DNA of 64,000 nt from an uncultured Solirubrobacterales bacterium (GCA_963701945.1 CAVPBV010000017.1:184172-248171); one strand, 5' to 3'; numbered from the stretch's first letter, positions 1-64,000 are shown. Translations and numbers: made by a program. Notes: generated by a model from the sequence alone, not told the origin.

Positions 1-175
1 GCGCGACCCGCTCTCCGGCGTTCATGCCGCGCCACACGATCGCCATCGCCAGCGCGCCGACCTGGGCGTCGGTGACGCTGCCGTCGGCGATGCCGCGAAC
101 CAGATCGGAGATCTCATCCGGGGAGAGCTCAAGGCCGTCGCGCTTGCGCCGGATCAGCTCAGCTACCAGCATCAT
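1..175 (-). CDS. deoA: Thymidine/pyrimidine-nucleoside phosphorylase, N-terminal part (runs off the window's left edge)
   Basis: The minus strand from ATG 175 reads MMLVAELIRRKRDGLELSPDEISDLVRGIADGSVTDAQVGALAMAIVWRGM, the typical DeoA/Pdp N-terminus. It overlaps the end of the PNP gene and is missing from the ORF track because it is truncated. Confidence 0.85.
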   Translation of the reverse strand, partial: MMLVAELIRRKRDGLELSPDEISDLVRGIADGSVTDAQVGALAMAIVWRGMNAGERVA

Positions 176-956
176 CTTCAGCGGCGAGACGAGGGATGAA
201 GTCGAGCAGCAGCCGGGCGAGTCCGCCGGCGCCGTCATGCGCCGCCCGAAGCGTCTGCTCGTGCGAAAGGGGCTCGTCGGTCATGCCCTCGGCGAGGTTC
301 GTGATCAGCGACACCGCGGCGACGCGCAGGCCGCAGTGGCGGGCAACGATCGTCTCCTGCACGGTCGACATGCCGACCGCGTCGGCGCCCAGCACGCGGA
401 ACGCGCGGATCTCGGCCGGCGTCTCGAAGCTGGGCCCGCCGACCGCGAGGTACACCCCCTCGGCGAGCGGGATGTCGAGCTCGGCCGCCGAGGCCCGAAG
501 CGAAGCCAGCAGCGCCGGGTCATACGCGTCGCGCAAGGACGGAAACCGCGGACCGATCGCGTCGTCGTTCGGACCCATGAGCAGGTTCACGCCGGTCATG
601 TTGATGTGGTCAGTGATTGCCATCAGCGACCCCGGTCCGACCTCCGGGCGCAGCGATCCGGCCGCGTTCGTCAGCACCAGCACCGAAGCTCCCGCGGCCC
701 GCAGCGCGCGGACCGGAGCCCGCAGCGGGTCCAAGGAACCGCCCTCGTAAAGGTGCGCCCGTCCCTGGAACACCGCCACCGGCACGCCCCCGATCGTGCC
801 CAGCACCGCCCGCCCTGCGTGTCCGAAGACCGTCAGCCGCGGAAAGCCCGGCAGGTCCTCGTAGGGCACGACGGTCGGGTCCTCGACGGCGTCGGCCACG
901 GCGCCAAGACCCGACCCCAGCACGATGCCGACGCGTGGTTTGCCGAGCAGGTTCAC
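159..956 (-). CDS. punA: Purine nucleoside phosphorylase (PNP family 2, PunA/XapA type)
   Basis: Motifs GIVLGSGLG, FGHAG, QGRAHLYEG, LTNAAGSL, GPSFETPAE, VGMSTVQE and SLITN. Confidence 0.93.
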   Translation of the reverse strand: MNLLGKPRVGIVLGSGLGAVADAVEDPTVVPYEDLPGFPRLTVFGHAGRAVLGTIGGVPVAVFQGRAHLYEGGSLDPLRAPVRALRAAGASVLVLTNAAGSLRPEVGPGSLMAITDHINMTGVNLLMGPNDDAIGPRFPSLRDAYDPALLASLRASAAELDIPLAEGVYLAVGGPSFETPAEIRAFRVLGADAVGMSTVQETIVARHCGLRVAAVSLITNLAEGMTDEPLSHEQTLRAAHDGAGGLARLLLDFIPRLAAEDDAGS

Positions 957-1864
957 GACTCGAGCGCCTCGCGGCCGAACGCCCCCGGCAGCAGCTCGCC
1001 GAGCGTCACGGTCAGCGGGTCGCCCGAGCGCGGCCGCCCGAGATACACCGGCGTCTCAGCCCCTCCGAACTCTGACAGCCGTTGCCGGCAACCCCCGCAC
1101 GGCGGGCAATGCTCCAAGCGCTCAGCGACGACGGCCACCGCCGTGATCGCCGTCTCGCCCGCGGCCACGAGCGCGCCGATCGCCGAGGCCTCCGCGCACT
1201 GGCCCTGGGGGTAGGCGACGTTCTCGACGTTCGCGCCGGCATAGATCGCACCGCTGGCGCCGCGGACCGCGGCGCCGACCTTGAACTCCGAATACGGCGC
1301 ATACGCATTCTCCATCGCCTCGGAAGCCGTCCGGAGCAGCGCCTGCGGCCCGTCGATCAACAGGTCCGCGTAACCGACTGACACAAGCGCCTCATCGGAG
1401 ATGTCCAGCTCCGCCCGCAGACGCTCGACCTTCGAACGCGCGGTGGCGAGGTCGCCCGCCTCCGGCAGCACGGCCTCGAATTCGACAAAGCTCCCGAGGT
1501 CCTCGACCTCGTCGAGGTGAATCCGCACGCCCTCCCACAAGAACAGGCGCCGGCGCTTGCACACGACCACGACCGTGCCGAGCGCGGCATCGAGCGCCTC
1601 GGCCAGTTCGTCGGGCGCGGCGACGGGCGCCCGCACATACCGGCTCTCCGAGGCCTCGCGAGCGTCCGGCCGCCCGTAGGCGATCAGCTCACCGCCGAGG
1701 GCTCCCTCCTCGACGCGGAGCTTGACGCGTCCACGCCGCCCCGCAAAGTAGGTATCGCGCTGCACGAGGTCGCCCCCGTCCTCGGCGCCAATGGCCAGGC
1801 AGCGTGCGAGCGTCGCCTCCGGGTCGCGATCGACCGCTTTCAGCTCCACATTCACGCTCGCCAT
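953..1864 (-). CDS. cdd: CYTH-domain / cytidine deaminase fusion protein
   Basis: The N-terminal ~170 aa is CYTH-like (NVELK, QRDTYF, KLR, KRRRLF, HLDEVEDLGSFVEFE). The C-terminal ~130 aa is a cytidine deaminase (AYAPYSEFKVGAA, GANVENVAYP, CAEASA, PCGGCRQ). No stop separates them. Confidence 0.85.
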   Translation of the reverse strand: MASVNVELKAVDRDPEATLARCLAIGAEDGGDLVQRDTYFAGRRGRVKLRVEEGALGGELIAYGRPDAREASESRYVRAPVAAPDELAEALDAALGTVVVVCKRRRLFLWEGVRIHLDEVEDLGSFVEFEAVLPEAGDLATARSKVERLRAELDISDEALVSVGYADLLIDGPQALLRTASEAMENAYAPYSEFKVGAAVRGASGAIYAGANVENVAYPQGQCAEASAIGALVAAGETAITAVAVVAERLEHCPPCGGCRQRLSEFGGAETPVYLGRPRSGDPLTVTLGELLPGAFGREALES

Positions 1865-1910
1865 GAGCGCGCGAGCCTACCGGGATCCCCGCCGCCGATA
1901 GCATCGCGGC

Positions 1911-2540
1911 GTGCCGGAAACGCTCACAGTAGTCGAGCACCCCGTGCTGGCCGACCGCCTAGCGGTGATGCGCGATCGGAACACGGCCCACGGTGACTTC
2001 CGCCAGGCCCTGTTCGAGGCGGCGGCGATCATGGCCGTCGAGGTGGCGCGAGAGCTCCCGGTCAAAGAGGTCGAGATCCAGACCCCGCTCGAGGAAACGA
2101 CGGGCCTCCGCCTCGCCGACGAGGTCACGGTCGTCCCCGTTCTGCGCGCCGGCCTCGGGATGGTCGAGGGGTTCCTGCGCCTGCTGCCCGACGCGCGCGT
2201 CGGCCACGTCGGCATCTACCGCGACGAAGAGGAGCACGTGCCGGTCGACTACTACGAGCGCCTGCCGCGCGGGATTCCGGACGCCCGCGTGTACGTGCTC
2301 GACCCGATGCTCGCCACAGGGGGAAGCGCGGTGCACGCGCTGGCGAAGCTCAAGAAAGCCGGCGCCAAGCATCTCGAGCTCGTCTGCCTCGTCTCGGCGC
2401 CCCAGGGGATCGAGGCGGTCCAGGCCGAGCACCCCGACGTCCGGATCTGGACGGCCGCGGTCGACCGCGAGCTCGACGAGAACGCCTACATCCGGCCCGG
2501 CCTGGGCGACGCCGGCGACCGCGTGTTCGGCACCGCCTGA
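1911..2540 (+). CDS. upp: Uracil phosphoribosyltransferase
   Basis: [14 protein letters not shown]-binding [11 protein letters not shown], and [16 protein letters not shown]. Confidence 0.96.
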
Positions 2541-3142
2541 TCGACCAGCGGCCGCTCGCGGTCGACCGACGGCCGGTCGAGCCACTTGTCGACGGCGCGG
2601 TGCGTGTCGGTGGCGAGCCGGTCGATCATCGCGGCCGGGCTCCGCTCGACCAGCAGCATCGCCACATGCTCGGCGCGCACGAACCGCTCGTTGACCGCAT
2701 GCTGGAGGAACGCGAGCAGCGGCTGCCAGTAGCCGTCGACGTCGAGCAGCCCGAGCGGCTTGCGATGCAGGCCGAGCTGTTTCCATGTGAACAGCTCGAA
2801 CAGCTCGTCGAGCGTCCCGGTGCCGCCGGGGAGCGCGATCACCGCGTCGGCGAGCTCGGCCATCAGCGCCTTGCGCTCGTGCATGGTCTCGACGATGTGC
2901 AGCTTGGTGAGGCCGGCGTGGGCGATTTCGTGCTGGACGAGCCGGTTCGGGATCACGCCGATTACCGTGCCGCCGGCCTCCAGCGCCGAGTCCGCGAGCG
3001 CGCCCATCAGGCCCACGCTCGCGCCTCCGTAGACGACCTCAAGGCCCCGTGAAGCCAGCTCACGACCGAGATCGGCTGCGGCCACGGCGTACTCCGGCGC
3101 CCGCCCTGGGCTCGATCCGCAGAAAACAAGGACCCGCTTCAC
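2486..3142 (-). CDS. LOG family (TIGR00730-like) nucleotide monophosphate phosphoribohydrolase
   Basis: [25 protein letters not shown] and [12 protein letters not shown] (the PGGxGTxxE motif). Confidence 0.9.
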
Positions 3143-3168
3143 CGGCGGGAGCGTAGTAGCCTCGGCTC

Positions 3169-4056
3169 GTGATCCGTCGTCTGCCTCATGTCGATCGCGT
3201 CGGGATCGAGGAGCGCGCCGCTCAGCTCGGTAAGCGCTCGATCAAGACCACGGCCAAGCAGCAGGGCATCCGCCTGGCCGTGTCGATGGTCGACCTGACG
3301 ACGCTCGAGGGCGCGGACACCGCCGGGAAGGTCCAGCATCTGTGCGCGAAGGGAGTGTGCCCGGCGCCGACGATCCCGGAGATTCCGAGCGTCGCCGCGA
3401 TCTGCGTGTACCCGACCCTGGTGGCGACCGCCAAGCAAGCGCTCGAAGGCACCGGCGTGAAGACGGCAAGCGTCGCCACGGGTTTCCCCGCCGGCCAGGT
3501 CTCCCTCGAGGCGAAACTCAAGGACACCGAGGACGCCGTCGCCGCGGGCGCCGACGAGATCGACATGGTGATCTCGCGCGAGGCGTTCCTCGCCGGCGAC
3601 GACACCCGGGTGCAGCAGGAGATCGTCGCGGTCAAGGAGCGCTGCGGGGACGCGCACCTCAAGGTGATCCTCGAGACCGCCGAGCTCGGGTCCTACGACC
3701 ACGTCCGCCACGCCTCGATGCTGGCGATGGAGGCCGGGGCGGACTTCATCAAGACCTCGACCGGCAAGGCGTCCGCCGGCGCCACGCCCGGCGTCTGCCT
3801 CGTGATGCTCGAGGCGATCCGCGACTACGCCGACCGCACGGGCCGGATCGTCGGGTTCAAGGCCGCCGGTGGCGTTTCGACGAGCAAGGCCGCGCTCCAC
3901 CGTCTCGTGCTCGTGAAGGAGACGCTCGGAGACGAGTGGCTGACGCCCGACCGCATCCGCATCGGCGCGTCGTCCGTGCTCAATGATCTGCTTATGCAGT
4001 ACGCCAAGACCGAGACCGGGCGCTACGGGCGCTCAGAGGACTTCTCCAAGGAATGA
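3169..4056 (+). CDS. deoC: Deoxyribose-phosphate aldolase
   Basis: [37 protein letters not shown] and GFKAAGG. Confidence 0.95.
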
Positions 4057-5513
4057 GCATCGAGACGCGAACCAGCATCGTCTGGGACTACGCCCCGGCG
4101 CCGGAATCGACCGACCACATCCGGTTGCGCGACCGCTACGGCCTGTTCGTGGACGGCGAGTTCAAAGATCCATCGGACGGGCGGTATGTGGCGTCCATTA
4201 ACCCCGCCACGGAGGAGCCGATAGCGGAGGTGGCCTACGGGGGCCAGGACGACGTGACCGCGGCCGTCGAGAGCGCTCGGGTCGCGTACCCCAAGTGGGC
4301 GGCGCTGCCCGAGCTGGAGCGCGCCAAGTACCTGTTCCGGATCGCGCGACTGATCCAGGAGCGCGCGCGCGAGCTCGCGGTCGTAGAGACGCTCGACGGT
4401 GGCAAGCCGCTCCGGGAGTCCCGCGACGTCGACATCCCGCTCGCCGCTGCGCACTTCTTCTATTACGCCGGGTGGGCGGACAAGCTCCGCTACGGCACGG
4501 GCGCGCGCGAGGTGAGGCCGCTCGGGGTCGTGGGCCAGATCGTGCCGTGGAACTTCCCGCTGCTGATGGCGGCGTGGAAGCTCGCGCCGGCGCTCGCGTG
4601 CGGCAACGTCGCGATCCTCAAGCCCGCCGAGACGACCCCGCTGACCGCACTGCTGCTCGCCGAGATCTGCCAGGAAGCCGAACTGCCGCCCGGCGTCGTC
4701 TCCATCCTCCCGGGCAATGGCGACACGGGCGCGGCCCTCGTCCGCCAGCAAAAAATCAACAAAATCGCCTTCACGGGATCGACCGCGGTCGGCCGTGACA
4801 TCCAGGCCACGCTCGCCGGCACAGGTATCAGGCTGACGCTCGAGCTCGGCGGCAAGTCCGCGAACATCGTGTTCGAGGACGCCGCGCTCGATCAGGCCGT
4901 CGAGGGGATCGTCAACGGGATCTTCTTCAACCAGGGTCACGTGTGCTGCGCGGGATCGCGGCTGCTGATCCAGGAGAGCGTGCGCGACGAGGTGATCGCG
5001 AAGCTATGGCAGCGGATGGGCCGTCTGCGCGTCGGCGACCCGATGGACAAGAACACCGACGTCGGCGCGATCAACTCGGCCGAGCAGCTCTCGCGCATCG
5101 AGACGTTGGTGGCCGCGGGCGAGGACGAGGGCGCCACGCGGCAAACCATCGAGTGCGAGCTGCCCGAGCGGGGCTACTGGTTCGCGCCGACGCTGTTCAC
5201 GGACGTCTCGCCCGCGCACCGGATCGCGGTCGAGGAGATCTTCGGCCCGGTCGTTTCCGTGCTCACGTTCCGCACCCAGGCCGAAGCGATCGAGAAGGCG
5301 AACAACTCGCGCTACGGGCTTGCGGCCGGGATCTGGACCGACAAGGGCTCGAAGGCGTTCGAGGTGGCGAGCGCGCTGAAAGCCGGGGTCGTGTGGCAGA
5401 ACACCTACAACCACTTCGACCCGACGGCGGCGTTCGGCGGCTACAAGGAGTCAGGTTTCGGGCGCGAGGGCGGGCCGGCTGGGCTGCGACCGTACCTCGA
5501 GGTGGTCCGGTGA
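4053..5513 (+). CDS. NAD-dependent aldehyde dehydrogenase, full length
   Basis: PWNFP, KPAETTP, FTGSTAVG, catalytic LELGGKS, GHVCCAGSR and EEIFGPV. Overlaps deoC by 4 bp. Confidence 0.93.
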   Translation: MSIETRTSIVWDYAPAPESTDHIRLRDRYGLFVDGEFKDPSDGRYVASINPATEEPIAEVAYGGQDDVTAAVESARVAYPKWAALPELERAKYLFRIARLIQERARELAVVETLDGGKPLRESRDVDIPLAAAHFFYYAGWADKLRYGTGAREVRPLGVVGQIVPWNFPLLMAAWKLAPALACGNVAILKPAETTPLTALLLAEICQEAELPPGVVSILPGNGDTGAALVRQQKINKIAFTGSTAVGRDIQATLAGTGIRLTLELGGKSANIVFEDAALDQAVEGIVNGIFFNQGHVCCAGSRLLIQESVRDEVIAKLWQRMGRLRVGDPMDKNTDVGAINSAEQLSRIETLVAAGEDEGATRQTIECELPERGYWFAPTLFTDVSPAHRIAVEEIFGPVVSVLTFRTQAEAIEKANNSRYGLAAGIWTDKGSKAFEVASALKAGVVWQNTYNHFDPTAAFGGYKESGFGREGGPAGLRPYLEVVR

Positions 5514-6328
5514 CCGCCGAGCGGCTCGCGGTCCGCAAGACTTACAAGCTGTGGATCGGCGGCGCGTTCGTGCGGTCGGAGTCCGGGCGCTACGACGAGT
5601 CCGGCGGGTTCAATTTTCCGCGAGCCTCGCGCAAGGACGTGCGCGATGCCGTCGCCGCCGCGCGGAAGGCCGCCGGTCCCTGGGCGGCGCGCACCGCGTA
5701 CAACCGCGGGCAGATCCTGTACCGCGCGGCCGAGGCGCTCGAGTCCCGCGCGGCGGTGATGGGCGTGGCGCGCGACGAGGTCGACGCGTCGGTGGACGTG
5801 CTGCTCCACTACGCGGGCTGGACCGACAAGATCCACGCGGTGCTCGGTGGCGTCAACCCGGTGGCGGCGCCTTTCCTGTCGTTCTCGCTGCCCGAGCCAA
5901 CCGGCGTCGTCGGAATCGTCGCGCCCGACTCGCCGCCGCTGCTCGGGTTGGTCGCGGAGCTCGCGCCGGTCCTCGCCGCCGGCAACGTAGCGGTCGCGAT
6001 CCTGTCCGAGGCCACTCCGCTCGCCGGCCTGGATCTGGCGGAGGTGCTGGGCGTCTCGGACGTTCCGGGGGGCGTCGTGAACCTGCTGTCGGGGCGGCGC
6101 GTCGAGCTTGCCGGTGCACTCGGGGCGCACCGGGACCTCAACGCAATCGTCGACGCCGCCGGCGACGCCGAACTGTCGGCCGAGCTCGACAAGCTCGCGG
6201 CCGAGACGATCAAGCGTGTCCGCCACGGTGCCGCGGCGACGAGCTACGAGGACGCGGTTGGCGACGCGCTCGACCGGCTCGAGGCGGTCACCGAGCTCAA
6301 GACCGCCTGGCACCCCGTCGGCGCTTAA
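5510..6328 (+). CDS. Short ALDH-family protein (NAD-binding domain only)
   Basis: GTG at 5510 overlaps the upstream TGA. Contains RKTYKLWIGGAFVRSESGR, HYAGWTDK and EPTGVVGIVAP, but no ELGGK or catalytic Cys segment. 272 aa. Confidence 0.8.
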   Translation: MTAERLAVRKTYKLWIGGAFVRSESGRYDESGGFNFPRASRKDVRDAVAAARKAAGPWAARTAYNRGQILYRAAEALESRAAVMGVARDEVDASVDVLLHYAGWTDKIHAVLGGVNPVAAPFLSFSLPEPTGVVGIVAPDSPPLLGLVAELAPVLAAGNVAVAILSEATPLAGLDLAEVLGVSDVPGGVVNLLSGRRVELAGALGAHRDLNAIVDAAGDAELSAELDKLAAETIKRVRHGAAATSYEDAVGDALDRLEAVTELKTAWHPVGA

Positions 6329-8061
6329 CCGCGGTCGCCGTTGGCGAGCACGCCCTCGAGCCGCAGGATGCGACGCAGGATCGCGAGCGACGAGGCGTAC
6401 GTCGAGTCCATCCCGTAGTAGCTGAGTCCGCGCGCGCCGAGCGTGCGCGCCTGCGTGTACGGAGTGTCAGAGGCGTAGTGGATGATCCCGAGGTCGATCG
6501 GGAGCTTGGTGAAGTTGACGGCCTCTCCGGTCGGATGACGGTCGGCGTCGGCGATCTCGTAAACCGCGTTGCAGTACGGGCCAGTCTCCATCTCGACGAC
6601 CGTGAATGCCTCGCGATAGTAGAAGTCGAGGTAGGAGCGGTTCTGGAGGAACGTGCTCTTGACCGTGACCGCGCGCTGGTTGTCGAGGCCCGTGCCGAAT
6701 CGCAGATCTTGTGCCAGATCGCCGACGCTGAACGCGTTGTCGAGCCAGTAGGTCGAGCCCGAATGCTCGTCGTGGACGACGTTCGAGATCATCACGTCGC
6801 CGACGTCGGCGTTGAGAGTGGCCGCCTTGCCGAGGATGTACACGCCGCGCAACCCGGACCGGTCGACCGCGACCTCGCGCAGGATGTTGTAGGCCGCGAC
6901 GCCGAGCGGGTAGTCGATGTTGACGATCACCGCGCCGCTCGCCGCGAGGGCGTCGACGTCGACCGGGCCGAGCCGCGGATCGAGTGCTTTCGGGTCGAGC
7001 GCGCCGAGCGAGATGACCTGGGCGGGCACGCGCAGCGCGGTCGTGCTCCGCAGGTGGGTGACGCCCCGCTGCTGCTCGAGGGCGCGCCGCTCGGCCGCGG
7101 CCTCGGGGCCGCCGGCGCTGAAGTACAGGCGGGCCACGAAGTACAGGAAGTTCTCCCACGAGCCCTGGCTCTCGCCCTCGCGGAACGCGTTCAGCTCCTG
7201 GCGCAGGATGTCGTCCTCATCAAGCTGCTCGACGAACGCCAGCAGCTCGGGCTCGCGCTCGTTGGCGATACCGGTGACGATGTTCACGAGGCTGTGGGAG
7301 TTCGAGCTGACGAAGTACAGCGGCCGCTCGGTGAGGCCTTCGACGGCCATCTCCGCGCTCACCGGCGCCCACCAGCGCCGGGTGAGGCGCGAGTAACCGG
7401 TGTGCGTGCCGCCGAGCATGCGGACTCGCAGTGACAGCCGCTGGTCGGCGACCAGCTGCATCCGCTCACCGAAGGCCGCCCCCCAGGCGATCTGCAGGCG
7501 CGCCCAGTCCTCGGCGCTGCCGCCGAGCTCGCGCGCGCACTCCTCGGGCGGGACTTCGGGCGAGCGCGCGGCTTCCGGCCAGCCGGCGCCACGCATGCGA
7601 ACGCGGATCTTGTTCCACTCGATCTGGTACGCGACGAGCGTCGGCACGAGGTCATCGACGTCGGACGAGCTGGCGAGCAGAACTGCGAGTGTGCCGGCAC
7701 CGCTGTCGTACCACCGGCGCCGGCGCGCAGGGGCCTCTGCCTCCTCCCAGGAGTCGACGGGGATGCCGCTGGCGGTCAGCGCCTCGACGTCCTGACCCAT
7801 GACCACCAGGTGGGCGCCGGCGATCCCGTCGGGAAGCCGCTGAACCGAGTAGAGGAACGCGCCCAGGTCGAGCTCCTCGCTTGCCGCCAGCGGGTGCAGG
7901 CTCGAGCCCATCGCCATGTGCGAGGGCTCGAGCACGCGCAGCTGCGTCTCCCCGCTCGAGCGCAGCAGCGTCGTGTACGTGCGCTGGTAGAGCTCGACCT
8001 CATCGCTGAGGCGGACCTCCCCGTCAGCGAAGCTGCTGAGGGCTAGTCGGGCGACTGCCAC
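6325..8061 (-). CDS. DUF6909-like protein with a C-terminal nucleoside phosphorylase/AMP-nucleosidase-like fold
   Basis: FLYSVQRLPDGI, RRRRWY, YFVSSNSHS, ILGKAATLNADVGDVMI, VEMET and HYASDTP. These resemble my recollection of DUF6909 and the G-x5-GD / EME / SD.P signatures of PNP_UDP-fold enzymes. Confidence 0.6.
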   Translation of the reverse strand: MAVARLALSSFADGEVRLSDEVELYQRTYTTLLRSSGETQLRVLEPSHMAMGSSLHPLAASEELDLGAFLYSVQRLPDGIAGAHLVVMGQDVEALTASGIPVDSWEEAEAPARRRRWYDSGAGTLAVLLASSSDVDDLVPTLVAYQIEWNKIRVRMRGAGWPEAARSPEVPPEECARELGGSAEDWARLQIAWGAAFGERMQLVADQRLSLRVRMLGGTHTGYSRLTRRWWAPVSAEMAVEGLTERPLYFVSSNSHSLVNIVTGIANEREPELLAFVEQLDEDDILRQELNAFREGESQGSWENFLYFVARLYFSAGGPEAAAERRALEQQRGVTHLRSTTALRVPAQVISLGALDPKALDPRLGPVDVDALAASGAVIVNIDYPLGVAAYNILREVAVDRSGLRGVYILGKAATLNADVGDVMISNVVHDEHSGSTYWLDNAFSVGDLAQDLRFGTGLDNQRAVTVKSTFLQNRSYLDFYYREAFTVVEMETGPYCNAVYEIADADRHPTGEAVNFTKLPIDLGIIHYASDTPYTQARTLGARGLSYYGMDSTYASSLAILRRILRLEGVLANGDRG

Positions 8062-8070
8062 TGGCTTACG

Positions 8071-9318
8071 CTACTCCCTCACGTACGGAATGCCGTCCGC
8101 GGCCGGCGGCCGCGAGCGGCCCACGAGCCCCGCGACGGCGACGAGGGTGAGAACGTACGGCAGCGCCTCGAACAGCGTCCCGAGCGTCGGGTTGACGCTC
8201 GAGACCCGGTCGGACATCGCGTTTCCGAAGCCGAACAGAAGTACCGCCCAGAAGGCGCCCCACGGCTTCCACTTGCCGAAGATCATCGCGGCCAGCGCGA
8301 TGAAGCCGCGCCCGTTGGTCATGTCATTGCTGAACGACCCGACGAACCCGACCGAGAGGTAGGCGCCGCCGAGCGCCGCGAATACGCCGGATGCGACCAC
8401 GGCCAGGTACCGGATCCGCACCACCGATACGCCCACGGTATCGGCGGCGCGCGGCTTCTCGCCCACGGACCGTAGCCGCAGGCCTCCCCGCGTCCGGAAC
8501 AGGTAGAAGGTGAGCGCCGGCACGAGCGCGATCCCGATCCAGGTCATCAGGTTCGCGTCGCCGAACGCCGCCCCGAAGAACCCGATGTGCTGGATCCCCG
8601 GGATCCTGACGTTGGGGATCATCGAGATGTTCAGTGGCGTGCCGTTCGGTCCGTAGTGGTACTCGAGGAAGTAGCCGGTGATCCCGAGCGCCAGGAAGTT
8701 GATCCCGAACCCGCTGACAATCTGGTTGGCGCGCAGGTGGATCGAGAAGACCGCGTGCAGCAGCGCCAGCAGCCCCCCGGCTACCGCGGCGACGACCAGG
8801 CCCCAGACCCAGGAGCCGAGCACGTCGGCGCCGTAGACGCCCCAGAAGCAGCCCATCAGCATCATGCCTTCGAGGCCGACGTTGATCACGCCGCTGGATT
8901 CTGAGATCACGCCACCGAGCGCCGCGAACAGGAGTGGGGTCGCATAACGGAGCGTCGCCGCCACCAGCGCCGACCACGTGAACACGGACTCGAGCGTCGA
9001 CACTGCCGAGTTCACCGATGCCGCGGCGCCGGCGACCGCGAACAGGGCCACAACGATCGCTTCGGATCCGAGCTTGCGCTCGCCGCCGGCGATTGACCAT
9101 GCCCCGGCGCAGACGGCAAGGACGGCGAGCACGATCGTCGGCACCATGCCGCGCGACTCGATCGGCGGGATCGTGATCACCCACGCGACCGCGGCGACCA
9201 CGATCCCCGCGATGCCGATCTGCCTCGGGGAGATGGCGCGCGGCGGCGCGATGGCGACCGTGCCCGCGCTCACGTCACGCACCCGCTCTCCCGAGTTCGG
9301 CGCCAGCCGGACTCGCAA
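8071..9318 (-). CDS. Nucleoside ABC transporter permease (NupC/YufQ type); start uncertain
   Basis: ATPLLFAALGG, SESSGVINVGLEGMML, GLRLRSVGEKPRAADTVGV and GRGFIALAAMIFGKW. Confidence 0.9.
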   Translation of the reverse strand: MRVRLAPNSGERVRDVSAGTVAIAPPRAISPRQIGIAGIVVAAVAWVITIPPIESRGMVPTIVLAVLAVCAGAWSIAGGERKLGSEAIVVALFAVAGAAASVNSAVSTLESVFTWSALVAATLRYATPLLFAALGGVISESSGVINVGLEGMMLMGCFWGVYGADVLGSWVWGLVVAAVAGGLLALLHAVFSIHLRANQIVSGFGINFLALGITGYFLEYHYGPNGTPLNISMIPNVRIPGIQHIGFFGAAFGDANLMTWIGIALVPALTFYLFRTRGGLRLRSVGEKPRAADTVGVSVVRIRYLAVVASGVFAALGGAYLSVGFVGSFSNDMTNGRGFIALAAMIFGKWKPWGAFWAVLLFGFGNAMSDRVSSVNPTLGTLFEALPYVLTLVAVAGLVGRSRPPAADGIPYVRE

Positions 9319-9340
9319 GCGAATACGAAGTATTCGCCGC

Positions 9341-10594
9341 TCATTTTGCGCCGCCCTGGGTCGTGGTGGCCTTCTCGGAAGGCTTGCGTTTGATCGCCAC
9401 CCGGAGCTGCCGCCCGCCCTTCAGCAGCCGGAGCGTGATCACGTCGGTCGAGACGAGCAGGATGATGATGCCCTCGATCATGAACGTCAGGTACTGAACG
9501 AGGGTCGGGTCGATGCTCAGGTGGATGTTGCGGTCCGAGGTGCCGGTCAGGAGCGCCCCGAACAGCACCGCGGCGGCGACCGTGCCGCCGGCGGTGTTCC
9601 GACCGAGCAGCGCCACCGCGATCCCGTAGAAGCCGATCTGCGAGGTCTGGATGTCATTCGTGAACACGTTGAACTTCCAGCCGAGGATGTCGAGCGCGGC
9701 CGCTACACCCGCGAACGCTCCACAGATCAGCATCACGCGGACCCAGGTGCGCCCGACGTTGACCCCGGCGTAGCGCGCCGCGTCTGGGTTGAAGCCGACC
9801 GTGCGCGCCTCGTAGCCGAGCCGCGTGCGGTTGATCAACAGACCGAACACGACCGCGAGCGCGAGCGCGATAAAGATCCCCACGTCGAGCCCCTGGAGCG
9901 ACGCGCTGCCCCAGAAGACCGGCAGCTTCGCCCCGGCGACGACGTTGCTGGACACGGGTGTCGAAGCCATGTGGGGGTTCTGGAGCGGGCCCCCGAGCTG
10001 GAAGCAGTAGACGCCGAGCCAGATCGCGATCCAGTTGAGCATGATCGTGGAGATCACCTCGTTGGCGCCCGTAGCCGCCTTCAGGACACCGGCGATCCCG
10101 GCCCACACAGCCCCGGCGGCGGCAGCGGCGACGATCGCGAACACGATGTGGAGGACCGCAGGCATCCCGGCGAATGAAGAGCCGATCCAGACGGCGACGA
10201 TCAGCCCCACGGTGTACTGGCCCTGGCCGCCGATGTTGAACATGCCGGCGCGGAACGCGAACGCGACCGCGAGGCCGACGAGGATCAAGGGCGTGGCCTG
10301 AAGCAGCGTCTGCTGGAGGTTGCCTGCCGCGGTCGCACGCTCGGACCCGGTGACCCATGGAAACACCCAGTTGAGGCCGGTCCCGTTGAAGATCGACTGA
10401 TAGGTCGAGAGCGGATTGTGGCCCGTCGCGAGCACGACGAGGCCGGCGGCGATGAACGCGATGATCGTCGTGACGATCGGCACCATCACGCCGCTGAAAC
10501 CCCGCCGGAACGCGGTCAGCGCCGCCGGGGACGTGACCGCGGCACCCTTGCTCTCGTCGGCTTCGGCTTGGAGTTCGTCTTCGAGCAGACTCAC
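9341..10594 (-). CDS. Nucleoside ABC transporter permease (NupB/YufP type)
   Basis: [41 protein letters not shown] and [10 protein letters not shown]. Confidence 0.9.
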
Positions 10595-12132
10595 GTGGCC
10601 ACCTCGGCCGGCTGCCTGCTCCCACCGGTCATCGCGATGCCAAGCGTCTCCTCGCTCGCGTCAGGCGGGAACTCGCCGGCGATCTTACCCTCGTAGATCA
10701 CGAGGATCCGGTCGGCCAGCGCCTTCACCTCCTCGTACTCGAGCGACACGAGCAGCACCGCGCGACCCTTGTCGCGCTCCGCGATCAGGCGGCGGTGCAC
10801 GAACTCGATCGCGCCGACATCGAGGCCACGGGTCGGCTGGTGGGCGACCAGCAGCTTGGGATTCGACGCGATCTCGCGCGCGACGCAGACCTTCTGCTGG
10901 TTGCCCCCCGAGAGCGAGGCCGCGTAGCTGTCCGGTCCGCCGCCCCGCACATCGAATTCCTGAAGTAGGCGTTTCGCCAGGTCCTTCCAGTAACTGAGGC
11001 GAAGCCAGCCGTGGGCGCTGAATAGGGGCTTGCGGTACTCGCGCAGCGCCAGATTCTCCGTCAAGGTGAACGGGAGCACGAGGCCGCGGAGCTGGCGGTC
11101 TTCGGCGATGTGGGCGACGCCGGCATCCGTTGCCGCTCGCACGCCCTTGCCGGCGATGTCCTCACCGTCGATCACCACCGCGCCCGACTCAGGCGCGCGC
11201 ATGCCCGTGATCGCATCGACCAGCTCCTGCTGTCCGTTTCCGTCGACGCCCGCGAGCGCGACGATCTCACCCTCGCGCACCGAGAGCGAGAGCCCGGAGA
11301 CCTTCTCGAGCTCGCGGTCGTCGCGTACGTACAGGTCGCGCACCTCGAGCAATGGCCCACCGGGCTTGCCGGGGGTCTTCGAGACCGACAGCAGCACGTC
11401 GCGCCCGACGACCAGGCGCGCGAGGCTCGCCTCGGTCGCGCCCTCGCGCGGAACGGTATCGACCTTCTTGCCACGCCTCAGCACCGTGATCCGATCGGCG
11501 ACCTCGAGCACCTCGCCGAGCTTGTGGCTGATGAACACGATCGCGGTTCCGTCCTGCTTGAGGCGGTTGAGCACGCCGGTGAGCTCCTTGACCTCCTGCG
11601 CCGTCAGGACCGCGGTCGGTTCATCGAGTACGAGGATGCGCGCGTTGCGATAGAGCGCCTTGAGGATCTCGACGCGCTGCTGGGTGCCGACGGTGACGTC
11701 CTCGATCTTGGCGTTTGGATCGACGGCGAGGCCGTAGCGGTCGGAGAGCTCCGTGACCTTCGCTCTCGCCGCCCTGAGATCCAGCCGGCCTCCGGCCTGG
11801 GTCGGCTCCTGCCCAAGCACAATGTTCTCGGCCACGGTCATGACCGACACCAGCATGAAGTGCTGGTGGACCATGCCGATCCCGAGATCGATCGCGCCCG
11901 AGGGCGAGGAGATCTCGACGGGCTGGCCGTCGATCAGGATCTCTCCGGCGTCGGGCTTGTACAGGCCGTACAGGACCGACATCAGCGTCGACTTGCCGGC
12001 GCCGTTCTCGCCGAGCAGCGCGTGAACCTCGCCCGGCACCACGTCGAAGTCGACCCGGTCGTTGGCGACGACCGAGCCGAACTTCTTCGTGATTCCCCTC
12101 AGCTCGAGGGCCGGAGGGCTTGACCCGGGCAC
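10591..12132 (-). CDS. Nucleoside ABC transporter ATP-binding protein with two ABC domains (NupA/YufO type)
   Basis: [30 protein letters not shown] and [10 protein letters not shown] placed the start at GTG 12132, just after the BMP gene's stop and a GAGG; the ORF track extends it through the upstream gene. Confidence 0.92.
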
Positions 12133-12149
12133 CGCGGCCTCGAGTGTTA

Positions 12150-13247
12150 CTACTTGACCAGCAGGGCGGTCGGCGGGTTGATCTTTCCGGATTTCATCTC
12201 CGCGATGATGTTGTCGATCTGCGACTCGAACTGGGCACCGGCCGGACCGATCTTGCCGATCCCGACACCGCCGTTGTTGATGTTCTCCTGCAGGTTGCTC
12301 GAGAACTGACCGTTCATCAGGTTCTTGATCGCGGTGAACACGCCGGTGTTGACCATCTTCTCGGCCGACGTCAGCACGAGCGCAGGCGCGAGGTAACTCT
12401 GGTCGGCGTCGACGCCGATCACCTGGGTCTTCGTCGACACGCCCGCGGAGATCACGCCAAGGCCGCAGGCGCCGGCGACCTGGAAGACGACCTTCGAGCC
12501 CGCGTTGATCTGGTTGAGCGCAAGCTCCTTGCACGAGGACTCATCCGTGAAGTTCTGCGAGTACGCGTTCAGGAGCTTGGCCGACGGGTCCGCTGCCCTG
12601 ACGCCGGCCTGGAAACCGCCGATGTAATCGGTCACCGGTGGAATGCTCTGGCCGCCGACCGAGGAGGCGGTCGTGTAGTGGTGTTCCTTCAGGTAGAGCC
12701 CGGTGAGGTACCCGGCCGGGTAGCCGGCCTGCTGCTCGGCGAAGTCGATCCCCTCGATGTTCTTGGCCGTGTCCGGAGCGGCGCCGCCGGGGTTGTCGAT
12801 GATCGCGAAGTGCACACTCGGGTACTTCGTCGCGACCTCCTGGATGGCGTCAGCCATCAGGAAGCCGACCGCGATCACGAGCTTGTTGCCCGACGCAGCG
12901 AGCCGAGTGAGGTTCGGCACGTAGTCAGAGCCCGAGGTCGACTGCAGCACCGTGCCCTTGACTCCGAGCTGGGACTCGGCCTGGAGCAGGCCCTCGTAGG
13001 ACAGATGGTTGAAGCCGTGATCGTTCAGCCCGCCGATGTCGGTCACCAACCCGACCTTGAAGCCGGAGCCGCTCGACGACGCGCCGCCCGACGCACTGGT
13101 CGTACTACTTGTGCTCGGCGCGGCCGCGCTGCTTGAAGTGGTGGTACTCGTGGTGCTACTGCTTTTGCTGCTCCCGCACGCGGCAAGCCCCAGAGCCCCC
13201 ACGATGACCAGAGCCGCGAAGACGAAGCGCCTCATCCTCCCCGTCAC
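12150..13247 (-). CDS. BMP-family nucleoside-binding lipoprotein
   Basis: Lipobox LGLAAC, a Ser/Thr-rich linker, [34 protein letters not shown] and IGVDADQ. GTG 13247 lies 6 nt after AGGAG. Confidence 0.9.
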
Positions 13248-13331
13248 CTGCATCTCCTTTCCACAGAAACGAATGGGCAACCATAACCGCTGCGCGGGAC
13301 GCCAGGGAAGTGGCCTAACGTGCTCTTCACC

Positions 13332-14636
13332 ATGCCCACGATCGTGCGGGCCCAGGTCGCGCATACTCCCCGCAATCCGTTCGTTTTTGAGGACGGACTG
13401 GACACCTTCCCGGACGGGGCGGTGGCGTTTGCGGACGGCCGGATCGTGGGCGTTGGCTCGTGGCACGAGGTCCGTGGTTGTCTTCCGGACGCCGACGTCG
13501 TCGACGCGCGGGACGCGGTTCTGCTGCCCGGATTCGTCGATTGCCACGTGCATTTCCCGCAGGTCCGGGTGATCGGGGCGCTTGGGCTCGGGCTACTGGA
13601 CTGGCTGCGGTCGGTGGCGCTTCCCGAGGAGGCCCGGCTCGCTGACCCTGGGTACGCGGGTGCGGTTGCCGCTCGGTTCGTTCGAGGATTGGCGTCGAAC
13701 GGGACGACGACCTCGCTCGTGTTCGGATCGCACTTCGCCGGGGCCCAGGAGGCCCTGTTCTCGGCGGGGTCTGCCGCCGGGCTGCGGGTCGCGAGTGGGC
13801 TTGTCGTGTCCGACCTGCGCTTGTTGCCAGAGCTGCACGCGTCTCCGTCGGCGGCGTTCGAGTCGAGCCGGGACCTGCTGGAGCGGTGGCACGGCCGCGG
13901 GTTGGTCCGCTACGCCGTCAGCCCGCGGTTCTCGCTGTCCTGCTCGGATGAGCTGCTGTCGGTCTGCGGGGAGCTCGCGCAACTGGCTCCCGGGGTGCTC
14001 GTGACGAGCCATCTGAACGAGACGCTCGGCGAGATCGAGCTCGTGGCGTCGCAGTTCCCGTGGGCGCGCGACTATCTGGAGACGTATGAGCGGTTCGGTC
14101 TTGTTGGCTCGCGGTCGGTGTTCGCCCACGACGTCCACGTCGGTGATTCCGAGCTCAACCGATTGGCGGCGGCGGGGGCGGCGGTTGCCCACTGCCCGTC
14201 GAGCAACGCGTTCCTCGGAAGCGGACTGTTTCCGCTGCGCCGGCATCTCGACGCCGGGGTGCGGGTCGCGCTCGGGACCGACGTCGGCGCCGGCACCGGG
14301 CTGAGCATGTTCAAGGAGGGGCTGGCGGCGTACCAGCTCCAGATGCTCGCGGGTGCCGACGGCGTGGCACTCGGTCCGGCGGCGTTGTTGTGGCTGGCGA
14401 CTTCGTCCGGGGCTTCGGCGCTCGGCCTGACGGACGAGGTCGGCGATCTTTCGGTCGGCAAGAGCGCGGATTTCGTGCTCGTGCGGCCGCCGGCGGGCTC
14501 GACGCTGGAGGCGGTCCTGGAGCGCGCCGATTCCGTCGAGGGGAAGCTCGGGGCGCTGTTCACGCTCGCGCGGGAGGAGTCGATCGCGGAGGTGCGGGTG
14601 GCGGGTCGGATCGTATGGCCTTCGGTGGTCCGCTGA
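13332..14636 (+). CDS. guaD: Guanine deaminase (amidohydrolase)
   Basis: PGFVDCHVHFPQ, SPRFSLSCS, SHLNET, HCPSSNAFLGSG and LGTDVGAG. Confidence 0.9.
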   Translation: MPTIVRAQVAHTPRNPFVFEDGLDTFPDGAVAFADGRIVGVGSWHEVRGCLPDADVVDARDAVLLPGFVDCHVHFPQVRVIGALGLGLLDWLRSVALPEEARLADPGYAGAVAARFVRGLASNGTTTSLVFGSHFAGAQEALFSAGSAAGLRVASGLVVSDLRLLPELHASPSAAFESSRDLLERWHGRGLVRYAVSPRFSLSCSDELLSVCGELAQLAPGVLVTSHLNETLGEIELVASQFPWARDYLETYERFGLVGSRSVFAHDVHVGDSELNRLAAAGAAVAHCPSSNAFLGSGLFPLRRHLDAGVRVALGTDVGAGTGLSMFKEGLAAYQLQMLAGADGVALGPAALLWLATSSGASALGLTDEVGDLSVGKSADFVLVRPPAGSTLEAVLERADSVEGKLGALFTLAREESIAEVRVAGRIVWPSVVR

Positions 14637-15784
14637 TGCGGCGAGCCGCGGTCGTGGTGATGGACGCGTGCGGCGTCGGGGCGCTTCCCGACGCTGATGC
14701 GTATGGCGACGCCGGCTCGAACACGCTCGCACACCTGGCTTCGCAGGTCGGGGGGCTTCGACTACCGACTTTGCAACGGCTGGGTTTGGGCTCTGTGGTT
14801 CCGATCTTGGGTGTCGCTCCGGTGGCCGGACCGGCGGTCTACGGGCGTCTTGCACCGCTCGGGCCGGGGAAGGAGTCGACGACCGGTCACTGGGAGTTGA
14901 TGGGCGTCGTTCCGCCGTATCCGCTCCCGACGTATCCGGATGGTTTCCCTTCTCAGATCGTGCGCGCGCTTGAAGACGCGACGGGTCTGCGGTTCTGCTG
15001 CAACCTCCCGTTTTCCGGGACCGAGGTGATCGAAGCGTTTGGTCCGCACCACTTGGAGACCGGCGAGGCGATCCTGTACACGTCGGCCGACTCGGTGCTC
15101 CAGATCGCCTGTCACGTTGACGTGGTCCCCGAGCCCTCGCTGTACGCGGCGTGCTCGGCGGCCCGCGAGGTCATGACCGGGGAGCATGCGGTCGGGCGCG
15201 TGATCGCGCGGCCGTTCGAGGGCTCACCTGGAGCGTTTCGCCGGCGCGAAGGACGGCGGGATTACGCGGTGGCTCCGCCGGGGCGTTCGTACTTGGAGGA
15301 ACTTCAGGACGCCGGCGTGCCGGTGCACGGGGTCGGCAAGATCCACGACCTGTTCGCCGGAGTCGGGGTCGACGTCAAGCACGCCGGCGCGACCAACGCG
15401 GCCGGCATCGCGGCCACGACGGCGTTGCTTCGCGAGCTGGAATCGGGCCTGATCTTCGTGAACCTGGTCGAGACCGACCAGGTGTACGGGCACCGGCACG
15501 ATGTCTCGGGGTTCTCTCGGGCGTTGACCGAGATCGACGCAGCCGTGGGGGAGTGGTTGGGCTTGCTCCGGGATGACGACTTGCTGATCCTCACCGCCGA
15601 CCACGGTGTCGACCCGACCGCGCCGCACACCGACCACACGCGCGAGTACGCGCCGCTGCTGGCGACGTACGCGGGCTGCGAGGGGCGGCGCCACGACGGG
15701 CTGCTCGCCGACGTGGGGGCATCCGTGTTGTCGTGGATCACCGGGCGGGACGCGCCCGAGCTGCCGGGCGAGCCGTTCGTGTGA
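14636..15784 (+). CDS. deoB: Phosphopentomutase
   Basis: VVMDACGVGALPDA, GKESTTGHWE, YTSADSVLQIA, NLVETDQVYGHR, TADHGVDP and DHTREY. The ATG overlaps the guaD stop. Confidence 0.94.
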   Translation: MRRAAVVVMDACGVGALPDADAYGDAGSNTLAHLASQVGGLRLPTLQRLGLGSVVPILGVAPVAGPAVYGRLAPLGPGKESTTGHWELMGVVPPYPLPTYPDGFPSQIVRALEDATGLRFCCNLPFSGTEVIEAFGPHHLETGEAILYTSADSVLQIACHVDVVPEPSLYAACSAAREVMTGEHAVGRVIARPFEGSPGAFRRREGRRDYAVAPPGRSYLEELQDAGVPVHGVGKIHDLFAGVGVDVKHAGATNAAGIAATTALLRELESGLIFVNLVETDQVYGHRHDVSGFSRALTEIDAAVGEWLGLLRDDDLLILTADHGVDPTAPHTDHTREYAPLLATYAGCEGRRHDGLLADVGASVLSWITGRDAPELPGEPFV

Positions 15785-15887
15785 GCTCCGGCCCGTATCA
15801 GGCGAGCACCGCTGGACCCTAATTACATAGGTCTAAATTTTCTCGCCCTCGAGTGGGACCCGCGCTGGATGCGACATCCTTGAGTGG

Positions 15888-17291
15888 GTGGACGGCGCAC
15901 CCACCAATCGGCCGATCGTCGGTGTCGTCGATCTGCACCTGTCCGAGGTGCTGTCGGGGCTTTCGCATGCCCTTGATATGACCGAGGGCCAAGTGCCCGG
16001 CCACGCTGAGCGCAGCTGCCTGATCGGGATGCGAATCGCGGCGGCGCTCGATCTCGATGACGACACGCGCTCATCGCTGTTCTACGCATTGCTGCTCAAG
16101 GACGCGGGCTGCTCCTCGAACGCCGCGAAGGTCGCGGCGCTGTTCGGCGTTGACGACGCGAAAGTCAAGAGCTCCCGACGGCTGACGGACACGGCCAGTA
16201 CCTGGCAGGCCTTGCTGCACGTGCTCCGCACCGCGGGCGCCGGCGGGTCGATGCTCACCAGAGGGCGGCACACCGGAGCGGTACTCAGGTCAGGGCGTGC
16301 CGGGGCGCGCTCGTTGATCGAGTTGCGCTGCGAGCGAGGAGCGGCGGTCGTCCGCGCCATCGGCCTGGGGGAGGTTGCGGCTCAGGCGATCATGGACGTC
16401 GACGAGCATTGGGACGGTGGCGGTTATCCCGCCGGGATCTCAGGAGATGAGATCTCGCTGGCAGGGCGGGTACTTTGCCTCGCCCAGACCGCGGAGGTGT
16501 TCTGGCAGCACGGCGGGACGGCCGCCGCATGCGAGATAGTGCGCAAGCGGCGTCAAACGTGGTTCGATCCCGCACTGGTCGACGCGCTCCTCGGACTGGA
16601 ACACGATGCGCGGTTCTGGCAGTCGCTCGAGACTGCCACCGTGACGGAGGTCGAGCCGCCCGAGCACGTGCTCGTCGCTGACGAAGCCCGGCTTGATCTC
16701 GTGGCCCATGCGTTCGCCTCGATTGTCGACGCGAAGTCGCCATACACCGCGACCCACTCCGAAGGGGTGGCCGCGATTGCGGATGCACTCGCCGCCCTGC
16801 TGGACCTCGAGATCGGAACGCGCGCGACTCTGCGGCGCGGGGCGCTGTTGCACGACATCGGGAAGCTCGGCGTATCGAACCGGATTCTGGACAAGCCCGG
16901 TCCACTTGGTCCCACAGAGTGGGAGACGGTCCGTTGCCATCCCCAATGGTCGATGGACATACTCGCCCGGGTACGCGCCTTCGAGGATGTCGCACGGATT
17001 GCCGGCGCTCACCACGAGCGGTTGGACGGGAGCGGGTACCACCGCGGGCTGACGGCCGCGGAGCTCGATCAACCGTCGCGGATCCTGGCCGTCGCCGATG
17101 TGGCAGAGGCGCTCGGCGCTGACCGGCCGTACCGATCGGCCCTTGGGGCCGACGAGGTGCTGGAGATCATGCGTCGGGCCGCAGGTCACGCGCTCGATCG
17201 CGACGCGTTTGCGGCCCTCGAACAGATACTCCCGGGCTTGTCGTCCGAGCCCCGCGAGCCGTGGCATGCGGTACAGCGAGGCCCGAAATAG
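15888..17291 (+). CDS. Tandem HD-GYP cyclic-dinucleotide phosphodiesterase
   Basis: The N-terminal domain is degenerate (LLKDAG in place of LLHDIG; EHWDGGGYP). The C-terminal domain is intact (LLHDIGK, HHERLDGSGYHRG, DVAEAL, DRPYR). Confidence 0.85.
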   Translation: MDGAPTNRPIVGVVDLHLSEVLSGLSHALDMTEGQVPGHAERSCLIGMRIAAALDLDDDTRSSLFYALLLKDAGCSSNAAKVAALFGVDDAKVKSSRRLTDTASTWQALLHVLRTAGAGGSMLTRGRHTGAVLRSGRAGARSLIELRCERGAAVVRAIGLGEVAAQAIMDVDEHWDGGGYPAGISGDEISLAGRVLCLAQTAEVFWQHGGTAAACEIVRKRRQTWFDPALVDALLGLEHDARFWQSLETATVTEVEPPEHVLVADEARLDLVAHAFASIVDAKSPYTATHSEGVAAIADALAALLDLEIGTRATLRRGALLHDIGKLGVSNRILDKPGPLGPTEWETVRCHPQWSMDILARVRAFEDVARIAGAHHERLDGSGYHRGLTAAELDQPSRILAVADVAEALGADRPYRSALGADEVLEIMRRAAGHALDRDAFAALEQILPGLSSEPREPWHAVQRGPK

Positions 17292-17357
17292 CTGAGCGCG
17301 CCGAGGGGGGTCGGTGAGCCTCTTCTGCAACTTCGATCCGGCGCTAGGCTTTGAACC

Positions 17358-17696
17358 ATGCCGAGCGCGCCACAGATCGGCGGTGTCAACATCCTCGGGC
17401 TCGTATACCTCGGGCTCGTTCTGGCGGTGATGTTTCTGCCGATGGTTCTAGGGCGCCGCGGTCCGTCGCCCGGGCAATCCGACTCGGACTCCGACGATGG
17501 CGGTGGCAAACGCCCGTGGCCGCCGCCGTCGCCTTCGAATCCCCCGAGCGGTGGGATTCCGCTCGATGACTCAAAGCCGGCACGAGCGCGACTGCGCGGC
17601 CACGAACGCCTTGGAGATCTCCTCCCGGCCCGGAATCGCAGACGGTCGCGGGAGCCGCGGCGCAGGCCGCCGCTCCGGACCCCCGGTAAGAGCTAA
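17358..17696 (+). CDS. Small membrane protein (one TM helix plus Pro/Arg-rich tail)
   Basis: Hydrophobic N-terminal helix ILGLVYLGLVLAVMFLPMVLG. TAGGCT lies 7 nt before the ATG, a leaderless geometry. Confidence 0.55.
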   Translation: MPSAPQIGGVNILGLVYLGLVLAVMFLPMVLGRRGPSPGQSDSDSDDGGGKRPWPPPSPSNPPSGGIPLDDSKPARARLRGHERLGDLLPARNRRRSREPRRRPPLRTPGKS

Positions 17697-17871
17697 CCGG
17701 CGACCGGCCGCTCGAGCGGCTGCGACCGCAAGTCGTAGGGGTTGCTGGCGCATGCAGACGATCTCCTGTCTCAATGCTCGGAAGCCGTGTTCTGCGTCAG
17801 TGCTATAGAGACCGCCGGTGTGGTCTGAACTCATCGATTGGCGGCCGGTCATTCCTTAAGACCCCCCGGCG

Positions 17872-18852
17872 GTGCAAGATGTGACACCCATGACCGAGGC
17901 GCTGCCATTGCCCGCCGGCTTCCGGATCGGACACAGGACCGATCCCGACGGGCGCACCGGATGCACGGTCGTGATCCCGCCACCGGGGGCGCGGGGCGGC
18001 GTCGACATCCGCGGCGGCGGCACCGGAACGCGCGAAATCGAAACTCTCTCGTCGCTGGCGAATGCCGAGGGGCCGACCGCCGTGTTGCTCACCGGCGGCA
18101 GCGCGTTCGGGCTCGCGGCGGCGGACGGCGTCGTGCGGTGGCTCGAGGAACGAGGCTTCGGTCGACCGACGCCGATGGGGGTGGTGCCGCTGGTGCCGGC
18201 GGCGGTCATATACGACCTCGTGGAGGGTGTAGCGGGTCGCCGGCCTGGACCGGATGACGGCTACGCCGCGTGCGACAACGCGACCCCAGCGGTCCCGGAA
18301 CGCGGTCCGGTCGGCGCCGGCGCCGGCGCGGCCGTCGGCAAGTTGTTCGGGCGCGAGCGATCGACTCGTGGCGGAGTGGGCTACGCCGCGACCGTGCTCG
18401 CCGACGGGGCCATCGTCGCGGCGATCGCGGTCGCCAACGCGTTCGGCGACGTGATCGCCGAGGACGGCACGGTCCTCGGGGGCCCACACGACGACAGCGG
18501 CCATCCGGTCCGGACCACGGATCTGCTCCCGACCATGGTCGGGCCACCAGATCTCGCGTCCGCCTCCGCCCGCGCTGCCGGCAACACCACGCTCGCGTGC
18601 GTGTTAACGGACGTCTCACTCGACAAGCGCAGTTGCGCGATCGTTGCGCGCATGGCCAGTGCCGGGATCGCGCGCGCGGTTGACCCGGCGTTTACACCGG
18701 TCGACGGGGACGTCGTGTTCTGCATCGCCTCGGGGCCCCAGCCACCGCCCCCGCCGGGGCTGGCGGCAACTTGGGCGCTCACCTTGCTCGGGACCGTCGC
18801 GGCGACGGTCACGTCCGAGGCCATCCGGGATGCGGTTCGCGACCAGAGCTGA
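17872..18852 (+). CDS. P1/S58 (DmpA-like) peptidase
   Basis: TGCTVV, GGVDIRGGGTGTRE, LTGGSAFGL, GAGAGA, GNTTL (Ntn cleavage site) and DGDVVF. Confidence 0.85.
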   Translation: MQDVTPMTEALPLPAGFRIGHRTDPDGRTGCTVVIPPPGARGGVDIRGGGTGTREIETLSSLANAEGPTAVLLTGGSAFGLAAADGVVRWLEERGFGRPTPMGVVPLVPAAVIYDLVEGVAGRRPGPDDGYAACDNATPAVPERGPVGAGAGAAVGKLFGRERSTRGGVGYAATVLADGAIVAAIAVANAFGDVIAEDGTVLGGPHDDSGHPVRTTDLLPTMVGPPDLASASARAAGNTTLACVLTDVSLDKRSCAIVARMASAGIARAVDPAFTPVDGDVVFCIASGPQPPPPPGLAATWALTLLGTVAATVTSEAIRDAVRDQS

Positions 18853-18925
18853 TCAAGTGGGTCGAGGAATGGTTACGGCGGCGCGTTGTTGGTGGAGACG
18901 CCCGCATATCTCGCCTGACCTACGT

Positions 18926-21900
18926 CTACGAGATCCCGTACCGCTGTTTTTCCGCCGGGGTCAGCCCCCGAGTAACCCGCTGCTGCGCGATCTGCTCGAG
19001 CTGCTTGATGCTGCCGGCGAGCGCCGTCCCGAAGATTCTGATCTGCCCTCCATCCCCGCCGGCCGCGATTTGACTGCCATTGGTGGAGAACTCACAATCG
19101 GTGAGATCATCGCCGTACGGGAAGGTCGTCAGGAGCTGTCCGGTGGCGACGCTCCACACGTGAATGCTTCCCGAGCAGGTGACGATGAACTGGCCGTTGG
19201 GGCTGAAGTTGGCATTGGCCACCTGGTCGCCATTAGGTTCGGCAAGGACCTCAACTTGTCCTCCTGTGGTTGCATTCCAAACACGCGAGGTGCCGTCATC
19301 GCTGGAGGTCACTACGAGTCTGCCACCGTCGTCGGGACTGAACCAGGCGCTGGAGATCTCCGCACCGGTCGGCTCGAGCAGCACCTGGCTGAGCTTACGG
19401 GTCTGCACGTCCCAGATCTGCGCGGTTCCGTCGTCGCTCGAGGTTAGGACCTTACTGCTGTCGGGGCTGAAAACCGCCCACTCGATCGCGCTGGGAGCGC
19501 CCGAGGAGTCACTGATAAGCTTCCAGATCGGGCGGTAGGTCGTTGCGCTCGTTGCCATCCAGACGCATGCGCTGCCGTCCTCGTCGGCGGTCACGACGTA
19601 TTTTCCGTTCGGGCTGAATATCGCGTGATTGATCCCGGGGTTGTTGGAACCTGCAGGATTCGTATACGCCGGGTAGTTGTCGAGGTCCAGCGTGGCGACA
19701 GGCTTGGCCAGGTGCGCAACTGCCCAGATTCGCGCCTGCTGAGTTCCGTCGGTTGTGACTAGGAACTGCCCGTTGTGACTGAACTGCGCCGATGCGCAGT
19801 AGTCACTACCCGTGCTCCACCGAGCGAGTTGACTGCCCGTCGACGTATTCCAGAGCGAGACCGTGCCGTTGTCGGCCCCGGCGGCGAGGAGGTGTAGGTT
19901 CGTTGGGCTGAAGGCTACGCTGCAGACGTCGTCGGTCTGGTCGAGTAGAAGCTTGCGCTCGTCGATCGGCTCGGTGCTCCAGATCCTGGCGGTCCCGTCG
20001 ACGCTGGCGGTTATCAAAATCCTGCCGGCCTTGTTGATCGCGAGGGCGTTGATCGGCCCCTCGTGACCCGCCAAGGAGACGAATGGCTGGTCGCTGTCCA
20101 GGTTCCATATCCGGGCCGTGCCGTCGTCTCCTCCGGTGAGGATGAACCCTCCGCTCGGGCTGAAGGCACCGGTGGTCAGGCTGTTGTAGTCCGGCTCCTC
20201 GAGTTGATCGATGTTCGCATGGCTTGGGCTAGTGGCGTAGAACCACTCGGCATATCCCCCCGTGTCAGTGGTCATGACCCTCGTCCCACTCGGGTCGAAC
20301 GCGACGCTGGTCACCTTAGAGCCATCTTTGTTGAAGGCCGCGCCGAACTGCTTGAACGCAACGGGCTTCCGCTCTTGCTTACCGACGAAATAGATCTGGG
20401 CGTCGCCCTCATTGCCGGCGACCGCGATGAGCTTGCCGTTGGGAGAGAACGCTGCGTCCTCCAGAGACGCATCCTCCGCATCCGCGTAGCCGACCTCCGT
20501 GCTGGTGTTGATGTTGAAGACACGGGCATAGCCGTCATCGCCGGAGGTGAGAATCCAGAGCGGGTTCGCCGGATCGAACTGGACGCTCCGCAGCGGTTGA
20601 CGGCTGACGGGGATTACGCCGAGCGGGACGCCATCCGGTACACCCCAGAGCCAAACGGTGCCGGCTTGGGTCGCAGTCGCGAGCAGGCGGTTGTGGAGGC
20701 CGAAGGCAACTCCGTTGATCGCGGAATTCCCAGGAATGCTGATCACGTCGAGCGGCCTCCAGGCAACCTTCCCCGAGCGCAGGCGGAATGCTTTCCAAAC
20801 GGTTGCCGTTCCAAACTGGCTTCCGGTCACCGCCATCGTGCCGTCCGGGGTCAGCGCCACCGAGTCGAGGAGGTTCGATCCGGCGCCGGAGCGCAGCGCC
20901 GCCACCGGCTCCGTACCCGACGCGCCCCAGACGGTGACCACCCCGCTGGCGCTGGCGGTCACGATGGACTTTCCACCCGGGCCGAAGCTCGCCGACGTGA
21001 CCGTGTCGGTGCCGGCGCGCCCGAGCGAGCGAACGACCGTCTGGAGTCTGGCATCCCAAATCCGGACGACGCCGTCACCGCTGGCCGTTACGATCTGCTT
21101 GCCGTTCGGACTGAATGCAGCGCCCCAGACCGTGTATTGCCCATTCCCCACGTTCAGTGCACCGGCGGGTTTTCCCGTGGCTACGTCCCAGATCAGCGCT
21201 GTGCCGTCCAAGCCAGCGGTGATGACCTGAGTGCCGTCAGGACTGAAGCTTGCGCTGAGCAGCCCGGGCCGGGGCGATGGGGTGAGGGCCATGATCGGCT
21301 TGCCCGTCCGCGCATCCCAGATCTGGGCGGTCCCGCTCGAGCCGGCGGTGACGATCCGTGAGCTGTCGGGGCTGAACTGCGCATCCGACAGAACCTGCGG
21401 GGTTGGCTTCTGGAATAGCTGCCGAAAGGTGCGCGCATCCCAGACGCGGATATAGCCGTCGGCAGCCGTCGTCACGATCAATTGTCCGTTCGGGCTGAAC
21501 GCGGCGCTTGTGACCGCGTAGCCGCCGGATCGCGGAGCGAGGAGACCCAGAAGACTCCCGTTACGAGCATCGATGACCCTCGCCGTTCCGTCGGCGCCGG
21601 CGGTGATGATCTCCGTCCCGGCAGGATTGAGCGCCGCACCGTTGAGCGCGCCGAATCCGCCCAGGCTGGTAATCGGCCGATGGCTCGCCGCGTCCCATAT
21701 GCGGATCGTCCCGTCGGCCGACGCGGTCAGGATCCTGGTTCCGTCCGAGCTGAACATCGCGCTTCGCGCCGGGGACGGGGGAGCGAGCGTCGCCGTGACC
21801 TGGACTTGCGGCAGGGAAGCTCGCAGCGCGGCCTCGGCCTCGGGGGTATCGCGAACCTTGAGCGCCTGGAGCGACAGAAGCGTCGCCAGCTCGGGATCCT

Positions 21901-23467
21901 GGCTCAGCGCGGCTTCGGCGCTCGCCGCGAGGTGGCGGGATTGCGCCAGCTGGTTGTCGCGGTCGGCGGCTTTCTTGGCCGCATACGCCAGCACTCCCCC
22001 CACGATGCAGGCAACCAGGAGCACGCCCGCGGCGATCGCGAGGCCCTTGAACATCCGCGCGCGCCGCCGTTCCTCGGCAGCGCGGTCCTCCGCTTCGCGC
22101 TTCTCGCGCTGAAGCTGGGCCGCCCTCTCGTGTGCCTGGCGCTCGGCTTGGATCGCGGTCTGGCGCGTCCGCCAGTCGAGGATGGCCGGGGCCAGCAGAT
22201 CGTGGGAGATCTCGAACCGCGTTTTTCCGTCACCACCCGGGGCTGGCGGGACAGGACGGAGAATGCGGATATCGCCGCTCGACATTCGCTCGAGCAGCGT
22301 CTCGACTTCCTCGGGCGTGCGGCTCGTGTTGTCCCCGGCGAGGGCCACCAGGTCGACGGCAGACAGGGCGATCTTGGTTCCCGAGGGAGTCACCAGGTAA
22401 CGGAAGACATCGAGTGCGGTCTCGCGCTCGTGCGGCTCCAAGTCGCTGAGCGCGCGATCGACGTGGGTTTTGACGATCGTCTGCGCGCCACCGAGCTCGT
22501 CGAGCGTGCCCAGCCGCAGCGTTCGCGACCCGTTCTCGAGCTCGGTCTCCCAGAGCCGCTTCATGACAAGCTGGAGGTACGGCGCGGCGATCGCGTCGTT
22601 GACGCGGCCGGAGCCGTTCGCGCCGCCGACCGCACCCTTGCCCGTCTGATCTGAGCCGAACTGGTCCGGCGACAGCTGCGTCAGGACGGCATCGACCAAC
22701 GGCGAGATCGAGCCGGTGTTGCCGGGCGCCGGCTCGATCTCGACCGGCGGCTCGTCCGGGTGAAGCTCGTTGAATCGCTTGATTGGCTTCTCGATCGCCT
22801 CGCGCGCCGTCTTTCGATTGAGGTTTTCCAGGTGGAGGTAGTTTCCGTAGACGTTGTCGATCCGGCCCTGGAACAGATCGCCGAGGCGGGCGTAGGCGTC
22901 CTCACGAATCGAGATCAGGAAATTGGCCCGCAGGTCGTTGTGGTTGAGGCAGGCCGCGACCTCGTCGGCGAACCTGCCCTTGCGCGATTGGTAGAGGAAG
23001 TACTCCTCGAACTGATCGAGGATGATCAATACGGTGGCGTTCGCCGCCTCGCTGGCGGCATCTAGGACATCGACCAGATGGGCATGCTCGAGTTCGTCAA
23101 GCGCGCCACCAGGCACGAACGGGGCCACGGCCTTCCTGATCTCCTTGATCAGGTCGTCGGTGGGCTCATCCCGCCAGGAGCTGAACACCACCGGGATGGC
23201 CTCCGGCGTTCCTACCTCCATCAGGCTGTGCTCGGCAAGCTCGCTCAGGCGCGACGCCACTCCGGCGCGGAGCAGCGAGCTCTTACCCACTCCGCTCCCG
23301 GCGTAGAGCAGAGTCAGACGCGAGGCCCGCAGGTTGCTGATCAGCACCGTGCGCTCCGCCTCCCGCCCGAAGAACATCGCGGCGTCGTCGCGCGTGTAGA
23401 ACGTCAGGCCGACGTACGGACCCGCGGGAGCCTCAACCTTCTCGGCTGGTGCGGCGACGACGATCAC
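18926..23467 (-). CDS. STAND NTPase (nSTAND1-like) + TM helix + multi-WD40 propeller protein
   Basis: PYVGLTFY..FFGRE, Walker A YAGSGVGKSS, Walker B IILDQFEEYF, PYLQL..RLWE, then a coiled region and a TM helix (GLAIAAGVLLVACIVGGVLA). Many repeats of the form FSPDG..I.TA..DGTARIWD follow. Confidence 0.88.
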   Translation of the reverse strand: MIVVAAPAEKVEAPAGPYVGLTFYTRDDAAMFFGREAERTVLISNLRASRLTLLYAGSGVGKSSLLRAGVASRLSELAEHSLMEVGTPEAIPVVFSSWRDEPTDDLIKEIRKAVAPFVPGGALDELEHAHLVDVLDAASEAANATVLIILDQFEEYFLYQSRKGRFADEVAACLNHNDLRANFLISIREDAYARLGDLFQGRIDNVYGNYLHLENLNRKTAREAIEKPIKRFNELHPDEPPVEIEPAPGNTGSISPLVDAVLTQLSPDQFGSDQTGKGAVGGANGSGRVNDAIAAPYLQLVMKRLWETELENGSRTLRLGTLDELGGAQTIVKTHVDRALSDLEPHERETALDVFRYLVTPSGTKIALSAVDLVALAGDNTSRTPEEVETLLERMSSGDIRILRPVPPAPGGDGKTRFEISHDLLAPAILDWRTRQTAIQAERQAHERAAQLQREKREAEDRAAEERRRARMFKGLAIAAGVLLVACIVGGVLAYAAKKAADRDNQLAQSRHLAASAEAALSQDPELATLLSLQALKVRDTPEAEAALRASLPQVQVTATLAPPSPARSAMFSSDGTRILTASADGTIRIWDAASHRPITSLGGFGALNGAALNPAGTEIITAGADGTARVIDARNGSLLGLLAPRSGGYAVTSAAFSPNGQLIVTTAADGYIRVWDARTFRQLFQKPTPQVLSDAQFSPDSSRIVTAGSSGTAQIWDARTGKPIMALTPSPRPGLLSASFSPDGTQVITAGLDGTALIWDVATGKPAGALNVGNGQYTVWGAAFSPNGKQIVTASGDGVVRIWDARLQTVVRSLGRAGTDTVTSASFGPGGKSIVTASASGVVTVWGASGTEPVAALRSGAGSNLLDSVALTPDGTMAVTGSQFGTATVWKAFRLRSGKVAWRPLDVISIPGNSAINGVAFGLHNRLLATATQAGTVWLWGVPDGVPLGVIPVSRQPLRSVQFDPANPLWILTSGDDGYARVFNINTSTEVGYADAEDASLEDAAFSPNGKLIAVAGNEGDAQIYFVGKQERKPVAFKQFGAAFNKDGSKVTSVAFDPSGTRVMTTDTGGYAEWFYATSPSHANIDQLEEPDYNSLTTGAFSPSGGFILTGGDDGTARIWNLDSDQPFVSLAGHEGPINALAINKAGRILITASVDGTARIWSTEPIDERKLLLDQTDDVCSVAFSPTNLHLLAAGADNGTVSLWNTSTGSQLARWSTGSDYCASAQFSHNGQFLVTTDGTQQARIWAVAHLAKPVATLDLDNYPAYTNPAGSNNPGINHAIFSPNGKYVVTADEDGSACVWMATSATTYRPIWKLISDSSGAPSAIEWAVFSPDSSKVLTSSDDGTAQIWDVQTRKLSQVLLEPTGAEISSAWFSPDDGGRLVVTSSDDGTSRVWNATTGGQVEVLAEPNGDQVANANFSPNGQFIVTCSGSIHVWSVATGQLLTTFPYGDDLTDCEFSTNGSQIAAGGDGGQIRIFGTALAGSIKQLEQIAQQRVTRGLTPAEKQRYGIS

Positions 23468-25059
23468 GCGCTCGTTCCAGCGGGCAAGCGGGCGTTGAGC
23501 TCGTCGGTCAGCCGCGTCGCGTAGTCAGCTAAGCCGCCGGCGTAGAGGTCGACGTTCAAACCTGACCAGAGCTCCCGCTCGAACATATCCGGGTCCGGTT
23601 CCACCGCCCACGACTTGGCACCGAGCCGCTCTCCCCCCCAGATCCGCTTGAGAAACACCCGGAGGTTCCAATCACGCATCGTGTACCCGAGGAACAGACA
23701 GTGGCTCCGTCTGAGCTTGGCCAGGATCTGGGTGGGTACCACTGCGGTGATCGGCTTGATGCTCAGATAGTCGATGTAGTGATCCTCGGTGACCACGTAG
23801 TTCTCGTTCCACTCGTAATCCCCGCGGTTGCCGTCGACCGCGCCGTGGATCTTGACGATCAGGGTTCGCGTGAGCTTTTGGCGGTCGTCGATCGGGAGCG
23901 CTCCGTACTGGTTCGGCTGGGAGATCGGTACGGGATCGCCGTCGTAAGGGAAATGCACGAAGTGACCCTTGTCGTCACCGGTTGCCATGTACACCGCTAG
24001 GTCGTACCACTCACCCTCGGCATCGAACGCCTGCTCGAGCGCCGTGTCGAAGTTCGTGGTGACGATCATTTGGTAACGGTCCTCGTGCCCCAGCTTTCGG
24101 GCCATCTCCGGGAACTTGGCGAAGAACCGGTGCACGGCGCTCGGCTCGCGGTCGGCGGTGAGCATCTCCTCGAGCGTCTCATACAGGTCGGGCCATCCAC
24201 GGGTGACCTGCACGTACTGAGCAACGTGCGCGAGGTCGAGGTCCCCGGGGTCGATGTTGAAACGCTTGGCCAGGCCCGCGGCCAACTCCGCGGCGCCCGG
24301 CAGCGAGCCAGCGGCGTCGATCAGGCTCTCCGCCCTGCGGTGGCTCTCCATGCGCGGACCGAGGACCGGAACGAGCCTTCCCTCGTCGACCATACTCTGC
24401 AGGATCTCTCTGACGTGGGCTGAATCAGGTCGTGGCGCGATGGGGTTGGGAGTGCTCGTCGGGCGTCCAGTGGACTCCGCGGGCGCCGGCGGTGGTTCGT
24501 CAGTCGGAGGCGCCGGCGCAGTTTCAGGCTTAGCGGTCGCGGCAGCGGTGTCCCCCGGCGTAGACTCGCGTGCGATGACCTCGATTCTGTCCGCCAGGGT
24601 CGTGGCATCCGCGTCGATGTGCTCAAGGTCGACGTGCTGCATCTGAAGCTGCAACAGCAACTGGAGCGAAGGCGGGAGACTGTCCATCGGCGGCGGAGCT
24701 GCGCTGCCGATCAGCACCGGAATGACCCGCGACCGGCGCTTCAGCGCTTGCTCGATCTCCAAGCGGACGTAGTCCTGCGTCCCGTCGACGACGCGGGCCT
24801 GCTGCCGCGCCTCAATGCTCGACAGCCATCGATCGCCCATCAGCGCGAGTAACACGCCCCCCGTCGAGCTCGCCTTGATCTCCTCCTCCCACTTCACGCC
24901 GGCCGGCAAGCTCTTGAGGTCGAGAAACACGTTGTCGGTGCCGAACCTGGCCGCGAGCCGCTCGTACAGGAGCAGCGCTTCGGCCTTGGTGTCTTCATGG
25001 CGATAGTTGATGAAGACCCGGACCTGCGCCGTAGTCGCCGCCACTTCTGATTCGCCCAC
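23464..25059 (-). CDS. TIR-domain / SIR2-like (SIR2_2) fusion protein
   Basis: TIR: VFINYRHED, VFLD, VRLEIEQAL, VIPVL. A Pro/Ala linker follows. SIR2-like: IVTTNFD, IVKIHG, VTEDHY, LFLGYTMRDWN. GTG start chosen at 25059; the stop overlaps the STAND gene start by 4 bp. Confidence 0.85.
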   Translation of the reverse strand: MGESEVAATTAQVRVFINYRHEDTKAEALLLYERLAARFGTDNVFLDLKSLPAGVKWEEEIKASSTGGVLLALMGDRWLSSIEARQQARVVDGTQDYVRLEIEQALKRRSRVIPVLIGSAAPPPMDSLPPSLQLLLQLQMQHVDLEHIDADATTLADRIEVIARESTPGDTAAATAKPETAPAPPTDEPPPAPAESTGRPTSTPNPIAPRPDSAHVREILQSMVDEGRLVPVLGPRMESHRRAESLIDAAGSLPGAAELAAGLAKRFNIDPGDLDLAHVAQYVQVTRGWPDLYETLEEMLTADREPSAVHRFFAKFPEMARKLGHEDRYQMIVTTNFDTALEQAFDAEGEWYDLAVYMATGDDKGHFVHFPYDGDPVPISQPNQYGALPIDDRQKLTRTLIVKIHGAVDGNRGDYEWNENYVVTEDHYIDYLSIKPITAVVPTQILAKLRRSHCLFLGYTMRDWNLRVFLKRIWGGERLGAKSWAVEPDPDMFERELWSGLNVDLYAGGLADYATRLTDELNARLPAGTSA

Positions 25060-25277
25060 TGCGCCCTTTCCCCGCTGAGAACCGAAGGCCCTCGGCTGGC
25101 AAAGTGTTAACCACGGGACGGGTTTTGGCAAGAGGCCGGGCCGCGAGTCACATGAGATTGATGCAAAGTGGCGAGACCGTGTGTGCTAAAGCTTACGCAA
25201 AGCTTATGATCCCTGATGAAACCGTGAGTGAAAGCACGCTCACGAACGCTGACGCGCGGGTGCGTGGCGCGCTCGCC

Positions 25278-25385
25278 TCAGTGCAGGATCGAGCCGCCGT
25301 CGGCGACGAGTGTCTGTCCGGTGATCGCGCCGGCTGCATCGGAAGCGAGGAATGCGACCAGCGCGGCGAGAACACCTACGCGAGC
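25278..25385 (-). pseudogene. C-terminal remnant of a short-chain dehydrogenase/reductase
   Basis: Reads ...LAALVAFLASDAAGAITGQTLVADGGSILH*, the canonical SDR C-terminus. No SDR N-terminus lies upstream. Confidence 0.65.
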
Positions 25386-25405
25386 ACGATCCTGGCGATG
25401 TTCCC

Positions 25406-25430
25406 CTGGAGCGACCTGCAGACGCTCCAG
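25406..25430. terminator. Inverted repeat downstream of the nucleoside hydrolase gene, possible terminator
   Basis: CTGGAGCG-N9-CGCTCCAG, a perfect 8-bp stem about 40 nt past the stop. No U tract. Confidence 0.3.
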
Positions 25431-25471
25431 ACGCAGATGACGTGCGCGTCGTGATCCCGACGCGCATGCGT

Positions 25472-26398
25472 TTAGCCCAGTGAGCTGATCCGCGCGATCA
25501 GCAGTTCGCGGAACCGGTCTGAGTCGATCCCGACCGCGACGTGGCAGTTGCGCTCCCAATCGCTCAGGCCCGATCGGTCGGCGTGGGTGCGCCCGCGCGA
25601 AAGCTCGGGGCCTGTGTCGACGACCACGCCGATGTGCTCGGTGGTGAGGAGGCCGCCGTCGATCACGTGGGCCACCGCGACCGCATCGTGGACGGGCGCG
25701 CCCTCCCATCCGTAACGGCGGCGGTGGAACTGCACGTAGAACTCGAACAGATCCGCGACGAGCGTCCCCGCCTTGCCGGAGCTCCGCAGCCGCGCGACGT
25801 CGGCCGGTCGGAGCAGCGCCTGGTGCGTGACGTCGAGCCCGACCATTGTGAGGTCGATGCCGCTCGTGAACACGCGATGCGCGGCCTCGGGGTCGGCCCA
25901 GATGTTGAACTCGGCGGGAGGCGTCACATTGCCCTCGCCGATCGCGCCGCCCATCAAAACGATTCGCTCGATACGGGCGGCGATGTCCGGATAGCGCGCG
26001 AGCAGTAAAGCGATGTTCGTCAGCGGGCCGGTCGGCACGAGCGTCACCGGGCTCGCATGGCCGAGCACCGTCGTGGCGATCCAGTCGATCGCGTGCGACG
26101 GCGCCGGTTGCCGTGCGGGCGGCGGGAGATCGGGGCCGTCAAGCCCGGTCTCGCCGTGAACCTCCGCGGCGACGTGACGGTCCCGGACGAGCGGCCGATC
26201 GGCGCCGGCGGCGACCGGGATCTCCTCATAGCCGACGTGGTCGAGAACCCGGATGGCGTTCGCGGTCGTCTTCTCGAGCGTCTGATTCCCGGAGACCGTG
26301 GTGACCCCGAGCAGGTTCAGCTCGGGGCTGCCCAGTGCCAGAAGGAGCGCGATCGCGTCGTCGTGGCCGGGGTCGCAGTCGAGGATGATGTCGGTCAT
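25472..26398 (-). CDS. Nucleoside hydrolase (IUNH/Rih family)
   Basis: DCDPGHDD, VSGN, VHGETGL, TGPLTN, AEFNIWADPEA and VHD. Confidence 0.93.
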   Translation of the reverse strand: MTDIILDCDPGHDDAIALLLALGSPELNLLGVTTVSGNQTLEKTTANAIRVLDHVGYEEIPVAAGADRPLVRDRHVAAEVHGETGLDGPDLPPPARQPAPSHAIDWIATTVLGHASPVTLVPTGPLTNIALLLARYPDIAARIERIVLMGGAIGEGNVTPPAEFNIWADPEAAHRVFTSGIDLTMVGLDVTHQALLRPADVARLRSSGKAGTLVADLFEFYVQFHRRRYGWEGAPVHDAVAVAHVIDGGLLTTEHIGVVVDTGPELSRGRTHADRSGLSDWERNCHVAVGIDSDRFRELLIARISSLG

Positions 26399-26431
26399 CG
26401 GGTCACGGTAGGAGTCGGCAGCGCCCCGGCA

Positions 26432-27175
26432 TCATCGCTGACAGGCCGGGCACCAGTACGTCGTCCTTCCCCCGACCCTGGCCCGCTCGAGCCGATGGCC
26501 GTCCCGCGGGCACGCGCCCTCACGCCGGCGGGCCTCGATGAACCTGCCGGTATGGGCGCCGCCCTTTCGAATTGCCGAGCGGACCGCGGCGCGTACCTCG
26601 CGGCGGAGCCGGTCGAGCTCGTCTGTCGATAGGTCCGATGTGCTCCGTAACGGCGAAATCCGGGCCTGCCACAGGATCTGATCCGCGAGCAGGTTGCCGA
26701 TGCCTGAGATCGCGCCCTGGTTGAGCAGGCGCGCCTTGATTGCGGTCTTGCCGGCGCCGATCAGGCGGCGGAAGTCCTCGCGACCGACCACGGCGGCGTC
26801 GGGCCCGACGTGCGAGAAGTCGGGGTTGAGAACCGCGCGCCCGAGCCGGCGCTTGTCGCGGAGCACCAGCCGCCCGCCGTCCTCGAATTCGATCGTGAAC
26901 CGATCCCAGCGCGAGCTGTCCTCGGGGTCGACGATGATCCGCCCGGCCATCCCGAGGTGCAGGCCGACCGCGGGGCCGTCCTCGGTCTCGAGCCACATGA
27001 ACTTGCCGCGGCGGTGAGCGGTGGCGAGGGTGTGGCCGGTCAACGCCGCGGCGATCTCACCGGGAGCGTGCGGCCGGCTCACGTACGTGTCCGAGTCATC
27101 GACGGCCACGATCCGGCGGCCGAGCGCGGACTCGAGCGTCTGGCGGGCGCGTTCGACCTCGGGCAGCTCGGGCAT
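26432..27175 (-). CDS. Fpg/Nei-family DNA glycosylase/AP lyase
   Basis: N-terminal MPELPEV, RRGKF, HLGMAG, GIGNLLAD (H2TH) and a C-terminal zinc finger. TACGCT lies 6 nt before ATG 27175. Confidence 0.9.
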   Translation of the reverse strand: MPELPEVERARQTLESALGRRIVAVDDSDTYVSRPHAPGEIAAALTGHTLATAHRRGKFMWLETEDGPAVGLHLGMAGRIIVDPEDSSRWDRFTIEFEDGGRLVLRDKRRLGRAVLNPDFSHVGPDAAVVGREDFRRLIGAGKTAIKARLLNQGAISGIGNLLADQILWQARISPLRSTSDLSTDELDRLRREVRAAVRSAIRKGGAHTGRFIEARRREGACPRDGHRLERARVGGRTTYWCPACQR

Positions 27176-27194
27176 CGATTCAGCGTAGTAACGA

Positions 27195-27223
27195 CGGCCG
27201 GGGCACGCGAAGCGCCCCGGCCG
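27195..27223. terminator. GC-rich hairpin downstream of the aspartyl protease gene
   Basis: CGGCCGGGGC-N9-GCCCCGGCCG, a perfect 10-bp stem starting about 10 nt past the stop. Confidence 0.45.
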
Positions 27224-27232
27224 AACCACGCG

Positions 27233-27727
27233 TCAGCCGAGGATGAGCTCCTTGGCCGCGTAGTCGATCGTCACCGACCCGAACCGTGACAGCACGTCCG
27301 AGCCGAGCAGGCCAAACGGGTGCGCGTTGAGCCCGGCGATCGGCGCGCTTGAGACGACGACGGTCGGGAGCGGCACCACCCCGCCGACGTTCCAGTTCTT
27401 CACACGCACGCGCCGGGCGAGCGCGCAACCGGTCACGCCGCAGAACTTGTGGCGCTTGCCGACCGTCTTCAGGTGTAGCGCCTGGGCGGCGGTCGAGTTC
27501 AGCACCGTGACCGTCGCGCCCGTGTCGATCAGCATCGGGACGAGGCGGCCGTGGATGTACACGCGCACGAGCGCCGCGGTGGCGCCGCTCTTGGTCTTGA
27601 CCACCACGATCGGAATCGTCGCCTGGGCCGTGTGGGCTTCGACGGGGCTCGCGGATGCCACCCCTCCCGTGACGCCAACCAGTGCCACCGTGCACACCAG
27701 GCTCGCTACAACGATGAAACGACGCAC
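27233..27727 (-). CDS. Secreted retropepsin-like aspartyl protease (single domain)
   Basis: Signal peptide, LIDTGATVTVL and GLLGSDVL. Confidence 0.8.
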   Translation of the reverse strand: MRRFIVVASLVCTVALVGVTGGVASASPVEAHTAQATIPIVVVKTKSGATAALVRVYIHGRLVPMLIDTGATVTVLNSTAAQALHLKTVGKRHKFCGVTGCALARRVRVKNWNVGGVVPLPTVVVSSAPIAGLNAHPFGLLGSDVLSRFGSVTIDYAAKELILG

Positions 27728-27791
27728 GACTTCTCCCCTCGTTGACCGGCTTCCGACGCCGACCCCGCCGCCGAATAGTTCTCAGGACAAG

Positions 27792-29894
27792 CTACTGCAG
27801 AGTGGCCAGCGCAAGCGGCAGTACCCGTTCGGCGCCGGCGCGGCGGAGCTGGCCGCCGACCATCGCCAGCGTCCAGCCCGAGATGCGGCGATCGTCGAGC
27901 AGGACGCCCGTGCCCGGCGGCGGCCTGTCCACGACCCGGAACGCGCCGCGTACATTGGCCGCCTGCTGGGCCGCGTTGGCCATCTCGCGCTGGGGCGGTC
28001 GTTCGGACACCCGGTTCACGAGCGGCACAAACGGAACCGACAGCGCGTCGGCGACCCGTTGCCCGAGGCGCGAAACTGCCTCGCCGAGCCGCACCGACGG
28101 CACCGCCGTGACCCAATCACCGCCGCCGGCACGCACGATGTCGGCGAGCGCCGCCACGACGTCGTCTTCGAACTCGCCGGCCGCGATGCCGCGATCAACC
28201 GCCGGCCACCATCCGCCGTCGCCGAACCGCGCCAGCGCCCACCCGGGCTCAACCAGCACGTCGGCGGGGATCTTGCGCATGACGCCCGCGGCGTCGGGCG
28301 CCATCTTCTTGACCTCGAGCTCGATCGGGGTCGAGCGCAGGTGGCGCCCGGCCGCCTCGACCAGCGCCGGATCCGGGGGCGTGTCGAACCGGGGCCCCGC
28401 GCAGACCGAACATCGTCCGCAGTCCGCGGGCGATGGGTCGTCCAATTCCTCCTGCAAAACCCGCATCAGGCAGCGGCCGTCGGCGCCGAACGCGGCCATC
28501 GCCCGCTGCTCGGCGCGGCGCAACGCCGTCACTTCCGCGTAGCGCTCGGCGTCATAGCTCCAGTCCGCACCGGGAACGAGCTTCCAGCGGCTGCCCGCAC
28601 GCGTGACCGCGCCCTCGACATCGAGGATCTTCAGCATCGCCTCGATCCGGCCCATGCCGAGATTGACCTCCGCCATCAGCTCGCGCGTGGTCCGTCCCGC
28701 CTCGCCGGCGGCTGTCAGCGATTCCAGCACCGCGTACACCCGCTCCCGATCGGGGAACGCCTGCTCGATGAAGAAGTCCTGGATCCGGCGGTCCTCGCCG
28801 CCCCGGAGCAGGACGATGTCGGCGTGCTCGACGCCGCGGCCGGCGCGGCCGATCTGCTGGTAGTACGAGATGACCGAGCCGGGCGCCTGGTAGTGCACGA
28901 CGAACGTCAGGTCGGACTTGTCGTAGCCCATCCCGAGCGCGCTGGTGGCGACGACCGCCTTGATCTCGTTGCGGAGCAGGCGGTCCTCGGTGGCGATGCG
29001 ATCGCCGGTCTCGTGCTCGCCGCTGTACGGGACCGCGCTGATCCCCTGCGCCGACAGGAAAGCGGCGACTTGCTCCGCGTCGCGCTTGGTCAGCGTGTAG
29101 ACGATCCCCGATCCGTCCATGCGAGGCAGGTTCTCCGCCAGCCAGGCGAGTCGCTCGGCCGGCCGCGGCAAGTCGAGGACCTCCAACCGCAGGCTGGCGC
29201 GGGCCAGCGGCCCGCGGTAGGTACGCAACGCGTCGCGATCTTCGGCCGCGAGTTGCCCGGCCCCAAGCTGCTCGACGACATCGTCCACGACCCGGTTGTT
29301 CGCGGTCGCGGTCGTGCCGAGCACCGCCACGTCGGGGGCCAGCGCGTCGAGCATGTCCTTGACCCGCCGGTAGTCGGGGCGGAAGTCGTGACCCCAGTCC
29401 GAGATGCAGTGGGCCTCGTCGATCACCAGCAGCCCGACCGACGCCGCGAACAGCGGCAGCATCTCGTCGCGAAAGCGAGGGTTGTTCAGGCGCTCGGGAC
29501 TGATCAGCAGCAGGTCGATCGTGCCCGCCGCAAGCCGGTCGCGGACGTCGTCCCACTCCTCCCGGTTGGTGCTGTTGATCGTGTGCGCTCGAAGACCGAG
29601 GCGCTCGGCGGCCGTGATCTGGTTACGCATCAGCGCCAGCAGGGGGCTGACGATCAGCGTCGGGCCGGCGCCGGCCTCGCGGAGCAGCGCGGTCGCGACG
29701 AAGTACACCGCGGACTTGCCCCAGCCGGTCCGCTGCACGCACAGCACGCGGGCGCGGTCGACGACCACGTCCCGGATCGCGTCGAGCTGATCCGGGCGGA
29801 ACTCGGCGTCCGGGTCATCGGTGAGAATTCGCAGCTGATCCAGGGCAGCGGCGGGGATCGTTTCGGAGTCGGTTATCGGCACTCTGAAGTACAA
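27792..29894 (-). CDS. RecQ-family ATP-dependent DNA helicase with a C-terminal PRTase-like domain
   Basis: QRTGWGKS, SPLLALMRNQ, IDEAHCISDWGHDFRPDY, ATSALGMGYDK, YYQQIGRAGR and a zinc motif C..DCGRCSVC. The start may be GTG 29882. Confidence 0.92.
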   Translation of the reverse strand: MYFRVPITDSETIPAAALDQLRILTDDPDAEFRPDQLDAIRDVVVDRARVLCVQRTGWGKSAVYFVATALLREAGAGPTLIVSPLLALMRNQITAAERLGLRAHTINSTNREEWDDVRDRLAAGTIDLLLISPERLNNPRFRDEMLPLFAASVGLLVIDEAHCISDWGHDFRPDYRRVKDMLDALAPDVAVLGTTATANNRVVDDVVEQLGAGQLAAEDRDALRTYRGPLARASLRLEVLDLPRPAERLAWLAENLPRMDGSGIVYTLTKRDAEQVAAFLSAQGISAVPYSGEHETGDRIATEDRLLRNEIKAVVATSALGMGYDKSDLTFVVHYQAPGSVISYYQQIGRAGRGVEHADIVLLRGGEDRRIQDFFIEQAFPDRERVYAVLESLTAAGEAGRTTRELMAEVNLGMGRIEAMLKILDVEGAVTRAGSRWKLVPGADWSYDAERYAEVTALRRAEQRAMAAFGADGRCLMRVLQEELDDPSPADCGRCSVCAGPRFDTPPDPALVEAAGRHLRSTPIELEVKKMAPDAAGVMRKIPADVLVEPGWALARFGDGGWWPAVDRGIAAGEFEDDVVAALADIVRAGGGDWVTAVPSVRLGEAVSRLGQRVADALSVPFVPLVNRVSERPPQREMANAAQQAANVRGAFRVVDRPPPGTGVLLDDRRISGWTLAMVGGQLRRAGAERVLPLALATLQ

Positions 29895-29941
29895 GAGTCG
29901 CAGGCGGCCCGGAAATCACCCCCGAGGTACGGTCGTAACGA

Positions 29942-32900
29942 ATGCTGTATGTCCACCGAGCCGAGCGTGCGGACCGTCTCGCCGACGGCCTGGCCGAGAC
30001 GCTGCTCGAGCCGCCAGAGAACGAGTTCGCGTCCGATGTAGTCGCGGTTCCGACGCGCGGGATCGAGCGCTGGCTAACCCAGCGCCTCTCGACGCAGCTC
30101 GGAACCACCGGCGACCGCCACGACGGCGTGTGCGCCAACGTCGACTTTCCGTTTCCCGGACGGCTGATCCAGGCGGCGCTGGCGGCGGCCAGCGGGATCG
30201 ATCCGGAAAACGACCCATGGGTAGCGGAACGATCGGTCTGGCGCCTGCTCGAGCTCGTCGACGAGTGCCTGGACGAGCCTTGGCTGGCGACGCTTGCGCG
30301 CCACCTTGAGGGAGCACGCGGCGACCCGGAGGACCCGATGCGCCGGTTCGGAGCGGTCCGCCACATTGCCGACCTATTCGATCGCTACGGCGTGCACCGT
30401 CCGGACATGGTGCGAGCCTGGGCCGCCGGGTCGTTTGCCAGCCCCGACGGCCCCGACGCCTGGCAGCCCGAGCTGTGGCGGCGCCTGCGGGCTCGGATCG
30501 GCGTGCCGAGTCCGGCCGAACGGCTCGTGCCGGCGTGCGAGCGAATTCGGAGCGACGTGGGGTTGCTCGACCTCCCGGCGCGGCTGTCGCTGTTCGGGCT
30601 GACGCGGATCCCGCGCTCCTACCTCGACGTGCTGGCCGCGATCGCGGATCAGCGCGACCTGCATCTGTTCGTGCTCCACCCCTCGCCGTCGCTCTGGGAG
30701 ACCGTGGCCGCGGGGCTCGGAGGCGGTCCGCCGATCACGAACCGGCGCGAGGACCCGACCGCCGCAGCGGCCGCCAACCGGCTGCTCGCGTCCTGGGGCC
30801 GCGACGTCCGCGAGCTCCAGCTTGTGCTCGCGAGCGCCGGTGAGGCCACCGACCGCCACCACGAGCTGCCGGCGGCGGAGACGGACTCGCTGCTCGCGAG
30901 GATCCAAAGTGGGGTCCGCGAGGATCGCCCGCCGCCCGGACCCGCGCTGCCGGGCGAGCCGGACCCTCGGCCCCAAGTCCACGAAGACGATCGATCCGTC
31001 CAGATCCATGCCTGCCACGGCCGCGCGCGCCAGGTCGAGGTGCTCCGCGACGTGGTCCTTCATCTGCTCGCGGATGACCCCACGCTCGAGCCGCGCGACG
31101 TGATCGTGATGTGCCCGGACATCGAGACGTTCGCGCCGCTGATCCAGGCCACGTTCGGCTCGGGACAGCACGCGGACGACGATGAGGATGACGACGGCGA
31201 CGGGGACGCCGCGCACAAGCGCCTGCCCGATCTACGCGTCAGACTCGCCGACCGCTCGCTCCGTCAGACCAATCCCGTGCTGGGGGTCCTCAGCCAGCTG
31301 CTCGCGCTGGCCGACCAGCGCGCTACCGCGTCACAGCTGCTCGACCTGGCCGGGCGCGAGCCGGTCCGCCGGCGGTTCGGCTTCGACGACGATGACCTGT
31401 CGCGGATGCAGGAATGGGTCGCCGAGAGCGGGATTCGATGGGGGTTCGACCACGAGCACCGCGAGCCGTTCAAGCTTGGCTCGCTCCAGGCCAACACGTG
31501 GCGACGGGGCCTCGACCGGATGCTGGTCGGCGTCGCGATGACCGAGCAGGACAGGCGGCTCGTCCAGGGCGTGCTGCCGCTCGACGACGTCGACAGCGGC
31601 GCGATCGACCTCGCCGGGCGCTTCGCCGAGTTCGTCGACCGGGTGAAGGCAGCGGCCGACGCGCTCACCGAGCCCAAACCGATCGGCCGCTGGGTCGACG
31701 CGATCGCGCAGGCCGCCGACTCGCTCACCGCCACGAGCGAACGCGACTCCTGGCAGCGCCGCGAGCTACAGCGCCTTCTCGGAGATGTCGATACGGAGTC
31801 CGGTCAGTCCGGCGCTACGGGGGTGGCGGCCCCGGAGCTCGAGCTCGCGGACGTTCGGGTCCTGCTCGCGGACCGGCTCCGCGGACGCCCGACGAGAGCG
31901 AACTTCCGCACGGGCCATCTCACCGTGTGCACGCTCGTGCCGATGCGCTCGGTTCCCCACCGGGTCGTGTGCGTTCTCGGTCTCGACGACGGCGAGTTTC
32001 CCCGCCGCACCCGCCGCGACGGCGACGACCTGCTGCTCGCCGAGCCCTACGTCGGCGACCGCGACCCTCGCACCGAAGACCGCCAGATGCTGCTCGACGC
32101 GCTGATGGCGGCGACCGAGCGGCTCGTTATCACCTACACAGGCGCCGATGAGCGCACGAACGTGCGGCGGCCCCCGGCCGTTCCCGTCGGCGAGCTACTC
32201 GACATCGTCGACCGGACGGTGCGGTCCGAAAACGGCTCACCCCGCGATCAGATCGTGGTCCATCATCCGCTGCAGCCGTTCGATCCCCGGAACTTCGTTC
32301 CCGGGCAGCTCATGCCCGATCGGCCGTGGAGCTTCGACCCGCAGGCGCTCGCCGGCGCGCGGGCGATCAAGCGGCCTCGCAACCCCGACACGTCGTTCCT
32401 GCCGGAGCCACTGCCGCCTCGGTCCAACACGGTGATCGAGCTCGACAAGCTCGTGCGGTTCGTCGAGCAGCCCGTGCGCGCGTTCCTGCGCGACCGGCTC
32501 GGGATCAGCGTGAGCGAGTTCTTCGATGAGGTGGAGGATGAGCTCCCGGTCGAGCTCGACGCGCTCGGCAAGTGGGGCGTCGGCCAGCGGCTGCTCGACG
32601 GCGTGCTCGCCGGCGCCGACCTCGACGCCTGCAAGAAGGCCGAGCTCGCGCGCGGCACGCTTCCGCCGGGTCACCTCGCGCTGCCGGTGCTCGACGAGAT
32701 CGGCGCGGTCGTAGCGCAGCTCGCGAGCGCGGCGAAGGCACTCGGGGTGGCTGGGCCGCCGGGATCGCTCGACGTCAATCTGGCGCTACCCGACGGGCGC
32801 ACGCTTGCCGGGACCGTCACGGGCGTGTGCGGTGACACGATTCGCGCGACCTCATATTCGCGCGTTCGCCCGCGCGACCGGCTGCGGGCGTGGGTCAAGC

Positions 32901-33370
32901 TGCTGGCGCTGAGCGCCGCACGCCCCGAGCGGCCTTTCGAGTCGCTGGTCATCGGACGGGCGCAGGCCGGTGCGTATCGGGCGGACGTGTCGGTCGCGCG
33001 GATCGGGCCGGTCGGTGCCGACGCGCTCGCTCAGCTGGAGATCCTGATTGACCTCTACGACCGCGGTATGCGTGAGCCGCTGCCGCTGTCGTGCGACGCA
33101 TCGGCCGCCTACGCCCGGGCGGCGATCGCCGGCCACGATGGAACCGGCGTGGCCGACAAGGCGTGGACGAGCACGTTCGACTACCCCAAGGAGGACCGGC
33201 AGCCGGAGCACGTGCTCGTGTACGGCGGCTCAGTTCCGTTGTCCGAGCTCCTCGCGCCGCCGCCCCGGGACGACGAGGACTGGTACGACGACGAGGCGAG
33301 CCGCTTTGGGGTCTATGCGCGCCGGCTGTGGGCCGGCCTGCTCGACCGCGAGTCGGTGGACGACCGATGA
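29942..33370 (+). CDS. recC: Exodeoxyribonuclease V gamma subunit
   Basis: VAVPTRGIERWL, IHACHGRARQVEVLRD, DVIVMCPDI, CTLVPMRSVPHRVVCVLGLDD and HPLQPFD. Confidence 0.93.
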   Translation: MLYVHRAERADRLADGLAETLLEPPENEFASDVVAVPTRGIERWLTQRLSTQLGTTGDRHDGVCANVDFPFPGRLIQAALAAASGIDPENDPWVAERSVWRLLELVDECLDEPWLATLARHLEGARGDPEDPMRRFGAVRHIADLFDRYGVHRPDMVRAWAAGSFASPDGPDAWQPELWRRLRARIGVPSPAERLVPACERIRSDVGLLDLPARLSLFGLTRIPRSYLDVLAAIADQRDLHLFVLHPSPSLWETVAAGLGGGPPITNRREDPTAAAAANRLLASWGRDVRELQLVLASAGEATDRHHELPAAETDSLLARIQSGVREDRPPPGPALPGEPDPRPQVHEDDRSVQIHACHGRARQVEVLRDVVLHLLADDPTLEPRDVIVMCPDIETFAPLIQATFGSGQHADDDEDDDGDGDAAHKRLPDLRVRLADRSLRQTNPVLGVLSQLLALADQRATASQLLDLAGREPVRRRFGFDDDDLSRMQEWVAESGIRWGFDHEHREPFKLGSLQANTWRRGLDRMLVGVAMTEQDRRLVQGVLPLDDVDSGAIDLAGRFAEFVDRVKAAADALTEPKPIGRWVDAIAQAADSLTATSERDSWQRRELQRLLGDVDTESGQSGATGVAAPELELADVRVLLADRLRGRPTRANFRTGHLTVCTLVPMRSVPHRVVCVLGLDDGEFPRRTRRDGDDLLLAEPYVGDRDPRTEDRQMLLDALMAATERLVITYTGADERTNVRRPPAVPVGELLDIVDRTVRSENGSPRDQIVVHHPLQPFDPRNFVPGQLMPDRPWSFDPQALAGARAIKRPRNPDTSFLPEPLPPRSNTVIELDKLVRFVEQPVRAFLRDRLGISVSEFFDEVEDELPVELDALGKWGVGQRLLDGVLAGADLDACKKAELARGTLPPGHLALPVLDEIGAVVAQLASAAKALGVAGPPGSLDVNLALPDGRTLAGTVTGVCGDTIRATSYSRVRPRDRLRAWVKLLALSAARPERPFESLVIGRAQAGAYRADVSVARIGPVGADALAQLEILIDLYDRGMREPLPLSCDASAAYARAAIAGHDGTGVADKAWTSTFDYPKEDRQPEHVLVYGGSVPLSELLAPPPRDDEDWYDDEASRFGVYARRLWAGLLDRESVDDR

Positions 33371-36300
33371 GCGCCCTGTCGGCGTACACCGACTTCGACG
33401 TCTGCGGTCCGCTGCCCTCGGGCGTGACGGTGCTCGAGGCGAGCGCAGGGACCGGCAAGACGTACACGATCGCTGCGCTGACCGCGCGCTACGTGGCGGA
33501 GGGAACGCCGCTTGACCGGCTGCTCCTGATCACGTTTACGCGGATGGCCACGGGTGAGCTGCGGGACCGCGTCCGCGAGCGGCTGGTCGGATGCGAGCAG
33601 GCGCTGTCGGCGATCCTCGCCGGCGCGTCCGACACGTATGGCGATCCTGTCGTTACCTTGCTGGCGACCGGGGATGCGGCGGACGTCGAACTGCGTCGCG
33701 ACCGGCTTGCGCGTGCCGTGGCGGACTTCGATGCCGCCACGATCGCGACCACGCATGGCTTCTGCCAGGAGGTGCTGGCCGAGCTCGGGACGGTCGGCGA
33801 TCTGGATCGCGAGACCGCGTTCGTCGAGGATGTCTCCGATCTGCTCGAGCAGTCGCTCGATGACCTGTACGTGCGGCGCTTCCACCGTCGCGAGCGGGTG
33901 GGCGGGCCTCCAATCAAGCGAGCCGAGGCGCTCAAGATCGCCAGGGCGGCGGTGGACAACCCGATGGCGGAGCTCGAGCCGCGCGAGGAGCCGACCGACA
34001 GCACCGCGGCCATGCGCTACCGGCTGGCCAGGGCGGTCCGCAACGAGCTCGAGCAGCGCAAGCGGCGGCTCGCGATCATGACCTACGACGACCTGCTGAC
34101 CAGGCTGAAGGACACGCTCGATGGCCCGAGCGGAGAGGCCGCGCGTGAACGCCTGCGCTCACGGTTCGACGTCGTGCTCGTCGACGAGTTTCAGGACACC
34201 GACCCGATCCAGTGGCAGATCCTCGATCGCGCGTTCGCGAAGGGGGGCGTCACGCTCGTGCTCGTCGCCGACCCCAAGCAGGCGATCTACGCGTTCCGCG
34301 GCGCCGACGTGTTCGCGTACCTCAAGGCGGCCGAGATCGCCGGCGCGCGCGCCACGTTGCGCGAGAATCGCCGCGCCGACCAGAGCCTGATCGACGCCTA
34401 CGACGCGTTGTTCGCCGGTGCCAACCTCGGTCACGAGGGGATCACGTACCGCGAGGTCAGGGCCACGCCGGCACACCGGAAGCCCCGCCTTGTAGGCGCG
34501 CCGAGCGACGCAGCGCTCCGGGTGCGCGTCGTCCATCGCGATGGTCCCACGATCCAGCGCACGCAGAACGGATTCGCCGCCACCGACTCGGTCCGCTCGC
34601 ACGTCGCCGCCGATCTCGCCGCCGACGTCGTCGCGCTGCTGTCCTCGAACGCGCGGATCAAGCACCGATCCCCCACCGGAGAGCCGATCGGCGACGAACC
34701 GCTGTGCCCGCGCCACATCGCCGTGCTCGTCCGCAGAAACGCCGATGCCGAGCGCGTCCAGGAAGAACTCCTGAATGCCCGCGTGCCGGCGGTCCTCAAC
34801 GGCGCCGGCACCGTGTTCGCCACCCGCTCCGCGCGCGATTGGCTGGCCCTGCTGGAAGCCATCGAGCGACCTGCCTCGCCGGTCCGGGCGAGAACTGCTG
34901 CTTTGACTCTTTTTCTGGGGTGGCGAGCGGAGCGGATCGCCATTGCCAGTGACGAGGAATGGGACGAGGTTCATAGGCGCCTTCACCGCTGGAGCCGGAT
35001 CCTCCGCGATCGCGGTGTCGCCGCGCTGCTCGAGGAGATCACCGTCGGCGAGGATTTGGCCGCGCGCGTGCTTTCGTCCGGCGACGGCGAGCGCCGGCTG
35101 ACCGATGTGCGCCACCTCGCGCAGTTGCTGCATCGTGCCGCGAGCACCGAGCGACTCGGGGTCACCGCGCTGCGCGGCTGGCTGGCCGAGCGCGTCGCCG
35201 ACGCGGATGGCGACGAGGGTGAGGAGGAGCGCGCTCGGCGGCTTGAATCGGACGCCGAGGCGGTCCAGGTGCTGACGATCCATCGCAGCAAGGGGCTCGA
35301 GTTCCCGGTCGTGTACTGCCCGTTCCTGTGGCATCCGACCTGGATCCGGGAGAAGGAACCCGTGTCGTTCCACGATCCCTCGACCGGGTACAAGCACACG
35401 GTCGACGTCGGACTCGAAGGGGCCACGTTCAAGCGCCATTTCGAGCAGCACGTGATCGAGGAGCGTGGCGAGGACCTGCGGCTCGCGTACGTCGCGCTCA
35501 CGCGCGCCAAGCACCAGGCGGTGATCTGGTGGGCCGGCACCAGGGACAGCCGACACTCACCGCTCACGCGGCTGCTGTTCTCAAAGGACGCTGACGGCAA
35601 CATCGCGGCGTACGGCAAGTCGACTCCGACGGACGCCGCCCTGGTCGAGCGCTTCCACGAACTGGCCGCGGCCGCGCCCGGTCAGATCGCGGTCGAGCGG
35701 TCGAGTCTCGCGGGCGTGCCGGCGGCTTGGAGTCCATCGCTCGAGCCGCCGGTCGACCTGGCGGCCGCGCAGTTCGACCGCCGCCTCGACCTCTGGTGGC
35801 GGCGGACGTCGTACACCGACATCACCGCCGAGGCGCACGACCCGATGGTCGCGAGCGAGCCCGAGCGGCCGGTCTTGAGCGACGAGCCCGAGACGGCCAC
35901 GCCGGTCGTGGCCCGGGGCGATGCTCGGCTGCAGCTCGAGCGTGAATCGCCGCTCGGGGAGGCGCCCGTGGGGGTCGAGTTCGGGACGTTCGTCCACACC
36001 GTGCTCGAGGCGACGGACTTCGCCGCGCCCGACCTCGACGCCGAGCTCGCCGAACGCGTTGCGGCCGCGCAGTCGCGCCGGTCGCTCGACCTAGGCGACG
36101 CCGACCAGGTCGTCCAGGGGCTGCGGGCGGCGATCTCGACGCCGCTCGGCGGGATTGTGGGCGGGGTGCGACTACGCGACATCGCGCGCTCGGACCGGCT
36201 CGACGAGCTCGAGTTCGAGCTGCCGCTTGCGGGCGGGGATGCGCCCACCGGGCGGCTGACCTTGGACGCGATCGCTCGCGCGCTGCGGCAGCATCTGTCC

Positions 36301-36738
36301 GCCGACGACCCGATGGCCGGGTACGCCGCGCGGCTCGAGGACCCGGCGCTCCGGGCTCAGGTGCGGGGCTTTCTCACCGGCAGCATCGACCTCGTGATCC
36401 GGCTCGACGGGCCGCAATTCGCGATCGTCGACTACAAGACGAACTGGCTCGGCCCCGCCGGCGAGCCGCTCACGCTTGCCCACTACCGACCAGATGTGTT
36501 GGCGGCGGAGATGAGCCGCGCGCACTACGGGCTCCAGGTGCTGCTCTACACGGTCGCCCTACACCGCTACCTCCGTTGGCGGCTGCCGGGGTACTCGCCG
36601 GACCGTCATCTGGCTGGAGTGCTCTACCTGTTCGTTCGCGGGATGGCCGGCGACTCGGACGCGGGCGTGTTCGCGTGGCGGCCGCCGGGAGCGCTCGTGC
36701 AGTCGCTGAGCGATGTCCTCGACGGGAGCGCAACGTGA
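33367..36738 (+). CDS. recB: Exodeoxyribonuclease V beta subunit (helicase-nuclease)
   Basis: EASAGTGKT, VDEFQDTD, TIHRSKGLEF, YVALTRA and the nuclease motif GSIDL..IVDYKTN. The ATG overlaps the recC stop. Confidence 0.93.
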   Translation: MSALSAYTDFDVCGPLPSGVTVLEASAGTGKTYTIAALTARYVAEGTPLDRLLLITFTRMATGELRDRVRERLVGCEQALSAILAGASDTYGDPVVTLLATGDAADVELRRDRLARAVADFDAATIATTHGFCQEVLAELGTVGDLDRETAFVEDVSDLLEQSLDDLYVRRFHRRERVGGPPIKRAEALKIARAAVDNPMAELEPREEPTDSTAAMRYRLARAVRNELEQRKRRLAIMTYDDLLTRLKDTLDGPSGEAARERLRSRFDVVLVDEFQDTDPIQWQILDRAFAKGGVTLVLVADPKQAIYAFRGADVFAYLKAAEIAGARATLRENRRADQSLIDAYDALFAGANLGHEGITYREVRATPAHRKPRLVGAPSDAALRVRVVHRDGPTIQRTQNGFAATDSVRSHVAADLAADVVALLSSNARIKHRSPTGEPIGDEPLCPRHIAVLVRRNADAERVQEELLNARVPAVLNGAGTVFATRSARDWLALLEAIERPASPVRARTAALTLFLGWRAERIAIASDEEWDEVHRRLHRWSRILRDRGVAALLEEITVGEDLAARVLSSGDGERRLTDVRHLAQLLHRAASTERLGVTALRGWLAERVADADGDEGEEERARRLESDAEAVQVLTIHRSKGLEFPVVYCPFLWHPTWIREKEPVSFHDPSTGYKHTVDVGLEGATFKRHFEQHVIEERGEDLRLAYVALTRAKHQAVIWWAGTRDSRHSPLTRLLFSKDADGNIAAYGKSTPTDAALVERFHELAAAAPGQIAVERSSLAGVPAAWSPSLEPPVDLAAAQFDRRLDLWWRRTSYTDITAEAHDPMVASEPERPVLSDEPETATPVVARGDARLQLERESPLGEAPVGVEFGTFVHTVLEATDFAAPDLDAELAERVAAAQSRRSLDLGDADQVVQGLRAAISTPLGGIVGGVRLRDIARSDRLDELEFELPLAGGDAPTGRLTLDAIARALRQHLSADDPMAGYAARLEDPALRAQVRGFLTGSIDLVIRLDGPQFAIVDYKTNWLGPAGEPLTLAHYRPDVLAAEMSRAHYGLQVLLYTVALHRYLRWRLPGYSPDRHLAGVLYLFVRGMAGDSDAGVFAWRPPGALVQSLSDVLDGSAT

Positions 36739-38486
36739 GCGCGCTCGCCGATCCGTTCGAGGCCCGGCGGGCCGTGGGCGCCACCGGGATCTTGCGCGAG
36801 TTCAACGAGATCGGCGTGCTGTCGGCCGCGGACGTGCACGTCGCCGCGCGGTTACGCGATCTGGTTGGCGAGGAGAGCGAGCCGGTTGCGCTTGCGGTTG
36901 CGCTGGCCGTGCGTGGGCCGCGGCTCGGCCACGTGTTCGTCGACCTGGCGACGATCCGCGACACCGCGAGCGTCGAGTCCGACGAGCCGGTAGACCTATC
37001 CGTGCTCCCGTGGCCTCCGGTAGGTGAATGGCTCGCCGAGCTCGGCGCGAGCGAGCTGGTCACCGTGGGTGAGGACGACGGCGGCGTTAGCCAGGCCCGA
37101 CCGCTGCGGCTGCTCGGGACCAGGCTTTACCTCGACCGCTACTGGCGCGAGGAATGTGCCGTCGCGGCGGATCTGAACGATATGACCGCGACGGGCCGGC
37201 TGGAGGTGATCGCCGGCGGACCGGGTACCGGGAAGACCACGCGCGTCGCGCGGGTCGTCGCGGAGCTGATTGATCGCGCGGTCGCGGCGGGGGAGCGGCC
37301 GCCGCTGGTCGCGCTGGCGGCGCCGACCGGCAAGGCGGCGGCGCGGCTGCAGGAGGCCGTTCACGAGGAGACGGCACAGCTGTCGGTCGGCGAGTCGGTG
37401 AGAGAGCTGCTGATGGGGCTGCGGGCCTCCACGCTTCACCGGCTGCTGGGGTGGCGGCCGGGGAGCCACAGCCGGTTCGCGCATGACCGCGGCAACCGCT
37501 TGCCTCACGACGTGGTGATCGTCGACGAGACCTCGATGGTGTCGCTGTCGTTGATGGCGCGTCTGGTTGAGGCGGTGCGCCCCGAGGCGCGGCTGATCCT
37601 CGTCGGGGACCCGGGGCAGCTGACGTCGATCGAGGCCGGCGTCGTGCTCGCGGACATCGTCGATGCCGGCCCCGAGGGCGAGGGCGTCGTCGTGCTGAAG
37701 CGCGTGCACCGGTACGGCGGGGGCATCGCGGCGCTCGCGGACGCGATCCGCCAGGGCGACGGCGACGCGACGGTGGCGGCGCTCCGCGGCGCGCCGGACG
37801 AGATCACGTGGCTTCCGATCGATGTGGACGAGACCGAGGCCGGCTTCGAGTTGGTCCGCGATCGGGCGATCGCGGCGGGACTAGACGTGGTCAGGGCCGC
37901 TCGCGAAGGGGAGGCTTCGGAGGCGCTTGTCGCGCTCGGGCGGTTCCGGCTGCTGTGCGCCCACAGGCGCGGTCCGTATGGCGTGGGCGATTGGAGCTCC
38001 CGAATCCAGGGGTGGCTCGCTCCGGATATCGAGGATATCGAGCAGCGCGACTTCGTCGGTCGACCGCTGCTGGTCACGGAGAACGACTATGAGCTCGGGC
38101 TCTACAACGGCGACACCGGCGTCATCGTCGCCGGGACCAGGACCAGGACCAGGACCGGGACCGGGACCGGGGCTGGCGAGCGTCCCGCGGCGGCGTTCGA
38201 GCGTGGCGGCGAGGTCCTGCGGTTCAGCCCGCTGCGGCTCGGCGCCGTCGACACCGTGTTCGCGATGACGATCCACAAGAGCCAGGGCTCCCAGTTCGAC
38301 ACGGCGGCGGTTCTGTTGCCAGCGCCGAGTTCCCGCATCCTCACGCGGGAACTGCTCTACACGGGCGTCACGCGTGCTCGCCGCGAGTTGATCCTCGTCG
38401 GGACCGAGGCGGCGGTGCGCCAGGCGGTCGAGCGCCCGGTGGCGCGCGCGTCGGGATTGCGAGAGAGGCTGTGGACACGCGAGTGA
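36735..38486 (+). CDS. recD: Exodeoxyribonuclease V alpha subunit
   Basis: GGPGTGKTT, APTGKAA, STLHRLLG, VDETSMV, VGDPGQL, MTIHKSQGSQF and LYTGVTRAR. The GTG overlaps the recB stop. Confidence 0.92.
   Translation: MSALADPFEARRAVGATGILREFNEIGVLSAADVHVAARLRDLVGEESEPVALAVALAVRGPRLGHVFVDLATIRDTASVESDEPVDLSVLPWPPVGEWLAELGASELVTVGEDDGGVSQARPLRLLGTRLYLDRYWREECAVAADLNDMTATGRLEVIAGGPGTGKTTRVARVVAELIDRAVAAGERPPLVALAAPTGKAAARLQEAVHEETAQLSVGESVRELLMGLRASTLHRLLGWRPGSHSRFAHDRGNRLPHDVVIVDETSMVSLSLMARLVEAVRPEARLILVGDPGQLTSIEAGVVLADIVDAGPEGEGVVVLKRVHRYGGGIAALADAIRQGDGDATVAALRGAPDEITWLPIDVDETEAGFELVRDRAIAAGLDVVRAAREGEASEALVALGRFRLLCAHRRGPYGVGDWSSRIQGWLAPDIEDIEQRDFVGRPLLVTENDYELGLYNGDTGVIVAGTRTRTRTGTGTGAGERPAAAFERGGEVLRFSPLRLGAVDTVFAMTIHKSQGSQFDTAAVLLPAPSSRILTRELLYTGVTRARRELILVGTEAAVRQAVERPVARASGLRERLWTRE
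38133..38168 (+). repeat. In-frame hexamer tandem repeat (RGGACC)6 inside recD
   Basis: GGGACC (AGGACC)3 (GGGACC)2, encoding GTRTRTRTGTGT. Confidence 0.9.
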
Positions 38487-38560
38487 GTCGGGTGAGATGA
38501 TCAGGGGCTAGGGCGAAGGACGCCACGGACGGGGCACTGAGCGTTCGACGAGGAGGATTG

Positions 38561-40117
38561 ATGGCACAGCGTGTGGAGATCCCGGGCAGTGCGCGAGCGG
38601 TTGACCCGAAGCATCCGCGAGTCGGGGGCGTGGACCCGGACAAGACGATCGAGGTGACCGTGTACATGCGGCCGTCGGGATCGCTCGACTGGGTCGATCA
38701 GGAGGCCGGTCGCGCCCCGGCCGAGCGGAAGACCGTGTCGCGCGAGGAACTTGCGAACGCGACCGGCGCGAGCGACGAGGACATCGCCGCCGTGCGTTCG
38801 TTTGCCGGCGAGTACGGCCTCGAGGTGGTCGCAGTCGACAAGGGCCGCCGGGCGATGACGCTGCGCGGCACAGTGAAAGCGGTCGCGGAGGCGTTCGAGG
38901 CGCAGGGGTTGCAGGTCTACGACCACCCAACCGCCGGGCACTACCGCGGCCGCCAGGGGCCGCTCACCGTTCCAAGCCCGCTGGGGGGCGTGATCACCGG
39001 CGTGTTCGGGATCGACGACCGGCCACAGGCGCGGGCGCATCTGCGCAGGCTCGCTCAAGCAAGCGCCGCCCAGTCGTACACGCCGCCGCAGGTCGCCGCC
39101 GCCTACAGCTTTCCCACCGGCGTCAACGTCTCAGGTCAGACGGCGGCGATCCTCGAACTGGGCGGCGGGTTCAGCCAGACCGACCTCAACACCTACTTCC
39201 AGAGCCTCGGGGTCACGGCGCCCACCGTTACCGCGGTCAGCGTCGACGGCGGCACCAACTCGCCGGGCACCGACACCGACGCCGACGGCGAGGTCATGCT
39301 CGACATTGAGGTGCTCGGCGCCGTGGCGCCCGGCGCCAAGATCGTCGTCTACTTCGCGCCCAACACCGACCAGGGCTTCATCGACGCGCTCTCGACCGCG
39401 GTGCACGACAGCACCAACAAGCCGTCGGTCGTCTCGATCAGCTGGGGCGGTCCCGAGGATTCCTGGACGGCGCAGGCGCAAACGCAGATGGAGCAGATCC
39501 TCACCGAGGGAGCGGCCGCCGGCGTCAGCGTGACCGTGGCCGCGGGCGACAACGGGTCGACCGACGGAGTGACCGACGGCAAGCAACACGTCGACTTCCC
39601 CGCCTCGGCGCCACACGCACTCGGCTGCGGCGGAACGAAGCTCACCATCCAGAACGGCCAGATCGCGAGCGAGGTCGTCTGGAACGAGCTCCCCAACGAG
39701 GGCGCCACCGGCGGCGGCATCAGCATCGAGTTCCCCGTGCCCTCCTATCAATCGGCGACCAAGATGCCCGACAACGTCGACACGGGCAAGCCCGGCCGTG
39801 GCGTCCCCGACGTCGCCGGCAACGCAGATCCCACGACCGGTTACTCGATCCTCGTCGACGGACAGCAGCAGACCGTCGGCGGGACGAGCGCGGTGGCGCC
39901 GCTGTGGGCCGGCCTGATCCTGCTGCTCAACGCATCGCTGGGTAAGCCGGTTGGCTTCCTCCAGCCTCAGATCTACGTCGCCTCGGCTTCGGGCGGATTC
40001 CACGACATCACAAAGGGCAACAACCCCGCCTACTCGGCGGGCCCCGGCTGGGACGCCTGCAGCGGGAACGGCTCGCCGAACGGTGGCGGCCTGTTGAAGG
40101 CACTCGGCGGAAGCTGA
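38561..40117 (+). CDS. S53 (sedolisin/kumamolisin) serine protease with prodomain
   Basis: AGGAGG RBS, prodomain, EVMLDIE, SISWG, AAGDNG, RGVPDV and GGTSAVAPLWAG. Confidence 0.93.
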   Translation: MAQRVEIPGSARAVDPKHPRVGGVDPDKTIEVTVYMRPSGSLDWVDQEAGRAPAERKTVSREELANATGASDEDIAAVRSFAGEYGLEVVAVDKGRRAMTLRGTVKAVAEAFEAQGLQVYDHPTAGHYRGRQGPLTVPSPLGGVITGVFGIDDRPQARAHLRRLAQASAAQSYTPPQVAAAYSFPTGVNVSGQTAAILELGGGFSQTDLNTYFQSLGVTAPTVTAVSVDGGTNSPGTDTDADGEVMLDIEVLGAVAPGAKIVVYFAPNTDQGFIDALSTAVHDSTNKPSVVSISWGGPEDSWTAQAQTQMEQILTEGAAAGVSVTVAAGDNGSTDGVTDGKQHVDFPASAPHALGCGGTKLTIQNGQIASEVVWNELPNEGATGGGISIEFPVPSYQSATKMPDNVDTGKPGRGVPDVAGNADPTTGYSILVDGQQQTVGGTSAVAPLWAGLILLLNASLGKPVGFLQPQIYVASASGGFHDITKGNNPAYSAGPGWDACSGNGSPNGGGLLKALGGS

Positions 40118-40176
40118 ACCCGCTCGCTCCGGCGGCGCCGGCGCCCGCGGTCCATGTTAAACCGCTCCGATGGCAA

Positions 40177-40259
40177 CGAATGCGTCTTGTTATGTGCAAC
40201 AGGCATTGGCACATGACCCGGTGAATAGGGTGGCGAATGCGTCTTGTTCTGTAACAGGC
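40177..40259. promoter_or_regulatory. Two imperfect direct repeats with internal dyads upstream of the TA locus
   Basis: CGAATGCGTCTTGTTATGTGCAACAGGC (40177-40204) and CGAATGCGTCTTGTTCTGTAACAGGC (40234-40259). Each carries TGTT-N4/6-AACA. Confidence 0.5.
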
Positions 40260-40661
40260 GTGACGGATCGGGTCGTGGGAGATCGAGTTCACACCCGAGG
40301 CGCAGCAGTGGTTCAAGGGTTTGGGTGCGAAGGACGCTGACCGAATTGGGGCGGCGATCGAGGAGCTGCGAGAGCGTGGGCCGAGTCTCGGTCGGCCCCG
40401 GGCGGACTCGATCCGTGGCTCGCGTCACCACAACATGAAGGAGCTCCGTTCAGCGGGAGGTCATATCCGTGCCCTGGTTGTCGTTCGATCCAGCGCCGGC
40501 GTGCAGTGATTTTGCTCGGAGGTGACAAGACGAACGACTGGAGAGGTTGGTACGTGCGCAATATCCCACTTGCTGACAAGCTCTACGACAGGCATCTGCG
40601 TTCGATCGGAATCTGGAGAGACCATGGCCGGGCCGAACAAGAGCTGGCGAGCGGTCCGTGA
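40260..40661 (+). pseudogene. Frameshifted RelE/HigB (Gp49-like) toxin
   Basis: Pieces in different frames: WEIEFTPEAQQWF..GPSLGRPRADSIRGSRHHNMKELR / FDP / RRAVILLGGDKTNDWRGWYVRNIPLADKLYDRHL. Confidence 0.75.
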
Positions 40662-40939
40662 GCAGAGACCGCTGAACGAAGCGCGAGTTGCGATGTACTG
40701 GCCGGATCATGGACGCGGAGGATCGACTCGAGCCCGCTGCGCCGGCGCCGGGGCGTCAGGGAGACGGCGTTCGGTGACGCGCTCGAGGCGAGCGAATCGG
40801 CGAAAATGGCGAACGCCGAGACCTTTACCTCGACGCACCGTCACCCGAGTACGTCGCCGCGCTCGGCGGCCACCTCGAAGTCCGCGCTGTGTTCCCGGAG
40901 GAGGCGATCACCCTCTTGCGTGAGCCCGCCTCGAAGTGA
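40624..40939 (+). pseudogene. Frameshifted XRE/HigA-like antitoxin
   Basis: MAGPNKSWRAVREQRP / LRRRRGV / DLYL..YVAALGGHLEVRAVFP, split across frames. Confidence 0.65.
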
Positions 40940-41018
40940 GGACAGCGACTCCGGGGTGGAGCGATGACGCACGCGCAGACCCGCCGCCGCTGACAGACCG
41001 CGGCGGCGGGTCCGCAAC

Positions 41019-42380
41019 TCACCCAGAGCCCACCCGGGTGTGGTTCCCCCGAACCAGCTTGAACGCCCCGGCGCGGCCGCCGGCTAGGTCTATTCGGACG
41101 GCCGCACCGGGGTGCGTTGAATCTGGACGCCCGTCGGCGGAAGTGTGCGGAGGTGCGACCGGCCGCGTGGCGGCGCGCGGGACCAGGAACGCCGTGATCG
41201 CGGCGAGAGTCAGCGTGGCGAGCACGGCTGCGACCACAAGTACAAGGGTCAACGGGTTGCCACGTTTCGTGGTGGGCTGGAGGCGAGGAGCCAACTCGCT
41301 CGGAGCGTCGAAGACGATCGATCCGAGCGTCCTCCACGTGCCCGGCTCGCGGCCCGCGGTCACGAGCGCGGCTTGTCCATGCGAGCGCCGCGCCGGCAAC
41401 GTGGCGGGCTGACGACCGGCTCTTCTCGCGGGCGTCACCGGTGTGACTCGCGGGTCGATGAGACGGGCGTCCCGCCGCCAGTAGGGACCGAGCCTGCCGA
41501 CCACGATCTCCTCGAGTTCGTCCCACGCTGCGGACGGGCTGCTCGGGCGCCAACGCGGATCCTTGACGAGCAGCCGGTCGATCCAGGCCGAGACATCGGG
41601 ATCCGTTTCGGGGTTCAGACGGATCGCGGACGGAGTCTGCTGGTTCACCTGCCGCATGAGCACGGCTGTCCGGCCGCCATCGGGGAACGGCAAACGCCCG
41701 ACCATCTGTTCCCAGGCAATCACCCCGATCGCATACAGATCGGTCCAGGGACCGACGTCCTCGCCCATGACCTGCTCGGGCGCCACGTAAGCCGGGGTGC
41801 CCGCGGTGATGCCCGTGGCGGTCAGGAAGGTTCCGGTTCCCACGGCCTGACACGCCTGCGCAATTCCGAAGTCTGCGATCTTCACCCTGCCGCTGCCGGC
41901 GACCATGATGTTCTCCGGCTTCAGGGCGCCGTGGATGAGGCCGTACTCCGCGGCGTGCGCGAGTCCGGCGAGAACATCCTCCATCACACCGGCGAATTGG
42001 GCGAGCATCAGTCGCCCGATGTGAGGACGGAGCGAGCCTCGCGGCAGGTGCTCCATCGCAACGTACGGGAGGCCGCGGTGCTCGAAGTGCTCGTACGCGG
42101 TGACGATGCTCGGGTGGTTCAGCGCCCCCGCGGGCCGTGCCTTCCGTAGGAACCGGCGCGCCATGTCCGATGTGCTCGGGTCAAATCTGCGGAGCTCCTT
42201 GAGCGCGAGGTAGCGGTCGAGGGCGTCGTGCCGAACGAGATACACGGTCGCCACCGGTCCGCGGCCGAGCCGGCGCAGCACTTCGTAACGACCGACGCGT
42301 CGCGGGGCGATCGCGAGGGATTCTGGTGGAATGACCATCCCCGCGGGCTCTACCGTCGTATGCCTGTTCCAACTGTCCAT
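41019..42380 (-). CDS. Hanks-type Ser/Thr kinase-like protein lacking the catalytic Asp; start uncertain (ORF open to 42686)
   Basis: GRYEVLRRLGRG, ALKE, LNHPSIV, HGALKPEN (HRD replaced by HGA), KIADFG, GTPAYVAPE and DLYAIG, followed by a C-terminal TM helix. Confidence 0.85.
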   Translation of the reverse strand: MDSWNRHTTVEPAGMVIPPESLAIAPRRVGRYEVLRRLGRGPVATVYLVRHDALDRYLALKELRRFDPSTSDMARRFLRKARPAGALNHPSIVTAYEHFEHRGLPYVAMEHLPRGSLRPHIGRLMLAQFAGVMEDVLAGLAHAAEYGLIHGALKPENIMVAGSGRVKIADFGIAQACQAVGTGTFLTATGITAGTPAYVAPEQVMGEDVGPWTDLYAIGVIAWEQMVGRLPFPDGGRTAVLMRQVNQQTPSAIRLNPETDPDVSAWIDRLLVKDPRWRPSSPSAAWDELEEIVVGRLGPYWRRDARLIDPRVTPVTPARRAGRQPATLPARRSHGQAALVTAGREPGTWRTLGSIVFDAPSELAPRLQPTTKRGNPLTLVLVVAAVLATLTLAAITAFLVPRAATRPVAPPHTSADGRPDSTHPGAAVRIDLAGGRAGAFKLVRGNHTRVGSG

Positions 42381-42802
42381 CTCACCTACAGAGCGAAGGC
42401 GGGCCGTCCTGATACGCCGGCGATCGCGAGTCCCGGCGACGGTCGCGGAGCGGCCCGGAGCCGACGTGAACAGTGCGCACGCCTGTTCCTGCACGGCGAT
42501 CGGCATCGGCTCGAGAGTGTTCACGAGCGCGCTGAGGCGGTCAATCAGACACACGTCAGCCTCGCTGGCCGCTTGGCCACCACCGCCTTCCCTGAGTTCC
42601 ACTCGATGTGAGAGCGGCGTGACTGCGCTCCTGATACGTCCGCGGGGTTCGACGCCTTCTAGTCGACGCGGATCGGCCGTCAGCATCCGGAGTCGCCCTG
42701 ATCGCTCGATCGCAGGCGCGAGAAGGCCCGCCTAGTCACCCAGGCGCCCACCGATAGCTCAGGGCGGCTGTGATCCGGGTGCTGCCCTGTTACCTTTTCC
42801 GC

Positions 42803-45800
42803 GTGGGGCCGGTCCTTGAGCTGGGGTTGCTCGGACCTCTCGAGGTTCGGATCGACCATGGCGCACCCGTCGCGCTGGGAGGCGTAAGGCAGCGGGCGCT
42901 GCTTGCCGTGCTCGCGCTTCACGCCAATCAGATCGTGTCGACCGACCGCATGATCGACGAACTCTGGGGCGAACATCCACCGTCGACGGCCGTACACACG
43001 GTCCAGGTGTTCGTGTCCCGGTTGCGCCGCGCACTGGGTCCGGCCGGGGAGCGACTACTCACTCGGCCACCCGGATACGTGCTCGAGCTGGACGCCGATG
43101 AGCTCGATGCTGCGCGCTTCGAGCGGCTCTATGACAGCGGGCGTTCGATGCTGCGCGCGGGAGACGCCGCCGGCGCCGTCGAGCTCCTTCTGACCGCCCG
43201 GACGTCGTGGCGCGGTCCTCCGCTAGCCGACTTCACCTACGAGCCATTCGCGCAAGCCGCGATCGCACGCCTCGAGGAGTTGAGGTTCAGCTGCCTCGAG
43301 GAGCTAATCGAAGCCGAACTCGCTCTGGGACGCCATCAGCAGTTGGTGCCGGAGTTGGAGGCCTTCGTGCGCGAGCGGCCGCTTCGCGAGCGGGCGCGAG
43401 GTCAGCTCATGCTCGCGCTCTACCGGTGCGGGCGCCAGGCCGAGGCGCTCGAAGACTTCCGCGAGGCGCGCCAGAGGCTGATCGACGAGTTGGGCATCGA
43501 GCCGGGCGTCTCCCTGCGAGAGCTACACGAGGCGATCCTGCGTCAGGACGCGATCCTGGATCTCCCCGCGCCGGCGTCCGAGAACGCGGGGGCGGAGCTC
43601 GACCAAACTGTGGCTCCACGGCGCGAGCTGTCCGCTCCGTCGCTTCCATCCACGCGCGGTGAGGGTGACGCGGGACTACCAGTCGAGGCCGATGCACCGC
43701 GTCCGGCGCGTCCGGTGCGCAAGGCACGCAAGATCGTCACGGTCCTGTTCGCCGATCTAGTTGAGTTCACCGGCCTGACGCGGCAGTTCGATCCTGAGGC
43801 CCTGCAGCGGCTGATGTCGCGCTGCTTCGATGAGATGCGCGCCGTGTTGGAGGGTCACGGCGGGACCGTCGAGAACTATCTCGGTAACGCGGTCATGGCC
43901 ATCTTCGGCGTACCCATTGTCCATGAAGACGACGCGGTACGCGCGGTCCGGGCTGCCGCCGGCATGCGCGATGCACTGCCCGGTTTGAACCGAGAGCTCG
44001 AGCAAACGTGGGGCGTGCGGCTCGGCATCCGCATCGGTGTGAACACCGGCGAAGTCATCGTGGGCGATCGCGCCGAGGGCCAGCCATTGGCCGCCGGCGC
44101 GGCGGTCAACGACGCCAAGCGGCTTCAGGAGGCGGCCGCGGCCGGCGAGATCCTGATCGGTCGGCCGACGTGCCGGCATGTCGCAGGGGCGGTGCAGATC
44201 GAGCCCGTCGAACCGGGCAGCGGGGATCGTGCTGGGGCGATCGACGCGGTTCGGCTGGTGGACGTGCTTGCCGGTGCGCCCGGGCGTCCTCGTCGCTTCG
44301 ACACGCCGCTGGTGGGCCGCGGCCGCCAGCTCGAGGCCCTCTCGAGCGTGTTCTCCAACGTCGCAGCAGACCGGGCCTGCCATCTCTACACGGTGCTCGG
44401 TTCAGCCGGCATCGGGAAGTCGCGCTTGGGGTTGGAGTTCGTCGAGCATCTGGGTGACGGCGTCACCGTGCTAGCGGGGCGATGCCTACCCTACGGAGAC
44501 GGCATCACGTACTGGCCGCTTGCCGACGCGCTACGGGAACTGTCAAGTTCAGGTGGCCGTCCAGGCGCGCAGCTGTCGGTCGACACGATCGCCGAGCAAG
44601 TTGCCGATGAGCCAAAGGCGCAGTTGATCGCCGAGCGGGTGGCGGCGGTCCTCGGAGTCGGTGCGCCGGTGGCGTGCACGCCGGAGGAGACGTTCTGGGC
44701 GATACGGAAGCTCCTCGAGGCGCTCGCGAGCCGCCGGCCACTCATCGTCGTATTCGATGACGTGCACTGGGCAGAGCCCACATTTCTCGACCTCATCGAG
44801 CACATCGCGGATTACTCCCGGGGGTGCCCGATTTTCATTCTGTGTCTGGCGCGGCCGGAGCTGCTGGACGAGCGTCCGGGTTGGTCAGGCGGCAAGCTGA
44901 ACGCGACCTGCGTATTGCTGGAGCCGCTCAGCTACGACGACAGCGCGGAGCTGATCGCCAACCTGCGCGGGCCGGTACCACTGCCCGCCAAATCGGAGGC
45001 GCGGATTGCTGAGGCGGCTGAAGGTAATCCGCTGTTTGCCGAAGAGCTGCTGGCGATGGTTGTCGACGACACGCAGGCCGGTCGCACGGGTGGGCAGCGG
45101 ACGTCGGACGACTCATCCCGCCTGTCCCTCCCGCCCACGATCCAGGCGCTGCTGAGCGCTCGGCTTGAGCTCTTGCCCGAGGACGAGCGCGCGCTCGTCG
45201 AGTTGGCGTCGGTAGAGGGCACCCAGTTTCACCGCGGCGCGGTCGCCGAACTCGACCCGAATCGGTCCGAGGTGTCCCTGGATCGAATCCTCAGCGCGCT
45301 CGTTCGCCGGGACCTTATCCGGCCGGATCGGGCGACGTTTGCCGGGGAGCAGGCCTTTCGATTTCGCCACGTACTCATCCGTGACGCCGCCTACGAGTCG
45401 CTGCAAAAGGACGCGCGCGCTGAGCTACACGAACGCTTCGCAGTCTGGATCGAGCGCACGGTGGGTAACGGGATACCTGAGTTCGAGGAGATCGTCGGGT
45501 ACCACCTCGAGCTCGCCTATCAATATGTCCGGCTGCTTCGACGCGCCGACGCCGACGATCAAGCCCTGGCAGCCCGGGCATCGCGGCGGCTGGAATCCGC
45601 GGGGCGGAGAGCTCTGCGCCGAAGCGATCTTCCCGCGGCGATTGGCCTGCTCGAACGGGCGGCCGCGCTTCCTGTCGATGACGATCCGCTCCGCCCGACA
45701 CTCCTCGTCGATCTTGCGGCCACGCAGATCGAGGCGGGCAAGCTCACGAAGGCCAAATCCGTGCTCGTCAAGGCCGGGCAGCTGGCGGCCGCAAACCACG

Positions 45801-46873
45801 ACGCGTGCGCGTTCGCACACGTCGAAGTCCAGCGCCAATTCCTGCAGCTCGAGGAGGTCACGGGGCAAGGAACCAACGAAGCGAAGCGGGTCGTCGAGCG
45901 CGTGCTTCCCGTCTTCGAGACGGCGGGCGATCACCTCGGACTGTGCCGGGCGCTCCGCCTTCGGGCCCACCTGTACTGGCTCGAAGCGCACGCAGCCGCG
46001 GCCGCCCGCGCATGGGCAGAGGCGGCCGAGCACGCCCGTGTTGCCGGAGCGGAACGGGAGCGCATCGAGCTTCTCACGTGGGTCGCCTCGTCACACTTCT
46101 TCGGCCCGAGTCCAGTCGACGAGGCGATCAGCAGCTGCGAGCAGATCCGAGGCGAGGTCAGCGCCGACACCGCGGCTGAGGCCGCGACGCTGCATCCGCT
46201 GGCCGGACTGCATGCGATGGGCGGCCGCTTCGCGTTCGCCCGGGAGCTCCTGGCCACCAGTCGCGCGCTCCGCGCCGACATCGACCCGACACTCAACTCG
46301 GCCGTCTCGCATCCCAGGGCGGTCGTCGAGATGCTGGCCGGCGATCCAGCTGCCGCAGAGGCGTATCTAAAGGCAGACTCCGACACTCTTGACGACATGA
46401 ACGATGAGTCGTTGCTCTCGACTACCGACGCGTTCCGCGCGCAGGCGCTTCTCGCGCAAGGACGCGACGAGGAAGCCGAGCACTACACGAGGCTGAGCGA
46501 GCAACGAGGCGCAACGAGCGACCTACTGACCCAAATAATGTGGCGATCCGTCCGCGCCCGTGTTCTCGCCAGGCGCGGGGACATCGAGCAGGCCGAGGCG
46601 CTGGCCAGTCAAGCGGTAAGCCTGGGGGAGCAGACAGACTTCCTCAACACACGCGCAGATGCGCTGCTCGACTTCGCGCACATCCTCCACCTGGCGGGCT
46701 GCCCGGAGGTGGCCCGCGCCAGGGCCGCGGAAGCCCTCGATCTCTACCAACAGAAAGGAAACTCGGTTGCCGCCGTGACCGCTAGTTCGTTCCTGGATCG
46801 TATGACCGATGACGTCACCGCAAGCGGCGGTTCCGCCGATACGGTCGGCGCAGGTCCCATCGTTCGCGAATAA
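42803..46873 (+). CDS. SARP (wHTH+BTAD) / class III cyclase-like / STAND ATPase / TPR multidomain regulator
   Basis: LGPLEV, VSRLRRAL, PLRERARGQLMLALYRCGRQAEAL, VTVLFADL, Walker A GSAGIGKSR, FDDVHWA, GNPLFAEE and FRFRH, then TPR-like helices. TACCTT lies 6 nt before GTG 42803. Confidence 0.88.
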   Translation: MGPVLELGLLGPLEVRIDHGAPVALGGVRQRALLAVLALHANQIVSTDRMIDELWGEHPPSTAVHTVQVFVSRLRRALGPAGERLLTRPPGYVLELDADELDAARFERLYDSGRSMLRAGDAAGAVELLLTARTSWRGPPLADFTYEPFAQAAIARLEELRFSCLEELIEAELALGRHQQLVPELEAFVRERPLRERARGQLMLALYRCGRQAEALEDFREARQRLIDELGIEPGVSLRELHEAILRQDAILDLPAPASENAGAELDQTVAPRRELSAPSLPSTRGEGDAGLPVEADAPRPARPVRKARKIVTVLFADLVEFTGLTRQFDPEALQRLMSRCFDEMRAVLEGHGGTVENYLGNAVMAIFGVPIVHEDDAVRAVRAAAGMRDALPGLNRELEQTWGVRLGIRIGVNTGEVIVGDRAEGQPLAAGAAVNDAKRLQEAAAAGEILIGRPTCRHVAGAVQIEPVEPGSGDRAGAIDAVRLVDVLAGAPGRPRRFDTPLVGRGRQLEALSSVFSNVAADRACHLYTVLGSAGIGKSRLGLEFVEHLGDGVTVLAGRCLPYGDGITYWPLADALRELSSSGGRPGAQLSVDTIAEQVADEPKAQLIAERVAAVLGVGAPVACTPEETFWAIRKLLEALASRRPLIVVFDDVHWAEPTFLDLIEHIADYSRGCPIFILCLARPELLDERPGWSGGKLNATCVLLEPLSYDDSAELIANLRGPVPLPAKSEARIAEAAEGNPLFAEELLAMVVDDTQAGRTGGQRTSDDSSRLSLPPTIQALLSARLELLPEDERALVELASVEGTQFHRGAVAELDPNRSEVSLDRILSALVRRDLIRPDRATFAGEQAFRFRHVLIRDAAYESLQKDARAELHERFAVWIERTVGNGIPEFEEIVGYHLELAYQYVRLLRRADADDQALAARASRRLESAGRRALRRSDLPAAIGLLERAAALPVDDDPLRPTLLVDLAATQIEAGKLTKAKSVLVKAGQLAAANHDACAFAHVEVQRQFLQLEEVTGQGTNEAKRVVERVLPVFETAGDHLGLCRALRLRAHLYWLEAHAAAAARAWAEAAEHARVAGAERERIELLTWVASSHFFGPSPVDEAISSCEQIRGEVSADTAAEAATLHPLAGLHAMGGRFAFARELLATSRALRADIDPTLNSAVSHPRAVVEMLAGDPAAAEAYLKADSDTLDDMNDESLLSTTDAFRAQALLAQGRDEEAEHYTRLSEQRGATSDLLTQIMWRSVRARVLARRGDIEQAEALASQAVSLGEQTDFLNTRADALLDFAHILHLAGCPEVARARAAEALDLYQQKGNSVAAVTASSFLDRMTDDVTASGGSADTVGAGPIVRE

Positions 46874-46899
46874 GTCAACGACTCGCATAGGGGTAATCA

Positions 46900-47367
46900 A
46901 TGCCATCGCAGGGATCAAATATCAACTCGGTTGACCTTAATGTAAACGAGCTCAAGATCATCGGCGAGATCACCGATCCACCAGATTACGACGAAGACTC
47001 GTCGTTGTTACACATCTGGCTGGCCCAGCCCGCATGCCCTGAGGAGGCCGGCGCCGGTCTCGCGATCGCTTGCTTTGGGCTCTCGCCGACTGCGACGAAA
47101 GAGACACCGGGCTTTGTGCGCAAAGGAGATAAATTTAGATTAACCGTCCCGACGGGCGTGCCCGTCTCGGGGGTCGTCGGCACGTTCTTCGAGGGACCAG
47201 CGACCGTATCGGTCATAGCCGTTTTGAAAAAGGGCGACGCAGTGCTGAAAGTCCTTCAGTGGAGCCGTATCGCGATACTGCCCGAGGGTACGGACCCCGA
47301 GGTGGACTCCGCCCTCGACGAGGCCGCCGACAAGGCGGCCGCCCTCAAGGCAATCCAGGGCGCATAG
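46900..47367 (+). CDS. Hypothetical protein, 155 aa
   Basis: ATG preceded by GGGG, natural amino-acid composition, and co-oriented 26 nt after the SARP gene. No family recognised. Confidence 0.6.
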   Translation: MPSQGSNINSVDLNVNELKIIGEITDPPDYDEDSSLLHIWLAQPACPEEAGAGLAIACFGLSPTATKETPGFVRKGDKFRLTVPTGVPVSGVVGTFFEGPATVSVIAVLKKGDAVLKVLQWSRIAILPEGTDPEVDSALDEAADKAAALKAIQGA

Positions 47368-47409
47368 ACGTAACTCCGCAAGGTGAGCCACCGTTCTTGG
47401 CTCTAACGC

Positions 47410-47657
47410 ACGGTGTACCTGCGGCCGTCGGGCTAGCTCGACTGGGTCGATGAAGAAGCCGGTCGACCCCCGTCGGAGCGGCGGACGCTGTCGCGGGAGG
47501 AGCTTGCGGACGCCGCCGGGCGAGCGACCAGGACATCGCCGCCGTGCGCTCGTTTGCCGGCGAGTACGGCCTCGAGGTGACAAGTGTCGACCAGGGACGG
47601 CGAGCCGTGTCGTTGCGCGGCACGGGGCGAGCCGTCGCCGAAGCGTTCGGGGCGCAG
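47410..47657 (+). pseudogene. Decayed partial copy of the S53 protease prodomain
   Basis: Aligns by eye with 38657-38905 (TVYLRPSG*LDWVDEEAGR..DIAAVRSFAGEYGLEV..EAFGAQ). It has an in-frame TAG at 47434-47436 and a 1-nt deletion near 47520. Confidence 0.85.
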
Positions 47658-47799
47658 TGGAGTGACGGCTTGGGGAAGCTCTTGTCGTGGCTCCCGATCG
47701 CGGCGTCTGTTGCAGCGACCAGCTGGGTGCGCCACCGGGCGAGCTGAACCCGCTGGCACTCAGGGCAGCTGCCGACGTGGCGGGTGTGGCCGCAGGCGC

Positions 47800-48072
47800 T
47801 CATTCCACCACGCTCTCGGCCTCGTGGACGACAGCGCGACGGCATGCTTCCGCCAAATGCCATATGCGCTCGAGATCACGTGCGGCTGCCTCTTCTCGGT
47901 CGAGCGCCGCCCGATAGGCGAAGTAGGTCGTCGCGCGTTGCTCCCGCGTGCTTTGGAACCAGGCGCGGAGAACGTCCTCACATTCGCTCTCAGCACTGAA
48001 CCAGGCCAGGTACGCGTCATCGAACAGGCGGACCCCGATCGTTGCAACTTCTGAGTTGGCGTTGTCGCTCAT
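47800..48072 (-). CDS. Small helical protein directly downstream of the ECF sigma gene
   Basis: Strong RBS GGAGG 8 nt before the ATG. The gene starts 14 nt after the sigma stop. Confidence 0.7.
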   Translation of the reverse strand: MSDNANSEVATIGVRLFDDAYLAWFSAESECEDVLRAWFQSTREQRATTYFAYRAALDREEAAARDLERIWHLAEACRRAVVHEAESVVE

Positions 48073-48086
48073 CTTTCTTCCTCCGA

Positions 48087-48704
48087 TTAGTCGATCATCA
48101 GGCTGAGTGCCTGCTCAGTGTCCAGCTGGTCACGAAGCCGCGCGAGGGCGCGCTGCCGAGTCGGGCCGATGCTTCCGATTGGTATGTCGAGCGCGGCCGC
48201 GATCTCCTCGTAGGGAGGACGCGGGTCCGCCGTCAACAGCCGAAGCAGCGCCTGGTCGGTCGCCCGGAGGCGAGAGAAACTGCGCCACAGTGCTTCGTCG
48301 CGCTCGGTGATCAGCAGCGTGTCGCCGGGCGGTGGCTCCGGTGACTCGGGCTCGGGACCGTCATCGCCGAAAAGGACGCGCCGCTCGCCGCCCCGCAGAA
48401 TCCGCAGGCACTCGCGACGAGCGGTGGTCGCGAGCCAGGCGCCGACCCCCGCTGGGTTGTTCAGCCGCGTGATGTGTTCGAGCAGCGCGAGCCACGTCGC
48501 CTGCGACACGTCGGCGGCATCGGCGTCGCCTAGGCGGTGGGCGCGGGCGATCGCCCAGATCATGCTCCCGAACTCCTGCACGAGCCGGTTCCAGGCGCTC
48601 TGGTCCCCCGCGCCGGCTGCGTTGACCAGAACGGTGATGGCTTCCCCGGAAAGGCGAGCACGGGCGGCGCGCGGCCTTGGGTTAGCCTGGACGGTGGCGG
48701 TCAT
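48087..48704 (-). CDS. ECF-type RNA polymerase sigma-70 factor
   Basis: AWNRLVQEF, DAADVSQATWL, WLATTARRECL (region 2) and YEEIAAALDIPIGSIGPTRQRAL (region 4). ATG 48704 has GGGGAG upstream. Confidence 0.9.
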   Translation of the reverse strand: MTATVQANPRPRAARARLSGEAITVLVNAAGAGDQSAWNRLVQEFGSMIWAIARAHRLGDADAADVSQATWLALLEHITRLNNPAGVGAWLATTARRECLRILRGGERRVLFGDDGPEPESPEPPPGDTLLITERDEALWRSFSRLRATDQALLRLLTADPRPPYEEIAAALDIPIGSIGPTRQRALARLRDQLDTEQALSLMID

Positions 48705-48832
48705 CGTTTGCGCTCCCCGGTCGTTGATCACGGGATGCAGGATCCGAGGTGGCGGTCACCGCCCGATCACCACCGGTCACTAATCGCTCACCGACTCGTG
48801 AACGCGGGCGGGACGATGGTTCGGGGCGCTCA

Positions 48833-48856
48833 GCGGACCCGGAGATCAGGGTCCGC
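48833..48856. other. Perfect inverted repeat upstream of the ECF sigma gene
   Basis: GCGGACCC-N8-GGGTCCGC. Confidence 0.4.
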
Positions 48857-49083
48857 GACCAGGCGCTTCGGAGTCGGCGCTTAAGGGTCTGGCGCTCGGG
48901 GCTCGGCGCTTAGCCGAGCGCCCGTTCCCCCGCCGGCCGCGGAGCGCTATTCGTGGCCACGGCTGCGGTAACGCGCGCGACCCGCTCGGCTGCCCCCAGG
49001 CCCATGTCGGGGCGCGCGCGTTACGTTGGTCAGAGTGCGGCGGGCGCTGGTTGATACATCGAGGCCGCGGAAGGGGCGCGGGT

Positions 49084-50625
49084 TCAGCCGAACTCGACGC
49101 CCTGCGCGAGCGGCAGTTCGTCGGAGTAGTTGATCGTGTTGGTGGCGCGGCGCATATATGCGCGCCAGGCGTCTGAGCCGGACTCGCGGCCGCCACCGGT
49201 GGACTTCTCGCCACCGAACGCGCCACCGATCTCGGCGCCCGAGGTGCCGATGTTGACGTTGACGATTCCGCAGTCGGAGCCGTCTGCGGCGAGGAAGCGC
49301 TCGGCCTCGCGCTGGTCTCGGGTGAAGATGCTCGACGACAGGCCTTGGGGCACGCCGTTGTGGAGCGCGATCGCTTCCTCGAGCGAGCGATAGGTCATCA
49401 CGTACAGGATCGGGGCGAACGTCTCGCGTCGGACGACGTCGGTCTGGCCGGGCATCCGGACGAGGGCCGGCTCGACGTAGTAGGCATCGGGAGCGCCGTC
49501 CACCGGGCGGCGTCCGCCGCCGACGACGATCTCGCCGCCGTCAGCCCGGGCCTCAGCGAGCGCGTCGACCATCGCGTGGTACGCGCGTTCGTTAATCAGC
49601 GGGCCGACGAGCGTTCCCTCGGCGGACGGGTCGCCGATCGACAACCGCCCGAATACATCGCGTAACCCGGCCACCAGCTCGTCCGCCACCTCGGAGTGAG
49701 CGATCACTCGGCGCAGGCTCGTGCATCGCTGCCCGGCGGTGCCGGCCGCCGCGAACACGATCCCGCGGGTGGCGAGCTCGAGATCGGCCGACGGCGCCAC
49801 CACGGCTGCGTTGTTGCCCCCGAGCTCGAGCAGGCACCGTCCAAGGCGAGCCGCGACGCGAGGCGCGACCTGCGCGCCCATGCGCTCCGATCCGGTGGCG
49901 CTCACGAGCGCGACGTCGGGGCTGTCGATCAGCGCCGCGCCGGCCTCGGCGTCGGCGACCACCAGCTGGTGCAGCCCAACCGGGGCGTCGCTCTCCGCGA
50001 CGGCGCGGTCGAGTACGGCGGCGCACACCATCGACGTCAGCGGCGTCATCGGCGAGGGCTTCCATACGACGCTGTCGCCGCACACGAGCGCGACCGCGGT
50101 GTTCCACGACCACACGGCCGCCGGGAAGTTGAACGCGGAGATGACGGCCACCACCCCGAGCGGGTGCCAGGTCTCCATCAGCCTGTGGCCGGGCCGCTCC
50201 GAAGGCATCGTGCGACCGTCGAGCTGGCGCGAGAGCCCTACAGCGAAGTCGCAGATGTCGATCATCTCCTGAACCTCGCCGAGGGCCTCGGACGGGATCT
50301 TCCCCGCCTCGATCGTGATCAGCTCGGCGATGTCGGCCTTGTGCTCGCCAAGCAGTGCGCCGAAGCGCTTGACGAGCGCGCCGCGCACCGGCGCCGGCAC
50401 CGTGCGCCACGTCGTGAACGCAGACTTGGCCGCGGCGATCGCGGCCACGATCTCGGCCTCGCCGGCCGCGGGGACCTCGAACAGGTCCTCTCCCGTGATC
50501 GGAGATCGTGCCATCACGGTCGGCCCGGGCAGCAGCACCGGGTCGGCGCCGCAGCGCTCGAGGCTCCGCCGTGCGCGCTCTGCGAGCTCACCGGTTAGGG
50601 AGACCGACATCGGCGCGGAGCTCAT
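49084..50625 (-). CDS. ALDH7/antiquitin-type aldehyde dehydrogenase (piperideine-6-carboxylate dehydrogenase-like)
   Basis: GEVQEMIDICDFAVGLSRQL, SAFNFP, LELGGNNA, GTAGQRCT, NIGTSGAEIGGAFGGEK and GGGRESGSDAW. The ATG overlaps the upstream stop. Confidence 0.92.
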   Translation of the reverse strand: MSSAPMSVSLTGELAERARRSLERCGADPVLLPGPTVMARSPITGEDLFEVPAAGEAEIVAAIAAAKSAFTTWRTVPAPVRGALVKRFGALLGEHKADIAELITIEAGKIPSEALGEVQEMIDICDFAVGLSRQLDGRTMPSERPGHRLMETWHPLGVVAVISAFNFPAAVWSWNTAVALVCGDSVVWKPSPMTPLTSMVCAAVLDRAVAESDAPVGLHQLVVADAEAGAALIDSPDVALVSATGSERMGAQVAPRVAARLGRCLLELGGNNAAVVAPSADLELATRGIVFAAAGTAGQRCTSLRRVIAHSEVADELVAGLRDVFGRLSIGDPSAEGTLVGPLINERAYHAMVDALAEARADGGEIVVGGGRRPVDGAPDAYYVEPALVRMPGQTDVVRRETFAPILYVMTYRSLEEAIALHNGVPQGLSSSIFTRDQREAERFLAADGSDCGIVNVNIGTSGAEIGGAFGGEKSTGGGRESGSDAWRAYMRRATNTINYSDELPLAQGVEFG

Positions 50626-52280
50626 GCGCGCCGGTACCACCGCGGCGACGTGGTCGGGGGTGGCTTCAACGCCGCGCGCACGATCAGCATCTCGGGCCCG
50701 TCGCTCGCGATCGACCGCCTCAGCTCCTGCTCGAACTCGGGCCCGAAGCCCTCGATCGTCGTCGCCGGCACCCCGAACGAAGCCGCGAACGCGCGGAAGT
50801 CCGGCTGCACGAGATCGACCCCGAAAGGCTCCTCGCCCGATTGCACCTGGTCGAAACGCAGCATGCCGTAGCCGCCGTCCTCGACGAGCACGATCGTCAG
50901 CGGAATCTGGGCCTCGACGGCCGTCGCGAGCTCGCCGCACGCGTACATGAAGCCGCCGTCTCCGACCACGCACACGGTCGGGCCGGCGCCGGCCAGAGCG
51001 GCCCCGAGCGAGGCCGGGAACCCAAACCCGAGCGTGCCCCAGCCCAGCGGGTAGCCGAGCTTGCGCGGTTGCGGCACCTGCCAGTAGCCCCCGAGCCAGT
51101 AGCCCGGAATGCACATGTCGGTGACCACGACCGCATCGGGCGGGAGGGCGCGGTGGATGATCTCGAGGAAACGCGCGGCCTGCGGTTCGTCGCGTTCGAC
51201 CCAGCTAGCCACCGCGGTCCCGATCTCGGGCAACCGATGCTCGAGCTCCGGGAGCCCTCCGCGCGGTTCGACGCGTGGCAGCAGATCCTCGACCACGACG
51301 CGCGCGTCACCCACGAGCGTGACGTCGGACGCGTAGCTCTTGTTCGCCTCGGCCTCGTCGACGTTGACGCTGATCAACGTCGGCGGCTGGGGCATCTGCC
51401 AGTTCTGGGTGTTCGTGCCGTCGAAGTCGGTACCGATCGCGAGCACGACGTCGGCCTCGTCCCACAACGCGCCGACCTCGGGGGCGTGAGCAGGTCCCGG
51501 GACCGCGCAAGGGTGATCGGGCGCGAGCAGTCCGCGACCCATGAAGGTCGTGATTACCGGCGCGGCCAGCTTCAGCGCGAGCTCGCCCACTGCGGCCCCC
51601 GCGCCGGCGCGGAGCGCCCCGCCTCCGGCCCAGATCAGCGGACGCTGAGCGCTGGCAAGGAGCTCGCAGGCCGTGTCGATGTCGGCGCGCGGAGGCCCCG
51701 AAGCGCCGGGCCGGGGGGTCGTCACCGCGAACGCGTGCGGCCCAACCTCCTCTGAGAGCAGGTTGGTCGGGATGCCGAGGTAGACGGGTCCGGTCGGCGC
51801 GCAGAGCGCCATCTGTCCGGACTCGAACACCGCCTCGGCGATCTCCTCGGCGCCGGCGACTAGCCGCGCGGCCTTCGTGACCGGCACGAACATCGCGGTC
51901 TGGTCGCGGGTCTCGTGGAGCGTGCCTCGATACACACCTTCGCGGCGAACCGCCGTGGAGATGTCGGTGGCGATGACCAGCACTGGGGAGCCGGCCGCCA
52001 TCGCCTCGCCGGTGCCCCCGAGCGTGTTCGCCGCCCCGGGCCCGGTGGTCACGAGCGCGACGCCGAGCCGGCCCGTGGCGCGCGCGTATCCGTCGGCGGC
52101 GTACGCGGCGGTCTGCTCGTGCCGAACGCCGACGAGCCGGATCTGCGACTCGAACAGCGCCTTCCAGATCGGGAGGTTGTGAACTCCGGGCAGCCCGAAC
52201 ACGAGCTCGACCCCGAGCCGCTCGAGCATCTCGACGAGGCTCGCCGCGCCTGTCTGAGTTGGTGTCGCTATCTCGACCAT
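50622..52280 (-). CDS. Thiamine-pyrophosphate-dependent enzyme (acetolactate synthase / 2-oxoacid decarboxylase family)
   Basis: FGLPGVHN, RHEQTAAYAADGYAR, TTGPGAAN and the TPP motif GDGGF..YGML. Confidence 0.9.
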   Translation of the reverse strand: MVEIATPTQTGAASLVEMLERLGVELVFGLPGVHNLPIWKALFESQIRLVGVRHEQTAAYAADGYARATGRLGVALVTTGPGAANTLGGTGEAMAAGSPVLVIATDISTAVRREGVYRGTLHETRDQTAMFVPVTKAARLVAGAEEIAEAVFESGQMALCAPTGPVYLGIPTNLLSEEVGPHAFAVTTPRPGASGPPRADIDTACELLASAQRPLIWAGGGALRAGAGAAVGELALKLAAPVITTFMGRGLLAPDHPCAVPGPAHAPEVGALWDEADVVLAIGTDFDGTNTQNWQMPQPPTLISVNVDEAEANKSYASDVTLVGDARVVVEDLLPRVEPRGGLPELEHRLPEIGTAVASWVERDEPQAARFLEIIHRALPPDAVVVTDMCIPGYWLGGYWQVPQPRKLGYPLGWGTLGFGFPASLGAALAGAGPTVCVVGDGGFMYACGELATAVEAQIPLTIVLVEDGGYGMLRFDQVQSGEEPFGVDLVQPDFRAFAASFGVPATTIEGFGPEFEQELRRSIASDGPEMLIVRAALKPPPTTSPRWYRRA

Positions 52281-52290
52281 GAGCGTATTC

Positions 52291-53460
52291 CTAGACGATG
52301 TTGTACTCCGGGCGCAGCGCGGCGGCGTCGAAGCGCTCGACGCTCAGCGGCGAGACGTCGACAAACGTCGGGCGACGCAGGACCATGTCGCGCAGGATCT
52401 CACCGACCGCGGGACCCTGCAGGAATCCGTGGCCGGAGAACCCGGTCGCGTAGAGGAATCGCGACACGCCGGTGGCCTCGCCGATGATCGCGTTGTGGTC
52501 AGGCGTCATCTCGTACAGCCCGGCCCATCCGCCGCGAATCCCGACGTCGGCGATCCGGGGCGCTCGCCGGCGCACGACGTCCATCAGGCGGGGGATCCAC
52601 TCATCGGACGTCTCGACGCTGAAGCCCGGCGTCTCGCCCGGATCGGACATCCCCATCAGCAGCCCCGGGCCTTCGCGATGGAAGTAGAAGCTCGTCTCGA
52701 AATCGATCGTCATGGGCAGGTCCGCGGGCAGTCCGTCGATCGCCTCGGTGAACAGGATCTGCCGCCGCACAGGGGTCACAGGCAGCTCGACCCCGACCAT
52801 CGCGCCGCACGCTCGCGACCAGGCGCCGGCGGCGCAGATCACGGCCCCCGTCCTGATCGCACCGTCGCTCGTGACGACCTCCCGAATCTGACCACGGTCG
52901 TCGACACTGATCGCGACGACCTCGCAGCCGACGCGGATGTGAGCACCGTGGGTGCGGGCGGCGAATGCGTACCCCTGAACCACGCCCTCGGGCGTCGCGT
53001 GGCCGTCCCCGGGGGAGAACGCCCCCGCGAGCACGTCGTCGCCCGCGAGCAGCGGGCAAAGCGAGCGCGTCTCGCCGGCGGTCAGGATCCGCGAATCCAG
53101 ACCCAGCTGGTTCTGCAGCGCCACGCTGCGCGCGAACTCCTCGACGTCAGACGGGCGCGTGAGCACGAACAGGTAGCCGACCAGCTTGAGGTCGATCTCC
53201 CAGCCGGGCCGTCGTCCGAAGTCGCGAAAGGCATCGAGGCTCCGCTTGGCGATCTCGATGTTGAGGACGTCCGAGAACTGCGTGCGGACACCGCCGGCGG
53301 CCTTGCTGGTCGAGCCGCCGCCGAGCGCCGCGCGCTCGATCAGCACAACGTCCGCGCCGGCCTCGGCCAGATGAAAGGCAGCACTGGTGCCGATCACGCC
53401 GCCGCCGACGATGACCACGGACGCGGACTTCGGGAGCGGTGACGGGCGGCGGGGCATCAC
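52291..53460 (-). CDS. FAD-dependent amine oxidase (DAO / sarcosine oxidase beta-like)
   Basis: IVGGGVIG, GSTSKAAGG, WAGLYEMTPDH and ATGFSGHGF. Confidence 0.88.
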   Translation of the reverse strand: MMPRRPSPLPKSASVVIVGGGVIGTSAAFHLAEAGADVVLIERAALGGGSTSKAAGGVRTQFSDVLNIEIAKRSLDAFRDFGRRPGWEIDLKLVGYLFVLTRPSDVEEFARSVALQNQLGLDSRILTAGETRSLCPLLAGDDVLAGAFSPGDGHATPEGVVQGYAFAARTHGAHIRVGCEVVAISVDDRGQIREVVTSDGAIRTGAVICAAGAWSRACGAMVGVELPVTPVRRQILFTEAIDGLPADLPMTIDFETSFYFHREGPGLLMGMSDPGETPGFSVETSDEWIPRLMDVVRRRAPRIADVGIRGGWAGLYEMTPDHNAIIGEATGVSRFLYATGFSGHGFLQGPAVGEILRDMVLRRPTFVDVSPLSVERFDAAALRPEYNIV

Positions 53461-53661
53461 TTGGGCATCATGGGTCGCACGAGCAACAGAGCCATTGAAT
53501 CTTTTCCCGCGGGGCGCCGCGGTCGGGCGATAATCGCGTGGCCGGGGTTGGGCACCATGGCTGCATACGGGTGTGCGAGGGCGAAGGGCTGACTGCGGGC
53601 GACCTCCTCGGTTTCAGTGATCCGGGCCCGGGCCACGTCCAACAGCGTGAAAGGACCGGGA

Positions 53662-54150
53662 ATGACAGATCAGCGGGCGCAAGAGGTCGAGGACCCTCGC
53701 GAAGCAGGGCCCGCCTGGGACCGGCTGGAAGATCAGGCCAAGTACTACGGCCGTGGTAGTGCGACCAACAAGCGCTGGTATACCAGGCTCAAGATCGTGC
53801 AACTCGTGTGTGCCGCCGCGGTGCCGGTGGCGGCGAGCGTTCATGCTCCGGTTTGGGTGACAGGAGGCCTCGGCGCGGTGGTGGTTGTCGTCGAGGGAAT
53901 CCAGCAACTCGGGCAGTATCAGGCGAACTGGATCAATTACAGGTCGACGGCCGAGTCTCTGAAGCACGAGAAGTTTCTGTACCTCTCGGGTGCGGGGCCC
54001 TACCAGGGAAACGACGATGACAAACGCCTGCTGGCCGAGCGGACCGAGGCGCTGATCTCGCAGGAGAACACGACGTGGACCTCAGGGCAGCAGCAGGCGA
54101 CTCATCAGGACCGCCAGCAGACAGCAGGTCGGGGCCAGGGCGCAGCATGA
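53662..54150 (+). CDS. SLATT-type (DUF4231-like) two-TM protein
   Basis: RLEDQ..YY, two hydrophobic helices, then NWINYRSTAESLKHEKFLY..GAGPY. Confidence 0.8.
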   Translation: MTDQRAQEVEDPREAGPAWDRLEDQAKYYGRGSATNKRWYTRLKIVQLVCAAAVPVAASVHAPVWVTGGLGAVVVVVEGIQQLGQYQANWINYRSTAESLKHEKFLYLSGAGPYQGNDDDKRLLAERTEALISQENTTWTSGQQQATHQDRQQTAGRGQGAA

Positions 54151-54177
54151 TGGAATAGGGGATAAGGAGGTGAGGGT

Positions 54178-55374
54178 ATGACTGATCAGTCGAACGACCG
54201 GTGGCGCCTATGGGGACCGCTCGCGGATCGCTACCACGAGCCGCGGCCGCGCAAGATACTCGCGCTCGATGGGGGTGGAATCCGCGGCGTGATCACGCTT
54301 GGAGTCCTGAAGCGACTCGAAGACGAACTGCGGAGCGCGCGTGGCGGAGACCCGGAGTTCACACTGTCTGACTTCTTCGATCTGATCGGCGGCACCAGTA
54401 CCGGCGCGATCATCGCCACCGGGCTCGCGCTCGGCATGTCCGTCGAGGACATCACGAGCTTCTACCACGAGTTCGGCAGCAAGGCGTTCGAGCGGCGTAA
54501 GCCGTGGATGCTGTGGCAATCTCTGTACGGCGACGGACCGCTCGCCAAGACGCTCCAAAGCAAGTTCGGCGAACACAAAAACCTCAGCCCCGAGCATCTG
54601 CATTGCCTGCTGACCGTGGTGACGCGGAACCTGACGACTGACTCGGCCTGGCCGGTCAGCTCGAACCCGGCGGCTTTGTTCAACGATCCCGACCTCGACG
54701 ACTGCAATCTGAAAATCGAACTCTGGCGGCTCGTCCGGGCCAGCACCGCCGCGCCGGTGTTCTTCCCTCCGGAAGTGATCTCCCTGAATCCGGCCGACCC
54801 ATCGAAATCGTTCGTGTTCGTCGACGGCGGGACGACGGCCTACAACAACCCGGCCTTCCTGCTGTTCAAGATGGCCACCGAGCCGGCCTACCGGCTGGGT
54901 TGGGCAAGGGGCGAGCGCAACCTCCTGATCGTCTCGGTTGGGACCGGAGGCGCGCCGGTGCTCGGTGGGACCGCGGAGGATCCGAGTACGAACCTGATCG
55001 AAGCCGCCAGCAACACCCTGTCGGCGCTGATGACACAGATCTCGGTCGACCAGGACGTCAGCTGCCGGGTCGTGGGGCGGTGCACCTACGGTGGTGTGAT
55101 CGACCTCGAGGTACGCGACCTCATCCCGGTCGACCCGGTCATTCCCGACAAGCCGCTGTCGCTGGAAACCGATCTCGGCAAGGCATTCCTGTACGTGCGC
55201 TACAACGCCGAGCTGACGCCAGCCGGACTCGAGGAGTTGGGGCTTGGAGAGCTCGACGCGAAACGGATGCAGAAGATGGACGCTGTCGGCAACATTGACG
55301 ACCTGACGAAGATCGGCGCCTCGCTTGGAGACAGAGTCAACCTCGAGCACCTCGGCCACTTCGCTACGTCATGA
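54178..55374 (+). CDS. Patatin-like phospholipase (CapV-like)
   Basis: Oxyanion loop LALDGGGIRG, nucleophile GGTSTG, RASTAAP, catalytic FVDGG and NNPA. Strong AAGGAGG RBS. Confidence 0.92.
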   Translation: MTDQSNDRWRLWGPLADRYHEPRPRKILALDGGGIRGVITLGVLKRLEDELRSARGGDPEFTLSDFFDLIGGTSTGAIIATGLALGMSVEDITSFYHEFGSKAFERRKPWMLWQSLYGDGPLAKTLQSKFGEHKNLSPEHLHCLLTVVTRNLTTDSAWPVSSNPAALFNDPDLDDCNLKIELWRLVRASTAAPVFFPPEVISLNPADPSKSFVFVDGGTTAYNNPAFLLFKMATEPAYRLGWARGERNLLIVSVGTGGAPVLGGTAEDPSTNLIEAASNTLSALMTQISVDQDVSCRVVGRCTYGGVIDLEVRDLIPVDPVIPDKPLSLETDLGKAFLYVRYNAELTPAGLEELGLGELDAKRMQKMDAVGNIDDLTKIGASLGDRVNLEHLGHFATS

Positions 55375-57416
55375 GCACCGAACGCGCCTTCATCGTCCGG
55401 CCGTTCGGCACCAAAGAAGGGATCGACTTCAACCGCGTCAACGATGAGTTGATCTCGCCGGTGCTTGAGCGGCTGAAGATCGAAGGCGGGACGACCGAGC
55501 TGATCGCCCGGGCGGGGAACATTCGCGCCGACATGTTCGAGCGGCTGGCGCTGGCCGACATCGTTATCGCCGACATTTCGATCGACAATGCGAACGTGTT
55601 CTATGAACTCGGGATACGGCACTCGCTGCGCCCGCGGACCACGGTCCTCATCCGCGCGCGGTCGAAGACCCGCTCGCGGGGCAAAGAGGTTCCGTTCGAC
55701 CTGAAAACCGACCGTTACCTCGAGTACAGCACGGACGACCCTGGTGCGGCGCAGGAGCAGTTGCACAGGGCGCTTGAGCAGTCGCTCACCGCCAGGCACG
55801 ATGACAGTCCCGTTTTTCTTCTGGTTCCGGGGCTCGAACCGACCGACCCCGAGCGTCTTTACCCGGTCCCGCCCGGGTTCGTCGAGGAGGTCGTGACCGC
55901 ACGGCGTTTGAAGGACCGGCCGATGCTGGCCGTGCTAGCTGACGAAGCGGGCGATGTCGAATGGGGCCTCGGCGGCCTGAGGCTCGTCGCCCGCGCACAG
56001 TTCGCGCTCAAGGCCTGGCTCGACGCGCGCGCGACTTGCGAGGCGATCCGTGAGATCCGGCCGGACGACCCGGAGGCGAACCTGATGCTCGGCACGGTTT
56101 TCATCCAACTCGACTCCGAGGCGGAGTCCGAGGCCGCGTTGGACCGAGTCATCGGCCAGCCGGGCCTCTCCGCGCGGGACGAGGCCGAGGCCCTCGCGCT
56201 GCTGGGGCGTAATGCCAAGAATCTCTGGGTGCGAGATTGGGACGATGTCGCGCCGGACGCCAAGCACGCGGCGGCGCTGCGCTCACCGCACCTCGAAACC
56301 GCCCGGACCTACTACGACCAGGCGTTCTCGATCGATCAGAACCATTGGTACCCGGGGATCAACGCTCTCGCGCTGTTCGCGGTGACGGCGCGGCTGATCG
56401 AACAGGAGCCGGACGTCTGGGGCGAGCGGTTCGACGACGACGACAAGGCGAGGATCGCGGCGAGCGAGCTCACGCGCGGACGGGATGAGCTGGCCGGGGC
56501 GGTCGGCCGCTCTCTGTCCGCTGAGGCCTTCCGCAAGCAGCGCCGAGGTGAGCCCGAGGACATCTGGGCGATGTTCACGCGGGCTGACCTGCGGTTGCTA
56601 ACGTCCGACCGGCCAAACTATGTCGCGGCCGCATACGACCAGGCGCGCGCCGCGGCCACGGACCAGGAGATGCCATTTGCGATCTCCTCGGCCGCGGCGC
56701 AGATCGACCTGTACCGGCGGCTCGGGATCTTCACCGACAACGTGAACGCCGCGCTGAAGGCACTGGACGCGCCGGCGGACGAAGGCTCTCGGGCACCGGC
56801 GCCAGTGCGGTCGCGAGTCATCGTCTTCTCGGGGCATCGCATCGATGCGCGCGGCCGCGAGAACCCGCGGTTCCCGGCATCGAGCGAAGGAAAGGCGCGG
56901 GAAATGATCCGGCAGGCGGTCCTCGCGGAGCAGGCTCAGGCCGAGTCGCGGCCCGTGATCGGATTCGCCGCCGGCGCAAGCGGTGGCGACATCCTGTTCC
57001 ACGAGATCTGCGCGGAGCTTGGCGTTTCGACCACGCTTCTGCTCCCGCTACCCCCTGCTGAGTTCGCCACCAGCTCAGTCGCGGACGCCGGAGCCGAATG
57101 GATAAACCGATTTGAGCAGTTGACCGAGCGCGTTCCGGTCAAGCATCTCACCGGTCTTCCGGACTGGATGGCGGAGAATGACAGTTACACGATCTGGCAG
57201 CGCGGCAACCGCTGGATCCTTCACACTGCGCTGTCCCTGGCCGACGCCGATATCACCCTCATCGTGCTGTGGGACGGCAAGGGTGGCGATGGACCGGGTG
57301 GGACCGAGAATATGGTCGAGCTGGCGAAGTCGCGCCACGTGAAGACCGTCTGCCTGCCGGCGTCGGAGTTGGTCGCGCCGACCGGCAGTGACCCGACGCG
57401 GAACGGCGCCGGTTGA
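55371..57416 (+). CDS. Deoxyribohydrolase/TIR-like domain + TPR (DUF4071/ASK-like) + SLOG-like domain protein
   Basis: N-terminal: FIVRPFG..ADIVIADISIDNANVFYELGIRH..PFD. Middle: TPR-like helices (LLGRNAK, YYDQAF, YPGINAL). C-terminal: VFSGHRID..RFP..GASGGDILF..WDGKGGDGPGGT. Overlaps patatin by 4 bp. Confidence 0.75.
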   Translation: MSTERAFIVRPFGTKEGIDFNRVNDELISPVLERLKIEGGTTELIARAGNIRADMFERLALADIVIADISIDNANVFYELGIRHSLRPRTTVLIRARSKTRSRGKEVPFDLKTDRYLEYSTDDPGAAQEQLHRALEQSLTARHDDSPVFLLVPGLEPTDPERLYPVPPGFVEEVVTARRLKDRPMLAVLADEAGDVEWGLGGLRLVARAQFALKAWLDARATCEAIREIRPDDPEANLMLGTVFIQLDSEAESEAALDRVIGQPGLSARDEAEALALLGRNAKNLWVRDWDDVAPDAKHAAALRSPHLETARTYYDQAFSIDQNHWYPGINALALFAVTARLIEQEPDVWGERFDDDDKARIAASELTRGRDELAGAVGRSLSAEAFRKQRRGEPEDIWAMFTRADLRLLTSDRPNYVAAAYDQARAAATDQEMPFAISSAAAQIDLYRRLGIFTDNVNAALKALDAPADEGSRAPAPVRSRVIVFSGHRIDARGRENPRFPASSEGKAREMIRQAVLAEQAQAESRPVIGFAAGASGGDILFHEICAELGVSTTLLLPLPPAEFATSSVADAGAEWINRFEQLTERVPVKHLTGLPDWMAENDSYTIWQRGNRWILHTALSLADADITLIVLWDGKGGDGPGGTENMVELAKSRHVKTVCLPASELVAPTGSDPTRNGAG

Positions 57417-57462
57417 GAGCTGGCGCCTCGCTGCGACGCGAGGCCCACATCGAGGGCGTTTA

Positions 57463-57486
57463 GGGCCGCGACTTCAGTCGCGGCCC
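57463..57486 (+). terminator. Strong hairpin closing the SLATT-patatin operon
   Basis: GGGCCGCGAC-TTCA-GTCGCGGCCC, a perfect 10-bp stem 47 nt after the stop. A second hairpin lies at about 57424-57443. Confidence 0.55.
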
Positions 57487-57522
57487 CTTAGGCTACCGCC
57501 ACCCACCAGAGAGGAGAGAACC

Positions 57523-58545
57523 GTGTCGACTGTCGAGACCGTGCGAGGCCCCGTGGCGCTGGATGACCTCGGTCGAACGCTCATGCACGAGCACGTGTTC
57601 ATCATGCAGCCCGAGGCGCTGCAGAACTGGGGTCACGCGTTCGGTCCACGCTACTGGGACGAGCAGGAGCGGATCGTCGATGCGGTGGACAAGCTCACGC
57701 GCGTGCGGGAAGCGGGGATTCGCACGATCGTCGATCCGACCGTGCCGGGGCTCGGCCGGTACGTCCCCAGGATCCGCGAGGTGGCGGAGGCGGCCGATAT
57801 CAACATCATCGTCGCGACCGGTGTGTACGCGTTCATCGAGTTGCCGAACTTCCTCGCCTACCGGAGCAAGGAAGCGATCGCCGAGCTGTTCGTTCGCGAG
57901 GTTCGCGAGGGCATCGACGACACCGGCGTGAAGGCGGCGTTCCTGAAATGCGCCGTCGAGCGGCACGGGCTCGTCGGCGACATCCCGCGGATCATCGAGG
58001 CGATCGCGATGGCGGCGGTCGAAACGGGCGCGCCGGTGATGGTCCACACGAACGCCGAGCAACGGACCGGGCTGTTGGCGCTCGACGCGCTCACGCGCCA
58101 CGGCGTCGACCCGGGTCAGATCGTGATCGCGCACGTCGGCGACAGCAACGACCTCGACTACATCCGGAGGATCGCGAAGGCCGGCGCGTGGATCGGTTGC
58201 GATCGGTTCGGCATCGACCACTTCAACCCGCTCGCCGACCGCATCCGGACGCTGACCGCGCTGGTACAAGAGGGGCTCGCCGACCGGATCCACATCTCCC
58301 ACGACGCGGCGTGCTTCCTCGACTTCTTCGTCGGCAATCCGGCCTTTGCCAACGAGAAGCCCGATTACCTGCTGATCTCGAACCAGGTCCTGCCGGCGCT
58401 GCTCGAGGCCGGCGTCACCCAGGAGCAGATCGACCAGATCATGGTCTCGAACCCGGTGCGGTTCTTCGGTGGCGGCTCGGCAGGCGCCGGGGGCGATCAG
58501 GTCGCGGAACCGCTGGCGAGCAGGTCATCGAGCACCTCGCCGTAG
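57523..58545 (+). CDS. Phosphotriesterase-like lactonase (PTE family)
   Basis: TLMHEH, FLKCA, VHTN, AHVGD, CDRFG and ISHDA. GAGGAGAG RBS before GTG 57523. Confidence 0.9.
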   Translation: MSTVETVRGPVALDDLGRTLMHEHVFIMQPEALQNWGHAFGPRYWDEQERIVDAVDKLTRVREAGIRTIVDPTVPGLGRYVPRIREVAEAADINIIVATGVYAFIELPNFLAYRSKEAIAELFVREVREGIDDTGVKAAFLKCAVERHGLVGDIPRIIEAIAMAAVETGAPVMVHTNAEQRTGLLALDALTRHGVDPGQIVIAHVGDSNDLDYIRRIAKAGAWIGCDRFGIDHFNPLADRIRTLTALVQEGLADRIHISHDAACFLDFFVGNPAFANEKPDYLLISNQVLPALLEAGVTQEQIDQIMVSNPVRFFGGGSAGAGGDQVAEPLASRSSSTSP

Positions 58546-59390
58546 TGGCCGAGCGCGAGGGACAGGTGCCCCTGGTCTCGGAGCAGCCTCGCGCGGGCGC
58601 CGGGGATGTGCGCGGCGAGCCATTCGCCGTGGGCTAGCGGGACCATCTGATCCTGGGCCCCCTGCCAGATCGTGACCGGGCACGAGATGTCGGAGAGCTC
58701 GAAGCCCCAGTTGTGAACCAGCTCGAGATCGTCGTCGAACCACCCCCACACGCCGTGCTCCATTCCGATGCGGGTCGACTCGGCCTCGTACTCGGCGAAC
58801 TGTCCGGTCATCACGCTGCGATCGACGTCGGACAGAAGGCCGCCGAACTCCTCGTGGAGGTCGGATGCGCTAGCCGATATCAACTTCTCCCGGAACGGCT
58901 CGATGAACGCGAGCAGCTGTTCCTCGCCCGCCTCGGCGGCAGCATCCTCCTCGACGTTCTCCCGTGCCATCCCGTCGAGCCAATCGAGGCCCTCGGCGTC
59001 GCGCGGTGCGACTCCCGCGATCGTCGCTGCCGCGATCACCCGATCGGGAAGCAACGCCGCGCACGCGAGCGCGTGCGGTCCGCCGCCCGACCTGCCCGCG
59101 GTATAGAACCGGTCCACCCCGAGCCAGTCGGCGACCGCCGCCGCGTCCGCCGCGCAATCGACCACCACGCGCCCCGGACAGCGTTCGCTCTCCCCGTATC
59201 CCGGACGCATATAGACCACGTGACGGATGCCGCGCTGCGCGCCGAGCTCGACCAGCGGGCCATACATGGTGCCCGCGCTCGGAGTGCCCATGTGGAAGAG
59301 CAGCGTCATGCCGTCATCGGGGCCCGTTACCTCGACGTCGAGGCGGCCGCGAGGCCCGGCGATATGATGACGGCCGGCCATCGAGACCAT
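58497..59390 (-). CDS. Alpha/beta-fold hydrolase
   Basis: FHMGTP, RPGYGES, nucleophile GRSGGGPH, WQGAQD and QGHLS. Confidence 0.88.
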   Translation of the reverse strand: MVSMAGRHHIAGPRGRLDVEVTGPDDGMTLLFHMGTPSAGTMYGPLVELGAQRGIRHVVYMRPGYGESERCPGRVVVDCAADAAAVADWLGVDRFYTAGRSGGGPHALACAALLPDRVIAAATIAGVAPRDAEGLDWLDGMARENVEEDAAAEAGEEQLLAFIEPFREKLISASASDLHEEFGGLLSDVDRSVMTGQFAEYEAESTRIGMEHGVWGWFDDDLELVHNWGFELSDISCPVTIWQGAQDQMVPLAHGEWLAAHIPGARARLLRDQGHLSLALGHYGEVLDDLLASGSAT

Positions 59391-60152
59391 TTACCCGCCC
59401 TCACGGTCGATGGGGAATGCCGCGAAGCTCTGGCTGACCGGCATCAACTCGAGGACGTTGACGTTGACGTGCTCGGGCTGCGACGTAACCCACTCGACGG
59501 CCGCCGCGATGTCCTCGGGGCCGAGCGGCTTCGTGCCCGCGTACACGCCGGCAGCTTTCTCGGCATCGCCGAACCGCACCTCGGAGAACTCGGTGCCGCC
59601 AATCAGGCCGGGCTCGATCGAGGTCACCCGGACGCCGGTTCCGTGCAAGTCGGCGCGTAGCCCGAGGCTGAACTGGTGCACGAACGCCTTGGTCGCGCCG
59701 TACACGTTCCCGCCCGGATATGGATAGGTGCCGGCGATCGAGCCCATGTTCACGACGTGGCCGCGCCGGCGCGCGACCATCCCAGGCAGCAGGGCGCGGG
59801 TCATGTACACGAGACCCGTGCAGTTGGTCTCGATCATCCGCTCCCAATTGTCGAGGACGGCGTCCTGCGCCGGCTCGAGCCCCAGCGCGAGCCCCGCGTT
59901 GTTGACGAGCACGTCGACATCCGCGAACGCCGCTGGCAACGATGTCAACAGTTGCTCGATGGCGGCCAGGTCACGGACGTCGAGCACCGAAACAAAAATC
60001 AAATCCTCACCGAAATCGTCGACCAGCTCGGCAAGGCGTTCTTCCCGGCGGGCCGCCGCGATGACCTTGACGCCCGCGGCCGCATAGCGGCGGGCGACGG
60101 CCTCGCCGATGCCCGAGCTGGCGCCGGTGACGAGAGCGACGTGTGGTGGCAT
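59391..60152 (-). CDS. SDR oxidoreductase, YdfG-like 3-hydroxy acid dehydrogenase
   Basis: VTGASSGIG, LVNNAGLALGLEPA, GSIAGTYPYPGGNVYGATKAFV and IEPG. Start placed at ATG 60152. Confidence 0.9.
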   Translation of the reverse strand: MPPHVALVTGASSGIGEAVARRYAAAGVKVIAAARREERLAELVDDFGEDLIFVSVLDVRDLAAIEQLLTSLPAAFADVDVLVNNAGLALGLEPAQDAVLDNWERMIETNCTGLVYMTRALLPGMVARRRGHVVNMGSIAGTYPYPGGNVYGATKAFVHQFSLGLRADLHGTGVRVTSIEPGLIGGTEFSEVRFGDAEKAAGVYAGTKPLGPEDIAAAVEWVTSQPEHVNVNVLELMPVSQSFAAFPIDREGG

Positions 60153-60160
60153 GACCGGAG

Positions 60161-60170
60161 ATCCTAGGAT
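60161..60170. promoter_or_regulatory. Palindromic ATCCTAGGAT giving a TAGGAT -10 box on both strands
   Basis: It sits 8 nt before ATG 60152 on the minus strand and 7 nt before ATG 60178 on the plus strand. Confidence 0.55.
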
Positions 60171-60177
60171 GACAGCG

Positions 60178-61260
60178 ATGGGCGCGATTCGTCTCGAGGA
60201 CCTGGACACGCCGTGCCTGACCGTCGACCTCGACGTGTTCGAGCGCAACGTGCGGACTTGCCTGGGCAATCTTGCGCGAGTGAGCGTCCGGCCACATCTG
60301 AAAACCGCGAAGAGCCCGGAGGTGGCGCGCCTGCTGATCGACGCCGGCGCGGTCGGCGTGTGCGTCGCGAAGCTGAGCGAAGCCGAGGTGATGCTCGAGA
60401 GCGGGATCGACGACGTGCTGATCACGACCGAGATCGCCGGCGAGGTCAAGGTCCGCCGGCTGGCCCGGCTGATCGCTGAGGAGCCGGCAGCGCGTGTCCG
60501 GATCGTCGTCGACTCGTGGGAGGGGGCGGCCGCGATCGACGCCGCCCTGCCCCGGCCGCTCGAGACGCTGATCGACGTGAACGTCGGGCAGGACCGGTGC
60601 GGTATCGCGCCCGAAGATGCGCTCGGGCTTGCGGACCGGATCCGGGGGCTCGAACGGCTCCGGCTGATCGGGGTGCAGGGATACGAAGGCCACGTTCAGC
60701 ACGTGCGCGACGCGACCGAGCGCAGAGCGCTGTGCGACGGTGCGATGGGTCGGCTCGAGAACGCGGCGCAAGCGTTGCGCGCCGGCGGGCACACGGTCGA
60801 CGTGGTGACCACGGGAGGCACCGGCACCGCCGAGTTCTGCGCCGGGCACTCGTTCGTGACCGAGGTGCAGCCCGGATCGTTCGCGTTCATGGACACCGAC
60901 TACCTGGACACGGGTGGCCTCCCGTACGAGTCGTCGCTTCACGTGATCGCGACCGTGATCAGCCGGCCGGCGCGCGACCGGGCCGTGATCGACGCCGGGC
61001 TGAAGACGCTGTCGGACGATTCAGGGCCGGCGCGGCTCCTCGACGCCCCGGGCTGGACCTACCACCACGCCGGCGACGAGCACGGAAAGCTCACGTCGGT
61101 CGGCGAGTCCGGCGCGCGCGAGTTGCGGGTCGGCGATCGCGTGCGGCTGATTCCCTCGCACATCGACCCGACGATCAATCTTCACGACGTGATCTATGCA
61201 CATAGGGGAGGGCGCATCGAGTCGGAGTGGGCGGTGGCGGCGCGCGGAAAGGTGCAGTAG
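60178..61260 (+). CDS. DSD1-family PLP enzyme (D-serine dehydratase / D-threonine aldolase-like)
   Basis: LDTPCLTVD, RPHLKTAK, QGYEGH, GGTGT, EVQPGSFAFMD, DAGLK, EHG and PSHIDPTINL. Confidence 0.88.
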   Translation: MGAIRLEDLDTPCLTVDLDVFERNVRTCLGNLARVSVRPHLKTAKSPEVARLLIDAGAVGVCVAKLSEAEVMLESGIDDVLITTEIAGEVKVRRLARLIAEEPAARVRIVVDSWEGAAAIDAALPRPLETLIDVNVGQDRCGIAPEDALGLADRIRGLERLRLIGVQGYEGHVQHVRDATERRALCDGAMGRLENAAQALRAGGHTVDVVTTGGTGTAEFCAGHSFVTEVQPGSFAFMDTDYLDTGGLPYESSLHVIATVISRPARDRAVIDAGLKTLSDDSGPARLLDAPGWTYHHAGDEHGKLTSVGESGARELRVGDRVRLIPSHIDPTINLHDVIYAHRGGRIESEWAVAARGKVQ

Positions 61261-61269
61261 CTACGGGAC

Positions 61270-62697
61270 CTAACTGTCGAACCCGAGGCCAAGCCGGTCG
61301 AGCGTCCTCAGCCAGAGGCCTCGGCGGCCGTCGTCGCGGTCGGCGGCGGCGAGCCGGTTGCGCGTCAGCTGGATCACGCCGGTGCGCAGCGGCTCGGGCG
61401 GGAACGGCAGCGGGCGCCGGCGGACCATCGTGAGCGCAGTCGCCTCGCTCGCGCGCCCGTCGAGCAGGTCGAGCCCGACGCGGGCGCCGAACCGGCTCGC
61501 GGCGACGCCGAGGCCCGTGTACCCGAGCGCGTACGCGACACGGCCGCCGAGCGCCTTGCCGAAGAACACCGAGAAGCGGCTGCACGTGTCGATCGCGCCG
61601 CCCCAGCGATGGCTGAATCGGAGGCCTTCGAGCTGGGGGAACGTCGTGAACAGGTGCTGGGAGAGCTTGGCGAACGTCGGCTCGTGGTCGTCGAGCTGGG
61701 GGCCGACCGGACCGCCGTACCGGTAGACCGCGTCGTACCCGCCCCAAACGATCCGCGCGTCGGCGGTGAGCCGGTAATAGTGAAACTGGTTGCCCATGTC
61801 GCTGACGCCCTGGCGTGCGGCCCATCCGAGCTCGTCGTGCATCCGCTGATCGAGCGGCTCGGTGACCAGCACGTAGTCGTACACGGGCGCGATGTAGCGC
61901 CCGAGCGCGCGCAGGAGTGGGGGGTACGCGCTGGTCGCGAGCAGGGCCCGGCGCGCGTCGAGCACGCCGCCGTCGGTTATCACCGACACGCCGGCGTGGG
62001 TCTTGCGCAGATCACGGACCGGGCTGTACTCGTGGATCCGCACGCCGGCGAGGGCGGCCGCCGCGCGCAGCCCGTCCGCGAGCTTGCCAGGGTGGACGAG
62101 CGCCGACCCGGTTCGCGTGCACAGTGAGCCGAGGTACAGCGGCGAGTTCACCTCGGCGCGGGTCCGTTCGGCGTCGAGCAGCTCGGCTTCGTACCCGAAC
62201 CGTCGGGTGAGGTCCGCTTCCTCCTCGAGGTCGGCAAGCTCTCGCGGCTCGAGCGCGACGATCAGATCGCCGGTGGCCTCGAACTCGGCGTCGATCCCGA
62301 GCCGTTGGACATCGGCGGCCAGCGCGTGGAAGTTCTCGAGTCCGAGCCGCTCGAGCTGATCGAGCTCGTTCGGAAAGCGCGAGAGGCCGTTGCCGATCCC
62401 GTGGGTGAGTGACGACTGCACGAAGCCGCCGTTACGCCCGCTCGCGCCGCCGCCGCAGCGTGTCGCCTCGAGCACCACCACCTCATGCGCGGGATCCAGT
62501 TCCTTGGCGTAAAGCGCGGCCCACAGCCCGGTGAAGCCACCGCCGACGATGCACAGGTCGGCGTCGAGCGGCCCGTCGAGCGGCGCGTGGGGGTCGCGGG
62601 GCGGCAGCGCGTCGAGCCAGAACGACTTGGGCGTCGCGTCCGCGTAGGCCGAGCGTTGGGCCGGCGTAGGGGGAGTGTCGGGCCAGGGGGAGGGCAG
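61270..62697 (-). CDS. FAD-dependent oxidoreductase (PuuB/DAO-like); apparent CTG start
   Basis: The frame stays open upstream of the tracked ORF through SFWL..DLCIVGGGFTGL..GASGRNGG. There is no ATG/GTG/TTG between the upstream TAG (62707-62709) and the Rossmann motif. The only candidate is CTG 62697. Confidence 0.8.
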   Translation of the reverse strand: MPSPWPDTPPTPAQRSAYADATPKSFWLDALPPRDPHAPLDGPLDADLCIVGGGFTGLWAALYAKELDPAHEVVVLEATRCGGGASGRNGGFVQSSLTHGIGNGLSRFPNELDQLERLGLENFHALAADVQRLGIDAEFEATGDLIVALEPRELADLEEEADLTRRFGYEAELLDAERTRAEVNSPLYLGSLCTRTGSALVHPGKLADGLRAAAALAGVRIHEYSPVRDLRKTHAGVSVITDGGVLDARRALLATSAYPPLLRALGRYIAPVYDYVLVTEPLDQRMHDELGWAARQGVSDMGNQFHYYRLTADARIVWGGYDAVYRYGGPVGPQLDDHEPTFAKLSQHLFTTFPQLEGLRFSHRWGGAIDTCSRFSVFFGKALGGRVAYALGYTGLGVAASRFGARVGLDLLDGRASEATALTMVRRRPLPFPPEPLRTGVIQLTRNRLAAADRDDGRRGLWLRTLDRLGLGFDS

Positions 62698-62715
62698 GCC
62701 GCGATCCTAGATTGT

Positions 62716-63147
62716 TTACGGGTGGCGCTCGAGGCCGCGCAGCACCGCGTCGGCGTCGCGGTGCGGCGCGCGCAGCGCGACCCCGACGAGGTCGAGGTCG
62801 CCGGTTGCGACCGCGCGGACCGCCGCGCGGTTGTCCTCGTCGTTGCCGGTCGCGAACATCTCGTTCGTGTAGATGGCGAGCGTGACGCCGCGGCGCTCGG
62901 CGCGCTCGCGCACGGTCTGGAGCTTGGTGGCGCCCGCCTCGAACACGAGCACCGGTTGCACTAGCAGCGGCAGGTAGCGCTTGTCGTCGGCGTCGAGGTA
63001 GTCCTGACCGATCGCGGCGGCGCCGGCGTCCGCGGTCACGCCGCTGATCAGGAACGCGGTGACGTTCAGCCGCTGCCAGGTGGCGAGGTCCTCGCGAACC
63101 ACGACTGCGATCTTCGTTTCGAACTGGCCGACGCCCATGCGCGGCAT
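62716..63147 (-). CDS. DUF2000-family protein
   Basis: TKIAVVVREDLATWQRLNVTAFL..QPVLVF..NDEDNR..LVGVALR. The start is ATG 63147 or 63138. Confidence 0.8.
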   Translation of the reverse strand: MPRMGVGQFETKIAVVVREDLATWQRLNVTAFLISGVTADAGAAAIGQDYLDADDKRYLPLLVQPVLVFEAGATKLQTVRERAERRGVTLAIYTNEMFATGNDEDNRAAVRAVATGDLDLVGVALRAPHRDADAVLRGLERHP

Positions 63148-63186
63148 GATCGCCGTGGGCGCCAAGTCCTGTCTTGAACGTTGTTG

Positions 63187-63206
63187 CGGTCGGTCGGTCG
63201 GTCGGT
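63187..63206. repeat. (CGGT)5 microsatellite between the AraC and DUF2000 genes
   Basis: Five exact CGGT units followed by CGTT. Confidence 0.85.
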
Positions 63207-63221
63207 CGTTCGCGGGCGCGC

Positions 63222-64000
63222 TCAGGACGCAACGGCGCGGGCGTAGCGGCCAGGGCTCACCCCGACCGCGCGCTTGAACACGCGCGTGAGGTGCGGCTGA
63301 TCGGCGAACCCGCACACGGCGGCGACCTCGGCCGGAGGCACCCCGGCGGCGAGGAGCCCGCGGGCGCGCTCGACCCGGAGGTTGGTCTGGAACGCGTGCG
63401 GGGTGACGCCGTTCTGCTCTCCGAACCGCCGCACGAGCTCGAACCGGCTGAGGCCGGCGACCCCGGCCAGCTCGGCCAGCGTGACGCGCTGGTCCCAGCG
63501 CTCGTAAAGGTGACGACGCGCTCGGCGGACTGGCGCGTGCTCGGAGCGCTCTCGCTCGTGCGTAGGGGAGCCGGGACGCAGATGGGGTCTGAGCGCGGCG
63601 ACCGCGCGCAGCACCGCCTCGTCGATCGCCAGATCGCCTGGGGGCTCGGCCGCGAGCGCGGCGTGGGCACGCTCGAGCGCGGCCCGCAGCGCGACGTCGC
63701 GGAACACCACCCAGCGCGCCGCGCGAGGCGCGCCGTCGTCCCGCTCGGCCCATTCGTGCAGCAGCCGCGGCTCGATGTACAGCACCTTGTATGCCCACCC
63801 CTCGGGGACCGCGGCCATGCCGGTGTGGACGGCCTCGGGCTCGAGCACGAACAACTCACCCTCGCCGGCGCGCTGCTGGGTCGCGTCGAGCTCGAAGCGG
63901 GCGGCTCCGCGCTGCACCACCGCCACCGTCCAGGTCGGGTGCGAATGGGGCCGGTAGGCGTGCCGGACGAATCGGGCGTGGAGCGCCTCGATCCCGTCGA
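63222..64000 (-). CDS. AraC-family regulator (cupin + HTH), 5' end beyond the window
   Basis: PHSHPTWTVAVV, EAVHTG, LAELAGVAGLSRFELVRRF and GFADQPHLTRVFKR. Confidence 0.9.
   Translation of the reverse strand, partial: DGIEALHARFVRHAYRPHSHPTWTVAVVQRGAARFELDATQQRAGEGELFVLEPEAVHTGMAAVPEGWAYKVLYIEPRLLHEWAERDDGAPRAARWVVFRDVALRAALERAHAALAAEPPGDLAIDEAVLRAVAALRPHLRPGSPTHERERSEHAPVRRARRHLYERWDQRVTLAELAGVAGLSRFELVRRFGEQNGVTPHAFQTNLRVERARGLLAAGVPPAEVAAVCGFADQPHLTRVFKRAVGVSPGRYARAVAS

What the first reader, a model, noticed from the sequence alone, without database searches (positions are those of the whole stretch)
18926..25059. Split NLR-like pair: dual-NADase TIR-SIR2 protein translationally coupled to a membrane-anchored STAND-WD40 receptor
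Seen: a TIR (Glu retained in VRLEIEQAL) plus SIR2-like (TTNFD, KIHG, FLGY) fusion overlaps by 4 bp a 1513-aa STAND NTPase. The NTPase has no N-terminal effector but has a TM helix and many WD40 repeats. The sequence looks less GC-skewed than the flanking genes (visual impression only). Known: characterised Avs/NLR-like systems fuse effector and STAND in one chain, and both TIR and SIR2 domains can deplete NAD+. Inference: here the effector is supplied in trans, carries two NADase-type domains, and the propellers may face outside the cell. That would make it a receptor for extracellular or envelope signals triggering NAD+ depletion or signalling. The SIR2 N-terminal GxG loop looks degenerate (VLGPRM), so that domain may be a scaffold or sensor.
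Basis: partly seen in the sequence, partly recalled or inferred. Interest (0 to 1): 0.78.

Follow-up and report, generated by a model that had tools for sequence, protein, structure and literature searches.

The report
Membrane-spanning NLR-like sensor with TIR-SIR2 partner
Two overlapping genes in a soil actinobacterium encode a cytoplasmic protein with two NAD-cleaving-type domains (TIR and SIR2) and an NLR-like ATPase that crosses the membrane once and probably holds three fast-evolving WD40 propellers outside the cell; the pair is strictly conserved but unstudied, and may be an immune-type receptor that senses from outside the cytoplasm.

Summary
On the minus strand, gene 1 (23464-25059, 531 aa) is a TIR_2 + SIR2_2 fusion. 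Its TGA overlaps (GTGA) the GTG start of gene 2 (18926-23467, 1513 aa). Gene 2 encodes an nSTAND1 NTPase, a roughly 100-residue helix containing one TM segment (residues 475-497), and about 21 WD40 blades.

The pairing is not chance. All 29 loci found through the SIR2 gene have an nSTAND1 gene directly downstream. Four of four loci found through the STAND gene have a TIR-SIR2 gene directly upstream. No third gene is conserved. All 121 STAND homologues checked have one strongly hydrophobic segment at the same position, with an Arg-rich N-flank. This predicts NTPase inside and sensor outside.

Against a syntenic relative, the TIR-SIR2 protein and NTPase region are 97-98% identical, but the WD40 region is only 66-90% identical. 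The TIR Glu (aligned to SARM1 E642) and the SIR2 His/Asn are kept, while the SIR2 GAG loop is degenerate. In other clades the SIR2 partner is catalytically dead and fused to TIR, HTH or SARP domains, so SIR2 is probably the constant docking module.

Flanking genes show no clear defence-island context, and function is untested. Verdict: a new variant of nSTAND1/NLR-like conflict systems.

The parts
23464..25059 (-). Gene 1: TIR-SIR2 protein, 531 aa, GTG start
   Evidence: ORF and translation. RBS GGGAAAGGG upstream of GTG 25059. Pfam TIR_2 + SIR2_2. At least 746 full-length homologues, with the best 120 listed at 49% identity or higher (apart from one 309-aa fragment). dN/dS 0.16-0.27 against relative L043.
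24550..25023 (-). TIR domain (residues ~13-170); catalytic Glu E101 at 24757-24759
   Evidence: Pfam TIR_2. The profile aligns to the SARM1/TIR-1 TIR domain, with E101 on the SARM1 'KDWVHKEI' Glu. Foldseek TM 0.7-0.8 to the SARM1 TIR. E101 is invariant in A1.
24442..24558 (-). Pro/Ala/Thr-rich low-complexity linker (residues 168-206)
   Evidence: Sequence. Variable in length and sequence in A1. AF2 pLDDT below 50 for residues 167-204.
23467..24417 (-). SIR2-like domain (residues ~215-531). Degenerate G-loop LGPRM at 24349-24363, Asn N336 at 24052-24054, His H405 at 23845-23847.
   Evidence: Pfam SIR2_2. Closest solved relatives are KomC, ThsA, DSR2 and SIR2-HerA. His is kept in 118/120 close homologues and Asn in 92. 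Active-site comparison with distant partners.
23464..23467 (-). GTGA overlap: stop of gene 1 / start of gene 2 (translational coupling)
   Evidence: Sequence. The same 4-bp overlap or a 3-nt gap occurs in L039-L043.
18926..23467 (-). Gene 2: nSTAND1 NTPase - TM - WD40 protein, 1513 aa
   Evidence: ORF and Pfam. It is the only true nSTAND1 gene in the genome. 4779 homologues of the N-terminal 530 residues at E <= 1e-10.
22085..23419 (-). nSTAND1 NTPase module (residues 17-461). Walker A GSGVGKSS at 23276-23299; Walker B LIILDQFEE at 23003-23029.
   Evidence: Pfam PF20703, 149 bits. G59, G61, K62, S63, S64, D151, Q152 and E154 are invariant in A2. AF2 pLDDT 82. The fold matches ORC/Cdc6, CED-4, NRC, Apaf-1 and SAMD9.
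21908..22201 (-). One continuous predicted helix, residues 423-520 (cytoplasmic coiled-coil-like part, TM, outer stalk)
   Evidence: AF2 secondary structure H423-520.
21977..22045 (-). Single transmembrane segment, residues 475-497, preceded by RRRARMFK (22046-22069)
   Evidence: KD19 2.70. 121/121 homologues have such a segment (mean KD 2.72, length 19-27). The N-flank has 6.1 K+R per 15 residues against 2.4 in the C-flank.
18929..21754 (-). Predicted extracytoplasmic sensor: about 21 WD40 blades (probably three 7-bladed propellers) plus a C-terminal tail
   Evidence: Pfam WD40 and beta-propeller families. Repeat positions. Homologue lengths are trimodal, at about 800-1050, 1100-1250 and 1450-1550 aa. 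Hypervariable against L043: 66-90% identity, dN 0.14-0.18.
25060..25277 (-). Upstream non-coding region of the pair (lower G+C; presumed promoter, not identified)
   Evidence: Sequence. The consensus promoter scan gave nothing above chance. The region is retained in L043.

Best explanation
This is a self-contained, translationally coupled two-gene NLR-like conflict (immune-type) module.

Gene 2 encodes a single-pass type-II membrane protein. Its nSTAND1 NTPase switch is cytoplasmic. A long helix carries it through the membrane. Three hypervariable WD40 propellers lie on the extracytoplasmic face, where they would act as the ligand (non-self or envelope-event) sensor.

Gene 1 encodes the cytoplasmic output protein. 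Its SIR2-like domain is the constant partner of this NTPase clade and most likely docks the protein onto the NTPase. Its SARM1-like TIR domain, and possibly the SIR2 domain itself, cleave NAD+ once clustered.

Proposed sequence of events:
1. Ligand binds the outer propellers.
2. The cytoplasmic NTPase modules oligomerise under the membrane in an NTP-dependent way.
3. This forces TIR-SIR2 into higher-order assemblies.
4. NADase activity depletes NAD+ or makes ADPR-type products.
5. Growth arrest or cell death follows.

Shown here: the architecture, intact motifs, strict gene pairing, TM conservation, charge bias, sensor hypervariability, purifying selection and patchy distribution. Inferred: topology, physical docking, NADase activity, the ligand and the immune role.
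For: - Domains and motifs.
- Folds: TIR resembles the SARM1 TIR; SIR2 resembles KomC, ThsA, DSR2 and SIR2-HerA, all defence NADases that act as oligomers or filaments. The NTPase resembles ORC/Cdc6, CED-4, NRC, Apaf-1 and SAMD9.
- Pairing: 29/29 loci found from the SIR2 side have nSTAND1 directly downstream. 4/4 loci picked from the STAND side have TIR_2-SIR2_2 directly upstream, with a 4-bp overlap or a 3-nt gap. No third conserved gene.
- SIR2 as the constant partner: it is always present, while the extra domain varies: N-terminal TIR, C-terminal TIR in cyanobacteria, XRE-type HTH, SARP/BTAD, or none. L012 (TIR-SIR2) and L020 (HTH-SIR2) sit beside NTPases that are 79% identical.
- TM: present in 121/121 homologues, with net charge +3.8 on the N-flank against +1.0 on the C-flank. 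AF2 predicts one continuous helix, 423-520.
- Sensor: 1, 2 or 3 propellers, Kelch repeats, or an unknown domain. Against the syntenic relative, NTPase dN is 0.011 and WD40 dN is 0.14-0.18. The sensor is always the least conserved part.
- Accessory distribution: about 5-6 of 151 family genomes, 0 of 3 same-genus genomes, and 3 of 300 phylum genomes. G+C is lower than the flanks. Some loci lie next to integrases or a transposase.
Against: - No experiment exists for any member. I found no paper describing this pair.
- Flanking genes of 27 loci are mostly metabolic. Only about 7 of 96 hit PADLOC models, so there is no clear defence-island signal.
- The module was not found in phage records or in any true plasmid record.
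- The SIR2 GAG loop is degenerate (G-P-R) in this clade, so one of the 'two NADases' may be inactive.
- HTH and SARP variants of gene 1 with dead SIR2 domains show that part of the family outputs to transcription rather than NAD+ destruction. The family is therefore not uniformly suicidal.
- The raised dS (0.34-0.44) in the WD40 region suggests recombination or mosaicism rather than pure positive selection; dN/dS is 0.41, not above 1.
- The AF2 model of the SIR2 part has only moderate confidence.
- No interaction surface could be modelled because no multimer tool was available.
Confidence: 0.55

Rival explanations
1. A non-immune transmembrane signalling device. The outer propellers read a physiological or developmental cue (cell wall, neighbour cells, a nutrient polymer). 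The NTPase then switches a cytoplasmic output that adjusts NAD+ metabolism or makes a nucleotide signal, without killing the cell.
For: Close relatives replace the TIR with DNA-binding HTH or SARP/BTAD domains and carry dead SIR2 domains. That looks like a receptor-to-transcription pathway. Flanks are mostly housekeeping or metabolic, with little PADLOC signal. In the window the pair sits among nucleoside-metabolism genes. Actinobacterial receptor kinases such as PknD have the same layout of a cytoplasmic domain, a TM segment and an outer beta-propeller (own knowledge).
Against: Distribution is patchy and accessory-like, and the gene is single-copy. G+C is lower than the flanks. The sensor is hypervariable and modular, as in immune receptors. 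The SARM1-like TIR and defence-type SIR2 keep their catalytic residues. The genomic context differs from locus to locus.
Confidence: 0.2
2. Thoeris-like wiring in cis. On activation the TIR domain makes a cyclic-ADPR-type signal that switches on the neighbouring SIR2 NADase of the same protein, so the two domains act in series rather than redundantly.
For: TIR and SIR2 are the two enzyme types of type I Thoeris. There are weak PADLOC and NCBIfam hits to ThsA, ThsB and ThcB4. TIR-SIR2 fusion arose in both domain orders, which argues for functional coupling.
Against: The protein has no SLOG, Macro or other known signal-binding domain; TIR, linker and SIR2 account for the whole sequence. The ThsA/ThsB-type hits are far below family thresholds (24.4 bits against a cut-off of 220). 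Many relatives have a TIR with a dead SIR2, so SIR2 catalysis is dispensable when a TIR is present.
Confidence: 0.1
3. The hydrophobic segment only tethers the protein to the membrane, or is not inserted at all, and the WD40 propellers sense a cytoplasmic ligand as in Apaf-1 or Avs proteins.
For: All characterised STAND/NLR sensors are cytosolic. The WD40 repeats are of the ordinary FSPDG...IWD type seen in cytosolic STAND proteins. There is no experimental topology.
Against: Nearly all homologues (118 of 121) have exactly one segment with KD19 above 1.8, 19-27 residues long, at a fixed position between the NTPase and the sensor. The sequence varies while hydrophobicity is conserved. A strong Arg cluster lies on the NTPase side. 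A single span cannot leave both ends on the same side of the membrane.
Confidence: 0.08
4. A decaying or non-functional horizontally acquired remnant.
For: Lower G+C than the flanks. There is an adjacent 2.2-kb deletion relative to L043. Some relatives are frameshifted (L015, L019, L022, L029).
Against: Both ORFs are intact, with dN/dS of 0.14-0.27 for the TIR, SIR2 and NTPase parts against a syntenic relative. All catalytic and Walker motifs are retained.
Confidence: 0.03

Closest known systems
nSTAND1-centred conflict systems (Kaur, Iyer, Burroughs, Aravind, eLife 2021, PMC8195603; Pfam PF20703)
   Same: The same NTPase clade (149 bits against a cut-off of 27.1). NAD+-targeting effector domains (TIR, SIR2) and repeat sensors occur as modules. 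Effectors may be separately encoded. Found mainly in actinobacteria and cyanobacteria.
   Different: In those descriptions, separate effectors are coupled through paired adaptor domains (EADs, Death-like, TRADD-N). Here neither protein has a recognisable adaptor and the NTPase starts at residue 17. In the texts I read I found no mention of a fixed SIR2 partner or of a TM helix between the NTPase and the sensor.
Avs / AVAST antiviral STAND proteins (including SIR2-STAND Avs5 and TIR-STAND forms) and bNACHT proteins
   Same: A STAND switch plus an NADase-type effector plus a repeat sensor. The expected logic is ligand-induced oligomerisation that activates the effector.
   Different: Those are single cytosolic polypeptides with N-terminal effectors and mostly TPR-like sensors for phage proteins. 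Here the effector is a separate, translationally coupled gene, the sensor lies beyond a TM helix, and there is no PADLOC Avs or bNACHT hit.
SIR2 NADases that work as separate subunits of defence complexes: SIR2-HerA, Kongming KomBC, short pAgo SPARSA, and also ThsA and DSR2
   Same: SIR2_2-type fold with a catalytic His (the alignment to KomC places H405 on its catalytic His). SIR2 is supplied in trans to a sensor or NTPase partner and is activated in oligomers or filaments.
   Different: The partner here is a membrane STAND, not HerA, KomB or Argonaute. The GAG loop is degenerate. An extra TIR is fused to the protein.
SARM1 and plant TIR-NLR resistosomes (RPP1, ROQ1)
   Same: The TIR is most similar to the SARM1 TIR and keeps the catalytic Glu. 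In TNLs, STAND oligomerisation creates the TIR NADase.
   Different: The TIR is not on the STAND chain and the receptor is membrane-spanning. No ARM/SAM or LRR domains.
Toll-like receptors, and actinobacterial receptor kinases with an outer beta-propeller (PknD)
   Same: The layout of an outer repeat or propeller sensor, a single TM segment and cytoplasmic signalling, with a TIR as output in TLRs.
   Different: The cytoplasmic part is a STAND NTPase, not a TIR or kinase. This is analogy only, with no homology of the receptor chain.

Membership tests
STAND NTPase, nSTAND1 clade (PF20703) | Profile match above the curated threshold | tested here: met
   149.4 bits against a cut-off of 27.1, residues 17-461. 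It is the only such gene in the genome.
STAND NTPase, nSTAND1 clade (PF20703) | Intact Walker A (GxxxxGK[ST]) and Walker B (hhhhD[DEQ]) | tested here: met
   GSGVGKSS at 57-64 and LIILDQFEE at 147-155. G59, G61, K62, S63, S64, D151, Q152 and E154 are invariant in 28 sequences.
STAND NTPase, nSTAND1 clade (PF20703) | P-loop core followed by helical and winged-helix modules (NOD-like fold) | tested here: met
   AF2 pLDDT 82. Foldseek hits to ORC/Cdc6, CED-4, NRC, Apaf-1 and SAMD9 at E 1e-9 to 1e-5.
STAND NTPase, nSTAND1 clade (PF20703) | NTP-dependent oligomerisation | not testable with these tools
   Needs biochemistry or cryo-EM.
TIR NADase (SARM1-like / bacterial TIR_2) | TIR fold and profile match | tested here: met
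   TIR_2 at 44.7 bits against a cut-off of 28. TM 0.7-0.8 to the SARM1 TIR.
TIR NADase (SARM1-like / bacterial TIR_2) | Catalytic glutamate | tested here: met
   E101 aligns with the Glu of SARM1 'DWVHKEI', is invariant in A1, and is Glu in 96 of the 97 close homologues where the motif could be located.
TIR NADase (SARM1-like / bacterial TIR_2) | NAD+ cleavage activity | not testable with these tools
   Needs an enzyme assay.
Defence-type SIR2 NADase (SIR2_2: ThsA, DSR2, KomC, SIR2-HerA) | SIR2_2 profile and fold | tested here: met
   63.8 bits against a cut-off of 24.5. Foldseek hits to KomC, ThsA, DSR2 and SIR2-HerA at E 1e-6 to 1e-4, from a model of moderate confidence.
Defence-type SIR2 NADase (SIR2_2: ThsA, DSR2, KomC, SIR2-HerA) | Catalytic His and Asn | tested here: met
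   H405 (KIHG) aligns with the KomC catalytic His. His is kept in 118/120 close homologues. N336 (TTNFD) is present here and in 92 of the 111 close homologues where the motif could be located.
Defence-type SIR2 NADase (SIR2_2: ThsA, DSR2, KomC, SIR2-HerA) | Gly-rich NAD-binding loop (GAGxS) | tested here: not met
   The window has L-G-P-R-M. The clade has LG[SP]R. Distant SIR2-only partners keep FLGAG.
Thoeris | A separate TIR (ThsB) plus an effector with a signal-binding domain (SLOG, Macro and others) | tested here: not met
   No SLOG, Macro or other sensor domain. The ThcB4 hit is 24 bits against a cut-off of 220. PADLOC ThsA/ThsB hits are local and weak.
Avs / bNACHT single-chain NLR-like defence proteins | Effector, STAND and sensor in one cytosolic polypeptide; match to Avs or bNACHT models | tested here: not met
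   The effector is a separate gene. A TM helix lies between the NTPase and the sensor. No PADLOC Avs or NACHT hit.
Anti-phage defence system (generic) | Enrichment next to known defence genes or mobile elements | tested here: inconclusive
   About 7 of 96 flanking ORFs hit PADLOC models, and there are 2 integrases. One locus has an integrase plus a transposase, and one has a DUF4062-STAND neighbour. No background rate was computed, and PADLOC covers actinobacterial MAGs poorly.
Anti-phage defence system (generic) | Protection against phage | not testable with these tools
   Needs phage challenge in a laboratory host.

The most novel reading that the evidence does not exclude
A bacterial transmembrane pattern-recognition receptor of the NLR type. 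The STAND switch stays in the cytoplasm, but its hypervariable propeller sensor surveys the cell surface. There it could detect phage adsorption or tail proteins, competitor toxins or wall damage, before or without genome entry. It then fires a separately encoded TIR-SIR2 NADase that docks through its SIR2-like domain. This would be an 'outside-in' abortive response that combines TLR-like topology with NLR-like switching.
Probability: 0.35. Interest if true: 0.85.

Novelty: new variant of a known kind. Interest (0 to 1): 0.62.

Why it matters
Every characterised bacterial STAND/NLR-like immune protein senses its ligand in the cytoplasm and carries its effector on the same chain. This module breaks both rules in a strictly conserved way. 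The sensor lies beyond a membrane helix, and the effector is a separate protein whose SIR2-like domain is the invariant partner, even when it is catalytically dead.

If the predicted topology holds, three things follow:
- Bacteria would have surface-surveying NLR-type receptors. That makes testable the open question of whether bacterial immunity can detect phages or competitors before genome entry.
- It would be a natural system for studying how a STAND switch is driven across a membrane.
- The swappable outputs (TIR, HTH, SARP, or SIR2 alone) and swappable sensors (1-3 WD40 propellers, Kelch, unknown) suggest a general receptor platform.

The family is large, with thousands of metagenomic homologues, but seems to be unnamed and unstudied.

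Tried and rejected
- Empty-site test: the two flanking genes (IU nucleoside hydrolase, peptidase S58) were not found at E <= 1e-30 in the three same-genus genomes, so no empty site could be shown.
- Consensus promoter and terminator scan of 18600-25600: nothing above chance.
- Tandem Repeats Finder on the WD40 region: no DNA-level repeats, so the blades are diverged from one another and there is no sign of recent concerted evolution.
- Conserved third gene: none. The most frequent neighbour family occurs in 5 of about 30 loci.
- Phage and plasmid collections: no phage hit, and one weak hit in a 'plasmid' record that is really an 11.8-Mb Nonomuraea replicon.
- Sequence search of the NTPase profile against PDB: only P-loop-level hits. 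The fold search was needed.
- Literature searches for the specific pair ('TIR-SIR2' + STAND; nSTAND1; EACC1; bacterial NLR + transmembrane + SIR2/TIR/WD40) found no description.
- A first phylum-level genome search failed and was repeated with n=300.
- Thoeris, Avs and bNACHT membership were considered and rejected (see Membership tests).
- Amyloid (BASS-like) or EAD-type coupling: by eye, the C-terminus of gene 1 and the N-terminus of gene 2 share no motif, and no adaptor domain is detected. This was not tested further.

Full report
**What is there.** The window is about 70% G+C. Relatives place it in the Solirubrobacterales (Actinomycetota). On the minus strand there are two ORFs: 23464-25131 and 18926-23467.

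The first is best started at GTG 25059. GGGAAAGGG lies five nt upstream, and the 97%-identical protein on record is also 531 aa. Its TGA overlaps the GTG of the second ORF as GTGA.

Pfam results:
- Gene 1: TIR_2 (44.7 bits) and SIR2_2 (63.8 bits).
- Gene 2: nSTAND1 (149 bits, residues 17-461) and many WD40/beta-propeller families.

PADLOC and NCBIfam give only weak, sub-threshold hits to ThsA-, ThsB- and ThcB4-type models, and no Avs or NACHT hit.

The flanking genes are housekeeping. On one side are peptidase S58, an HD-domain protein and a phosphopentomutase-like enzyme. On the other are IU nucleoside hydrolase, Fpg/Nei, a helicase and RecC. The pair has lower G+C (62-68%) and lower GC3 (0.82 against 0.85-0.92) than its neighbours. 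GC skew itself is not distinctive.

**The effector protein.**
- TIR domain. A profile of 25 homologues aligns the TIR to the SARM1 and TIR-1 TIR domains, with invariant E101 on the SARM1 catalytic Glu in 'DWVHKEI'. That this residue is E642 is my own knowledge.
- SIR2 domain. The profile aligns it to KomC, with H405 on the KomC catalytic His (the PDB entry name 'KomC(H146N)' identifies it).
- Structure. The AF2 model has mean pLDDT 61.5, good for the TIR and moderate for SIR2. It matches the SARM1 TIR (TM 0.7-0.8) and KomC, ThsA, DSR2 and SIR2-HerA.
- Conservation. Among 120 close homologues, His is kept in 118. Asn of TTNFD is kept in 92, with Ser in 16. The TIR Glu is kept in 96 of the 97 where the motif could be matched.
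- G-loop. The Gly-rich loop is LG[SP]R rather than GAG.

**The pair is a unit.** A scan of one genome per species found 29 loci encoding a relative of gene 1. Most are Solirubrobacterales, with some other Actinomycetota, two cyanobacteria and one acidobacterium. In all 29, an nSTAND1 gene follows directly.

Starting from the STAND side, 4779 proteins match residues 1-530 at E <= 1e-10. I picked four whose contigs did not obviously match a gene-1 hit. These included a Kelch-sensor form and a form with an unrecognised C-terminal domain. All four have a TIR_2-SIR2_2 gene directly upstream, with a 4-bp overlap or a 3-nt gap. No third gene is conserved. The window's genome has only this one true nSTAND1 gene.

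**The SIR2-like domain is the constant partner; the rest of gene 1 is swappable.** Architectures seen:

| Locus | Gene 1 architecture |
|---|---|
| L021, L022 | SIR2 alone |
| L020 | XRE-type HTH + SIR2 |
| L023 | Trans_reg_C + BTAD (SARP) + SIR2 |
| L027, L028 (cyanobacteria) | SIR2 + C-terminal TIR (reversed order) |

An alignment of the SIR2 parts shows how the active site varies:
- Only the SIR2-alone proteins keep the full GAG + Asn + His set.
- The HTH, SARP and several TIR fusions have lost His (to Asn, Tyr or Leu) and Asn (to Lys, Ser or Cys).
- The window's clade keeps Asn and His but not the second Gly.

L012 (TIR-SIR2) and L020 (HTH-SIR2) sit next to NTPases that are 79% identical. 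The output domain has therefore been exchanged between close relatives.

My reading is that the SIR2-like domain docks onto this NTPase clade whatever its catalytic state. In this window, however, the catalytic residues are under purifying selection, with dN/dS of 0.16 for SIR2 and 0.27 for the TIR.

**The membrane helix and topology.** Residues 475-497 (GLAIAAGVLLVACIVGGVLAYAA) have a 19-residue Kyte-Doolittle mean of 2.70 and follow RRRARMFK.

In 121 of 121 homologues there is such a segment at the same place:
- Mean position is 458, mean KD is 2.72, and length is 19-27 residues.
- It is conserved in hydrophobicity but not in sequence.
- 118 of the 121 have no second segment.
- The N-flank has 6.1 K+R per 15 residues against 2.4 in the C-flank. 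Net charge is +3.8 against +1.0.

The same feature is present in the genome loci, including the cyanobacterial ones. AF2 (pLDDT 82) models residues 423-520 as one continuous helix.

The positive-inside rule (established knowledge) applies, the protein has no signal peptide, and an NTPase needs ATP. Together these give a type-II topology, with the NTPase in the cytoplasm and the roughly 1000-residue sensor outside. This is a prediction, not a measurement. The cytoplasmic part folds like ORC/Cdc6, CED-4, NRC, Apaf-1 and SAMD9, with invariant Walker A and B residues.

**The sensor.** About 21 blades can be counted. Homologue lengths are trimodal, at about 800-1050, 1100-1250 and 1450-1550 aa. This fits one, two or three seven-bladed propellers. 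Kelch and unknown C-terminal domains also occur.

A syntenic close relative (L043, about 92% nucleotide identity in the flanks) gives this comparison:

| Region | Amino-acid identity | dN | dS | dN/dS |
|---|---|---|---|---|
| TIR-SIR2 | 97% | 0.013 (TIR and SIR2 parts) | 0.05-0.08 (TIR and SIR2 parts) | 0.16-0.27 |
| NTPase | 98% | 0.011 | 0.08 | 0.14 |
| WD40 region | 66-90% | 0.14-0.18 | 0.34-0.44 | 0.41 |
| Flanking genes | - | - | 0.14-0.33 | - |

The sensor therefore evolves at least ten times faster than the switch, probably with recombination. The effector and NTPase part is even more alike than the flanks, which suggests a recent exchange of that part. Across other locus pairs the sensor is always the least conserved part; for example, L004 against L005 is 77% in the NTPase and 29% in the sensor. 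The blades are not similar to one another at the DNA level.

**Distribution and context.** SIR2-part matches occur in about 5-6 of 151 genomes of the same family, in 0 of 3 same-genus genomes, and in 3 of 300 other genomes across the phylum. The distribution is patchy, as for accessory genes.

Some loci sit beside an integrase and a transposase, a PDDEXK protein, Lsr2, or a DUF4062-AAA_16-TPR gene. A survey of 96 flanking ORFs from 27 loci is less suggestive. Only about 7 hit PADLOC models (DpdF, mad3, mad8, DrmD, AriA and two cyclases), two are integrases, and most are metabolic genes. The module is absent from the phage collection and effectively absent from the plasmid collection. An immune role is therefore suggested by the parts and their evolution, not by genomic context.

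**Comparison with what is known.** The NTPase clade was named by Kaur et al. (eLife 2021, PMC8195603). They list TIR and SIR2 among effectors and describe separate effectors joined to STAND proteins by paired adaptor domains. Kaur et al. 2020 (PMC7159879) discuss TM segments in other conflict systems. Kibby et al. mention bacterial NACHT proteins with TM C-terminal regions. Dore et al. predict periplasmic sensors for some DGR-diversified STAND targets. Recent STAND and TIR surveys (PMC12803255; bioRxiv 10.64898/2025.12.03.692087) do not describe this pair in the passages I read.

I found no paper on a (TIR-)SIR2 partner plus nSTAND1-TM-propeller pair. I therefore file it as a new variant of a known kind. 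Membership of Thoeris, Avs and bNACHT fails on defining features (see the table).

Notes from earlier agents of this scan describe what appears to be the same module in at least six other genomes, usually with a dead SIR2. These are unchecked leads. They agree with my independent result and with the dead-SIR2 clades I saw. This window's clade differs in keeping His and Asn.

**Mechanism proposed (inferred).** Ligand binding to the outer propellers clusters or releases the receptor. The cytoplasmic NTPase modules oligomerise with NTP. The bound TIR-SIR2 proteins are forced together. TIR, and perhaps SIR2, then becomes an active NADase, and NAD+ falls. TIR domains, ThsA and KomC are all known to need oligomers or filaments; the entry titles describe helical assemblies.

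Rivals are given with odds: a non-lethal signalling device (0.2), Thoeris-like cis signalling (0.1), a cytoplasmic sensor with a mere tether (0.08), and decay (0.03).

**Limits.** There is no experimental topology and no background rate for defence-gene neighbours. The SIR2 model is of only moderate confidence.

Noticed in passing
window 25278-25367 (minus strand) and L043:7524-9689: Just upstream of the pair the window keeps only the last ~25-30 codons of a short-chain dehydrogenase (...FLASDAAGAITGQTLVADGGSILH*). The syntenic relative L043 has a fuller SDR gene (224 aa as called) plus a 467-aa gene of unknown function here. The window therefore carries a ~2.2-kb deletion (or L043 an insertion) next to the module, and the site is variable.
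   Followed up: partly
L020:7776-9005 and L023:6942-8993 (with L012 for comparison): The partner gene of the membrane STAND can be XRE-type HTH + dead SIR2, or SARP (Trans_reg_C + BTAD) + dead SIR2, instead of TIR-SIR2. L012 (TIR) and L020 (HTH) have NTPases that are 79% identical. Part of the family may signal to transcription.
   Followed up: partly
L027:5337-6560 and L028:6999-8567 (cyanobacterial MAGs): The domain order is reversed: SIR2 (His replaced by Tyr) followed by a C-terminal TIR, still directly upstream of an nSTAND1 gene with a hydrophobic segment. TIR was therefore joined to this SIR2 independently, or the order was permuted.
   Followed up: partly
L021:8879-10348: A short 489-aa nSTAND1 partner of a fully canonical SIR2-only gene. 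It ends after two hydrophobic segments and has no repeat sensor. A WD40 gene lies on the opposite strand about 4 kb away.
   Followed up: no
window 23467-25059 and 22040-23467, compared with the flanks: Synonymous divergence from L043 is lower in the TIR-SIR2 and NTPase parts (dS 0.05-0.09) than in the flanking housekeeping genes (0.14-0.33), but higher in the WD40 part (0.34-0.44). This is a mosaic history within one operon.
   Followed up: partly
L001:2951-4828, L005, L013, L016, L024 (flanks): A protein with TrkA_N and RyR domains recurs next to the pair in 5 of 27 loci, on either side and on either strand. Its meaning is unknown.
   Followed up: no
own genome G000:C12:240670-241149 (outside the window): A second, separate TIR-domain ORF (about 198 aa open frame) matches the TIR part of the profile at E 6e-30.
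   Followed up: no
L040:10145-11567: One relative's locus lies about 2.5 kb from a DUF4062-AAA_16-TPR gene. DUF4062 was recently reported as a TIR-like NADase family (bioRxiv 10.64898/2026.05.01.722283, title and abstract only).
   Followed up: no
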